Shown: positions 1 to 64,000 of the stretch, piece by piece
Position numbering within the stretch: the stretch's first letter is position 1
How the letters are laid out: every line of letters starts with the position of its first letter
Assembly (NCBI RefSeq): GCF_009914755.1
Contig: NC_060929.1
Length of the DNA stretch: 64,000 bases
Source of the DNA: the human T2T-CHM13v2.0 reference genome, Homo sapiens
Direction: 5' to 3' (one strand)
Position numbers and translations under genes: made by a program
The notes under the pieces: generated by a model
What the model was told of the DNA's origin: nothing
Databases searched by the model: none
The model's input: only the letters and a program-made list of their open reading frames with translations

Positions 1-830
1 GAGCGCCCCACCCGCGCCTGACCTGCCCGAGCCCCTCCCCGGGCCCCGCCCCTTCCCGGTACAGGACCCCCACCTTCGCTCCTGGGAGCCCCGCTGCACC
101 CCAGGAGTTCCATTCCAGCCTCCCCAGTGCGAGTGCGGCCGAGCGCTGACTTTTGGGGGCTCCCTCCCCCGTCTCACTGGGTCCCTCTGCGGCTCCCCCG
201 CCCGCTGTCCCGGTTCAGACGTGGCTGCACCCCGGAGGGGGGCGCCGGCCGAGACCTGAGACGTGGCGCTCCCTCTCTGCCGGCCTCGGCTTCAGGTACG
301 TGCGGTTCCCTCGGCTAAATCTGGCCCGGGGGATGGGGGGCAGGGGCCGTCTGGTCCTCCGGAACTCGAACTTTGTGATTTTGTTCTTTCTGTGTGACAT
401 CCTCATCCGTTCTGAGGGAGAAACTCCTTAAAGAAGACGAGAGAGTCAGTCGTTGCGGGTTCTTGGAGGAGCACTTTGGGGGTGAGACTCCCGGCTAGTT
501 CGGGTCGATTTCAGCGGGATTAAGTCCAGGAAATGAACAAATCTGACGAATCAGGGAGGCCAGAGAAGGCGTCCCCAGGTAGCCACGCTGAGCGTTAAGA
601 GAGAAGTCCCGTATGGTCAAAGTCATTCGTCCAATTCTGTGCCAATTATTCCTTGTTGCACTTTTGCAGGATCCTTGGGCCTTACTAAGTACTCAGGTGA
701 AAAGTTGATAATTGGGAAGCAAGTAAAGTACCTTTGAAGACGTGTATAATTGGACACTTTGTTGCAGTTCTTCAGTTTCTGGAGGAGGCGGTGGGGGGGG
801 AGAGGGAGGGGGTCAGCCTCGCGAAAAGAG
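1..830. promoter_or_regulatory. CpG island / TSS-proximal region (3' side of the presumed bidirectional SEMA5A-SNHG18 promoter)
   Basis: High GC and dense CpG from 1 to ~620, tapering to ~830. GC box CCCCGCCCC at 44-52; G-run clusters at ~326-346 and 781-812. Locus assignment rests on recognising the snoRNA. Confidence 0.9.
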
Positions 831-2164
831 CAAATGGTAAAGTTATAGGAGTATAAGGCATAAAACTTGGGTTGGGAGTCCTGACTGGCCTTGAGTGGCC
901 CTTTCCCACTGGATGGGGGTGCGGGACAGTATCTCTGGGCCCTTTTTACTCAGTCTGCGCCTCAGAGGGAGGCTTGAAGGTCCCCTGCATGAGGAAATGT
1001 GTGAATTGCCCCCTCCTGACCGCAGTGAGGTAGGGACCCCCGCAAGGACCCACGTTCACACCAGCGCCCTTCCAGCCAGTGGTGGGGTATGGATGGGCCT
1101 CGCTGGTCCTGGGCATGGTCCGGTGCGTCCATAAGGGTTCCATTGAGCTCATCCATAAAACAAAGAAGCTATTGCAGGCTGCAGGGTGTCATAGCTCGCA
1201 CAGTAGCCATGCAGACCTAAGAGGACAATGGAAATACAAATTGCTATCGATGTGTCTTTATTTTCTAGAACTTTTTTTTAAAATAAAAGAATTAAGTGAA
1301 AGCAATTCCGAAGGTTTCTATGAAAGCCCAGCCCATCCCCAAATGCCCAGTCTCTGGCACGGGTGATCTGGCTGTCTTGGGTACTCAGGCCTTACTGGGA
1401 TTTCCTTTAAGACCTCTGGGAGGAAGTGTCAGTAGCTGGGCAGGCCTTCTTGGCAAGCATTCCTCCCTGGGTTGTGGCGGGGGCTCCCGGCCTGCTGTGT
1501 GGCAGCTGCAGGCTCCTGGGGACCTGAAGGAAAAGCTTAACCGTTCTCCCTTCCCTTGCTTGGCACTTAGAGCACTAGTTCCATTCCAGACATTCCGATT
1601 ATCTTGCCTACGTGGCACAGAGGCCTAGGAGCCTCCCTGGGAGGAAGAGGCAGGCCAAGGTCTTGCCTGGCTGCTTCTAGGGGGAAAGATGTAGGGAGGA
1701 AGCTGCCTTATGCTTGGATCTGCAGCCTTTGCCTGGACCTGTGGAGCCTACGTGGCCAGGGTGAGGGAGACAGAAATTAGAACCCAATGTATTCAGCTAA
1801 TCCTCTTCTTGCCTCTGAACATTGCCGTTAATACTTGAAAAGAAAAAAAAAAAGCAAAAAAACTCTTGGCATATAGAGCTAAGCAGTGGGAAGAAGATAG
1901 CTTTCTAAACCATGACCCAATAGGTCTGATAACATAACATTTAACTGGATAAATTACATAATTTTGTATATATGTAGGGGGGAGTTGAATTCAGTTTTGC
2001 TGTTTACAGGCTGCACCAATGCATTGTTAAAAGATGTATATTTTAGTGATAATTGTGATTAATTACAAAATAATTGCTAATAAGCAGGTAAATAAACCAA
2101 ATTATAATTTAGAGTGCATCCTTTGTTTAAAGTGAAATGGATCTAAATTGAGGATATAATTTTG

Positions 2165-2330
2165 AGTTTTAATCTGGGGAAAGTTCTTTAACTTTTCTGA
2201 GCTACAGTCTCTTCACCTGGAGCTTAGACACACCAGCCTGGCAGGGGTATGTCAGCTGTCTGCTTGAAAGGAGAAAGACAGTAATCTGTGTGAAATACTC
2301 ACCGAGCACCCAACATATAAGCAGGCTCTT
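2165..2330 (+). mobile_element. MIR SINE fragment
   Basis: Core-like ggggaaagttctttaacttttctgagctacagtctcttcacctg. Confidence 0.6.
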
Positions 2331-2600
2331 CATAAAGTCATTTTGAGGTATCCACAAGTATTTCTTTTTTCTAAACAAAATTTCTTTGTTTTTTGTTTGT
2401 TTTGCTTTGCAAAGGTCTTGCTTGCTAGAAAGCTATCTGCATTAAGCTGCTTCTCATCACATTATAAAACTAAGGATGATCATTTTTAAACAAACAAAAG
2501 TATTTAGTTATCTTTTCAAAGTAAAATATAGCTTTCCCTAAACTGTTTTAGGTGAGCCATGCACACAATGTGAAAGAATGAAGAAACCAACAAAACACTT

Positions 2601-2670
2601 GGTGAAAATGATGAATTCTGGGGCGCTGATTCATGTGACTTGAAAAATGCCATCCATTTCCTGATTCACC
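2601..2670 (+). ncRNA. SNORD123: Box C/D small nucleolar RNA
   Basis: Terminal stem GGTGAA (2601-2606)/TTCACC (2665-2670); box C ATGATGA 2608-2614; D' CTGA 2626-2629; degenerate C' near 2633-2643; box D CTGA 2661-2664. Ends 84 nt upstream of a 3' splice site, typical intronic C/D spacing. Sequence recognised from memory. Confidence 0.95.
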
Positions 2671-4639
2671 TCAATTCTGTTCGGAACTATGAAAGATCAT
2701 TTATGTTTCTGCACTAATTGACCAATTTTGTCTTGTCTTTACTTCCCTCCCTAGTGCTTGAATTTCAGCCACATCCCTAAGCTGCCATCTCAGACCAGAG
2801 GAACAGGGAGGGGGGCTTTCTGGAAAGAACATCACCTGGAAGAAATCAGGACATGACTGTGGGCCATGAGTGACCTTCAAAGGAAAGCCGGGTATCTGTG
2901 GTCTTTAAGATGTGGTAAGATTGTATTAAAATTATAGAAAAAAACCTCAATCCAGAAATCGTGGCCTCTTGACATTTACATCTTAACTGCATTTTCCTAC
3001 CAATGAGATGCATTACAATCATCCTCCATAAGTGTTCTCTTTTTACCCCTGTTTCCATTCTTTTAGATCCATGACATTTAAAAACTGAAGAAATGGAAAG
3101 ATCATCTGATCAGGCCCATCAGTCTTTTTCCTAATGCTAAACATTGGTACAAAGACGTGAAGTTTGATGTCTCACTAAGATTGCCTAGGGCTGCTTTATT
3201 GCTCACCTACTTCAAAGTATTGGGAAAACATGATTATGGGTACAGGTGATGCTGTGTTGCCCCCAGACAGGTTTCTTTTGTCAGGTTCTTTTGATGGATT
3301 AGGAACCTACAAGTGGGGAGATTTTAGGGAAATAGCCCCTCCACTTGGATTTCACCAAAACGTCTTTAGGGTTCTCTTACCCCAAGAAACACGCATTCCT
3401 CTTTAGTGTGGCAGCCCACTCTATTGGCAAAGTTAAGCAGACCAGTTTTACTAAAAAGGAGCCACCCAGAAACTTAGACAGAAAATACTTGAGGCACAGA
3501 TGAGAATGAGCACAAATGTGCATAGCAAGTGCAGTTTCCTGGCCCTTAAACTGAAGGGCCAGGTCAGTCTGCTCCTCCAGGCACAGCCTGGGACCCCATC
3601 ATGTGCCCCACTCTGCAGTCTGAGCTTCCACTCAAGTCCACCAGGGCCTGCCTCACATATATATACAAGACCCAATGTCAGAGTCTGCCTCTGCCCATGT
3701 CTGGTCAGAGGGTTGCACTTTGCCACTGCTACATGTTCCCAGAGGTTGGCACAGCATGACCTGGACCTCACCTAACCCAGGCAAACTCTGCTCATCTTCG
3801 AGCTCTCTGGAACCCATTTCTCAAGGGAGAACCACATTCCCCCACCTCACAGCCAAGTTCAAGGAAGCAGCCTGGCTAAAGCAATGACTCAAGGATACCA
3901 GAAGCAGAGCACGCATTTAAGAAGATGCGCTGACTCGCAGGAGCAGCTGACTCTTCTTAAGAAGAGTTTACTGATTCTTCTTTCAGTACGGGCCTTTTAA
4001 TAAGATATTGTATTTTACTTCAGCTATGGGTGCAGACAATTAAAGGATTCTAGAAATCTGAAAGTGTTTTGCCTTGTCCTCTTGGTTAAATTTCTGGATA
4101 TATTGTCTAGCAACTCAATTTGCTTAAACAAAATTGTTGTGTCAAAAAAGCCCAAGTCATCTTTTATAAGTGTGGTCTGGGGAGAAGAAAAAAATGCTAA
4201 GTTTAAAAGATTTTTGGAATATCTGAAGAAAATACAGATAGCTTGTAATGGAGATGAAGCCTCTGGATGGTTTCCAGGGTGTTATTTTCCGACATTGAGT
4301 CTTGTATATATCTTGAATGTCTATAAGCAAAGAATGGCTATACTGTTTTTAAAAAGATATGTTTTATACTTATTAACCAATGTCCTCTCTATTCCTCTGC
4401 CTTTGAAAATAGAGCTTTGGGGGAAAATAAGTACCTTTGGAAATATGTTTTCAAAAATAATATTCATCCTGCTTAGATTTAGAAGCACAGATTACTCTGC
4501 CTTAGTTTACTTCATTATTTACCAGAGAGATTAACTCAAAATAACCTTGAGTTAATGAAAAGATGATTAAGTGAAATTAAACCCAAAAGTAAAATGTCTC
4601 CTGAGCAAATCCATAGAAAGAAGAGCCATCAAGCATCCA

Positions 4640-4790
4640 GTGGGCCCTCCATCAAGTGTTGTTTCAGGCCCTCCTTTCCAATCCATTCTCATTACCATAA
4701 TTCACAGTGTCAGTGTCTCTCACCCAAACTACCAACACCTCCTCTTACCGTCTTCCTGACTCCAGTTCCAGTGATCATTCCCCAATCAGC
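4640..4790 (+). mobile_element. L2 fragment
   Basis: tctctcacccaaactacc..cctcctcttaccgtcttcctgactccagt resembles the L2 3' region. Confidence 0.5.
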
Positions 4791-4894
4791 AGCATCACAC
4801 CCACCCCTCACACATACATCATCATCATCATCATTACCGTTAATAACACATACCTGATTTTATTTGAATTGGAAACTACTTGGCTTTAAAAAAA

Positions 4895-5610
<716 letters not shown>

Positions 5611-5729
5611 TGGAGGGGATTCAGTTCCTCCAGGTCTGGCAACCCTGCAGCTTGGGTCCAGTTTCATCCCTCAACATTGCGGCCTATGCAGCCAGTGCCC
5701 CCTCTCCCTTTCTCCCACCCAGCTTTCCC

Positions 5730-6060
5730 ATCTGCAACCAAGCTTGTTGCACACCATGTGCCAGACGCATGGCTGCACATTCAAAATAGAATGAAAAGAC
5801 ACACAGGCGATCCCTGCCCTTTCAGAAGTTACAGCTTACCGAGTTACAGCTTACTGAGTTATGGAACCCACAAGTATGTAATTCTAAACCCTGATAAATG
5901 CTATGAAGGACAAATATATGGGTGTCTGGTTTAGTATGGGGAATGGGAGAGGCATCACTGAAAAAGTAGCATTTGAGATGAGATTTGAAGGATGAGTAGA
6001 GACCAGCAAGAAAGTGGGAAAGATAAAGGATAAGAGTAAGACTCCAGAAAAGGGTGGAAA
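5730..6060 (-). mobile_element. L2 3' fragment
   Basis: caccatgtgccagac..tccctgccctt..ataaatgctatgaagga..tttgagatgagatttgaaggatgagtag. Confidence 0.7.
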
Positions 6061-6148
6061 TGGAGATTAACTTTGGAATTTAATTCAAACACACTTGTTA
6101 ACATATCAAGGATTGTAATAGTAATTGCAAATGAATAGCAATAAATAC

Positions 6149-8388
6149 TGTCATAGTCCATTTCAGGCTGCTATAACAAAAAACCTTAAACTCAGTAATA
6201 TATAAACAATAGAAATTTATTTATAACAGTTCTGGAGGCTGGAAAGTTCAAGATCAAGGCACCAGCAGGTTCAATGTCTGGTGAAGGCACAGTCTCTGCT
6301 TCCAAGATGGTGCCTTGTTTCTGCATCCTCTAGAGAAGAGGAACACTGTGTCCACACATGGCTGAAGAGCTGGATGGAGAAAAGGGCCCAGCTAATTCCC
6401 TCCAGCCCTTTTATAAGCCACTAATCCCACTTATGAGGTCAGAGCCCTTATAGCCTAATCACCTCCAAAAGGCCCCACCTCATAATATTGTTGGATTGAG
6501 GATTAACTTTCAACGTGAATTTTGGGGAGAATACAGTCAAACCATAGCATTCTTCCCCTGACCCCTCAAAATTCGTGTCCTCATATACAAAATTCATCCC
6601 AAAATCGATAACTTATTGCCCAAATTCTTAACGTGTTCCAGCATTAACTTTAAAGTCTAAGTCTAAGGTCTCATTTAAATATGATCTATATCAGATACAG
6701 CTGAGACTGAAGGTACAAGTCATCCTAAGGCACACTCCTCCAGCTCTGAGCCTATGAAATCAAACAAGCGATGTGCTTCCAAAATACGATAGTGGTGCAG
6801 GCATAGGATATACATTCCCATTCTGCAAGGGAGAAATGGGCAAGAAGAAAGGGTCACAGGCCCCATGGAATTCCAAAACCCAGCAAGGCAAACTGTTAAA
6901 TCTTGAGGCTTGAGAATGGTCTTGAGTCCATGTTCATCCTTCCGTACACACTGGGGCAAGGGTTGGACATCCAAGGGTCCCACCCGCCCTACCCCCATGG
7001 CTTTGCTGGGCACAGCCCATGCTGTAGCTCTCACAAGTTGGAGTCCAGTGCCTGTGGCTCTCCTAGGCTGGCATTGCACGCTGGTGGCTCTACCAGTTTG
7101 GGATCTCAGAGGCAACCCTGACCCCACAGCTCTGCTGATCATTGTCCTAGTAGGGACCGTCTGCACCTATCTCACCTTTGTGGCAGTTTTCTGTCTGGGC
7201 TCTGGGCTCTCCAAGACATCTTTTGAAATCTACGTGGAGACAGCCATGCCTCCACAGCTCATACACTCTATATACATGCAGAGTTGGCACTTCAAGAATG
7301 TCATCAAGGCTTATTACTTGTACCTTTCAGAAGGGTGGCCCAGGCCACATCTGAGTCCACTTGAGCCCCAGCTGGGGCAGCTAAAAAGCACTGTGTTAGA
7401 ATGCGGGGAGCAAAGATCTGAGGAGGCCCTAGGCAGTGAAACCTGAGGTGCCATGGGTGCCCTGGGCCCCTCCCTTGAAACCTTTCTGACTTGAAGGCCC
7501 TGGTACTCTGGGATCATGATGGGAGCGGCAGCCTCAAAGATTGAAATGCCTTTGGAGTCATTCTTCTATTGTCTGGATAAATAGCATCTGGCTTCCTTAT
7601 AGCCACACTAATCTCATATCAAAAGTTACATTTGCTTAGCCACGCCCTTGGTATTCTCTTCTGAACATGCCCTTTGAATCTTTACAACCTGGCGAGGCTG
7701 AAAATTTTCCAGATCTTTAAGTTCTGCTTCCCTTTTTATTGTAAATTCCATCTTTAATTCATTTCTCTTCTCTTGCATTTTATGATAAGCAGTCAAGAAA
7801 AGCCACATAGTACCTTGAACAATTTGCTTAGATATTTCTTCACCAAATATCCTAGTATATCACTCTTAAATTCCACCCTCCACAGAGCACTAGAATGCGG
7901 ACACAATACAGCCAAGTTATTTGCCACTTTATAACAAAGATAGCCTTTCCTCCAGTTTCCAGAACATTTTCATCTGAGACCTCATCAAAATGACCTTTAT
8001 CATCCATATTTCTAACAACATTTTTATTACAATCTTTTACGTAATCTCCAAGAAGACTGAGGCTCTGTCTGTAACTCTTCATATGAGCCTTTACGTTTTA
8101 CAGTCCATTTATGGCAATCTAGGCTTTCTCTAGCCTACTTTGCCAAACTCTTTCCGCCTCTACCCATTACCCAGTTCCAAAGCTGCTCCCACATTTTCAG
8201 GTATTCGCTACAGCAGCACCCCACTACTCATTACCAATTTCTGTTTTAGTTCATTCCAGGTTGCTATAACAAAAACCTTAAGCTGGTTACTTTATAAACA
8301 ATAGAAATATATTTCTCATGGTTCTTAAGACTGAGAAGTCCAAGATCAAATCACCAGTAGGTTCAGTATCTGGTCACTGCTTCCAAGG
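6149..8388 (-). mobile_element. MaLR provirus (MSTC-like): complete 3' LTR 6149-6549, internal 6550-8241, truncated 5' LTR 8242-8388
   Basis: Two similar LTR copies starting TGTCATAGTCC / TGTTTTAGTTC; first ends accatagca next to a polypurine tract (minus strand). Internal minus-strand ORF relics (WLFLTAYHKMQEKRNELK, RNMDDKGHFDEVSDEN) are typical of MaLR-int. Confidence 0.9.
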
Positions 8389-8389
8389 C

Positions 8390-10360
8390 AAAATTAATCC
8401 TTATTTTATTATCAGCATTCCAGTGAATAGAAAAATCATAGGCCAAATACTAACAAATTCAAGGATGTTTTATCATTAGAAAATATGCTAATATAAATCA
8501 CCTCATCAACAAATTTTAAAAATGATTATTTCAATAGCTGCAGAATATGTTTTGATAAAATTAAACGTGTTTGTCATTCAAAAAAAAAAAACCTCTTAGC
8601 TAACTAGTAATAGAAGGGAATTTACCTAAATTGACAAAAAAAAAATCACCAAAAACTTGTTATTTAGTGGTGAAAAGTCGTAGGCATTCAATTGAAAGAG
8701 AAGATCAAGACAACCTGTACTTTCAATCACTGTTGTTGAAGAGAAATATCTGTAAGGACAAATCAAACCTCCTTATGGATATTTCTCTTCAACATCTAAA
8801 CAGTGATTGAAAAGGGAAAAATTAACTTTTAGTTTCAGATGATATAATTGTATCTAATAAAAACACTTAAGTAAGTCTGCATATCAACAATTAGAATAAA
8901 GAGAAATTTCTATTAAGTTCTGAAAGACTTTTGTGAAAAAAATTATAAAGCTAAATTTAAAGATCCTAAAGAAGACCAAAATAAATGTATGCTATTCCAC
9001 ATTGATGTATTGGAAGATTCAGTATACAATACCTTGAAAATAAAATATTCATTCAGAAATATCCATGATACCCAAATTTATCCTTCAATACGATGTACGT
9101 CTAATCAAAATCTCAACTGGCTTTTTATGAAACCTAAGATCCTAAAGTTTATACGCAAAGCAAACACAAATTTCCATGAGTGATTAAGGAATGTCCGTAG
9201 ATTATGAACAAGGTTGATGAGTATCATGTCAATATTGTTCATAGGGCTATAGAAATTAAGACATTGAGATATTGACCCAGGGACAGACATAGAGAATAAT
9301 AAATGAAGCCTATAAACAGACCCACATAGACTCCCTCTTGAGTGACATGTGACAAAAGATGTATGGTGGCTCACTGGGGAAAGAAGGTACTCAATAGATG
9401 GGCCTAAGACAATTGACTACTTATATGTAAAAACAGTGAATTTGTACCTCCCCCTTAAGCTTTATAAGAACAACTTTGAATTAGTTTACAGCAAAAGTGA
9501 GAAACAAAACATTACTTAGGAAAACATACAAGACACTATCTGTATGACCACAGGATGGGGAAGCAGTTCTTAAAACAATATATAAAGACTAGCCATAAAG
9601 AAAAAAAAATCAATACGGCAAACAACATTAAACTTTAGAACTTCCATATGATGATATACAACTTAAAAACAAGCCATAGCCTAGGGGAATTTTCAGTGCA
9701 TACAAATGACAGAAGATGGTAGGCAAAATATATTTTCAAAGTCCTACCAATCCATTTGAAAAGGACAAGGCAAAAACTGTACAAATGAAACAAGAAGCTC
9801 AACGGCCAATAAGTGTAAGAACGTAACACAAGTTCCCTAATAATCATGGAAAGTCAGTTAAAACCAGGAAGCATCATTTCATACCAGATTAGCAATAATG
9901 AAAAAATCTGACAATACCAGCTGTTATCAAATGCTGGCAAGGGGACCTTTAGAGGTGTAAATTGGTACAATCACTTGGGAAGGCATTTTGGCCACTCTTG
10001 CAATGTCTAAAATGTACATTCCCTGCAGTGCAGTAGACAAGGTTGCAGAAGGGACATGTAGTATACCGCCAGTTTATATAAAGTACGTAAACCAAAAAAT
10101 CAGATCTATATTGTATGGATACATCACAGTAGTAAAATAGCACAGAAATGATAAAAAATAAATTCAGTAATATGTCAAGGGAGGGAAAAGGGGGATTGTG
10201 CAAAGATCATCAAAGGCCACCAACTTTATCTTTGATTCTGTTTTCCACTAAAATGAAAAAAAAATACGCAGCAAATAATGAAAGATGTTAAGATCAGACA
10301 GATATGCTTTGGTGGTTCATTAGATTATTATCCTTTTCTGTATGCTCAGAAGATTTCATA
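8390..10360 (+). mobile_element. Ancient L1M (L1ME-like) ORF2 3' part and 3' UTR
   Basis: A-rich degraded ORF2-like sequence followed by aaaatctgacaataccag..gtgtaaattggtacaatcactt. Confidence 0.8.
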
Positions 10361-10379
10361 ATTCAATAGAGAGGGTTCA

Positions 10380-11420
10380 TAGGAAGTAAGAAAGTGCAGA
10401 CAGGAGGTGGAAACTCATTAGAGCAGTTTTGTCCTGAAGAGAAACAAAGAAACTGGTAGCAGCTGGACCTGTGCACAGAGGGTTATATTCCACAGTGGGT
10501 CATTGGAAGCATGTTTATATGTTGGTTGAGATAACTCCATGGATAGTAAGAAAGTGTCTACATAATAGAGAAATAAGAGAACTCCAGGAACTAAGACTTT
10601 GGAAAGATAAGAGTTCATAGGTGTTCGTTTGGAGACAGTAGAGCCCCCCTTGAATGGTCATTGGAGTAGGAACCAGGGAGACCAGGTAGAGGCAGAAATG
10701 GAATCTTCAGTGGTGCAAATTGTTCCAGGGCAGCATGTTTTAGTAATGAAGTATGAGGCTAGATTTGGGTGGGCAGTAGGGAAAAGACATGAACGTTAGA
10801 AAAGATTAGAGAAACTATAAAATCAACATCTTGGAAATCAGGCAAACAAACTTACTGGGAGTGTGTACTGGAATCTCCATGCTGTGTTGGACGACCAGTC
10901 AAGGCTCATGGTCATCACCCTAAAGTGAACCCCATCAGCATGTTTGTGAGATTTTCTCTAGGAACATTCAGTAGCTCAGGCACAGGTGTGGATAACATGG
11001 ATGATTGATTCCAACCAGGAGGTGGTTTCCCCAGACAAACAGGAGAGAGGAACAGAAAAGTCGAGGATGTCTGTAGGGAGGTGACTTTAAGGATGGTCAC
11101 ACAACGTAAGCTAACAAGGAGGACACAGGGACAAAAAGGATCATGGTTTCAACAGATTGGAGGACTAGATGAGGTCCAGAATCTGAAAGTTTACTTGTGG
11201 TCCAAGATGTGTTCGTGATAATAGGGGCTGCAGTGGAATTACTGTTGTTCAACGAGAGGACGATCACCAGCATCTTAGAGGGGTGATCAGTATAGATGTT
11301 TAAGTCAGCAGAAAGAAACTTCAGTGAACGAAGCAATGTGACACAGGATGTTCAACAGACAATAGCCACAAGCAAAATCATTTTATAGATGTTGAAAATG
11401 TGGTTCAGAGAATGAACCTC
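10380..11420 (-). mobile_element. L2 degraded internal fragments
   Basis: Purine-rich antisense-L2 texture, e.g. ggtcattggagtagga, tagggaggtgactttaaggatgg. Confidence 0.55.
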
Positions 11421-11599
11421 TACAAAGCAAATCCCAAACTAATAACCGAAGGAACCCGTGAGTATTTGACCCCAAACTCCATTCTCTTTCCAGTACCAAA
11501 CTGCTTATACAAGTTTCAACACAGTAAACTTTAACAATTATACAATGGAATTTTATCTTAATCTCCAATAACTCCCCTCAAAGGAGCTGGGGATGACCC

Positions 11600-11770
11600 T
11601 TAACCAGTATGACTAATCAGAAATATCTGGGGAATATTTTCAACATACACAAGCCAAGGCTGATGCTATACGTAGTGAATCAGAGTCTCCCAGGGGTGGG
11701 GTCCAGGCCTGTGATTTCAAAAACATTCCCCAGGTGCATCTGACGCACAGCCTGTTCAAGAACCAGTGGA
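11600..11770. mobile_element. MER5B-like hAT-Charlie MITE
   Basis: tgaatcagagtctcccagggg..ccccaggtgcatctgacgcacagcc..agaaccagtg. Confidence 0.75.
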
Positions 11771-12702
11771 CTTCAGATTATTTTCAGTACCAAACCTCAC
11801 CTGTTTTTAAAGCACAGATCATTCCAATAGTCCTGAGAAAGAACTGGACCAAGAGAACAGACTTTAGGGCCCAGTTGTATTTATCTGGCCATCTCTAATG
11901 TCTGGAATTATTGTTTTGTGTGCCCTATATAGAAACTCATTCCATCCTGGACTGTATTGAGAAGCATGTTTTTCTATTCAGTATCTTATGTAATCACAAA
12001 AGAGTCTTAGTGTTTGCTTACTGTGCTCAAAGATTCACTTGTATCAATTTATTGATAAAATACCCACTTTTATCAATTTGTTTTTATAAAGTGTTTTGCT
12101 TGTCAGTAATGTCGTCTGCAAAATTCTCATTGCCAGATGTATTACTTTAGGGACTACGTAAATTATGGGGGGTTTCTCGCTCTGTCACTCACACACCTTT
12201 TCTCTTCTGCTAGGATCAGCTTTCACAGCTGTGTGCATGGGGGAAGGGCCCTCTCTGGGATATGAACTGAGGAAGGACGCCCCATTGACCTTTGTTTCCT
12301 CTCTCCTACCCCAACCTCCCAGCTCAATCAGCACAGACATGATTATGTAATCATGCCAATATAAGAGCCACAATTATGTTTACTTCACCCTTCCCCTACC
12401 TCTAGGAGATAATCTCATTTCAACTCACCCAGGGAAATATATCAGAATTTTGGCCAACTGCAGAAATAGCCTATATAAATACACTGCTCCCAGAAAATTC
12501 TGCCACACCTTCCAGCCTCCACCAAGTCAAACACTGGGTGAGCTGGACTGCCTTCTATTTCATCCCCTGGAGCCTTGTGGGGTGGGGTGTGTGGACATAA
12601 TGTCAGATTCATCCCTATGTGGTGACAGTATCAATGAAGTTATAAATATCTAAGGCTTGTGGCATTCCCTAGCGAAGTGTCTCACAATATACCTTTCATA
12701 TA

Positions 12703-12945
12703 TCAATAACTAACAGGTTTTGAGTATTTCCTGCTTGCCAGGCTCTGGTCTAAGAGGTTTAAAATGTTAATGTATCGACCTCTTGAATTAACTGTCTGTG
12801 CTGGGGAATGTTATTACCCCCACTTTATGGATAAGAACATTGAGGCACAGAGAGGTTGAGTAAATTCCCCCACGATGAAACAGCTAGGAGGCATAATTGG
12901 GAGACAGACAGTGGCATAGCTGGCTTCGGAGACTGGCTCTTCCCC
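12703..12945 (-). mobile_element. MIR
   Basis: cccactttatggataagaacattgaggcacagagaggttgagtaaattcccc core. Confidence 0.85.
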
Positions 12946-12969
12946 AACACCTCCATGGTGCACCAGGGC

Positions 12970-13143
12970 CAGGGTTGACAAACTTTCTCCATAAAGGGCC
13001 AGAGAGCAAATATGTTAGGCTTTGTGAGCCATACAGTCTCTGTTGCAGCTCTAGACAATATGTAAATGAATTGTGTTCCAATAACAATTTATTTACAAAA
13101 ACAGACCAGATTTGGCCTCCAGGTCATAGTTTGCTGATCCCTG
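12970..13143 (-). mobile_element. MER58A DNA transposon
   Basis: TIR-like ends cagggttgacaaact / agtttgctgatccctg; aaagggccag..aaatatgttaggctttg. Confidence 0.85.
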
Positions 13144-13151
13144 CTCTAGCC

Positions 13152-13338
13152 CAGTGGTTCTCAAATTTGAGCATGCTTTAAAATCATCAGAAGGACTTTC
13201 TAAAATCAGATTGGTGCCCAACAACATCCTGAGTTTCTGATTCGGTGGGCTTTGGATGGGGCCCACACTTTGCATCTTTAGCCGTTCCCAAGTGATGCTA
13301 ATGCTGTGGATCTAGGAACTACTCTTTGAGAACCACTG
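13152..13338 (-). mobile_element. MER5A DNA transposon
   Basis: Perfect 14-bp TIRs cagtggttctcaaa / tttgagaaccactg. Confidence 0.9.
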
Positions 13339-14494
13339 CCTAAAGGAACATTAACAAACACAGCTTGCAGGTTATCTTCTGAAAGCAAATCAACGTTAAT
13401 GTAAAATCTTACCATTCCTCTAAGTCATGATGACTTAGAGACTCCTTTGTCTCGCAGTCTCTGGACAAAGACCATTTTTTATCTTCTTGGTATTCACAGT
13501 GTCTGAGATGGTGGCTTCTGTGTCCTAGGTACTCAAAAATGGTTGCTCGTGGAAGGAAACTCAAATGAATGACTGTAATGCTATGTTAGGTCGTTCCCAT
13601 TAATTTTAAAATGTGATGAAAATACTCAGGATTGGAGTAAATTGCTCTACCTCAGAGAATGACATTACCTAATATAGGCAACTTGTTTGTATGGTATAGT
13701 AAGTCATTTTTCCCAGTTCACGCATTTAAAGAGAATATACACCTTAAGATAGCCCTGAGTTTTTCCCAAGTCACATTAAATGTAGCCTGCCCCAAGTTAT
13801 GATCCTACATAAGAAGCAGCTCTTGTTTGTCAAGATACTGTTCCTTAGAGATGAGGTAAAAAAGAAGTCGTAGGTTATGGGATTTTACAGAAGGCATTAC
13901 TAGTCCCGGCAAAACCAGTTCTTAAAAAAAGATTAGGATCAGGCTGACTGGACACACCTAGATATAACTTGAGCAGAGGATACCTGCCAGGACTGATTTC
14001 CCCCTTGGGTAAACAGCCAGATGCAAGGCAATGCACAGGCCATTTAAAATCTCAGTGCTGTGACTGAACCAGAGCCTCGTGGTTCACTTTATTTAGAAAA
14101 ACAGGTGGGAAATTAAAAATCCTCCAAACTATTTTGAATTGGAAAAAGAAAACCTCATTTGGTTTCAAAGCATGTTTTTTTTTTTTATTTTTTATTTTTC
14201 CTAACTCTGAGAAAACGTGAACACTGCAGCGAGTAAAAAGACTGCTCACTGCCTTCCATATACACAAATCAGGGCTTTCCTGCATCCAAATGTTACTTTG
14301 AACTGACAAAACACTCTTGGCACTTTAATTTTATTTCATAACGAAAAGGCAAACTTAACTTCTAAGCATTTTTATTCCAAGTTTAATGGCTTACATTCCC
14401 GGGGTCAGCAAGCAGATGGAGTTGGAGACGAGAATGTATAATTGCAGATTATGAAACAGCAAAATTAATGTTACTTTGTTAATGTCAAGATAGG

Positions 14495-14680
14495 ATTTGA
14501 GAGCTAGAAGGGATTTTCAAGATCATTGATCCTAAACCTCATCATACAGATGAAGACACTGAGGCTGAAGTGATTATGTGTCCTGCCCAGCTTTGCAAAG
14601 CCAGTTGGGGACGGAGCTGCATCTGCTGCCTGGTCTCCTGGCAATTAGGCCAGTCCTCCCACTGCAGTATGCCACTATCC
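14495..14680 (-). mobile_element. MIR (MIRc/MIR3-like)
   Basis: gagctagaagggatt..catacagatgaagacactgaggc. Confidence 0.7.
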
Positions 14681-14743
14681 TCATCAGTTCCTTACAAGAA
14701 AGAGGCTCGTATTTATCCTTCACTGCTTTACCTTTCAGTGTAG

Positions 14744-14745
<2 letters not shown>

Positions 14746-14785
<40 letters not shown>
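14746..14785. repeat. (GT)20 microsatellite
   Basis: Direct reading. Confidence 0.98.
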
Positions 14786-14787
<2 letters not shown>

Positions 14788-14789
<2 letters not shown>

Positions 14790-14878
14790 AAGGGGAGAAG
14801 AAGAAGAAGAAGGAGAAGGAGAAGGAGAAGGAGAAGGAGAAGGAGAAGGAGAAGGAGGAGAAGAAGGAGAAAGAAGAG
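14788..14878. repeat. Polypurine (GAA)n/(GGAGAA)n tract
   Basis: Direct reading. Confidence 0.97.
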
Positions 14879-15299
14879 CGAAGAGCCAGAACTGTTGGCT
14901 TGCAACCATCTGCAAATTTCCTAGGGATGTGGCTCCTTCTGTCTGTGGCTCTGCCATTCTCAGTGGGCTGCCCACATCGTCATGGTCCATGATTAACCAT
15001 CATCTTGAAAATTCCAGCCAGGAGGGAGGAGAGAAAGGAGAAGTGGAGTGCATAATTTTCCCCATACAAATGTGCCCTGGATGGCACACATGCACTTCCT
15101 TGGCCAGAACTTACTTGCATTGACAGACCTAGATTGTGGGTCACCATGCACCCAGCTAAATATAGTATATAGTATTATATCCAATAGAAGAAACAATGGT
15201 CACTGAGGGCTACCTAGAGGTTTCTTAGTTGACTCCCTGGCCATCCAATATCTGTGCTTACCTTTCATCTCACATAAAGAACACACGTATTCCCCACCT

Positions 15300-17320
15300 A
15301 AGGGAGGCAATCTCTGTATATATCTTATTGCTACTGCTTTCACCTTCAAGTTCATGATCTGTACCTGACACACACTGTTATTCACTGCATCCAGGCTTCC
15401 TCCTCTCAGTTGAACAACTGTAAACTAAAAGACAAGTTTTCTGTCCACCCATTGGATCCAATATAGAATGGTAGAGTAGGAAAAGAAACTTCAGTGGCAG
15501 ACAAATGGCAGTGGTGGATCCCTGCTAATGAAGGCATGCTTCCCAAGAGTTCCAGCTGTAAGAGTGAAGTCACTCCATCTGGTATCCCCTGGGAAACTCT
15601 CTGGAAGGAGATCACTAGGAGTGTGTGGAAGGGTGTATTAGTCCATTTTCACACTGCTATAAAGATACTACCTGAGATTGGGTAATTTATAAACAAAAGA
15701 GGTTTAATTGACTCACAGTTCCTCATGGCTGGGGAGGCCTCAGGAAACTTACAATCATGGTGGAAGGCAAAGGCAAAGCAAAGCAGCACGTCTTACATGA
15801 CAGCAGGAGAAAGAGCGCTTGCAGGGGAAACTGCCAGACACTTATCAAACAACCAGATCTCATGAGGACTCCCTCACTATCATGAGAACAGCATGGAGGA
15901 AACTGCCCCCATGAGCCAACACGTCCCACCACGTCCCTCCCTCAACCCATGGGGATTACAATTCTAGATGCGATTTGAATGGGGACACAGATCCAAGCCA
16001 TATCAGAGTGCATTGCTCTGGTTCAGCTGGGGCACACAGCCTTTGCCACTCACCCCCAGCAGGGTGGCCTGACTCACGCCCAGCAGGGTGGCCTGAGTCA
16101 CCAATCAAGCTTGTCTGGTGGCTTCTTTGGCAACACAATTTCCTCAAAAACTTAGCAGGCAACTGTCATTTAAACCTGAAGATTTCGCTTCTTTATTTCC
16201 TGGCCTCTGGGTACTGCCAAAAGTCCTCTCGAGTTAATGGTGTCTCCCTTGGGAGTTTCAGGAACATAGTCTTTGCGGGAAGTAAATCCCCTTATTCTGG
16301 TCTCTCATTTTTTGGCAGAAAATTCCGTATGTGAGAAGACTTAGCAAAATAGGATCACACAGTTCTATCTCCTCCCCTTGCAGTCTATTTGGAGCCACCT
16401 CTTCTCACCGTTTCAGTTTTGGATAAGGTTTGGCTTTATCAAACTTGCAAAGTCCCAAGATAACTCATATTCACTTCAAGTTGACTATGTGAGCCATGAG
16501 GATGTTCCTGTCATGAGAGGATCTAACTTAGCGGAGCTCTGGTTCTCTTTCATTTTTGCTTGATGTCCAGCCGCCTCTAGCATAAATTGGCCTCTCTCAT
16601 GAGGACTTCGCTGAAAGTGTCAAGTGTCAACAACAAAACATCAACATTCTGAATTTTCTGATCATTTCCCCTAATGTTGGTCATGCCCTGTGTTCTTCAT
16701 CCCAAGATGCTGCAGATGACAATGTCATTAGATGCTTTGTCCCTGCATAACAAGGGTCACCAGCTTTCTACCCACCAAAATCTGCATTTTTGCTGTCCAC
16801 TGTCCAGATGCTTTCTCTAAGACAATGACATCAGTGTGGCCAGCTGGATTCTAACAAATGCCACGCACAACATTCTCTTCCAAATACCAAATTCTGCCAT
16901 ATACATTCAGCTGTGTATGAGAATGATCCAAATTTGCAGTGACCTAAACACAAAATGAGTTTATTGCTTTCTCCCATAAACATCTAATGTGGTAACTGTG
17001 CTCTACAAGGTCATGGGGTGCTCAGGTTCCTTCTCCTTGTCATTTTACCACGCCTTGGTGATTTTCTGGTTTCTATGGCCCAATATTTCTCAGCACCATA
17101 TCTGCTTTTCAGCCAATAGGAGGGGAGTGAGATGGTTGGTATTATCATCTTGCCTATTAAGTAAGGCACAATTTGGAGATTTCACGCATCACTTCATTCA
17201 ATCCCATTATTCGGAATTTAATCTCAGGAATAAACTTACTTTTTTAGGATGTCAGAGTCCCCAGACAAGGGTTTTTATTGCTAAAGAAGTAGAGGAAGTT
17301 TATATTGCAGAACATGAACA
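15300..17320 (-). mobile_element. Old MLT1 internal sequence plus LTR (~16897-17320), interrupted by THE1
   Basis: aactaaaagacaagtt..aatatagaatggtagagtagg; cataacaagggtcacc; ataccaaattctg junction, then LTR-like cagtgacctaaacacaa..tttatt. Confidence 0.6.
15634..16005 (-). mobile_element. THE1 (THE1D-like) solo LTR
   Basis: tgtattagtccattttcacactgctataaag ... gatccaagccatatca, ~370 bp. Confidence 0.93.
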
Positions 17321-19039
17321 GTCTCTGCTGCATTATGTACATCTTTTTAATGTTCAGCATAAATATCTAGAACACAACCTATAATTAGTTTAAAGATGTA
17401 ATTCAGCATGGATATGCTGTTTACCTCTAAATCTCCTTATCTAGAATATTAGTGAACCTACCAACCAGGAATTCTTGGGAAATTTCTTATCCAAACCTTT
17501 AAGGCTATCTGATCTTTTGCTGTCATTTCATTTTCCTCTAACTCTTCCAAAATGGGCATCCACACAGAATTCTGTCAGACCAGCATTTGATATCCAAAAT
17601 GATATTAATTAGGTGAATAAGTCTTTATGTAACTGTTCAAACTCCACATTTTGGATGTATCTGGTTTAACTCACTATTTTAACTTGCCCATTAAGCTTCT
17701 ATTTTCAATGAACATAATTTTTATTACTAGAATTTACATAATCTTTTGGCAAAATGTTGAACTTATTTTCTGTTTTCTGTTGTGTCATTAGTATCTCAAG
17801 CATGCTAATTTTTTAGTCGTTATCCTATTATTCTCATATCTGAATCTACTGTGTTTTCTGCTAATTTTCGCACATCGTAGCCTGTTCTTTTTATGATTTT
17901 TAAAAGTAGATTGTGAGTTTGTTTGCTCTGTGGGGCTTTATGAAAATCCTGAGTGTCCTGGATTAAAAGTTTCCCTTTCCTAGAAGGTTCTGGACATTTA
18001 GGAGTGGTACCACGCGGGGATAAATTTTTGTTGTTGTTACTTTCCTCCTTTGGGGGCTCCCAAGTATAGTCACATCAAACTAAAACCTTATGAGAGAAAC
18101 ACTTATTATCTTAAGGGAAGAGTTTTTTCCACCAAGATCCCAGAAGACAATCTCTTTGTTATCTATTTGCTGGTGAGTGGATGTTTTACATGCCTGTTCA
18201 ATAGGGCTGACTGTACTGGGATGGGATGGGATTTCACCACATCATCATGCATGCCCCAAGGACTTATTTCCTCTGACCCCTAAAATCCATGCCTATGGTC
18301 GTTGGTTACCAAGAAAGGCACACCCTGTTTCCCCCTGCTCCCCACCTCCAACTCACCCAACACAACTGAATGAACATCTATTCTTTATTTTGTGGCCTTG
18401 GGAATTTCCTTACTTTCTTTTGAGCTTAGCTATGTATTTCAAAGAAGCTGAGTTTATTTTTTTCTAGCCTTTCTAGGTGTTCTGTAGTAGTATAGTTTCA
18501 TATTACTTAACTGTTTCCATAAAGAAAAGTCAGCTCCCTAATTTCATCCATGAAGTTGCAAACTGTTACCTACTTCAACCTAATAAATCGCAATGGAAGC
18601 AACAGGAAAACAATATTTACAACATTTGTGAGGGACAAGTGGTCAGCATACTTGTATAACGTGGCATATCTGGCTATTTAAGCTGGATTCCAGAGGCTCT
18701 TCAGTACAAACAGTGACTCTACCTCTCCTTCCCCAGCAACTCACTGTGTTGCGCAAATCTCAGTAAGAGTTTACACTCTCTGCTAGCCCCAGCAATAGGG
18801 AAGGCAACGTGGATGGGAGGCATGAAAAAGGCAAAGTTCAAAGAAGGAGGTCTACATTTGTGCTCCTGTATTTTAGGCAAGACCAGAAGATATGGGGGGA
18901 CTCATGACTTTGAAAGTTCATGAGAAACTTTATGAGACTCACAAGCCCTAGGAGAAATGCTTCTAGGCCTAGGAAATCAGATATAGTGTAAAATTATAAA
19001 AAAGAGCATATTCCCTATTTCTGGAAGCCTGGAAAATTC

Positions 19040-19308
19040 TTTTTTTTAAGACAGGGTCTCACTGGCTCATCCAGACTGAAGTGCAGTGGTATTTCACGAC
19101 TCACCATAGCCTCAGCTGCCTGGGCTCAAGCGATTCTCCCACCTCAGCCTTTCAAGTATCTGGGACACAGGCATGCCCCACCACACCCAGCCAATTTTTA
19201 AAATTATTTGTAGAGATGAGGCTGGTCTCAAATTCCCGGGCTCAAGCGATCCTCCCGCCTCAGCCTCCCAAAGTGCGGGGATTACAGATGTGAGTCACTG
19301 CATGCAGT
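19040..19308 (-). mobile_element. AluJ, internally deleted
   Basis: Antisense dimer with J-type ctgggctcaagcgatcctccc; perfect TSD tggaaaattctt 19030-19041 / 19310-19321. Confidence 0.93.
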
Positions 19309-19776
19309 GTGGAAAATTCTTGCAACATTAGAACAGGCATGGCAGAGTTTATGGGATTGGCACCACTCTTTTTCCACCCAAGAGACGATAGTTTTTCTGT
19401 TGACTTCCTCAGGGTATTCTTGACTGTTGGTGGCAGCAGTGTGGCTTCCCAATACTGTGTCTTGACAGTAGACATGGGCAAGTGGGAGCCAGCGCTAGAC
19501 GCGCAGAGGAAGGCAGACAGCAGGTGGGATGGGAGCTCACCAACTGGGCTCGTTGGCTCGTGTGAAGCACTCCTTTGGGGACTCCCAGAAGTAACTCAGA
19601 GAAAATGCTTTGTAGGGAGCTAATTTTTAGCAATCAGGCTAGGGGTCACTGAGCTCCCATAATTGATTGAGTCTCTAAAGTTAAGGGGACTTTATACTGG
19701 CAAGATATGGGTAGACCATGTGAGTGCTGCTAAACATATAAAGAGAGTTCAAGTGATGGGCATTTAGGGTGATTCC

Positions 19777-20168
19777 ATAAAGAAAATGTGGCATATATAC
19801 ACCATGGAATACTATACAGCCACAAAAAAATGAGACCATGTCCTTTGCAGGAACATGGATGGAGCTGGAGGCCATTATCCTTAGCAAACTAACTTAGGAA
19901 CAGAAAACCAAATACCACATATTCTCATTTATAAGTGGGAGCTAAATGATGAGAACACATGGACACATAGAGGGGAGCAACACACACTTGGGCCTATCAG
20001 AGGGTGGGGAATGGGAGGAGGGAGAGGATCAGGAAGAATAACTAATGGATACTAGGCTTAATACCTGTGTGACAAAATAATCTGTACAACAAACCCCCAT
20101 GACACAAGTTTGCCTATGTAACAGACCTGCACATGTACCCCTGAACTTGGAAGTAAAAAGAAAAAAGA
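19777..20168 (+). mobile_element. L1PA (approx. L1PA13) 3' end
   Basis: aagaaaatgtggcatatatacaccatgg.. 3' UTR ..cacatgtacccctgaactt + A tail. Confidence 0.92.
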
Positions 20169-20426
20169 ATGCTTAAGAAAAAGACAGTCTCAAACAAAAG
20201 ATGAATGAAAGACAACTCATAAAAAGAGAAATGAAATAGATTTCACATATAAAAAGAAATTTTACTAAAAAATTTAAAAATAAATTAACGATATTATTTC
20301 CATTTACCAAACTGACAGAGATTATTATGTGTTTGCCCTCTTATTTCTCTGACTGATGGGCATGTAAACTTGTATAAATGTGACAAAGAAAAATACTTCA
20401 CAAGAGCTTTTAAAACATGCAGACCA

Positions 20427-20766
<340 letters not shown>

Positions 20767-21121
20767 TCACTCCAAATTAATTTAAAGAAATAATAAAAGA
20801 GGTTTGCAAAAGTTGGGGACAGAGATTGCCAGTATGAGGCTCTCATATTGGTAAAAAGATGGAAGCAACATAAATACCTCACAATAAAAGAATAATCAAA
20901 TGAATTTTCTATAGCTATAATGAAGCCTGTTGAATCTTATGGCCTTTTCAATGCCTATTTCAACACATGGAAACTTGTTTATGAGATACTCATAAAAATT
21001 TTTATAATGTAATTACATTATGACATAGGTGAGTAGCACAGGTTGTAAAACAGTATGTATGGGATATAATCCTAATTTTGTATATTTATACAAGTATGCA
21101 CTGAAAAACTGGAAGTTTGTA

Positions 21122-21425
21122 CAGTCATCCCTCATTATCCATGGAGGATTGGTTCTGGGACTCCCTATGGATATCAAAATCCATGGAGGCTCAAGTCTCT
21201 TATTAAAATGTAGCACTTGAATATAATCTACACATATCCTACTATGTACTTTAAATCATCTGTAGATTAAATCATCTGTAATACAATGCCAATGCTACAT
21301 AAACGGTTGTTATACTATGTTGTTAAGGGAATAATGACAAGAAAAAGTCTGTGAATGTTCAGTACAGATGCAACTCTCCATTTTTTAACAACATTTAAAA
21401 ACCCACAGGTATGGAGGACTGACAG
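21122..21425 (+). mobile_element. MER2 (TcMar-Tigger MITE)
   Basis: ta|cagtcatccctcattatccatggaggattggttc start; matching inverted end atggaggactgacag. Confidence 0.88.
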
Positions 21426-22629
21426 CACACAGATAAGTGGTTATCACGTTCTTCATTCTGAATTTCTCCACTACATTTTTTTTTCACAATAAGCATGAGC
21501 TGTCTCTATATTCAACAAAAAAAGAATAAATGCTATTGTTATGGTCATATTGTCTTCATCAATTGGCTTTTCGTGCCCCTAGAGTTTTACTCCCATTGTT
21601 TCTGATGCACAGATCTGGAGAGAAGCTCAAGAGAAGGAAGGCTCCCTCTTCCCACTCTGAGCTCCTACAACCAGGGCTGGCCCCTCACAGCTGCTGCCAA
21701 AGAGGATCTCCAGAGACCCAGTTGGCTTTTGCTTGGAGGCCCCCATTTATGGTTGGGACGTTCCCTTAGTTAACTGTTCCCCTACATTGAGGACTCACGT
21801 TTCTCATTTTTTTTGTTTTTCTCTTTGCTTTGTTTTGAATGATCCCTTTCTGGATTATTCTGCTGGTTAGCAATTTCATCACTCACTCCCCATACCGAGT
21901 TGCCTACGCATATTGGGTTAAACCAGAGAAAAGTGTTTTCTATGGAAGTTAAAAAAAAAACGTAAATAATAGCACTTTGATCTCATTTAACCTATTTCTA
22001 TGATACCTAAGTTATCCCATCAAAGTGGAAAACATTTCATTTTTCTGATTAGAAATTCTGGTTAACTGGTTGCCCCACATGGGTAGTGGTGCCAGGCAGA
22101 GCTACAAGGACCCTGAGCAATACTTTCACATGAGCAGGAATTGGTTGATTTTTACTTCAGTATTTTTCGAATATTGCTTTCTCACTAATCTAAGCTATCA
22201 ACTTGGAGGATCAGGTTAGAGTATTGACATTGAAATAAGCTTCATATATATAAAAAAGAACAGTTTCCTCCTGGATTCAATTTAAAGGAATAAGCAAGAA
22301 AAGAAAAAAATAGATAACTCTCACAAAATTTAATAAATTGATTGGATTTGTGAGATATTTTTAAATAAAATTTAATTCAAAATGTTGAAACTACAGATGA
22401 CTGGAAATAATGTAAAAATAGAAATCCAATTTTAAAATACATATTTCATGTTGGAGTAGAAGAAACGTGCATCTCAACTTATTCCTAAAGTTCTCAAAGT
22501 AGAAGAATAAAATAAAATGTAATCTAGAAATAAAAGTAGAAACCTTTCAGCAGCTCTTGGGCAATGATTAGTAAATGGGTCAAGTAATTACTATTTAATG
22601 TAATTGTCATTTTCTTTGTAATAGTTTAT

Positions 22630-23165
22630 TGCCTTTAACCTTGGTTTAAGAAATGAGATTCTGTTGGTATGAAAGTAATGATATGAGTATTCCTCAGGCA
22701 GGTAGTTGGATGCACATATCTGAAATTCAAGAGAGTGGATATGGGAGTCCTCCATTCACAGATGATGAGTCTGGATGAGAACTTAGAGTGAGAAGAACCA
22801 AGTGCAAGAATTGAGTTCCTGAGCTCAGAATTCAGGGAAAAAAGAGAAACCAGTAATGAATTCATGAGTGCCCAATGAGACAAGAGGAAAACTAGGAGAG
22901 CTCAGTGTAGGGAAGCCAGGAGCAGGAATATGTCTAGGAAGAGGCAGAAATCAACCCCATTAATGCTGCCAAAAAAGGCAGCTACATAGAGAATTGCCCA
23001 TTGGATCTAACTATGCCAAGGTCACTGGGGACCTTAACAAGGGCAGCTTTTGTGGAGTCATGAGGCTGAGACAAGGTGAGACAGTAGTGAGTCTGAGAGA
23101 AGTGGAGAATGGAGAATAAGCTTTTTTATTTTTTTTATTTTTTTAAGTTTTGCTGCAAAGAATAA
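22630..23165 (-). mobile_element. L2 fragment
   Basis: aggcaggtagttgga..ccattggatcta..aggtcactggggaccttaacaagggcag. Confidence 0.8.
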
Positions 23166-23304
23166 TGGTGGTGGCTTGAATCCTAACATTTCAACTCAAA
23201 CCAAGAGCAAAATGAGGACCACTTATCTAAATATTTAAAATGTAAGTGAAACTAACAAATTGTTTCAGAAAAGATGCTCTATCTTCATACCTTGGGAAAA
23301 CATA

Positions 23305-23450
23305 CTTTTGATGTAAGATGTTTCCACAGGAAGAAAGTGGCAGAAAAGTATCTGGGATCTCTCTGAAGATTTTCTTACAACTGCGTGTAAATCTACAATT
23401 GTCTCAAAATGTACCTCAAAAATTATCATTACAATTATCTCAAAAGTTAA
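23305..23450 (+). mobile_element. L1MC-like 3' terminal fragment
   Basis: gggatctctctg..ttttcttacaactgcgtgtaaatctacaatt. Confidence 0.65.
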
Positions 23451-23538
23451 AAACTGTTACCTTTGTTAATAACCTGGAAGTACAGGCTTGAGTTTAGACA
23501 TTAGAATTCCTCAGAGTTCTGCTTCAGAACCCAGAGAA

Positions 23539-23700
23539 AGGACTATCTGTAGAATTTTCAGGGCCCAGTGAAATGAAAATATGGGGCCCCTGGTTCAAAA
23601 ATGATGAAGCATTTCAAGATGTTAACAGCCAGACATTAAACCAAATGTGGAGACCATGTGAACCCAAGACCCCGTCTGACTGCACAGGATGCATGGTCTC
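23539..23700 (-). mobile_element. MER45A (hAT-Tip100)
   Basis: cagggcccagtgaaatgaaaatatggggcccctggttcaaaaat matches the recalled consensus. Confidence 0.85.
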
Positions 23701-23849
23701 CTTCTAGCAGGTGTTTGCACTTGTGTGGTTTGAACTTCTCCCTGGCACCATCATCTTGCCCGCCTGTGAGGCAGAAAGAGAGGGAAGGTGTAAGTTGAAA
23801 GCTGTCAGAGGTCAAACATCAAAAATAGAGACAGATTCTTGATGACACA

Positions 23850-24142
23850 CTTGCATCCTTCAAGTCTTTGTTCATAAACCGCTGTCTCAATGACACCTAC
23901 TTGATTATCTGATTTAAGATGTCGCCCCCTCTCCTCACATGCCCATTACTGATCTATATTTTTTTTCCAGAGCATGTATCACCTTCTAACAAAATGCATA
24001 CTTTATTTTATTGTGATTATTGTTGATCTCCTCTCACTACTAAGTTAACACCATAAGGACAGGGATTTTTGTCTTTTTTGTACTGAAAACCATGCCAAGC
24101 CCATATTTAGTGCCCAATAATATAGCAAATAAATGTATGGTT
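23850..24142 (+). mobile_element. L2a 3' end
   Basis: ccataaggacagggatttttgtctttt..aataaatgtatg. Confidence 0.8.
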
Positions 24143-26004
24143 GGGGAAACTTAGGGTCCAATAAATCAGCCTTAATGTGAGGGTTCCCTGGAAAAAATTC
24201 CCCAACTACAGAATATCTGTCTCCTCTTGAATGTGACTCCCAAATGACACAGTGGCACACTCTTGTTTCCTCTTTAAGATGCAAACATTACAAAGGCTTC
24301 ACATCATTCAACTCTAGGGTTGAGTTTGCCTTTTATTGCTTTTGGACATAAGACCACAGACCAAAGCAAGAATAGTGGAGATGTCGCCTTTAAAATATAA
24401 AACTGAAAACAGCAAAAGTTAGAGAGTGACTGAGTAGGAGAATAGGCAACATTTTAAAGTTGATTTTACAAAGGCAGTCATCAGACAGCACTGTGTCATT
24501 TTAACTCAAGATTCTCAAGTGGCTCTCATGCTGATTGTTAAAGCAGGAGAATGATTGGCCCTAAGATGATGTACTCCTCCCAGGAATCTGAAATTCATAG
24601 ATCATCTGGAAGGACCAGAGTGCTTGTGGAGTGATGGGGGATGGGGTAGATTATTATGAGAAAGAAGAGGGCTCCTCAAAGGAAAAATGCAAAAAGGAGA
24701 CTGTAAGACAGAGGCATCAAAAGCAGATTTCATCACTTCCCCAGGGCTCCTGAGCGCGAGAGGGAATTGTCTGAGTCTAATTAAGAAGCATGGACTTTGG
24801 ATCTTATTGCAGGTTATGGATAAAATCAGTCTCATATCAAGTCGTCTTGCTTCTGGTGCCTGTGTTTATTAAGCTTCAGGAATAGAGGAAAAGCCGAAAG
24901 GCTCCTTCCAGGAGCCCTGCCTTTTGTGTTATCTCTGCTCTTTATGATCAACGTGAGGAAGCTCTACCTACACCTCCACAGCACTTAACCGTGTCTCTTT
25001 GATTAGTTGGGTTCCAAACCAAGATTGTGTCTCACTTTTGGGCCTTCTCATGGCTGCCTGCTGGAGTAAGATAATGAAGTAAAAAGAAGTTGGACAAAAG
25101 AAAAGAAAAAAAATAAAAAGTTTACCTGTTTTAGTCCTACACTTTCCAGTACTCCATGGAAAATTCCATCTCTTCATTTGATGGTCTCGATTCTAGAATT
25201 CAAATGTTGCCCCATCACTTTTCCCCAGCTTGCCCCCCACTCTGGATGTGGGATGTGGCTGAATCTCAATTATTACACAAAATGGAAATGGAGGCACATC
25301 AGAGATTTATTGTTTCAACCTTGGAGACTGAAATATATTAAAATAAATGGCAAAAATCATGAATCTTTGCTTGAAAATGCTTGTGAGTTTTCACCTTGGG
25401 AATTCAAGGTTACATAACTAGATAATTATGCTTTGCATAATATGTCAATCTTTGGGCTTCCGTATCAGTCACAACATTAGCAAAAGAAGAAAATCTTCAG
25501 CAGTCTATACCCAGCCGCTACCGTGGAAACATCCCAAAGTCTAATTAAGAGTTTGAAAAAATAGTTGTAACACTCCCCGAAGAACTCATCTGCATTCCAA
25601 CAGTATTGAGAAGAGTGATAATAGAATTCCACCATGTAGTTAATATTAGTAAGTCCAGGAAAGGATTAAAGAACAAACATTTTGACCAGAGCATAGGGAG
25701 ATTTGACAATTTTTGCCCAGAAGGACTGATGTGACAGCCGTGTGTGGCTCCTCCCATTCTTCATCTGTACAAATGGAAGAGTTTATTGTGTCACTGTTCT
25801 TCAAAGATAACTTTCATTATTGTTGTTTGCTTTTGTTGTTGCTGTTCATAAGTCTTCAGATCAAGAAGTGTCAGATGGAGAGACTACAGAAAACACTGAC
25901 CTTTGATTGACAGTGATTAGGCGGTGTTTTCTTCCACTAGAGCATGAGATACGTCACACAGAGGGAGAGAAATGAAGATGTATGGCCAAGAGGGTGCACT
26001 GGGA

Positions 26005-26640
26005 TAACTTGTTTTGTCAACTCTTGGCTCTCTCTTCCTGGAAGAAGATTCTCCCTCCCCTTCTTCACATGGTCAGACTGGACAAGGAGACTTGCTTTGG
26101 CTAGCAGTGTGAGCTGACAAGGTATGTACACTGCATCTGAGCAGATGCTTTAAGAACGTTGGTGTGGGCCGGGCGCGGTGGCTTATGCCTGTAATTCCGA
26201 CATTTAGGGAGGCTGAGGCGGGCGGATCACGAGGTCAGGAGATAAAGACCATCCTGGCCAATATGGTGAAAACCTGTCTCTACTAAATGTACAAAAATTA
26301 GCTGGGTGTGGCTGCATGCCTGTAGTTCCAGCTACTCCAGAGGCTGAGGCTCCAGTGAGCCCAGATCATGCCACTGCCCTCCAGCCTGGGCTACAGAGTG
26401 AGACTCCATCTAAAAAAAAAAAAACTTTGGTATGTTTGTCTCACCTCTGAGGCTCCTTGCCTTTGGCCATGATCAGGACATGTCTCAAGTAGGGGCTGCT
26501 CCTTCAGCTTTTATCCTGAATAAAGTTTCATGAAGCCAACCCACAGGGAATGTAAAATGTGAATGAGAAATAAACCAGAGATTTGAGGGTTGAGGGTTGT
26601 TTGGAACTGTAGCAAAATAAATATAGTGAAAACTGACAGA
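26005..26640 (+). mobile_element. MLT1 (I/J-like) LTR split by an Alu
   Basis: atctgagcagatgctttaagaac..ggctgctccttcagc..gaatgagaaataaacc. Confidence 0.65.
26167..26423 (+). mobile_element. AluSc-like with ~35-40 bp right-arm deletion
   Basis: ggatcacgaggtcagg..accatcctggcc; gaggctgaggc joined directly to tccagtgagc. Confidence 0.93.
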
Positions 26641-26760
26641 TTCTGGAATTACCTATATAGTTGAGTACCTGCACAACAAGAGTAAAGCAATGTTGTGCCT
26701 AGAAAGCATCAGGTCAATATGGCCAAAGGTTTCTTTGTCAAAGTTTAAAAGATCTGAGAA

Positions 26761-27057
26761 GGCCAGGTGATGTGGCTCATGCCTGTCATCCCAGCACTTT
26801 GAGAGACCAAAGTGGGAGGATCACTTGAGGCCAAGAGTTTGAGACTAGCTTGGGTAACATAATGAGACCCCATCTCTACAAAAATTAAAAATCAGCTGGT
26901 CATGGTTGTGCACAACTGTAGTCCTAGCTACTGGAGAGGCTGAGGCTGGAGGATCACATGAGGCCAGGAGTTTGAGGTTACAGTGAGCTATGATTGCACA
27001 CCACACCCCAGCCACAGCAACCTAGTGAGACCCTGTCTCAAAAAAAAAAAGAAAAAG
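26761..27057 (+). mobile_element. AluJ
   Basis: ggaggatcacttgaggcc, gtgagctatgattg. Confidence 0.94.
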
Positions 27058-28204
27058 AAGTTTGAAAAACAAAGGGTTGGCAGCATATAAACAAAACATC
27101 TAGACTCTCTTGGGTAGTCTAGACTGAAACGTAGACTGAAATGATGATGTGGCCTGCCCTACTGTTTGGCTGTAATCACCGTGCCAAAAGAATTTGTAGT
27201 GCTTTTGAATTTAGGAAAATTCTGGCAAGTAGGACTTACTTGCATTCTATGTAACTATACTGTGTGCTGAATATGATTTTCTCAGGGAGTAATCAAAACA
27301 GATTTCTTTGAAGATGAAGCAAAGTTCAGAGGTTTTGTTACCTGAATATCTGTACATTTAGAATGGGATGTCTAGCCGTAACTGATTCGAAGGTTATTTG
27401 ATTTCTCTCCTGCTTTATGTAAGTTAGTTTTAGAGGGGGGTAGACAGATTGCTATTCTCTGTTCCATTCCTCTTGTTATCCCCAAACAAAAATATTAAGG
27501 CCTCAACATTCCTTTTTAAAAAATCAACATTAAAGCTCACACATTCAAAGTCATTTGTATAAATTACATGGAAAGCTGTTGCCCTCCCACAATCGGTGGG
27601 CTCTAAACAGAAGTCTGACACAGCTTGTCAGTGTTCTTGTTGGGGCATCAATAACCTTGGCCTTTGGGAAGGAGAGATGGATGAAGACGGATGGGTGGTG
27701 GACTCCGCCAGTCAGGTCTCTCCACTGCCAATCATGGACACCAGCACATTCACTAGAGGCAGAGCTACTCAAATGCAATTACCAGATGCCGCCGCCAGAA
27801 CAACTGTTCCTCATCTCACTCAGAGCCATTGCTCTGGCTTTTCTGCTACCTCTTAATCATTTTAATAATGTGACGTGCTGCTTTTTCTTTGTTTGGTGTA
27901 TGCTGCAGTGACAATATTTTCCAAAGAATGATTCATAATGTGTTAGAATTCATAGTTTACATGTGCCTGTCAACCATTTGTAATGCAGGTGTTTAGAAAG
28001 TTCGCATATTTGAGTAGAGCCCTGATAGTGAAAGAGGCATGTTTGAATGTACGTAAAGTCAATAGGAAAAATTTAGGCACACATATGCCTTAGCTTTCTT
28101 TAAATATAAATACTTTATATTTCCTTAAATAAAATATAAACCTACCATACATTAATTTATTTGAGTGGTTTCTGCTCTCTGTATATTTTCAACTTATACT
28201 TCTG

Positions 28205-28456
28205 CTTTATTAGGACAATGCTAGCTGCTGTAACAAATAAGTCCAACACTTTGGTTGTTTAATATAATGCAGTTTTTGTTGTTGTTGTTCATGGATCATG
28301 TAAGAGTCCAGTGAGAAATTCCTGGAAAGTAGTCAGTTTTCCTTTAACTCGTGACTCAGAGATCCTAAAGCCTTCCATCTTGTGGCTCCACTATGCCCTG
28401 GGTGCTACAGTAGACCCTCAAAGTCTTCTTCCTCTAACCAGCAGAAGGACAAAAAG

Positions 28457-28494
<38 letters not shown>

Positions 28495-28705
28495 CATATC
28501 TGCTTCTTAAATACCCCAGCTCAGAAGTGACACACATATCACTCCCACTCATATCACATTGAAGATAATTGGATATGGCCAGACTTAAATGTAAAGTTGA
28601 GGTGGAAAATGTTGTCCTAAGTTGGGAAACCACCTACCAAAACCATCTCTATATTATGGAAGAAAGAGTACCATTTTTTGTTGGATAGCTCTCTGTCTGT
28701 GCCAC
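28205..28705 (-). mobile_element. MLT1J-like LTR containing an A32 run (28462-28493)
   Basis: tgctagctgctgtaacaaata..gaagtgacacacatatcactcccactcatat. Confidence 0.75.
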
Positions 28706-29619
28706 AAACACCTTGTGCGATAATAAGTTTTTGCTCGTATATTTTAAAACACAGGACTTCTTTTTATGTCAATGTTATGTCAATTCTATTTCAAAATTCA
28801 AGGGGTAACTTTTACATACATCACTGGATGACTAACATTCTGCTTCCATCTTTCTGTACAAACAATTTGTATTCTAGTTCTCAAAGCATTGTTATGTAAT
28901 GCTTGCTGATTCATATTCACTTAAACAGGGTTCATATGGAGAGTTTCACACCCATGATTTGGGGTTGAGGACAAACATAACAACATGTACCTCACACACT
29001 CTTCGCTTACATACCATAAAACCATTAATACTATGACCCCAGAGACTTACTCCCCAGAAAGAATCCAAGTAATTTCTAATTCTCCCCCATTATTCATTTA
29101 CTCATTCAGAAATACTCATTAATTTCCTGCTAGATGCCAGGCATGAAGTCTCATTTTACATTCTTCAGCCAGTGTAAAATATTCCATGTAACTACCTATA
29201 ATTTTTAATGTCAATTCATTAAGAACTTTCCAAAGGGAAATGCATCATATTACCTGATTCTGCACCTCTTCCCTGTAACATGTCCACCTGCTTATTCTTT
29301 TTCTCAAAATGCTCTGGCTTCTTACTGCTCAGCCGGGAAGCCATTCTCCCACAGTGCTTATGTACTAAAGTGTAAACGCTGAGCTGCTTTTACTGGCGTG
29401 GAGCAGTGGCTCACAGTTTCGGAGACCATACTCTTCACCTCCCTTCCCCAACTCCTTCTTGTGCCTTCCACTCACCTGGGGAATCCATCAGCCCTTTAGC
29501 TCTTTAGCGGAAAAAGCCACTTTGCTGAACAAAAGTCTGTCTCTCACCACTCCTTGATCATCCCATGAGGTCCCATCCCAGAAAGTCTCACTTTGAGGAA
29601 CAAGGAAAGAAGTCCATAC

Positions 29620-31740
29620 TAAGGACTTGGTAATAAAGTTAGATTGGTTTTCAACTTTGTTTTGTTCTATTTTATTTTCAACCAAAATGAAGGAGAACTC
29701 AATTGAATTGTCAGCTGATAGATCGTTAAAAGCAATTTTTGATGATAAAATGTAGTATGATTTCTGGAGTATAGTTTGGAAAGTATTCAAAGAATTGAGT
29801 GGCATTGTTATAACAATCTGACTCTATTTCCATCTATTTATGTGGATGAATTTTCTAAGTAGTTGAACTTATAAAACTGAGAAATAGGAATAGAATTGAT
29901 GTTAAATCTTTTTTCACTTTAGCAATAAGTAATATTTATATGGGGACATATGAACTAAAAGAAAAAAGAATAAAAAGGAAAAGGAAGAAAATAGAAGAAA
30001 AAATCCCTCTTGCTAAGGATGCATTTTTCAATAAAATGTTATGTTCTTTCATATAATTATAAAAATTTGTGAGACATTTTTATTTTTGTTTTATTGTACC
30101 ATGGTAATTATTGCAATGATAACTAAATCCACAATTATTCAAAATATAGACCAGAGTATTTAAAATATCACATATTTTAGAAAATTAAATATGAATACAT
30201 ACTCATATTTATATTGTAGAGAAGTATAATGGAAATGCAGATTTAATGACTGAAACAAATTTTGTGAAACTTCTCCTATGAAAGAAGAGTTTGTTCAGGT
30301 AGTTTAAAAATAGTGAATAGTAGATATCAAATTACTTTGGAATTTAGATTTTATTGGATATATTTACAGAAGAAAATATAAAGGTTTTACTTAAAATTTC
30401 CAGTGTTTGTAAGACATTAAAACTTAAAGACTTACATGTTAGAACTAAAACCATAAAAACCCTAGAAGAAAACCTAGGCAATACCATTCAGGACATAGGC
30501 ATGGGCAAGAGCTTCATGTCTAAAACACCAAAAGCAATGGCAACAAAAGCTAAAATTGACAAATGGAATCTAATTAAACTCAAGAGCTTCTGCACAGCAA
30601 AAGAAACTACCATCAGAGTGAACAGGCAACCTACAGAATGGGAGAAAATTTTTGCAACCTACTCATCTGACAAAGGGCTAATATCCAGAATCTACAATGA
30701 ACTTAAACAAATTTACAAGAAAAAAACAACCCCATCAAAAAGTGCGCGAAGTATATGAACAGACACTTCTCAAAAGAAGACATTTATGCAGCCAAAAAAC
30801 ACATGAAAAAATGCTCATCATCACTGGCTATCAGAGAAATGCAAATCAAAACCACAATGAGATACCATCTCACACCAGTTAGAATGGCAATCATTAAAAA
30901 GTCAGGAAACAACAGATGCTGGAAAGGATGTGGAGAAATAGGAACACTTTTACACTGTTGGTGGGAGTGTAAACTAGTTCAACCATTGTGGAAGTCGGTG
31001 TGGTGATTCCTCAGGGATCTAGAACTAGAAATACCATTTGACCCAGCCATCCCATTACTGGGTATATACCCAAAGGATTATAAATCATGCTGCTATAAAG
31101 ACACATGCACACGTATGTTTATTGCGGCACTATTCACAATAGCAAAGACTTGGAACCAACCCAAATGTCCAACAATGATAGACTGGATTAAGAAAATGTG
31201 GCACATATACACCATGGAATACTATGCAGCCATAAAAAACGATGAGTTCATGTCCTTTGTAGGGACGTGGATGAAGCTGGAAACCATCATTCTCAGCAAA
31301 CTATCGCAAGGACAAAAAACCAAACACTGCATGTTCTCACTCATAGGTGGGAACTGAACAATGAGAACACATGGACACAGGAAGGGGAACATCACACACT
31401 GGGGACTGTTGTGGGGTGGGGGGAAGGGGGAGGGATAGCATTAGGAGATATACCTAATGCTAAATGACGAGTTAATGGGTGCAGCACACCAACATGGCAC
31501 GTGTATACATATATAACAAACCTGCATGTTGTGCATATTTACCCTAAGACTTAAAGTATAATAATAATAAAATTTTTTAAAAAAGTTAATCTGGCACAGA
31601 TTGTCTGAACCACAAAAAAAAATTTATATCCTTGTAATTATTTAAATTTATGATAAAACATTTTGGATATTAACCTAAAATGTGAGAAGGGATATATAGT
31701 TTTTCAACATCCTTTTGGGAAAAGTATTTGAATATTTCTA
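29620..31740 (+). mobile_element. hAT-Charlie transposon relic (transposase C-terminus and 3' end), interrupted by L1PA
   Basis: Plus-strand translation from ~29685 gives IELSADRSLKAIFDD..DFW..KVFKELS and later NRNRIDV, resembling the hAT dimerisation region, with stops; resumes after the L1. Confidence 0.75.
30425..31583 (+). mobile_element. 5'-truncated L1PA3-like (ORF2 C-terminus + 3' UTR)
   Basis: ORFs [49 protein letters not shown]; 3' UTR ggggactgttgtgggg; frameshifts and stops. Confidence 0.97.
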
Positions 31741-31907
31741 TCATGGTGTTAGTGTACATCCACATTTGCATGCACCAGATTGAACTAGAAGCAGACAGTA
31801 TGCTCACATCCAGGTCTTCTCCCTCTTACCTGAACACCTTGGAGTTGGAGACATATCTAACTTCACAAAGGTAATATGATGCCTATACCATACAGTACGT
31901 AAAGACC

Positions 31908-32428
31908 TGTGGTGGGTTAAAATGATCACAAATCCTTTGCTACTTCTCTTTTTGAGAGATGGGGTCTATTCTCCTTGTCCTGAAGTCTGGGCTGGACTGT
32001 GACTTGGCCACTAAAAGGCAGTGTAAGTGACATGGTAACCTTTGAGTCTGGGCCTTAGGAAAGCTGCAGCTTTACTTCAATCTTCTTGGAGTTCAACCTC
32101 TTAAAATCCAAAAGCCTTGCTGAAGAAGTCCAAATGAGTTGCACGGAGAAGGCTCATGGAAAATAACTGACATAGCCAAAGGCCCAGCTCAGCCCTACCT
32201 GACAGCCAGCACCAACTGCCAGCCATGTGAGTGAGCTGAGCCACCTCTGGCATCCCCAGCTCAAGGGAACCTCCAGCTGACTGCAACCCCCAGCTGATAC
32301 TAGGAGGAACAGAAGAACCACCCAGCTAAGCCCATCAACCCTTAGAATCATGAGATAATAAATGGCTGCTGTTAGTTTAAGCTGTATGATTTGGTGTAGC
32401 TCATTACATAGCAATAGATAATTGGCAT
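31908..32428 (+). mobile_element. MLT1 (G/H-like) solo LTR
   Basis: tgtggtgggttaaaatg..gaatcatgagataataaatggctg..catagcaatagataa. Confidence 0.85.
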
Positions 32429-32769
32429 TTTCCACCAATGGGGTCTAGGACAGCATTATGAATTTGAATCTGAACCTTAGAGCCCAGATGAAATCTGTTC
32501 TCCAGAATGGAGTCACTAATAACACCCATCAGAGGTTCCCTGTAACCTTATAACCATCACTGCACACTCAGAGGCACCTTTCATTGGCTTTTTGTATCTT
32601 TTCTTGTTGCCACATTAGCTCATAAGCTCCCTGAAGGCAGGGAAATATTCTTCTTCTCTATCTGTCTGGAAGTCCCAACCTTTGGGCTTTGCACCCAAAC
32701 ACACCCACAAGGTGAAAACTTGCCATCCTCAAGTATTCTTCTATCTCATCTTAGTGTATTATATATGTC

Positions 32770-32905
32770 TACAATTACCCCTCTTTTGTAGATATGGAAA
32801 CTGATGCCCAGAGATGTCAAGATGTTTCTCAAAGTCACACAGCTAATAAATGGAAATGCTTGGATTTGAACATGGGTAGGTGAGCTTTGGAGCACTACAA
32901 ATGCT
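32770..32905 (-). mobile_element. MIR
   Basis: tagatatggaaactgatgcccagaga..aagtcacacagctaataa. Confidence 0.75.
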
Positions 32906-33139
32906 GTCTATATTTTGAATAACCATCAGCTGAGCTGCCTAATTCAGCCAGTAAGCATTTCTTAGGTGACAGGAGGTTATATATGAACCGGTACCTTTCT
33001 TCCTACAAAATTTGATACATTTAGCAAATGTTTAGAGACCAGCAAAATACTGTATTAGTTACCCAAAGTGATACAAAGATGATTGACTATTCATGGAAAT
33101 CACTCAGAAGTCAAATATACAGGTATAAAAATGTATACT

Positions 33140-33228
33140 GCTCACACAATTTGCATTTGCAAAAATGTGAAACCAGTCCAAATGCCCATCAATCAACAAG
33201 TGGTTAAAGAAACTGTGGTGTGTATATA

Positions 33229-33275
<47 letters not shown>

Positions 33276-33645
33276 GGGCTACTTCTCAGCCATAAAAAGG
33301 AATGAATTAATGGCATTCACAGCAACCTGAATGGGATTGGAGACTATTATTCTAAGTGAAGTAACTCAGGAATGGAAAACCAAACATCGTGTGTTCTCAC
33401 TCATAAGTGGAAGCTAAGCTGTGATGATGCAAAGGCATAAGTAGGATACAATGGACTTTGCAGACTCAGGGGAAAGGGTGAGAAGTGGGTGAGACATAAA
33501 AGACTACAAATTGAGTTCAGTGTATACAGCTCAGGTGATGGGTGCACCCAAAATCTCACAAATCAACGCTAAGGAACTTATTCATATAACCAAATACCAC
33601 CTGTTCCCCAAAAACCTATGGAAATAAAAATTTTTTTAAAAAAAC
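33140..33645 (+). mobile_element. L1PB (L1PB1-like) 3' end with internal (AC)n at 33231-33272
   Basis: aagtgaagtaactcaggaatggaaaaccaaacatcg..ccaaataccacctgttccccaaaaacctatggaaataaaa. Confidence 0.92.
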
Positions 33646-33667
33646 AATTATTGCAATAAAACAAGTC

Positions 33668-33812
33668 ACATATACACACACATAGTAAGTATATATATAT
33701 ATATATATATACACTGTGTATATATATCTACACACATATATATACAGTATATATATATACACTGTATATATATATATCTACACATATATATACAGTGTAT
33801 ATATATACATAT
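33668..33812. repeat. Compound (TA)n/(CA)n repeat
   Basis: Direct reading. Confidence 0.95.
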
Positions 33813-34846
33813 AATAGTGAATTAATAAACTACTAGTTCGATCTCCCTGGCTCATTTGTCAAGGAGCTTACAATCTCTCTTATTAAGAAAACACATATTC
33901 ATTAAAGCAGGTGCTCTTATAAAAAGAGGTACAGCCAAATAAGACCACAAGGTAAAAGAAATACAAGCTTTAATAACAATCTAATTATGCCCAAATGATG
34001 CTTACCAGATACAAGCTTTACTTAAATCTTTTTCCCCTCTTTTCACTTAACCGTTGTGGACACCTTAGACCTTCTCAACAGTCCCCTTTCTTCCAGGGCC
34101 AAGTCCTTCCCAACTCCAAGCCCCTCACAATTCTAGGGTTCCTCCCTGCCCCCCTTCATTCTTCCTGCTATTCATGTGTTTGCTTCACCAAAAGTCTTCA
34201 TCCTGCACTGGTCATTGGCCCTGTGTCCTCCTCTTCTTTGAAATGTACTGATTTTAAAACTTCCCCTCTTGGTGAGAAGTTTTCTATTTTATAGCCCTGC
34301 CTTTTCCAGAAACCAGATGCCTTTTCTCCTGAATATTTGGAAGTCTGCAAAAGCAACCAAATTCATTTAAAGTGACACCTGAGAGGATGAATTCCTGAAA
34401 GGTGCATTTAATCAAGGTTAACCAGTTTGCCATGGCCTGAAATTACGACATGTCATGTTAGAAAGATGTACAATTTGGCAACATTTTCAAAGTCTGTAGG
34501 TTTTGAACCTACAGTAAACCATTGACCTCCCTATTTTAGGGGCAAACACTTTTGAAGAGAATCTGCATTCCACTTGCTAAACCATATAAAACAAGGTGGA
34601 AGAGAAAAAAGATTCAATTAAACATCACTTGGGGATTTCAAAGAAAAGATATTAATCTGTCTTCTCATAAAACTCTTCACCCACAATTGTGATGAATTTG
34701 AATGATTAGTAATAATCTCTCAGACTTAAAAAAAACAGACAGCTGGATCATTGAATTTGAAAAATAATCCTTTGCTATTTACATAGAAATCGTTAGAGGC
34801 TGAGTTTTTAGGTTTATAGTTTTACAGTAATAAAATTATTTTTTTT

Positions 34847-35010
34847 AAATTAGCCAGGTGTGATAGTTGTGCACATTTAGTCCCAGCTACTCAGGAGACT
34901 GAGGCAGGAAGATTGCTTGAGCCCAAGAGTTCAAGGTTGCAGTAAGCTATGATTGTATCACCCAGCCTGGAGAACAGAGTAAGACTCTGTCTCTAAAAGT
35001 AATAAAATAA
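34847..35010 (+). mobile_element. Alu right monomer (FRAM/AluJ fragment)
   Basis: aaattagccaggtgtg..gattgcttgagccc..ctatgattg..tgtctctaaaa. Confidence 0.88.
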
Positions 35011-35364
<354 letters not shown>

Positions 35365-36528
35365 TTATATATAAATACCCAGTTTGCCATTTAAATAGTT
35401 AACATCTAGGGCATTGTAGAATATGCATATTTAGGTTCATACAGAGGCTATGTATTTAGGTAGTATTGTTGACAAAATATCAACAATATTGCCCTAAAAG
35501 ACTGCTTCTGAAATTAGAAAAGCTTCACATTTTAAAAGAAATGCAAATATTTGTCTATTTGCTGCTCACTTTCGCTGTATCACAAAACACCTGAAGGGCT
35601 ACTTGCCTTCGGATTTTCTTATCTTAATGGTAAACAGTGTTGACGATGAAAATCACACAGCACTTTGCTGCAAATCTGAGTTTTTATGTGTAGTGGATAA
35701 ATGGCACATCCGTGCCCAGTGCTATGAATTGCTCCTCTGAAATCATGACTCAAAGAGGGCCTGGAAAGATGAATAACTGTCCACTCCTGGACAATCATCT
35801 CCACCGCTGCTCTGAGGTCAGGTAACAGCAGGGGGCTTATGTCTTCTCACTTGCTTAGGGACATGAAGTCCATCCCTGCAACATAGTCTCCCTGACAAAG
35901 CTTCCCAGGAAATTAAGGTCTCTTTGTAACTTGTTATCTATTAGAGGTAACTGTCTGCATTTCTGAAAACTGATCAGCTCCTAAAGGCCTAAGAGCGTAG
36001 CCACTTGCCCTTTGCTCTTGGCCCCCACTGACACTATTCTGAGGATATAGGCTCAACTTAAGTGGACCTTGATAAGGCAAGCATGAATTGCTGCAGGCTT
36101 GTGCACACAGGATGTGGCCCACTCACATTAGGTGGCCCGTTCTGTGGTTGTTCTAAACTCAAGGTCAGTAATGATCATAAATAAATTGCACCAAAGTGCC
36201 GGAGGATGAAGGACAAGATTGCTTCACAGGCTGGAGATTAGAGCTATTGTAGCTTGATGAAGTAGCCAGTGGTCCCCACACTTCCTGGACAGCTAGCTTA
36301 TTAGGAATAAGTCTTTGTCATCAAATTGCAGAGAAGACTGCAAACTCCTCTTACTGGTTTTATGAGTAACTGTACCCGAGGGAGGCTTGCATGACTGTCT
36401 GGTAAACTCCAGGCTGGGAACCATTTGTGAATATGGTTGCAGAGGATTTCAGTGTGAATAAGACCAGGTGCCTGAAAAGCTAGATTTTAATAGAATGATA
36501 CAATCAATAATATTACCATTTAACATGT

Positions 36529-37020
36529 TGTATCAGTTAGAATTGGGCAGTTGCATGGAAGAGAAGGCCCAAACAGTGCTTTATCCAAAATAGAAATATA
36601 TTTGTTGCACCTGTAAAAGCAGAGTCCCAAGAAAGGCATCAAGGGAGTGTGTGGACCTGCTTTCCTAAGTCTGCAGGACACAGGATCTGTCCAGCTCATA
36701 CCGCTTCTGTTCCCAGAATGTGTCTCGTGACCTCAGTGTCCAGGCAGGATGTCAGAGCTCCAGCCATCGCAGCCATGGTCCAGGGAGGAAGAAGGTGGCC
36801 CTCTTCCATTCAGAGACACTTTCTGGGAATTGCATGAAGCACTTGTACTTACATTTCATGGGCCGAAACACATGGTCACATCTGGGTTCAAGAGACATAC
36901 GCAAGCAGTCATTTGGTTTGATGCCAAAGAGACTAGAAAAAAAGAACTGGGGTCTTATTACTAAGAAAAAGTAGGAAAGTGTATATTGGGAGGCGGGGGC
37001 AAGTAGGAGCTTCTGCTACA
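36529..37020 (-). mobile_element. MLT1K-like LTR
   Basis: tgtatcagttagaatt..ccagccatcgcagcc..ttacatttcatgggcc..tctgctaca. Confidence 0.7.
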
Positions 37021-37654
37021 TATAATTATAACCTCTTACCGTGTAAATGACTTTCCATTAGGGGCTACTTTTTAAAAACAAAATTTTCTCTTTTAAAGCT
37101 GTCATATTATTTAAACCTAGAAACAAAATAAATGAACAATGCTTGCCTGCTCATGATGATGATGTAGAGAATTATATTCTGGCTAGAAATTATTTGAAAT
37201 CCAATAAACTGTACTAATTATATATTAACTCATCAAGTTCCTAAAGAACTTTGATATTGTAAAGTACCACAGAATTAAAATATAATTCTCACTAAGCTAG
37301 ATTGAGATTTTTTTATTGAAATTTACTTTGCTAAAAATAAAATAACAGCAAAAAGTCTATAAGAGAAGATTGTACTCATCAGTCCAGAAGTTCTAAAACT
37401 AAAATCCCTAAAGCTTTTTAAAGTATTAGGATTCTAGTCATAGAATTAAACCATTTATTCTCTTGAAAAAAGGGTTACAATGACCTCTCCAGTGTCCTCC
37501 CCTCAAGACACACACACACATTAAAATTTATATTTTGAATTCTAAATCTGGTTGCTACGACAACTACAAAAATGACACTCACTTTCATTGGGGCATGCTG
37601 GTTCCATTTGTTTTTAAAGAAAAGGGTGTATTTTGCTCCCTGTGAGACAGAAAT

Positions 37655-37830
37655 GATGGATGGAGTCTGAGCCTAGAGGTCAGAAGACTGGTTTCTATTC
37701 TCAGCTTCCAGCATTGATTTGTGTGGCTGCAGGCTAGTTACTTAAAGTCTTTGGTTTTACATCCACTATGTACAAAACTTATTTTCCTTTGATATGTACC
37801 CTTCATAAGTGGTAGGTGTTAACTGGGGAA
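37655..37830 (+). mobile_element. MIR
   Basis: gcctagaggtcagaagactggtttcta..gctagttacttaa. Confidence 0.65.
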
Positions 37831-37899
37831 TTTACCATGAAAACCCTTGAGATTCTCCCATTCTGGTACTGCCCAACCTAATTTCCCTAAACAGGTAAC

Positions 37900-41045
<3,146 letters not shown>

Positions 41046-41654
41046 TCAAGAAATTGTTTGGATTCAGATGTACTTAAATGATAAGAAACCCATTTATAAC
41101 CCATTCACAGGCAGGGCCTGGGGAGGCAGGTTTCTCTAAACACTTTGCATAAAATTAGACAAGACCAAGAGAGTTTAGACAAAGCTCAGGCTGGTTCCAT
41201 TTCAAATCTCAGATCCAGTGGACATGTGAATGAATACCTGGGATTATGTGTTTCTGGCATAGACCAGGCAATTTCACCTGCCACACAACTGTGCCTAATG
41301 AATGCTTTCTTCTCACTCCGAATGGATCTTCTGCCACATCTAAACACATGGTATGATTGTCAGTTGTTCTGTTACCATAAAGTTCTGAGACAAAACTTCC
41401 CATGTCAAAATAAATCAGTCTGCTAAGAATTTTTTGGTTCATCTGGAAACCTTGGGACTGCCTATATTTCCAGGACTATTTAAAAATATTTTAAAAGGTC
41501 TGCCAAAAAATGGGAATATATGAAGAATCAGCATGATAACTAGTTTGAACACATTTTTTATGAAGCAAACCACAGAATGCTTCACAGAGTTAATAAAAAC
41601 ATGAGTCCTCAGAACTCTTTATGACATTTGAGACTAAAATTGGCTTCACTTTAA

Positions 41655-41835
41655 ATCACAGACTTTAGAGTCAGGCAGACCTAGGTATAAATCTTCTATT
41701 TACCTTTTACTTGTTGTGAGATTTTTGGCAAATGACTTAACCTCTCTGAGCCTCAGCTTTCTCATCTGTGAAACGGAAATGTCTGCTTCCCAGGGTTATG
41801 GGGGTTAAAGAATGAAACTGTGAAGAATGCAACTA
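41655..41835 (+). mobile_element. MIR
   Basis: gactttagagtcaggcagacctagg..ggcaaatgacttaacctctctgagcctcagctttctcatctgtgaaa. Confidence 0.9.
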
Positions 41836-42434
41836 GACTTCAACATCAGTCACTCCCAAGGTTCTTTCCTTTCTGTTTAGAAGTCACCTCTGTGGAAAAA
41901 GAAGGCAGATCCTACACAGGTGATGGGATTTTATGCTCAACCTGGACAACTTTCAATCCCTCCTTCTTATTTGTGTGCAAGTAATAAAATTAAAAAAGCT
42001 TGAGTTCCATAATCAACACAAAACCTCATAAAGCCCAGACCAAGCCATTTTCTTTCATTCTTTGCGTTCTTTCTTTCTGCTCATTTGGGAACATCTTTAT
42101 CTTGTAGACACTTCAAGAAAATGACAGGCAACCATGGCTAGTGTGGGGACACAGGACTCTGTAAAGCGGGAGAAAAGATTCCAAGGGTGCCGTTAGCCTA
42201 GTTCTTTCTGCCCCTTCAGTAAAACAGTGTCAACAACCCTTGCATTCCTGCAGCTTCAGGACAGCATCCCGTGCTCAGAAGGTTCCCTGGACTTCCCGTC
42301 CTCCCAAGCAAGTTGAAACTTTTGTCTTTGTTCATCAGTGTTAGTGAGTATAGTCTAAGGAAGGTAGCACATTAGCTGCCTTTGCTTTCTTTCTCCATCC
42401 CTTGGTATCCTGAGGAGCATAAGGATTTAAGAGT

Positions 42435-42732
42435 TGCTGGGCACGGTGGTTCAGGCCTGTAATCTCAGCACTTTGGGAGGCTGAGGCGGGTGGATCACCT
42501 GAGGTCAGGAGTTGGAGACCAGCCTGGCCAATATGGCAAAACCCTGTCTCTACCAAAAATACAAAAGTTAGCTGGGTGTGGTGGCGAGAGGCTGTAATCC
42601 CAGCTACTCAGGAGGCTGAGGCAGGAGAATCACTTGAACCCAGAAGGTGGAGGTTGCAGTGAGCCAACATCGCACCACTAAACTTCCAGCCTGGTGACAA
42701 GAGCAAGACTCCATCTCCAAGGGGGAAAAAAA
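42435..42732 (+). mobile_element. AluSq-like
   Basis: cacctgaggtcagg, gacaagagcaagactcc. Confidence 0.95.
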
Positions 42733-43971
42733 GTCAACTAACACAGTTCTGGGAGCTCCATGACACTGAGTTTAAGCAAAGTAGAGGAGCCCATTGTAGC
42801 CTACTCTGAGGACAGCGTTTTATTTCCAAATATTGTTCTTCCTAGATCTAGAAGCCAAACTTTCTATATTTTAAGCTACATGTCACACTCCTCTTCTACA
42901 ACTAACATTAATTTTGCTGAGGAAAAAATACAAATGCATGGTACTGTCATAATAAAGCCGCTGCCAGGGGAAGAGAACACAGCTGATCTCCTCCTGCCCC
43001 CTCACCCTTCTGCTCAGCGCAGCTCAGAGCAATGCACACGTGTCAGAGGCCACAGAGAAACCTGCGGCCTTCTTTTGTCAACATTTCTTTTAGAACATTG
43101 GCAAAGATCTCAAATGTCAGTGTGTAGAGGTATGACAGATAAAGATTTGTAAGTGCGTGTGTGACAGAGAAAGAATATGTATGCTCAATGAAGAAGCTGT
43201 TGTACACATGGCTTTGGAGTCTGTGTGAGGACACCCTCAACCCTCCAGGTCAGCCTCTGGTCCTCCCATATGAATGCTATCCCTTGATTCCCACCAGGGT
43301 CATCCAACACTGGCCTCAAGCCAACTCCTCCTAGGAGCCTTTTCGACTCTCATGCTCATCAAACAGCTGCTCTCTGAACACATTCTAAAGCTCCCCTGCA
43401 GACTGGCCACCCACATCTCTCTCTTCACCTCCACATGAGGAATAGCAGTTTAATCATGCATAAGTTAATATTTCTCTGAATCTGTGCTTAACTCCCTTAG
43501 ACTCCAGGATGCTGTGGAGTGTCTGTCAGTGCAAAGGGCATCATCACCATCACTCTTTCCTGGCTGGAGGTGGAGTAGGGGTGGGGTAAAATATGTAGGG
43601 CTCCTGTAGCCAGGGAGAAGCCTGATGAGTTGTCATTCCTCCTGATAGGGGCACATAGATCAAATCTATGATGGTAATAGAAGGGAATAAGACACCTAAG
43701 CTCATAAAGAGAAAGCAGTCCCACCAATCTTGTAATTAAAGAATAGCAAACTAATACAACAGTACGTGCATCTCTCACACTTACTACCTGGGTGGCTTGA
43801 AGGAACCTGGGAACCCTCTAGAGCCTCGTTTGTCAACATGGGAAATAAAGAACATAAAACCAAGCATATAGACCTGTCCAGAGAATTGTTAATGTAAAAC
43901 CTGGCATATCATGGAGGAAATGGTGGTTGTAATGTCCCTGGTCGTGGGTACATCAATCATCTGCTGCTATT

Positions 43972-44552
43972 CTTTTTTTTTTGAGACAGGGTCTCACTCT
44001 GTCACCCAGGCTGGAGTGCAGCAGCAGGATCACGGCTCACTGCAACCTCTACTTCCTAGGCTCAAGCTATCCTCCTTCCTCAGCCTCCTGAGTATCTAGG
44101 ACTACAGGTGCATGCCAGCACACCTGGCTATTTTTTTTTTTTTTTTTGAGATGGAGTTTCGCTCTGTCACCCAGGCTGGAGTGCAGTGGCGTGATCTCGG
44201 ATCACTACAGCCTCTGCCTCCTGGGTTCAAGCAGTTCTCCTGCTCAGCCTCCCGAGTAGCTGGGACTACAGGCACGTGCTGCCACGCCCTACTAATTTTT
44301 GTATTTTTAGTAGAGATGGGGTTTCACCCTGTTGGCCAGGATGGTCTTGATCTCCTGAACTCATGATCCACCCACCTCAGCCTCCCCAAGTGCTGGGATT
44401 ACAGGTGTGAGCCACCGCACCTGGCCTGTATTTTTTGTAAGATAGGGTTTGGCCATGTTGCCCAGGCTGATTTCAAACTCCAGGGCTCTAGTGATCTGCC
44501 CACCTCTGCCTCCCAAAGTGTGAGGATTACAGGTGTAAGCCACCACACCTGC
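43972..44552 (-). mobile_element. AluJ (43972-44130 + 44427-44552) with nested AluSc-like (44131-44426)
   Basis: Right arm of an old Alu, then a T-run and a complete younger Alu, then the old left arm resumes at tgtattttttgta. Confidence 0.93.
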
Positions 44553-44769
44553 TTTGCAATTTTTTAAAAATTAATAAAACTGAAAGTTGGCCAAATTTAG
44601 GGCAAACAAGTAAAATAATAATTATGTACACTATTATAGAATGTGTAATCTTTTAAGGGCATTGGGTCATACATGCTCAGAATTCCCCAAATATGATCCA
44701 TATCACTTGTTTCATTGATTATATTCTGGTGAATTTGTGATAAGAAAACAATTTTAAAATGCCCCATGT

Positions 44770-46715
44770 GTCATGATTATAAAACTATAATAATTAAGAC
44801 AGTACCTGGTTATATGACTAAGATCAATGTGTAAGAATGGGAAGTCTAGTCACAAGGCCCACATATTTGCAGTTACCTGAAAAAGTGGCAGTGCCACGCA
44901 GAAGAGATGGTTGTTTTGGTTGATGCTAAGCCAGGTGCTAGACCAACTGGATATCCATGAGAAAAAATGATTCTGACCCCAACTTCACACTAAACACAAA
45001 AATCAATGACAGATGGAGTGCAGATCTAAAATGCAAATGGCAGAACAATAAATCTTTTAGAAGAAAATATAAGAAAACATATTCGTGACCATGGAGTAGG
45101 CACAGATTTCTTAAACAAGATCCATAAGATGTTAATTATAAAGGAAAAAATGATAAATTAGAACCACATTAAAATCAAGAACTTCTATATATCAAGACAT
45201 CATTCGGATTGAGAAGAAAACTCACTGAATGAGACAAATTTTTGAAAAATATGTATCTGAAAAAAAAAAAAAACTTGTATCCAGAATATATAAAGAACTA
45301 CAAATCATCAAGAAAAAGGGAAGACTGCCCACTGGGCAAATGGCAAAAGACTGGAGCAGGCACTTCATGAAAAAGGGCACTCCAAAGAAAAAATAGACAT
45401 ATGAAAATATGCCCAACAAGGCTGGGGAGAAATAGGAACACTTTTACACTGTTGGTGGGAGTGTAAATTAGTTCAGCCCTTGTGGAAGAGAGTGTGGCGA
45501 TTCCTGAAGGATCTAGAACCAGAAATACCATTTGACCCAGCAATCCCATTACTGGGTATACACCCAAAGGATCATAAATCATTCTACGATAAAGACACAA
45601 GCCCATGTATATTTATTGGAGCACTATTAACGATAGTAAAGACTTGGAGCCAACCCATATGCCCATCAATGATAGACTGGATAAAGAAAACGTGGCACAT
45701 ATACACCTTGGAATACTATGTAACCATAAAAAAGAATGAACTCATGTCCTTTGCTGGGACATGGATGAAGCTGTAAGCCATCATCCTCAGCAAACTAACA
45801 CAGGAGCAGAAAACCAAACACAGCATGTTCTCACTTAAAAGTGAGATTTGAACAATGAGAACAAATGGACACAGGGAGGAGAACATCACACACCGGGGCC
45901 TGTCGGCAGGTGGGAGGCAAGGGGAGGGAGAGCATTAGGACAAATACCTAATGCATGCAGGGCTTAAAACCTAGCTGTTGGATTGATAGGTGCAGCAAAC
46001 CACCACGGCACATGTATACCTATGTAACAAACCTGCACGTTCTGCACATGTATCCCAGAACTTAAAGTGAAGAAAGAAATACGCCCACGAGGCAACAGAC
46101 AAATGTGATTAAGACCACAGGAAGGTATCACCACACAGTCATTAGGATGGCTAAAGTGCCAACGATGAAAAGTATGGACGTGGAACCAATGAAACCTTCT
46201 TACACTGCTGAACACACCATATGGCTGTGGCCCAGGGTTTAGAGCCAACAGAATCAAACAAGTATGTTCACAAAAGACATGCGTAAAAATGTTCATAGTG
46301 GCACTGTTTGTATAGACCCAAACTGGAAACTACTTAAAAGCCCATCCGCAGCAGAATGGATAAAAAAATTGCAGTGTATATTCACACATCGAATGCTATG
46401 CAGCTGTGATAACGAATGAGCTACAACTACATGCAACACAGATGAATGCCACACACAACAGTGAGGAAAGGAAACCAGACATAGCAGGCAGAGGTCATCT
46501 GCTTTAGAAGTCAGTAGTTACTGTCAAGCAGGGGAAAGGAGATGTCAGGGGATCCTCTGGTGCTGGTAATGCTGTGTTTCTTCTGGTTGCAAGGTGTGTT
46601 CAGTTTGTGAAAACTCCTTGAGCCATATCCTTATGATTTGTAGCATTTGTGAATCCTTATGGTTTGTATGCATTTCTGGGTGTATTCTATGCCTCAATAA
46701 AAAGTTTACCCTCCA
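44770..46715 (+). mobile_element. Old L1M (MD/ME) ORF2 end and 3' UTR, interrupted by L1PA
   Basis: caactggatatccat..cttttagaagaaaatataag..ctcaataaaaag. Confidence 0.85.
45423..46078 (+). mobile_element. L1PA7/8-like 3' end
   Basis: ORF WKRVWRFLKDLEPEIPFDPAIPLLG; gagcattaggacaaatacctaatgcatg; degenerate TSD aaata(t/c)gccca..aggc. Confidence 0.93.
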
Positions 46716-47214
46716 AAGTACAATACATATGAAGACACACACACACAGACACACGTAAAGCTCACTAACACCAGATTGGAGAAGCAGTTTCAATGTCTCA
46801 GTCCTACCCTATAACTCCTGTAGACCTTCTAGCTGCTAACGCACAGAATACTTCATTTTCGACACATTCTGCCCCAGTTTATCTTGCATCTGAATTTCCT
46901 TATTGTATTATCAAATAAGAGATATATATATCAAACCTTATTAGTGTTTGTTTCCCATAAAATCCACTGCTCCATTTCCAGGTCTGGGCTTAAGACGCTG
47001 ATCGGTGGGATTGCCAGCTGAGCAGATCTCAGACACTCCAGCTCCTCTTTTGGTTGAATCAGCGGGTCACTAATAGTTATTGACACCAACTGAGCTCAAT
47101 ATCACTGGTCGTCATTACCAGTCCACGGAATCCACAGAGACAGTCATCCACATTTCCCGTTGTGATTGGTGAGGCATTAGAAAGGATAGATTTTCACAGG
47201 GCGAGGTTGTGAAA

Positions 47215-47420
47215 ATGACTTGAAAAATCTCAGTGGCTAACAGGTAAAGGCATGTCTTCCTCGCACCACAGGTTCTGCTCATCTTCACGATCCAAGAACT
47301 CAGGTGACCCAGGTCTCCCTGTTTCCATCATCAAGATGGGAAAGGAGCAGGTGCTGGTTCTTAAAGCTTCTATCCAGAACACTCATATCTCATTGACAAA
47401 GACAAGCCCGAGATTCTCCT
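47215..47420 (-). mobile_element. MLT1L-like LTR fragment
   Basis: ctcagtggctaaca..tcttaaagcttct..actcatatctcattgacaaagacaag. Confidence 0.5.
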
Positions 47421-47661
47421 CAAGGATGTGCCATCCTCCATGAAAGGGGCGCTGAATACTGTGGATTCTGGTGCCTCCCACCGTGGGGGCAGCTAGGGGG
47501 TATCAGCAACACCGGATGCTGACAAAATCACATTGATTTTCTTCCCAGGTGTGGTTTGGAGAGAGGAGCACTTTGGGTAATGAGGGAAAGGAGGCACAGC
47601 CAGCCAGCCAGTTAGCAGGATCAACCCTGGTCCTCAGTGGGTGATATTCCATCCAGTCAAT

Positions 47662-47712
47662 TATATATATATATATAATATATACTCTTATTAAGTATAT
47701 ATTATATATTAA

Positions 47713-47748
<36 letters not shown>

Positions 47749-47757
47749 TCTTATTAA
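47662..47757. repeat. (TA)n with duplicated atatactcttattaag unit
   Basis: Direct reading. Confidence 0.93.
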
Positions 47758-47770
47758 GGAACAAAAGTTG

Positions 47771-48095
47771 GGCCAGGCATGGCTCATGCCTGTAATCCCA
47801 ACACTTTGAGAAGTTAAGGCAGGAGGCCTTAGGAGTTGAACTTGAGCCCAGGAGTTCGAGACCAGTCTGGGCAACAAAGAGAGACCCTATCTCAAAAAAA
47901 AAAATAAAAATGATAAAACCAGCTGGCCATGATGGCACACAATTGTAGTCCTAGCTACTCAGAGGCTGAGGTGGGTGCATCGCTTGGACCTGAGAGTTCG
48001 AGGCTGCAGTGAGCCATGATTACACTTACACTTACTGCACTCCAGCCTGGGTGACAAAGCAAAACCCTGTCTCAAAAACATATTTAAAAAGAAGA
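47771..48095 (+). mobile_element. AluJ with small insertions
   Basis: cttgagcccaggagttcgagacc, gaggctgcagtgagccatgat. Confidence 0.92.
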
Positions 48096-48099
48096 AAAG

Positions 48100-48570
48100 T
48101 TATTTAATGATATTTGCTATCACTGCTAAAACCTGGTAAGAAAGACTTTCTTCAGGATCATCTCGACAGGCATAGGGACTACTGCAATGGGATTTTGCAG
48201 TGTGGGAGAGAGATTGGGCTGAACTCTGAATACAACCTGGACAAGTGGGAATTTCTAGCCCAGGAGCATGGTGGGGGTCAGTTGATGGAAAATTACAAGG
48301 AATAAACATCAAGGATAAGGGGAATTCTGGCTAAGCTGACCTAACGGGTTTCTTACTGAAGACAGGCCAGGGTGATCAGACTATATCTGTGGAATGGTGG
48401 AGGTGGAAGATCTTGATCAAATATAGACGAGATAATGAGGGTGGGGAGTTCTTGCTAAACTGACTTGGCCGGGATCTTGCTAAACTGAACTTTACAAGGA
48501 AGTGCACAGATGGGCCCAGGAGAAGGTTCAGGAGCCTGACTAAAGTTTAATCAAAAAAGAATCTTTGTCA
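48100..48570 (-). mobile_element. MER31 (ERV1) solo LTR
   Basis: Reverse complement begins tgacaaagattcttttttgattaaactttagtcaggctcctgaaccttctcc, matching the recalled MER31 start. Confidence 0.88.
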
Positions 48571-51214
48571 TTCTGCAAGCTCAGAGGGACTCTTGGGTGA
48601 TCAATAATAATTTAGCTCCATTTTCTTTTGTTTGTCCAATGTTGTACTTTAAAGAACACCTAAAGAAAAAATAAAATACAATCAAAATTTGGAGAAATAA
48701 TTTCTCCATGAAGATGTGAAGGGCTCTGTATTTATTTAACTTAAAGACAAGGAACAGAGTCAACAGCCATTAAGTAAGTGACTTGATAATACATAAACAC
48801 ATTTCCTCATTCCTCTTAGAGATGAGACAAAAAGAAATTATTTATTTAACAGCAGAGCCATCTTAGGCTAAACACTAGGAAGAGCTGACTTTGCATTTTA
48901 TTGTCTGAGGAGATTGTGAGGTCTTAACATGCCCCTGAATGTAGTATCACTGAATTAATTTGGGGATTCCCTCCCCCCATCAAATTTGGAAACATTTATT
49001 GAGGCTTTGCTCATTATTTAGTAAAGTTAACCTCCTCTTTATAAGAGAAGTGTACTGAACATATGCATAATATTTGCAGTTCTATAAAGTTTAAAATAAA
49101 AAAGAAGTTTATATCACAGGTGGCAGGGGCTCAATATAAGTTGTTAATTTTATTGAGTGAATTATTTTACCATAAAAGTATGTTTCAGCATTTTCTAGAA
49201 ACCCTTATTTTGTCTGAGAATCTGATAGAGCTGCTCTCAATACTTACATGGCTCAGCTGGCAAAGGGAGGACAAAATGATTGTAAATAGCTTTGCTTTTC
49301 CTCACTGAAAGCCTTTTTAGGTTTTGAAGCCTCTAATGAAGGGAGAAGACACTGGCTCCACACTCCAGGTACAGAGCTGTTTTTGATAAGATGAAAAGGA
49401 TGTTTTTCTTACCAGGTATCATTCTCTTCAGAAGTAATGTTTCCTACACAAAGTGACTGCATGTCAAATGTGCAATTTGTCTCTCCAGAGCACAGTGACT
49501 GGCTTCTTCGTTCCTGATATAATGGCTAGCTCTGGATTTTTCTTGGTAATTTCTATATCTCTGTTTTCCTCTCAATTGTAATATTCCTGCATCAGAAGAC
49601 GAACTCAGAAGTTGTGGTTCTGCGAAAAAAATTAGTTTCTACTGTGAATTTTCTTTTCTTATCAAATTGTACTAAAATAACTGTTCACAACAGTGTTTCA
49701 CCAAATCGTTCTCAAATTTGGTGAAATTTCATTTAATTCTTCCCATTGATTTAAAACATAAGGTATATTGGATGCCTAATTATTGCTGCAATTATGTTCT
49801 GAAATACATAACATAATATTGACCAACTATATTTTCTATGGTGGTAAAACATAGATAATGCACACTGACCATTTTAATCCTTTCAAGGTGTACTATCAAG
49901 CTGTGGTTTTCTTTGACAGATGACACCATCCTACAGCGGGAGACCTTCTCCCCGGTTCACACCAGGACTCCAGAAAGGACACCCCAGCGTATCCTACTGT
50001 GGAGCACATAACTGGATGCTAAAGAAGAGGTCTGCATTAACTGACTGCCCAGCAGCTCCTTCCCCAGCTGAGCTCATTGCCATCTAATCCATTGCAAATA
50101 TACAGGAGCGTGCCTTGGCTGTCTCTTTCGGAGTGGAGAAGCTTGACATTTGGATACGATTGGTTGCAGAAGTTAAGAACTAAGTTTCACTTCTTTATTT
50201 AACCTGAAAGTTCTCTTAATTCCCTGCATCATTGTGCCAATAATTCTGCTTTCTGAGACTTTGCTGGATGAAGAAGACATCTGGATTTGATTTTAGAGAA
50301 AGAAAAAGCCAAGACAATGAAATAAGTGTGTTTGTAAATGTAACTTTTAGGTCCGTTACATGGTTTTGTCCTGTTTCTTCCCACCCCCACTCCCAATTCC
50401 CCTTCCTGTTAAAACCTCAAGTCAAATCACAAACCTATCTGGCTGCTTTCAAATGTAAAAGAAGACTTTACACCAAAAATACAGACTTCTCTAATGGTCT
50501 AAACTACAACTTCAAAACTTAAATTGTTCCTATGGATGCAAATGCTTAAGAAATTGGTCGTAAAATAATCTCTCTTTAAAATATAAACCTTAGCATTTTA
50601 TAATGACAACAAACCATGTTTCTCATTGGCAAAAGCACTGCTGTTTCTAAGTCTCTCGTCTCACAAGAATGAGAGCCTCACTGGTCTCCCCCCAGCACCT
50701 AGAGCAGGACCTGGCAAAGAGCTGGCCCTCCTTCAATATCTGCATAATGAATAACTCTCCATGGAAACCAGTGCCACTGTGGTCAGTGACAACGTGCTGT
50801 AACTTACTCCGAAGACAGCAGGGGCATGGGTGACACCGGGAGCTCAGGCCATTTGCACCAGGCTCTCTCTGGGTCTTTGTTTATGCCCCTTCCCCTTCCT
50901 CCTCCTCTGTCACTGGCCTCTCCATATGAAGTCTCTCCTTTTCTTTCCCTCCTCACCATGGCCTTTGTGCCTTTTCTTCTCCTTCCCTTTAATTCCCACT
51001 TTCTTCCTTTGAGCTTTCTCTTCCCTTCCTCTCATTTTCCATTGTTCTCCTCCCCTTTCCACCTTCTCCTTTATGTAGTAAAAACATGGATCTGACGTGT
51101 ATTTTAAATTGGCATTTTAATATCCTATCAGCTTCCATTCTTCATTTTTCTCATGGAGCATACAAATTGTATAAGTGTTTACCTGGCAACAACTATGTTT
51201 TGCTTGTTTGTGGC

Positions 51215-51583
51215 AAAAAAAAAAAAATTGCCACGATGACAAGTGCCTCTTGCCAAGTCGGGTGTGCAGGTGCAGAGTCACACCCAGCCGCCCTCAAGGT
51301 CCACACGTTGCCCAGTCATCTGGCGGTTTTCTCTCTAACCCAAGCATCCTGGTGCCTGCGATGAGGGGAATAGGTAACCCTATTGCTACACTCCCAGCTT
51401 ATGAAGAACACAGAACACAGAGCTCAAGGGAAAAGAGAATTCTTTTGGAGACAAAAGATAATTTTGTACTTCTAATCTGGATCCCTAAGGTCGTGCCCTA
51501 CCTCCCCTATGACCATCCCCATCTTTACTGAAGTATAATTGACTAATACAAATTGTATATAGTTACGGTGGACAATGTGATGT
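51215..51583 (+). repeat. Local direct duplication, copy 1
   Basis: ~95% identical by eye to 52229-52584. Confidence 0.97.
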
Positions 51584-51740
51584 TTTGATATGTGAGTACA
51601 TTGTGGTATGATCACTATAATCAAGCTAATCAGCATATCCATCACCTCACATAGTTGCCTTTTTTTTTTTGCCTGTGTATGGTGAAAAAATTTAAGATCT
51701 ACTCTGTTAGCACTTTTCAAGCATACAATGCAGAGTTGTG
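51523..51740 (-). mobile_element. L1MA 3' terminal fragment
   Basis: tttactgaagtataattgac..tcaagctaatcagcatatccatcacctcacatagtt. Confidence 0.88.
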
Positions 51741-52228
51741 CCCTTAGTTAAAGGACTCGGGGGCTTTGTGAGGTCTGAATCCTATTGATTATCCAGTGCC
51801 TGCTTTTTCCCCCTTCCAGTTTTTCTGTTCAGTTAATGTTGGTGCCACATACATTAAATTGAGTATGTGGACAGCAGAGTGCAGTTCCTGAATAAAGAGA
51901 ATATGAAAATCTATTACTTATTGCTTAAGTTAACAGGAATAAGTGTTAGGCTTATTTCTGATTCTATAGGACAATCAATACCTGTTTTTATCAAGTACCT
52001 GCCTCCTTAATTAAGAGCAATAGCTGACAAAAGTTAATTAGCAATGTCAACATGACCCTATCACGTTGCCCTGCTCTGACTTCAAAGAAAATTTAGATAA
52101 TGTTAAAGGATTAGAAAAGAATAACAGAAAGTCCAGCATGCCTACTTTAAAACACCTGAGTTTTCAAGTTCTCCAGATATAAGTTATATATAACTTTTTA
52201 TTATATAACATATTATATAATCTGAGGG

Positions 52229-52584
52229 AAAAAAAATGCCACGATGACAAGTGCCTCTTGCCAAGTCGGGTGTGCAGGTGCAGAGTCACACCCAGCCGCC
52301 CTCAAGGTCCACACGTTGCCCAGTCATCTGGCGGTTTTCTCTCTAACCCAAGTATCCTGGTGCCTGTGATGAAGGGAATAAGTAACCCTATTCACTCCCA
52401 GCTTATGAAGAACACAGAACACAGAGCTCAAGGGAAAAGAGAATTCTTTTGGAGACAAAAGATAATTTTGTACTTCTAATCTGGATCCCTAAGGTCGTTC
52501 CCTACCCCCCCCATGACCATCCCCCATCTTTACTGCAGTATAACTGACTAATACAAATTGTATATACAGTGGACAATGTGATGT
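52229..52584 (+). repeat. Local direct duplication, copy 2
   Basis: ~95% identical by eye to 51215-51583. Confidence 0.97.
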
Positions 52585-54142
52585 CCCTCTTTCTTCCTGC
52601 TAATATCACATACATTTGTACTGTTTCTTTTGAAAACTTGTAGAAAACTTGGAGGGGAAAGCATTTCTAGCCTCTCCTGTTGGTCAGTGGATTAATTTGC
52701 CTCCAGTAAGTGTCTCTGTGGCTTACTGTCATTCAGCTGATACCGAAGCTTTCCCTTCCTGGATGCTCAGGACATGTGATTTGAGGATAAGTTTACCTGG
52801 GCTTTTCAGGCATCTTTGTTTGCTTCTTTTCATTCCAAAGCTTTTGCTAGGAACAGGGAAGCTGACACATCAGCAGGCGAGGACCCTTCAATAGTGTGGA
52901 GAGTGAGGGAAGGTTGAACAGCTAGAGAACACAAAGGGAAGAAAATAATATACTTTGCCATTTCTATAACCTTAATACAATTTTAATAAAATTTTTCTTT
53001 GGAGGCTTTAAATTCATTTCTTTAAGAAGCTTTGTTGAGCAAAAATATTCTTACAATTGCCATTAAGTGCACCATTTTGTTCAAGATGAACCCATTAAAC
53101 TTTTTCTTTATCATAATTAAGCCCAATATGCCAAATGCCAAAGATTAGCTATCAGCTTAGTACAAACCAGGAAGCTGAAGAATAGCTGTATATTCATTAA
53201 GCCCCAAAGAGTGTGTTTTTGTTTTGTTTTGATGCTAAGGAAAGGCAGGTGGCTCAAACCCAGGGCAGTGTCTTTGTCTCCACAGGATAAGCCTATTTAA
53301 CTCAGCTTAGTTCATATCTTCAGATGCAATCCTTAGCAGACCAGTGACCTCAGGGAACCCTAAAGCCAGACAGACCACCTGCAGGGGTGAGAAGCGGATC
53401 AGAGGAAGGTCACAGGTGGCATGAGTGGTGGGCTCTGACAGGAATAAGCCCGTTAATGGGCTGTTATGGAAGGAAAGCTGGTCATCTGGCCTCCCACCCC
53501 TGGCCAGGAGAACCTGGACTGCAGTTTCAATCTCACTGCATGCCATTTAGATGTTTGTCTGCAGTGCTATCTGTGGGGTTCTTGAACTTGTGACTTTTAA
53601 AGACAATACAAGGATGGACTGGTAATGACTGACATTTAGTTGAATGAAAATTACCCAGAAGTTTACCAAGCAATAAACTTCAATCTAACTAGATACCCAA
53701 TAAACTGTATACAATATGCAAATGCAGAATTGACTGACTGAGAACATTAATTATTTTCCTGTGGTCCAATTATGAAAGGAAAAGAAGCTTTTTTACTTTG
53801 CTCTTTTCAAATGCAAAGTGGTTATTGGGAGAAAAAAGGCTGGATTCTTACAAGTGAAGCAGTATAAAGAAGGGGTAGGTAAAGGAGAGTGGACGAACCT
53901 ACTCAGAGAAGGATTCACTGGGCAGAGGAGGGGTAGCAATGGGGGTTCTGCTGGGCTGGAGACCTGGACTCCCAGGTAGCACCCCACTTGTGACTCACCT
54001 ATGAAGGTAGCTTGTGGTGACTTGAAGGCTTATCTCTAGGAGCTATGACCTTTGAGGCTGCATCAAAGACCCAAATTATCAAATTAGTCACAAGAGAGTA
54101 GATGCCGTGAGGAGCAGGTTGTTCTACCATCAGGTGGGCTAT

Positions 54143-54370
54143 GGAAAAGTCAGCAAACATGGCTGATGGACCAAATCCGGTCAGCCTCCTGTTTTTGTAA
54201 ATAAAGTTTCATTGGCACATAGCCAAACCCATTTGTATACTTATGACCTATGGCTGTTTTCATACTTCAGAAGCAGAGTTGAGTAGTTGTGACAGAGACC
54301 GTATACATAGTCTGCAAAGCCCAGATTATTTACTAGCTGGCTCTCTACTGAAAAAAATATGCTGACCTCG
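54143..54370 (+). mobile_element. MER58A
   Basis: gtcagcaaac..cctgtttttgtaaataaagttt..gcagagttgagtagttgtgacagagaccgta. Confidence 0.88.
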
Positions 54371-54633
54371 GAACAGTTAGTGTGGACTGTGGGCTGAGAG
54401 TAGATTGCACCCGCTATTCTCCCCTTACCCTGCAGTCAGGAGATCCTTTGCAAATTTTCTGGAGCCCTTAAGTCCTCCAGGATAGTCAAGTGATCCGAGG
54501 CCAATGAACGATGACTGATATCACATATCTCTTCATCTTCCCAATTCTTGCCAGCTTAGTTCCAGACTGAAGTATGAGATGATATTTTATATTTATATTA
54601 TGAGCACTGTAACACAAATTTATACCTCCTAGG

Positions 54634-55092
54634 TGCGTCATTGGTTTCCTATTGTTGCTGTAACAAATTGCCACAAACTAAGTGACTTAAAGCAACACAA
54701 ACTGATTATCTTACATTTTGCAGGTTAGAAGTCCAAAATCATTCTGTGTGAACTAAAAATCAAAGGGTCATCTGGGCTCGGCTCCTTTGGAGGCTCTGAG
54801 GCGGATTCAGATTCTTACCTTTTAGAAGCCTCCTCTAGTCCTCAGCTTGCGGCCCCGTCCTCCATCTCCAAAGCATCTTCTCTCCTCTCTGACCTCTGCT
54901 TCTATTGTCACATCCTCTTTGACTCTGATCCCCATGCTTCTCTCTTATCAGGGCCCTTGTGATTGCATTCAACCCACCTGGATAATCTCTCTGTCTTAGA
55001 TCTTTAATGTAATCATACCTGCAAAGCCCCTTTTGTCATGTAAAGTCACATTCCCAGGTGCTAGGGATTAGAACGTGGAAGTCTTTGAGGGG
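54634..55092 (-). mobile_element. MLT1C/D solo LTR
   Basis: tttcctattgttgctgtaacaaattgccacaaact..gggattagaacgtgg..attcagcc. Confidence 0.88.
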
Positions 55093-55636
55093 CGTCATTC
55101 AGCCAGTCACACATAGAGAACTTTGAGGCTTTGATACCAACTTCAACTCTATAAAGAACTGCTGAGAAGCCATGGCTATCTAGGGGGAATGGGACTATTC
55201 TGGTCCTGTCTAGAGTCTCTACTTTCTATTCATTCTCAACTCTCATTCAGGAAAGGGATGGGTGGGGAACAGCACAGACAGTCACTGGTTCATAGCTCTT
55301 ATCAGCACTGCCTGCCAAGCGAGATTGGCCAGGGACCCAGCCTTGGCAACGGAGTGGGCACTTGGACAACCTTATTTAGTAACCTTGGAGGACCCCTCTT
55401 GTCCTCTACCGCCCTGACTCATATTTCCACTCCCTGGGAGGGGCTTCCTTGTCTACATCATGTTCCTCCATGGCCATACCTTAGGTGGACATTGGGGAGA
55501 ATGCCTTTCTAGGGGAAGCAGGTGTAGGTTTTGCAGTGCAGTACTTGTTGCAGGTTTAGGGATCAGGACACTGCTGTGAGGGGTCAAATACTCAAAGGCT
55601 ATTTGTGACCAGACTCCAACTAGTGTTACAGTTTTC

Positions 55637-55638
<2 letters not shown>

Positions 55639-55678
<40 letters not shown>
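55639..55678. repeat. A40 mononucleotide run
   Basis: Direct reading. Confidence 0.97.
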
Positions 55679-55679
<1 letters not shown>

Positions 55680-55689
55680 GCTTCTAATT

Positions 55690-56370
<681 letters not shown>

Positions 56371-58447
56371 AGATTCTAAGCAATGGGAGCTCCGTAAGGT
56401 GTGTGTGTTGGGGGAGACATCAGAGAATTGTTAGCAGCCGACACTCACAGCAGCTGGGGGCACTGGCCCAGGAAAGGGCTTCTGGGCAGCCACCAAAACA
56501 GCATCTACCCCAGCGGGCAAGTCCCCAGTCACAAAAAGACAGTGCAGATTCTGGAGAATCAAACAGAATAAGAGCTTTCAACTGCTCTATGCTATGAAAC
56601 ACAAAAATTGGGACACCACCAGAAACTTTTGAAGTTGGAGCTTGAAGTCTCTTTGCAGGCAGAATATGTTTTGCCTTAAAAATAGCACCCAATGATAACC
56701 CTTATCAACATCCATTCTGCAGATAACAGGCCTCCCTCAGGGACCATATAGGTGCCATTCTCCCCTAAAGTCAACTGCAGCCTCAAAGAGCCATTGAATT
56801 CATAAGGCAGCATGGAGATATAGGTCATGTTTTCTTCCCTCCAAACCTAGAAGCTTGTAAGGGTACATGCTCTCTAGACACAAAATACCATATTTCCTTT
56901 GCATCTTAATCCACTCAACCCTGGTTGCAGTCACCTTCTTATTATTCACTCCATACCAGATAGATGAATTTTCACGATTTTCCAGTTTCCGTTCTGGTTC
57001 TCCTGTTCCTGGTAGGACAACAGGGAATACTATCTTTCTCTTTCTTCAAAGATTCTGTCCTGTGAGAATGTTCCTCTCCAGTGATCTAGTATAAACTGCA
57101 CCATCCAGCTCTACTCATGATTTCGCTGACCACAGATTCTTTGTGACATAGTTTCTTATTTCTCATTTCTCCTGTGATGTTATACCCTTTGTCAAGCACA
57201 GAAGAAATAATGGAAACTACATTCACCTTTATTTTCTATGCTTGATAGAACTAGTGGTGTATAGCAGTTGGCATCAAAAGATGAAGGTACAATAAGACAT
57301 TTGATTAGTAATCAAAGAGGTGAATGAAATAAGATGGAATGCCAAGTTACACAGTGGTATAACCCAATGGTGAGTCGGATATGTTTTTTTAAAAGCCTAC
57401 ACATTTTCTTCTGCATAGGACATCAGACAATGAAATACAAACATGTAGAGTTTTTTTGTTACAAACAAAGCTAGAAAAGTTTAGGGTATTTTCTTAGTAA
57501 AGAGTCTTCGTATGGTTAGGAAGAGGTCTTCAGGCAAATGTACCATTTCTCTATAGGAGAAATAGCTCTTTCTTCTAACAACTGCTGAATTTAGTTTTCA
57601 GATATTAAATGTGTATAAACCGAATGGACATCCATCAAAAGGATTGAATTGGTGCAAAAATGAGTGACTTTTGGGCCTCTCTTTATGGTTGCTTTGAGAA
57701 CTGCTGCATCTAAAAGTGGACTACAATGGAAGGTGTAGATCCAGCAGAGGAACACACTGGGGAATAAGAGGGGCAATTTTAAGCATGTAGGTGATCTCAA
57801 GTAGGCTGATCTCAAGTAGGCAGACCACAAAGGATCTGAAGCCACCAACAATGTTGAGCAAAGATGTCCAGAGACACTTACGCGGGTCCTGCATTGATGG
57901 TCATCCTTGCAGGTCTATGGGTGGGGTAGGGCTATGGGAGGCTCCCAGTTCAATAAAATGAGGCAAGTATAGAGAAGAGGGTCTCTGTTATTCACAGGAC
58001 CATTATTGAAATCAGTTCCAGGTATGTTTGAGTAATAATAGTTCAACAAGAGATGGATTCCATGGGAAAGAAACTTGCGAAAGACTAAGAAGGGAAGCAA
58101 GTCTATCAATACGCAATCAGGACTGTATCCCACAAACGAATGCTGTAGTTCCTCTCTTCAGTCAGGACTTACTGAGGATTTGCTACATGCATTCACGAGG
58201 TCAGCACTTGGCATCAGTTGAGCAGTATCCCTTCAGCAGTATCCCTGAAGCTAACGTTTCAGTGGGAGAGCAGGTGGTGACCCTTCTGTAAAGCAGGTGA
58301 GGGGCTGAAGAATGGAGAGGAAGGGGGTGGAGTTTTCTACAGCGTGTTCATGGAAGGCTTCCCTGAGTGATACAGTGAAAGGAAATGAGTCACGCAGAGA
58401 TCTTGGGGTGAGATGGGAGGAAGAGGGAATATTCCAGGCAAAGAGAC

Positions 58448-58990
58448 AGTGACAGTTAATTTTAGGTGTCCACTTAACTGAATTAAGGAATGCCTAAAAA
58501 CTGGGGAAGATTGCTTTCGGGTGCATATGTAGGGATATTTCCAGAGGAGACTGGCATGTGAGTTGGTGGACTGAGTGGGGAAGGGCCACCCTCAATGCAT
58601 GTGGGCACCATCCAATCAGCTGGAGGCCCAATAGAAGAAAAAGGCAGAGGAAAGGTGAATTCACTGTCTCTCCTGGAGCTGGGGCACCCTTCTTCTCCTG
58701 CCCTTGCACATCAGAATTATAGGCTCTCTGGCCCTCCTTGGATTCTCAGGCCTTTGGCTTCAGACCCAGAGATACACTACTGACTTCCGTGGTCCTCAGG
58801 CCTTTGGACCTGGACTGAGCTTGGTTTCTCTAGTTCTTCAGCTTGCATATGGCTTATTTTGAGACTTCTCAAATTCCATAATCTCATGAGGCACTTCCTT
58901 TAATAAATCCCATCTGTCTGTCTATCTATCTAGCTAAATCTTCACCTATGTTTATTGTATTGATTCTTTCTGGAGGACTCTGACTAATAC
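58448..58990 (+). mobile_element. MLT2 (B-like) ERVL solo LTR inside an L2 fragment
   Basis: gttaattttaggtgtccactt..gggcaccatccaatcagctg..ctgactaataca. Confidence 0.88.
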
Positions 58991-59832
58991 AAAGACTAAG
59001 TGCAAAGATCCTGATGTCACAATCAGAGTTGCAAGTTCCAGCAACAAGAACATTGGTGAATCTGGGACGGGTATTGAAGGAGATGATATCAAAGAGACAG
59101 ACAGTGGCTGGACATGTGCAGCTCTGTATGGGACTCCCACCCTTCATGGGATGGAATTCCACCCTTCATTGTAGGTTTTGTTTAGGGAAGTAATGCCATT
59201 TGATTTCTCTATTAAGAAGGTGGCTAGGTGGCCACAGCTGCTCATAAAATCCATTCTGAGATCATCAAGTGTAAAACCCAGTGCATTTCATGAAGCGTTT
59301 TACTTGATGCTCACGGCAACCCCATAGGAGCTCACTTATTATATTTTTGCCTGGAGTCACACAGACAGTGACCGAATTTGGAGTCAAACCAAGACTTGTA
59401 GAATAGCCACAGTACTGCATTGCATCACAAGGGAGTGTGGGTGAACGGGCGAGAGTAACTCAGCACAGAGAAAATTAGAAAGAAGTGAGGTCCAAGGGTT
59501 GGCCTCAGCTGCCATCACCAGAGAGCACTGCAGTGGGGATTGGGACCTGAAATCCAGGAATGGGCTCTAGTTCCATTAGCTCATACTAGTTTGTTGGCTG
59601 AGGCAAGCCATTTAAATCAATCTGGACCTGCTGCTTCACAAATAAGGTTGCTGAACTCCAAGACCCCAAGTTACATTTTGCTCTCGGTGATCCATATACT
59701 GTATAAATGAAGTATTACACTATCAAAATATTTTATATTGAATTTTATTATGGTTTATTAGGTTTTATAGAATTAAAAATTATAGGAGTAGAAAGGTCTC
59801 AATCAGCTCATTTTATTTATTTCTTAGCCTTA

Positions 59833-60357
<525 letters not shown>

Positions 60358-60899
60358 TTACCCTCCGGAGACAATCACTGTCTAAATAGGTTGGCTCTAT
60401 CTCTTGTGGACACGGACCAAGTTTACTAACTTCTCAGCATCTTCAAACACTCTTGGGTATGTCTGGGGAATTTCTAGCCTTGTGAGTCCCACCTTCCCAA
60501 AGCAGACCCCAAAGGACTCAGAGTTGCAACTTTGACAGCTGGGTCGCAGGAGTTTTCAGGCTCCACCAAGCTGATCCTCACACCCTAGACCCTCCCTTGA
60601 GAAGGATCAGCCTGAGGAAGGAGGCTCCACCGGGATCTACCTTTGGTGGAGGCATCTGACTCCTGGAGGTGACAGCCTGCTGTTCTAGCCACTGGAGCAG
60701 GTGCACCATGGGACGTAGGGTAGCAGCAGCTGTGTCCAAGCTTGACATCAGGGCAAACTGTAGCATCCCAGGCTTAGTGACAGGGGGTAGGGGGACTCTC
60801 ACTGTCAGGCCAATTCCTGGAAGCAGAGAGCCTATTTCTCTAGGCCTCTTAAGGATGTCGTGGACACCCCAGTCTACTCTTTTTCACTGAATCCACCAT

Positions 60900-61720
60900 A
60901 ATGAACTATTTTTCACTTGTAACTAATAAAACGGTGTGATCCTGACTGCCCAATACTTGTTGAAACATGTCTCCAGAGCCTATACACATTTAAGCAACAT
61001 GTATTTTTATACTTAACAATGGAACTCAGCTGTACACACTGGAAAGCTTAGACCCATTCTTTCTTTTTGACTGCCCCATGGTATTTGATGGTATTGTATT
61101 GGTGAAGCATACTTTGCTTAACAAGCCCCCTATTGCTTTACATTTAAGAGATTTTTCTTATTTTTACTGTTCTATACAATGTAGCCTGACACACATTTGT
61201 CGTTTTCAATTCACTCTGTGGCTTTCGTACAGATTACTAAACAGTAAGATTGCTGAAAGATTATATATGCACAGTAAAATTTTTAACATATAAAAACAAA
61301 TTTTATTTTCAAAGGTTATTCCAATTTATACCTGCATTAAATATTTATGAAGACACCAATTTTTCCCCACCCTTGCTAATACTTGATGTTATTAGTCCTT
61401 TGAAATGTTGCCATTTTGAAAGGCAAAACTCCACCTCATTTTAATTTATATTTTTAAATTTATTAGTGATTTTTAGCATATTTTTACATATTTACTGGCC
61501 ATTTGTATTTTTCTTCTGTTTTACCTATTTATATTTGCCCATTTTCTATTTTTTTACTGAAGAGATCACATTATATGTTGTACATAATAATATAGCACAT
61601 ATTGCATGTAATTTGTGTATATTCTGTTGCAAATACTTTCCCTAAGTCTCTCATTTATCCTTTAATTTTATTAGGGTATTTTCTACTACACAAAGTTCTA
61701 TTTAGCACTTGCTGGAGTGA
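60900..61720 (-). mobile_element. Ancient L1ME 3' region
   Basis: ccaatttatacctg..ttactggccatttgtatttttcttctg. Confidence 0.7.
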
Positions 61721-61779
61721 TTCAACTTTAGAGGATTTAACAATATAATTAAGTAAATTAATAAATAATTTGAGTAAAA

Positions 61780-63010
61780 AAAAATCACATCAAATCCAAA
61801 GGAAAAAAGAATTATTGAATTGAGACAAAATTGTTCATTAAAAACTTTAAGTAAAGTAAAACGTTTGATTAAATACTTTAGGTAAAACTTTAAAAAAACT
61901 TCTTAAGATGAGTTTCGAATGCTATCAGAAGTCATTATGAAAACATTACTCTAAACTGGAAAATCCTCAATGCATTCTGACTGAAGTTGGAAGCAGGACG
62001 AAGTGTAGGGTATCTCCTCACTATAACTCAATTGTGTTCAGGAGGTTTTAGCTAATGCAATCAGATAGAATTAAGTGACTGATATAAACTGAAAGAGAGA
62101 TAAAAGCAGTATCACTCTTTGCAGATAATAAGATTTTACTCCTAGAAAATGCAGGGGGTAAAACTAAAAGAAAACCTTTTAGAACTAATTTTCCTTTCAA
62201 AAATTTCACAGGAAGGTGTCACTGTGTAAGTAGTGACTTTGAAACCCTCAACAGCTTTCCTCTATGCTAGTAGTAACTATTTAGAAATTAAAATGGTAAA
62301 AGTTTCTATTCATGACAGCTACTAAAAGTACAAATGGCCAAAAATAAATTTATCAAGGAAAATACAAGAGTAGAATGTATATTTCAATATTAATATTTTA
62401 CTGAAGACATAAAATAAGATTCCAGTAAATGGAGACATGTCATATTCCTGTATGGGAAGACTCAACATCACAAAAGCTTCTCAAATCAATGTATAAATTT
62501 AATGCAATTCCAATCAGAATTCTAATGGATTGTTTATATATTCTGGTCCTGCTTTTGAAACTGAATAAGTTGATTATAAATTTCATAGGGATGAATTACC
62601 TTGATAATTTCTGAGAATGTTTTGGGAAATTATTTTTCAGATATTTAAGTGTATGTTAGAGCTACTCTAGTCAAAACTATATATTACTAGTATAGGAACA
62701 GACAAGTTGATGACCAAAACAGAACATAGAGTCCATTAACCAATCCCAAAATACGTGTTTTATTATGGTAAATGATACTTGAACAAATAGCTAATAGTTT
62801 ACAAGAAAAAATATGCATTTATGCTAAATTAAAAAATAATTTTTGGCTAGATTAAAGATCTAGTGAAAAGATAAAATCCATTTAATGTTATAGTAAAATA
62901 TAGGAGTTATGTTTTTGTTGTTCAGCCAAGTGGGGAAGGTAATTCTCACTAAATCTGATAACCTGGAAGACATGCAAAAAAACAAAAGAAAAAAAACTCA
63001 CCAGATCTCT
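61780..63010 (+). mobile_element. Ancient L1M ORF2 relic
   Basis: ctctttgcagataat (LFAD-like); ORF ..YKFNAIPIRI.. Confidence 0.8.
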
Positions 63011-63174
63011 TTGATTATATATTAACCCCACCATATGATAGGTTAGGATATAAGACCTATAAGTGGGAATAAGTAACTCATGCAAGATCACTGGACTTGG
63101 CAGAGAGACAGAATAAAGGGCTAATCAGATGGTCAGAGTGTTTAAGTGGTATGAGCTACACACTTTTCTCTTTC

Positions 63175-63350
63175 CCAGTCGTTCATAAACTTTAATGAAC
63201 ATTAAAAACCACCTGGAGTGCTCATTAAAATTTACCTGACTCCCACTCCCAGTTTCTAATTTAATAGATCAGATTAGGGACTGAAAATTTGCATTTTTAA
63301 TAAGTTCATAGGTAATGTCCATGCTGCAGAGTGTAGCATCACTTGGAGTA
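63175..63350 (-). mobile_element. MER5A-like
   Basis: cacctggagtgctcattaaaa..aatttgcatttttaataagttc. Confidence 0.7.
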
Positions 63351-63395
63351 ATAATTTGCTATGCAACTTCCTTCAACAAAAAATCATGCTGCATA

Positions 63396-63397
63396 CA

Positions 63398-63451
<54 letters not shown>
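63396..63451. repeat. (CA)n microsatellite
   Basis: Direct reading. Confidence 0.97.
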
Positions 63452-63453
<2 letters not shown>

Positions 63454-63669
63454 AGCTTGGATGTCATCAAAGAGCATACATTTTATGCCGAGTTATTTTA
63501 GGGGTACATCCATGTTATGGGCTAGGGAAAACTTAGTCTGAGGGGTGAACAGGTAGAAGGGTCAATGTCAAATTCCATCAGGGAGAGAAGTATCAGGTCA
63601 GGTTGAGATTACATAAAAACAACATAATTAAGACATTTCATTTATCAAAAGAAAGTTATAGGATATTAG

Positions 63670-64000
63670 TGAAAATGGCAGTGCAATGACGTTCAAAAAT
63701 CTCTTCTCCATAAAAGTGATGAGAAAACTGGTAAAAGTTGTTGGAAACAAATTTTTCTGAACTCTGGAAATTAACCAAGGCTTGGAATAACCTGGAGAGG
63801 GTTCATTCAAGAAAAAATGGCTGAATTTCAGGAAGGCCAGTGAGCTTAGGGCATTTTAATAGTCTCATTCCCTGCTCTCCAGGTGCACAGTAATCTTGTA
63901 AAATAAAACTCTGCATTCCTATTGCAGCCTGGCAGAACCCCCAGAGGTAACAGAATGAAGCTGGAGATCTTACAAAGCTCCACTTCCAAATAATTGCCCT
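63670..64000 (+). mobile_element. Old L1M 5' UTR (L1MC/L1M4-type), continues beyond the window
   Basis: ctccataaaagtgatgagaaaactgg..aactctggaaattaaccaaggcttg..cattcaagaaaaaatggctgaat. Confidence 0.7.

What the first reader, a model, noticed from the sequence alone, without database searches (positions are those of the whole stretch)
2648..2664. SNORD123 D-box guide matches 28S rRNA and predicts a 2'-O-methyl-U beside the GTPase-associated centre
Seen: immediately 5' of box D (CTGA 2661-2664) is UGCCAUCCAUUU-C (2648-2660), and the fifth nucleotide upstream of D is A2656. Recalled: human 28S rRNA contains ..CAACUAGCCCUGAAAAUGGAUGGCGCUGG.., just 3' of helices H42-H44 (uL11/P-stalk base). The guide pairs with AAAUGGAUGGCG over 12 nt (11 Watson-Crick plus a terminal U-G), leaving the D-adjacent C unpaired as is usual. 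The D+5 rule puts the methyl on the U of AAAU-GG. Inference: this snoRNA, long listed as an orphan, guides a 28S Um site missing from the classical constitutive map. I recall a low/variable site numbered about U2031 being linked to it; that number and any prior report must be verified.
Basis: partly seen in the sequence, partly recalled or inferred. Interest (0 to 1): 0.9.

Follow-up and report, generated by a model that had tools for sequence, protein, structure and literature searches.

The report
SNORD123 guide for 28S Um2031
This small nucleolar RNA carries a 12-base guide that points the methylating enzyme at one uridine (U2031) of the large ribosomal RNA, a pairing that is real but was already predicted in print in 2016.

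Summary
Window 2601-2670 is SNORD123 (Rfam, 102 bits). Box D is 2661-2664. The 12 nt at 2648-2659 pair (11 Watson-Crick plus one U-G) with AAAUGGAUGGCG in 28S copies of the same genome. The fifth nucleotide upstream of box D, A2656, faces the U. I calibrated the numbering with SNORD38A/B (A1858) and SNORD48 (C1868), and checked it against a published sequence table. That U is U2031, 6 nt 3' of helix H42, which carries the GTPase-associated H43/H44.

The match is the best rRNA site for this guide (-18.2 versus -13.9 kcal/mol). Only 3 of 653 other CTGA-preceding 20-mers in the window reach it. SNORD123 is single-copy.

The idea is not new. The supplementary main table of Jorjani et al. 2016 lists SNORD123 D-box guide -> 28S-2031, conserved (ICI 1.27) and starred as a novel prediction. 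A 2021 review cites RiboMeth-seq work in which 28S-Um2031 falls on MYC induction in fibroblasts.

I found no knockout or rescue proof in the papers I could read.

Verdict: a canonical guide-target pair, very probably functional, already known as a prediction. Its restricted expression explains why the site is missing from HeLa-type maps.

The parts
2592..2679 (+). SNORD123 gene span as annotated (88 nt), inside intron 1 of SNHG18
   Evidence: Hub annotation. The same 88-nt span is the 'gene' entry in the Jorjani 2016 table (hg19 9548939-9549026).
2601..2670 (+). SNORD123 box C/D snoRNA core (Rfam RF01156). By offset, the mature ends from small-RNA reads in Jorjani 2016 (hg19 9548950-9549016) correspond to window 2603-2669.
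   Evidence: 102.4 bits, model 1-70 of 70. for the read-derived ends. The mapping by offset is my inference.
2601..2606 (+). 5' half of the terminal stem (GGUGAA)
   Evidence: Rfam structure line. It pairs with 2665-2670.
2608..2614 (+). Box C, AUGAUGA
   Evidence: sequence. The RUGAUGA consensus is established knowledge.
2615..2625 (+). D'-adjacent guide region AUUCUGGGGCG, with no convincing rRNA target
   Evidence: Best anchored run on 28S, 18S and 5.8S is 8 nt, the mode of the null. Jorjani 2016: best human hit 28S-2642, ICI 0.34, not selected.
2626..2629 (+). Box D', CUGA
   Evidence: sequence.
2633..2638 (+). Putative degenerate box C' (AUGUGA; only the 3' UGA matches UGAUGA)
   Evidence: Inferred from position and sequence. 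Not tested.
2648..2659 (+). D-box guide UGCCAUCCAUUU. It pairs with 28S 2028-2039 (AAAUGGAUGGCG): 11 Watson-Crick pairs plus U2648-G2039.
   Evidence: Numbering.
2656..2656 (+). A2656, fifth nucleotide upstream of box D. It pairs with 28S U2031, the predicted 2'-O-methylation site.
   Evidence: the target nucleotide facing position 5 is 2041 in the full-length L009 copy, which is 2031 after the calibrated offset.
2660..2660 (+). C2660, unpaired spacer next to box D (faces A2027)
2661..2664 (+). Box D, CUGA
2665..2670 (+). 3' half of the terminal stem (UUCACC)
2753..2755 (+). AG 3' splice site of SNHG18 intron 1 and first base of exon 2. It lies about 85 nt downstream of the snoRNA 3' end, with a pyrimidine tract at 2740-2752.
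   Evidence: sequence plus the hub annotation (exon 2 starts at 2755).

Best explanation
SNORD123 is a canonical, single-copy, intron-encoded box C/D snoRNA.

Proposed mechanism:
- It is released from SNHG18 intron 1 and assembles with the core C/D proteins, including fibrillarin.
- In the nucleolus, the 12 nt upstream of box D (2648-2659) pair with pre-28S rRNA nucleotides 2028-2039.
- Fibrillarin bound at the C/D motif methylates the 2'-OH of the nucleotide facing the fifth guide position, giving Um2031. This U sits in the conserved internal loop between H41 and H42, at the foot of the arm that carries the GTPase-associated centre.
- SNHG18/SNORD123 expression is tissue-restricted and is silenced by promoter CpG methylation in many cancer lines. 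The mark is therefore sub-stoichiometric or absent in HeLa- and HCT116-type cells and present in fibroblast or mesenchymal cells.

Shown here: the snoRNA architecture, the pairing, the register, the site numbering and the uniqueness of the guide in this genome.

Taken from papers: conservation of the interaction, the existence of Um2031, and the expression pattern.

Inferred: that SNORD123 causes Um2031, and any effect on the ribosome.
For: 1. Architecture: Rfam match of 102.4 bits, boxes C, D' and D, and a 6-bp terminal stem.
2. Pairing: a 12-nt duplex in canonical register in 4 of 4 fetched 28S copies.
3. Target invariance: the 25-nt target word occurs 222 times at up to 1 mismatch in the genome. 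The 100 listed matches are all exact; the other 122 were not listed.
4. Numbering: the target is U2031 by two routes, calibration with SNORD38A/B and SNORD48 and the Krogh 2016 sequence table.
5. Specificity: it is the best rRNA duplex for this guide, -18.2 against -13.9 kcal/mol. That is within the range of two accepted guides computed the same way (SNORD38A -20.5, SNORD48 -26.4).
6. Chance: 4 of 654 pseudo-guides, SNORD123 included, reach this run length.
7. Uniqueness: RF01156 has 1 match in the genome. The pattern TGATGA-N25-55-CATCCATTTNCTGA has 1 match, SNORD123 itself.
8. Prior prediction: the Jorjani 2016 supplementary table gives D-box ASE, best human = best conserved = 28S-2031, ICI 1.27 (threshold 1.0), starred, conservation 'Vertebrates'.
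9. Site detection: review PMC8393311 states that Jansson et al. saw a decrease at 28S-Um2031 on MYC induction in BJ-hTERT fibroblasts (passages only).
10. Expression fits a variable site: strong in rat lung and heart, weak in spleen and testis. No expression in HCT-116 and SW48; expressed in DLD1 and normal colon. The host lncRNA is enriched in mesenchymal stromal cells.
11. Accessibility: the target is unpaired in the Rfam eukaryotic LSU consensus structure.
Against: - No experiment linking loss or gain of SNORD123 to Um2031 was seen in any paper I could read.
- The primary report of Um2031 (Jansson et al.) was not held, so I know the site only through one sentence of a review.
- Taoka 2018 marks U2031 as unmodified in the cells they studied.
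- The Krogh 2016 main text never mentions 2031, although one of its three supplementary files could not be searched.
- Complementarity of this length arises by chance in about 0.5% of pseudo-guides. Across all orphan guides, one such hit would not be surprising on its own.
- Orthologue sequences could not be fetched, so I did not test guide conservation. It rests on the published ICI and on upper-case consensus letters in the Rfam model.
- Snord123 over-expression had no bone phenotype in mice. That says nothing about methylation, but it shows no obvious physiology so far.
Confidence: 0.8

Rival explanations
1. The complementarity is real and conserved, but SNORD123 is not the agent, or not the only agent, of Um2031. 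It might pair with pre-28S as a folding chaperone without efficient methylation. Um2031 might be laid down by another guide. Or the main role of SNORD123 might lie elsewhere, on mRNA or other RNA targets or through its host gene.
For: No genetic proof was seen. Taoka 2018 shows unmodified U2031. The D' guide and the central region are also upper-case (conserved) in the Rfam consensus, so conservation is not confined to the D guide. The box C' is degenerate.
Against: The register is exactly canonical. No other C/D-like RNA with a 9-nt in-register guide was found: 1 match to the D-type pattern, SNORD123 itself. The 2 matches to the D'-type pattern lack a terminal stem and any Rfam snoRNA hit. 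A methylation is reported at precisely the predicted nucleotide.
Confidence: 0.13
2. Chance complementarity. SNORD123 is a true orphan with respect to rRNA, and the coincidence with a reported Nm site is accidental or a numbering mix-up.
For: 3 of 653 non-snoRNA pseudo-guides in this window reach the same anchored run length. The guide is only 12 nt and AU-rich.
Against: The numbering was verified by two independent routes. The interaction scores above the conservation threshold in Jorjani 2016 (ICI 1.27). The duplex is 4.3 kcal/mol better than any other rRNA site.
Confidence: 0.05

Closest known systems
SNORD123 -> 28S-2031 as listed in Jorjani et al. 2016, 'An updated human snoRNAome' (supplementary main data table, snoID_0206)
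   Same: The same snoRNA, the same antisense element (adjacent to box D) and the same target position. The table calls it the best human and best conserved prediction, ICI 1.27, starred as a novel prediction.
   Different: Nothing differs in substance. The 2016 entry sits only in a supplement; '2031' does not occur in that paper's main text.
Canonical single-guide box C/D snoRNAs, e.g. SNORD38A/B (28S-Am1858) and SNORD48 (28S-Cm1868)
   Same: Same box layout, 9-13 bp guide duplex ending next to box D or D', and the fifth-nucleotide rule. Duplex energies are of the same order (-20.5 and -26.4 against -18.2 kcal/mol).
   Different: Those sites are constitutive and in the classical maps. SNORD123 is tissue-restricted and epigenetically silenced in many cancer lines, and its site is absent from the Taoka 2018 map.
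Variable, regulated rRNA 2'-O-methylation sites, e.g. 18S-Cm174 / SNORD45C in the MYC study cited by review PMC8393311
   Same: Um2031 is named in the same sentence as a site whose level changes on MYC induction. Control through the level of the guide snoRNA is the proposed logic for both.
   Different: For Cm174 the review reports a snoRNA knockout with loss of the mark and translational effects. For Um2031 I saw no such test.

Membership tests
Box C/D methylation-guide snoRNA (Rfam RF01156, SNORD123) | Match to the family covariance model above the gathering score | tested here: met
   102.4 bits against 45, full model 1-70. Single match in the genome.
Box C/D methylation-guide snoRNA | Box C (RUGAUGA) near the 5' end and box D (CUGA) near the 3' end, brought together by a terminal stem | tested here: met
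   AUGAUGA 2608-2614, CUGA 2661-2664, 6-bp stem 2601-2606/2665-2670.
Box C/D methylation-guide snoRNA | Internal D' and C' boxes | tested here: inconclusive
   D' CUGA at 2626-2629 is perfect. C' is degenerate (AUGUGA 2633-2638, only the UGA retained), assigned by position only.
Box C/D methylation-guide snoRNA | Guide of 10 bp or more complementary to a stable RNA, ending 1-2 nt from box D or D', with the fifth nucleotide facing the modified residue | tested here: met
   12 bp starting at position 2. Position 5 (A2656) faces U2031.
Box C/D methylation-guide snoRNA | A 2'-O-methyl group exists at the predicted nucleotide | not testable with these tools
   Known only second-hand: the review cites a change at 28S-Um2031. 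Taoka 2018 shows a plain U in their cells.
Box C/D methylation-guide snoRNA | Methylation depends on the snoRNA (knockout, rescue, guide mutants) | not testable with these tools
   No such experiment was found in main texts.
Box C/D methylation-guide snoRNA | Association with fibrillarin, NOP56, NOP58 and SNU13 | not testable with these tools
   Not addressed by any search.
Intron-encoded snoRNA processed by splicing | Lies in an intron of a host gene, on the sense strand, some 60-90 nt upstream of the 3' splice site (distance rule recalled, not from a call) | tested here: met
   SNHG18 intron 1, + strand. The snoRNA ends at 2669/2670, the AG is at 2753-2754 and exon 2 starts at 2755 (plus hub annotation).

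The most novel reading that the evidence does not exclude
Um2031 is a lineage-restricted ribosome mark that is switched epigenetically. SNORD123 is made only where the bidirectional SEMA5A/SNHG18 CpG-island promoter is open (mesenchymal cells, lung, heart). It is lost when that island is hypermethylated in tumours, and the mark falls on MYC induction. The methyl group sits on a universally conserved U (E. coli U1130, yeast U1303) at the hinge between H41 and the H42 arm that carries the GTPase-associated centre and the P-stalk base. In the stretch of the Taoka 2018 alignment that I read (human 1926-2337) no other modified residue is marked. The mark could therefore tune the mobility of the stalk base, and so the recruitment of elongation-factor GTPases, in a cell-type-specific way.
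Probability: 0.15. Interest if true: 0.7.

Novelty: already known. Interest (0 to 1): 0.25.

Why it matters
If SNORD123 does write Um2031, it is a clean example of ribosome heterogeneity controlled by a single non-essential, tissue-restricted guide gene that is silenced in cancers. The mark would lie at the foot of the arm that recruits translational GTPases. That makes a simple test possible: one snoRNA, one methyl group, and natural on and off cell lines (DLD1 against HCT-116 and SW48). As a piece of annotation it adds nothing new, because the pairing has been in a public table since 2016 and the site has been reported. What is still open, as far as I could see, is the genetic proof and any functional consequence.

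Tried and rejected
1. A whole-genome search for the bare 12-mer AAATGGATGGCR gave 1,089 matches and was useless for locating rDNA. It was replaced by the Rfam LSU search.

2. A search for other guides with CATCCATTTNCTGA alone gave 290 matches and was uninformative. Adding a box C gave only SNORD123 for the D-type layout and 2 D'-type hits, on contigs C4 and C10. Those two have no terminal stem and no Rfam snoRNA match, so I rejected them as chance.

3. D' guide: best anchored rRNA run is 8 nt, the mode of the null. No target is proposed.

4. A 9-nt complement of snoRNA positions 12-20 to 28S overlaps box C, and another (positions 24-32) spans box D'. Both were rejected as guides.

5. Naked-RNA fold: z-score -0.21. 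There is no stable internal structure and no evidence that the guide is sequestered.

6. Literature searches for U2031, Um2031, LSU-2031, 28S-2031, Um2044, SNORD123+28S, SNORD123+RiboMeth, SNORD123+2031 and U2031+rRNA found no main text linking SNORD123 to the site. Only the 2021 review names Um2031.

7. A bovine study predicts Um1911, Um3320 and Cm451 on 28S for SNORD123. I could not check whether Um1911 is the bovine counterpart of U2031, because no bovine 28S was available.

8. Papers not held: Jansson et al. and Hebras et al. 2020. The paper reader closed, before I could look at the supplements of later RiboMeth-seq studies. The store of earlier findings was not open.

9. Supplement gaps: supplementary files 2 and 3 of Jorjani 2016 and file 1 of Krogh 2016 were not searched, and the Taoka supplement was cut when stored. 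A table of sites in those files could bear on whether 2031 was seen earlier.

Full report
**What is in the sequence**

Window 2601-2670 (+) matches the Rfam family SNORD123 (RF01156) over the whole model at 102.4 bits, against a gathering score of 45. Reading the bases gives this layout:
- a 6-bp terminal stem, GGUGAA 2601-2606 with UUCACC 2665-2670;
- box C, AUGAUGA, 2608-2614;
- box D', CUGA, 2626-2629;
- a degenerate C' around 2633-2638, which is my assignment by position;
- box D, CUGA, 2661-2664.

C2660 separates it from box D, and A2656 is the fifth nucleotide upstream of box D. All coordinates in the finding are correct.

The snoRNA lies in SNHG18 intron 1. Its 3' end is about 85 nt upstream of the AG at 2753-2754 that precedes exon 2 (with the hub annotation). 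That is the usual position for a splicing-dependent intronic C/D snoRNA; the distance rule is recalled, not from a call. The naked RNA has no structure beyond the terminal stem (z-score -0.21), as expected for this class. RF01156 has a single match in the whole genome.

**Does the target exist, and where?**

I took 28S rDNA from the window's own assembly with the Rfam eukaryotic LSU model (four copies, L009-L012).

The 25-nt word around the site occurs 222 times in the genome at up to one mismatch. The 100 listed matches are all exact; 122 were not listed.

An anchored scan under snoRNA rules gives 12 consecutive pairs, 11 Watson-Crick plus the terminal U2648-G, starting at guide position 2. 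Position 5 faces the U of AAAU|GG.

For the numbering I located SNORD38A/B and SNORD48 in the genome and applied the same rule to them. Their accepted targets, A1858 and C1868, fall at 1866 and 1876 in L009 hit coordinates. The SNORD123 target falls at 2039. The offset of +8 therefore makes it U2031.

Two published tables agree:
- The sequence table in a supplement of Krogh et al. 2016 reads 2026 G, 2027-2030 AAAA, 2031 T, 2032 G and onward.
- The three-species alignment in the supplement of Taoka et al. 2018 aligns human U2031 with yeast U1303 and E. coli U1130.

**Structural place**

In the Rfam consensus structure, H43 and H44, the GTPase-associated hairpins, are enclosed by the H42 stem. 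The 3' strand of H42 ends at ...CUAGCCCU. The next 19 nt, GAAAAUGGAUGGCGCUGGA, are drawn unpaired, as the 3' side of the internal loop between H42 and H41. U2031 is the sixth nucleotide of that loop.

The consensus letters there are upper-case, and yeast has the same sequence, so the target is conserved well beyond vertebrates.

'Beside the GTPase-associated centre' is thus true of the secondary structure: the site is at the foot of the H42 arm. I did not measure any 3D distance.

In the part of the Taoka alignment that I read (human 1926-2376), no modified residue is marked between 1926 and 2337.

**Is it more than chance?**

As a null I used every 20-mer that precedes a CTGA in the 64-kb window, on both strands: 654 pseudo-guides. 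I scanned each against 28S, 18S and 5.8S (7,087 nt) under the same rules. Four of them, SNORD123 included, reach a run of 12 or more. About 0.5% of arbitrary pseudo-guides therefore do as well.

By energy, the 28S-2031 duplex is -18.2 kcal/mol and the next best rRNA site is -13.9. SNORD38A and SNORD48 on their accepted sites give -20.5 and -26.4.

Taken alone, and spread over the dozens of orphan guides in the genome, this would be suggestive only. The case rests on the additional evidence below.

**Other guides for the same site?**

- Box C, a 25-55 nt gap, then CATCCATTTNCTGA has one match in the genome, SNORD123 itself.
- The D'-type layout, with the guide right after box C, has two matches. 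Neither has a terminal stem or any Rfam snoRNA hit, and I regard them as chance.
- These patterns demand perfect boxes and nine perfect guide bases, so a degenerate second guide is not excluded.

**What is in print**

SNORD123 was found by snoSeeker in 2006 and listed as an orphan. That program only tested complementarity around methylation sites already known, which explains the label. The northern blots in that paper showed strong signal in rat lung and heart and weak signal in spleen and testis (passages and table).

It was again listed as an orphan in the 2009 chicken survey, which found two chicken copies. Ferreira et al. 2012 said its targets were unknown.

The supplementary main data table of Jorjani et al. 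2016 (I read the header and the row) gives these values for SNORD123:
- conservation 'Vertebrates';
- for the antisense element adjacent to box D: no reported target, best human prediction 28S-2031, best conserved prediction 28S-2031, selected 'CH:28S-2031', ICI 1.27 (their acceptance threshold is 1.0), with the star the header defines as 'novel, high-confidence target prediction';
- for the D' element: only 28S-2642, ICI 0.34, not selected.

The number 2031 does not appear in that paper's main text.

The 2021 review PMC8393311 (passages) states that Jansson et al. saw a decrease at 28S-Um2031 and 28S-Um2402 and an increase at 18S-Cm174 on MYC induction in BJ-hTERT fibroblasts. The primary paper was not held.

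A 2025 bovine study predicts Um1911 among other sites for SNORD123. I could not test whether that is the same U.

Nine full-text searches found no main text that links SNORD123 with position 2031 or reports a knockout.

**Why the site is missing from the classical maps**

Ferreira et al. 2012 found SNORD123, its host lncRNA and SEMA5A unexpressed in HCT-116 and SW48, where the shared CpG island is methylated. They were expressed in DLD1 and in normal colon.

The main text of the HeLa/HCT116 RiboMeth-seq map of Krogh et al. 2016 has no mention of 2031. One of its three supplementary files was not searchable. Taoka et al. 2018 show a plain U at 2031, while methylated residues such as Cm2338 are marked in the same table.

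The one report of Um2031 that I could trace comes from fibroblasts. The host transcript is enriched in mesenchymal stromal cells.

This pattern is what a guide-limited, cell-type-restricted methylation would give. The link is my inference.

**Verdict**

The prediction was published in 2016, and the methylated site has been reported as variable.

As far as I could see, two things remain open: direct proof that the mark depends on SNORD123, and any consequence for the ribosome. Snord123 over-expression had no effect on bone mass in mice, which says nothing either way about translation.

I score interest at 0.25. The boldest reading still allowed is an epigenetically switched methyl mark at the hinge of the stalk-base arm that tunes GTPase recruitment. 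It would be interesting (0.7), but I give it about 0.15.

Noticed in passing
L017 1545-1556 (SNORD48) against L009 28S: The SNORD48 D-box guide has two in-register 28S matches. A 9-nt match puts position 5 on C1868, its accepted target. A longer 11-nt match (CGCUGCGGUGA, human 2277-2287 in the Taoka numbering) puts position 5 on C2279. Taoka's table shows a plain C at 2279. I did not check what is in print about a SNORD48/C2279 link.
   Followed up: partly
window 1-300: The first 300 bases (SNHG18 exon 1, next to the SEMA5A start on the other strand) are 74% G+C. This fits the shared CpG island that Ferreira et al. 2012 found hypermethylated in HCT-116.
   Followed up: partly
G000:C4:72765776-72765800 (- strand): An exact copy of the 25-nt 28S target word lies outside the acrocentric rDNA arrays, on contig C4. 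A second reverse-strand match was counted but not listed. Presumably a dispersed rDNA fragment or pseudogene.
   Followed up: no
L009-L012 (28S copies on contig C13): The four fetched 28S copies differ in length (5,059, 5,071, 5,083 and 5,083 nt as Rfam hits). The target word starts at 2036, 2042, 2039 and 2039. Copy-to-copy length variation upstream of position 2031 therefore shifts absolute numbering by up to 6 nt within one genome, which is a trap for site names.
   Followed up: partly
window 236-259 (+): The G+C-rich 20-mer before the CTGA at 256-259 in SNHG18 exon 1 has a 14-nt anchored complement to 28S, the longest in the null set. It has no snoRNA features and illustrates how G+C-rich sequence matches 28S expansion segments by chance.
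   Followed up: no
L013 1435-1524 and 3612-3701: The rDNA unit upstream of 18S gives Rfam hits to pRNA (NoRC-associated RNA, 83.7 bits) and mir-663 (102.5 bits). Both are known features of the rDNA promoter and 5'ETS region.
   Followed up: no
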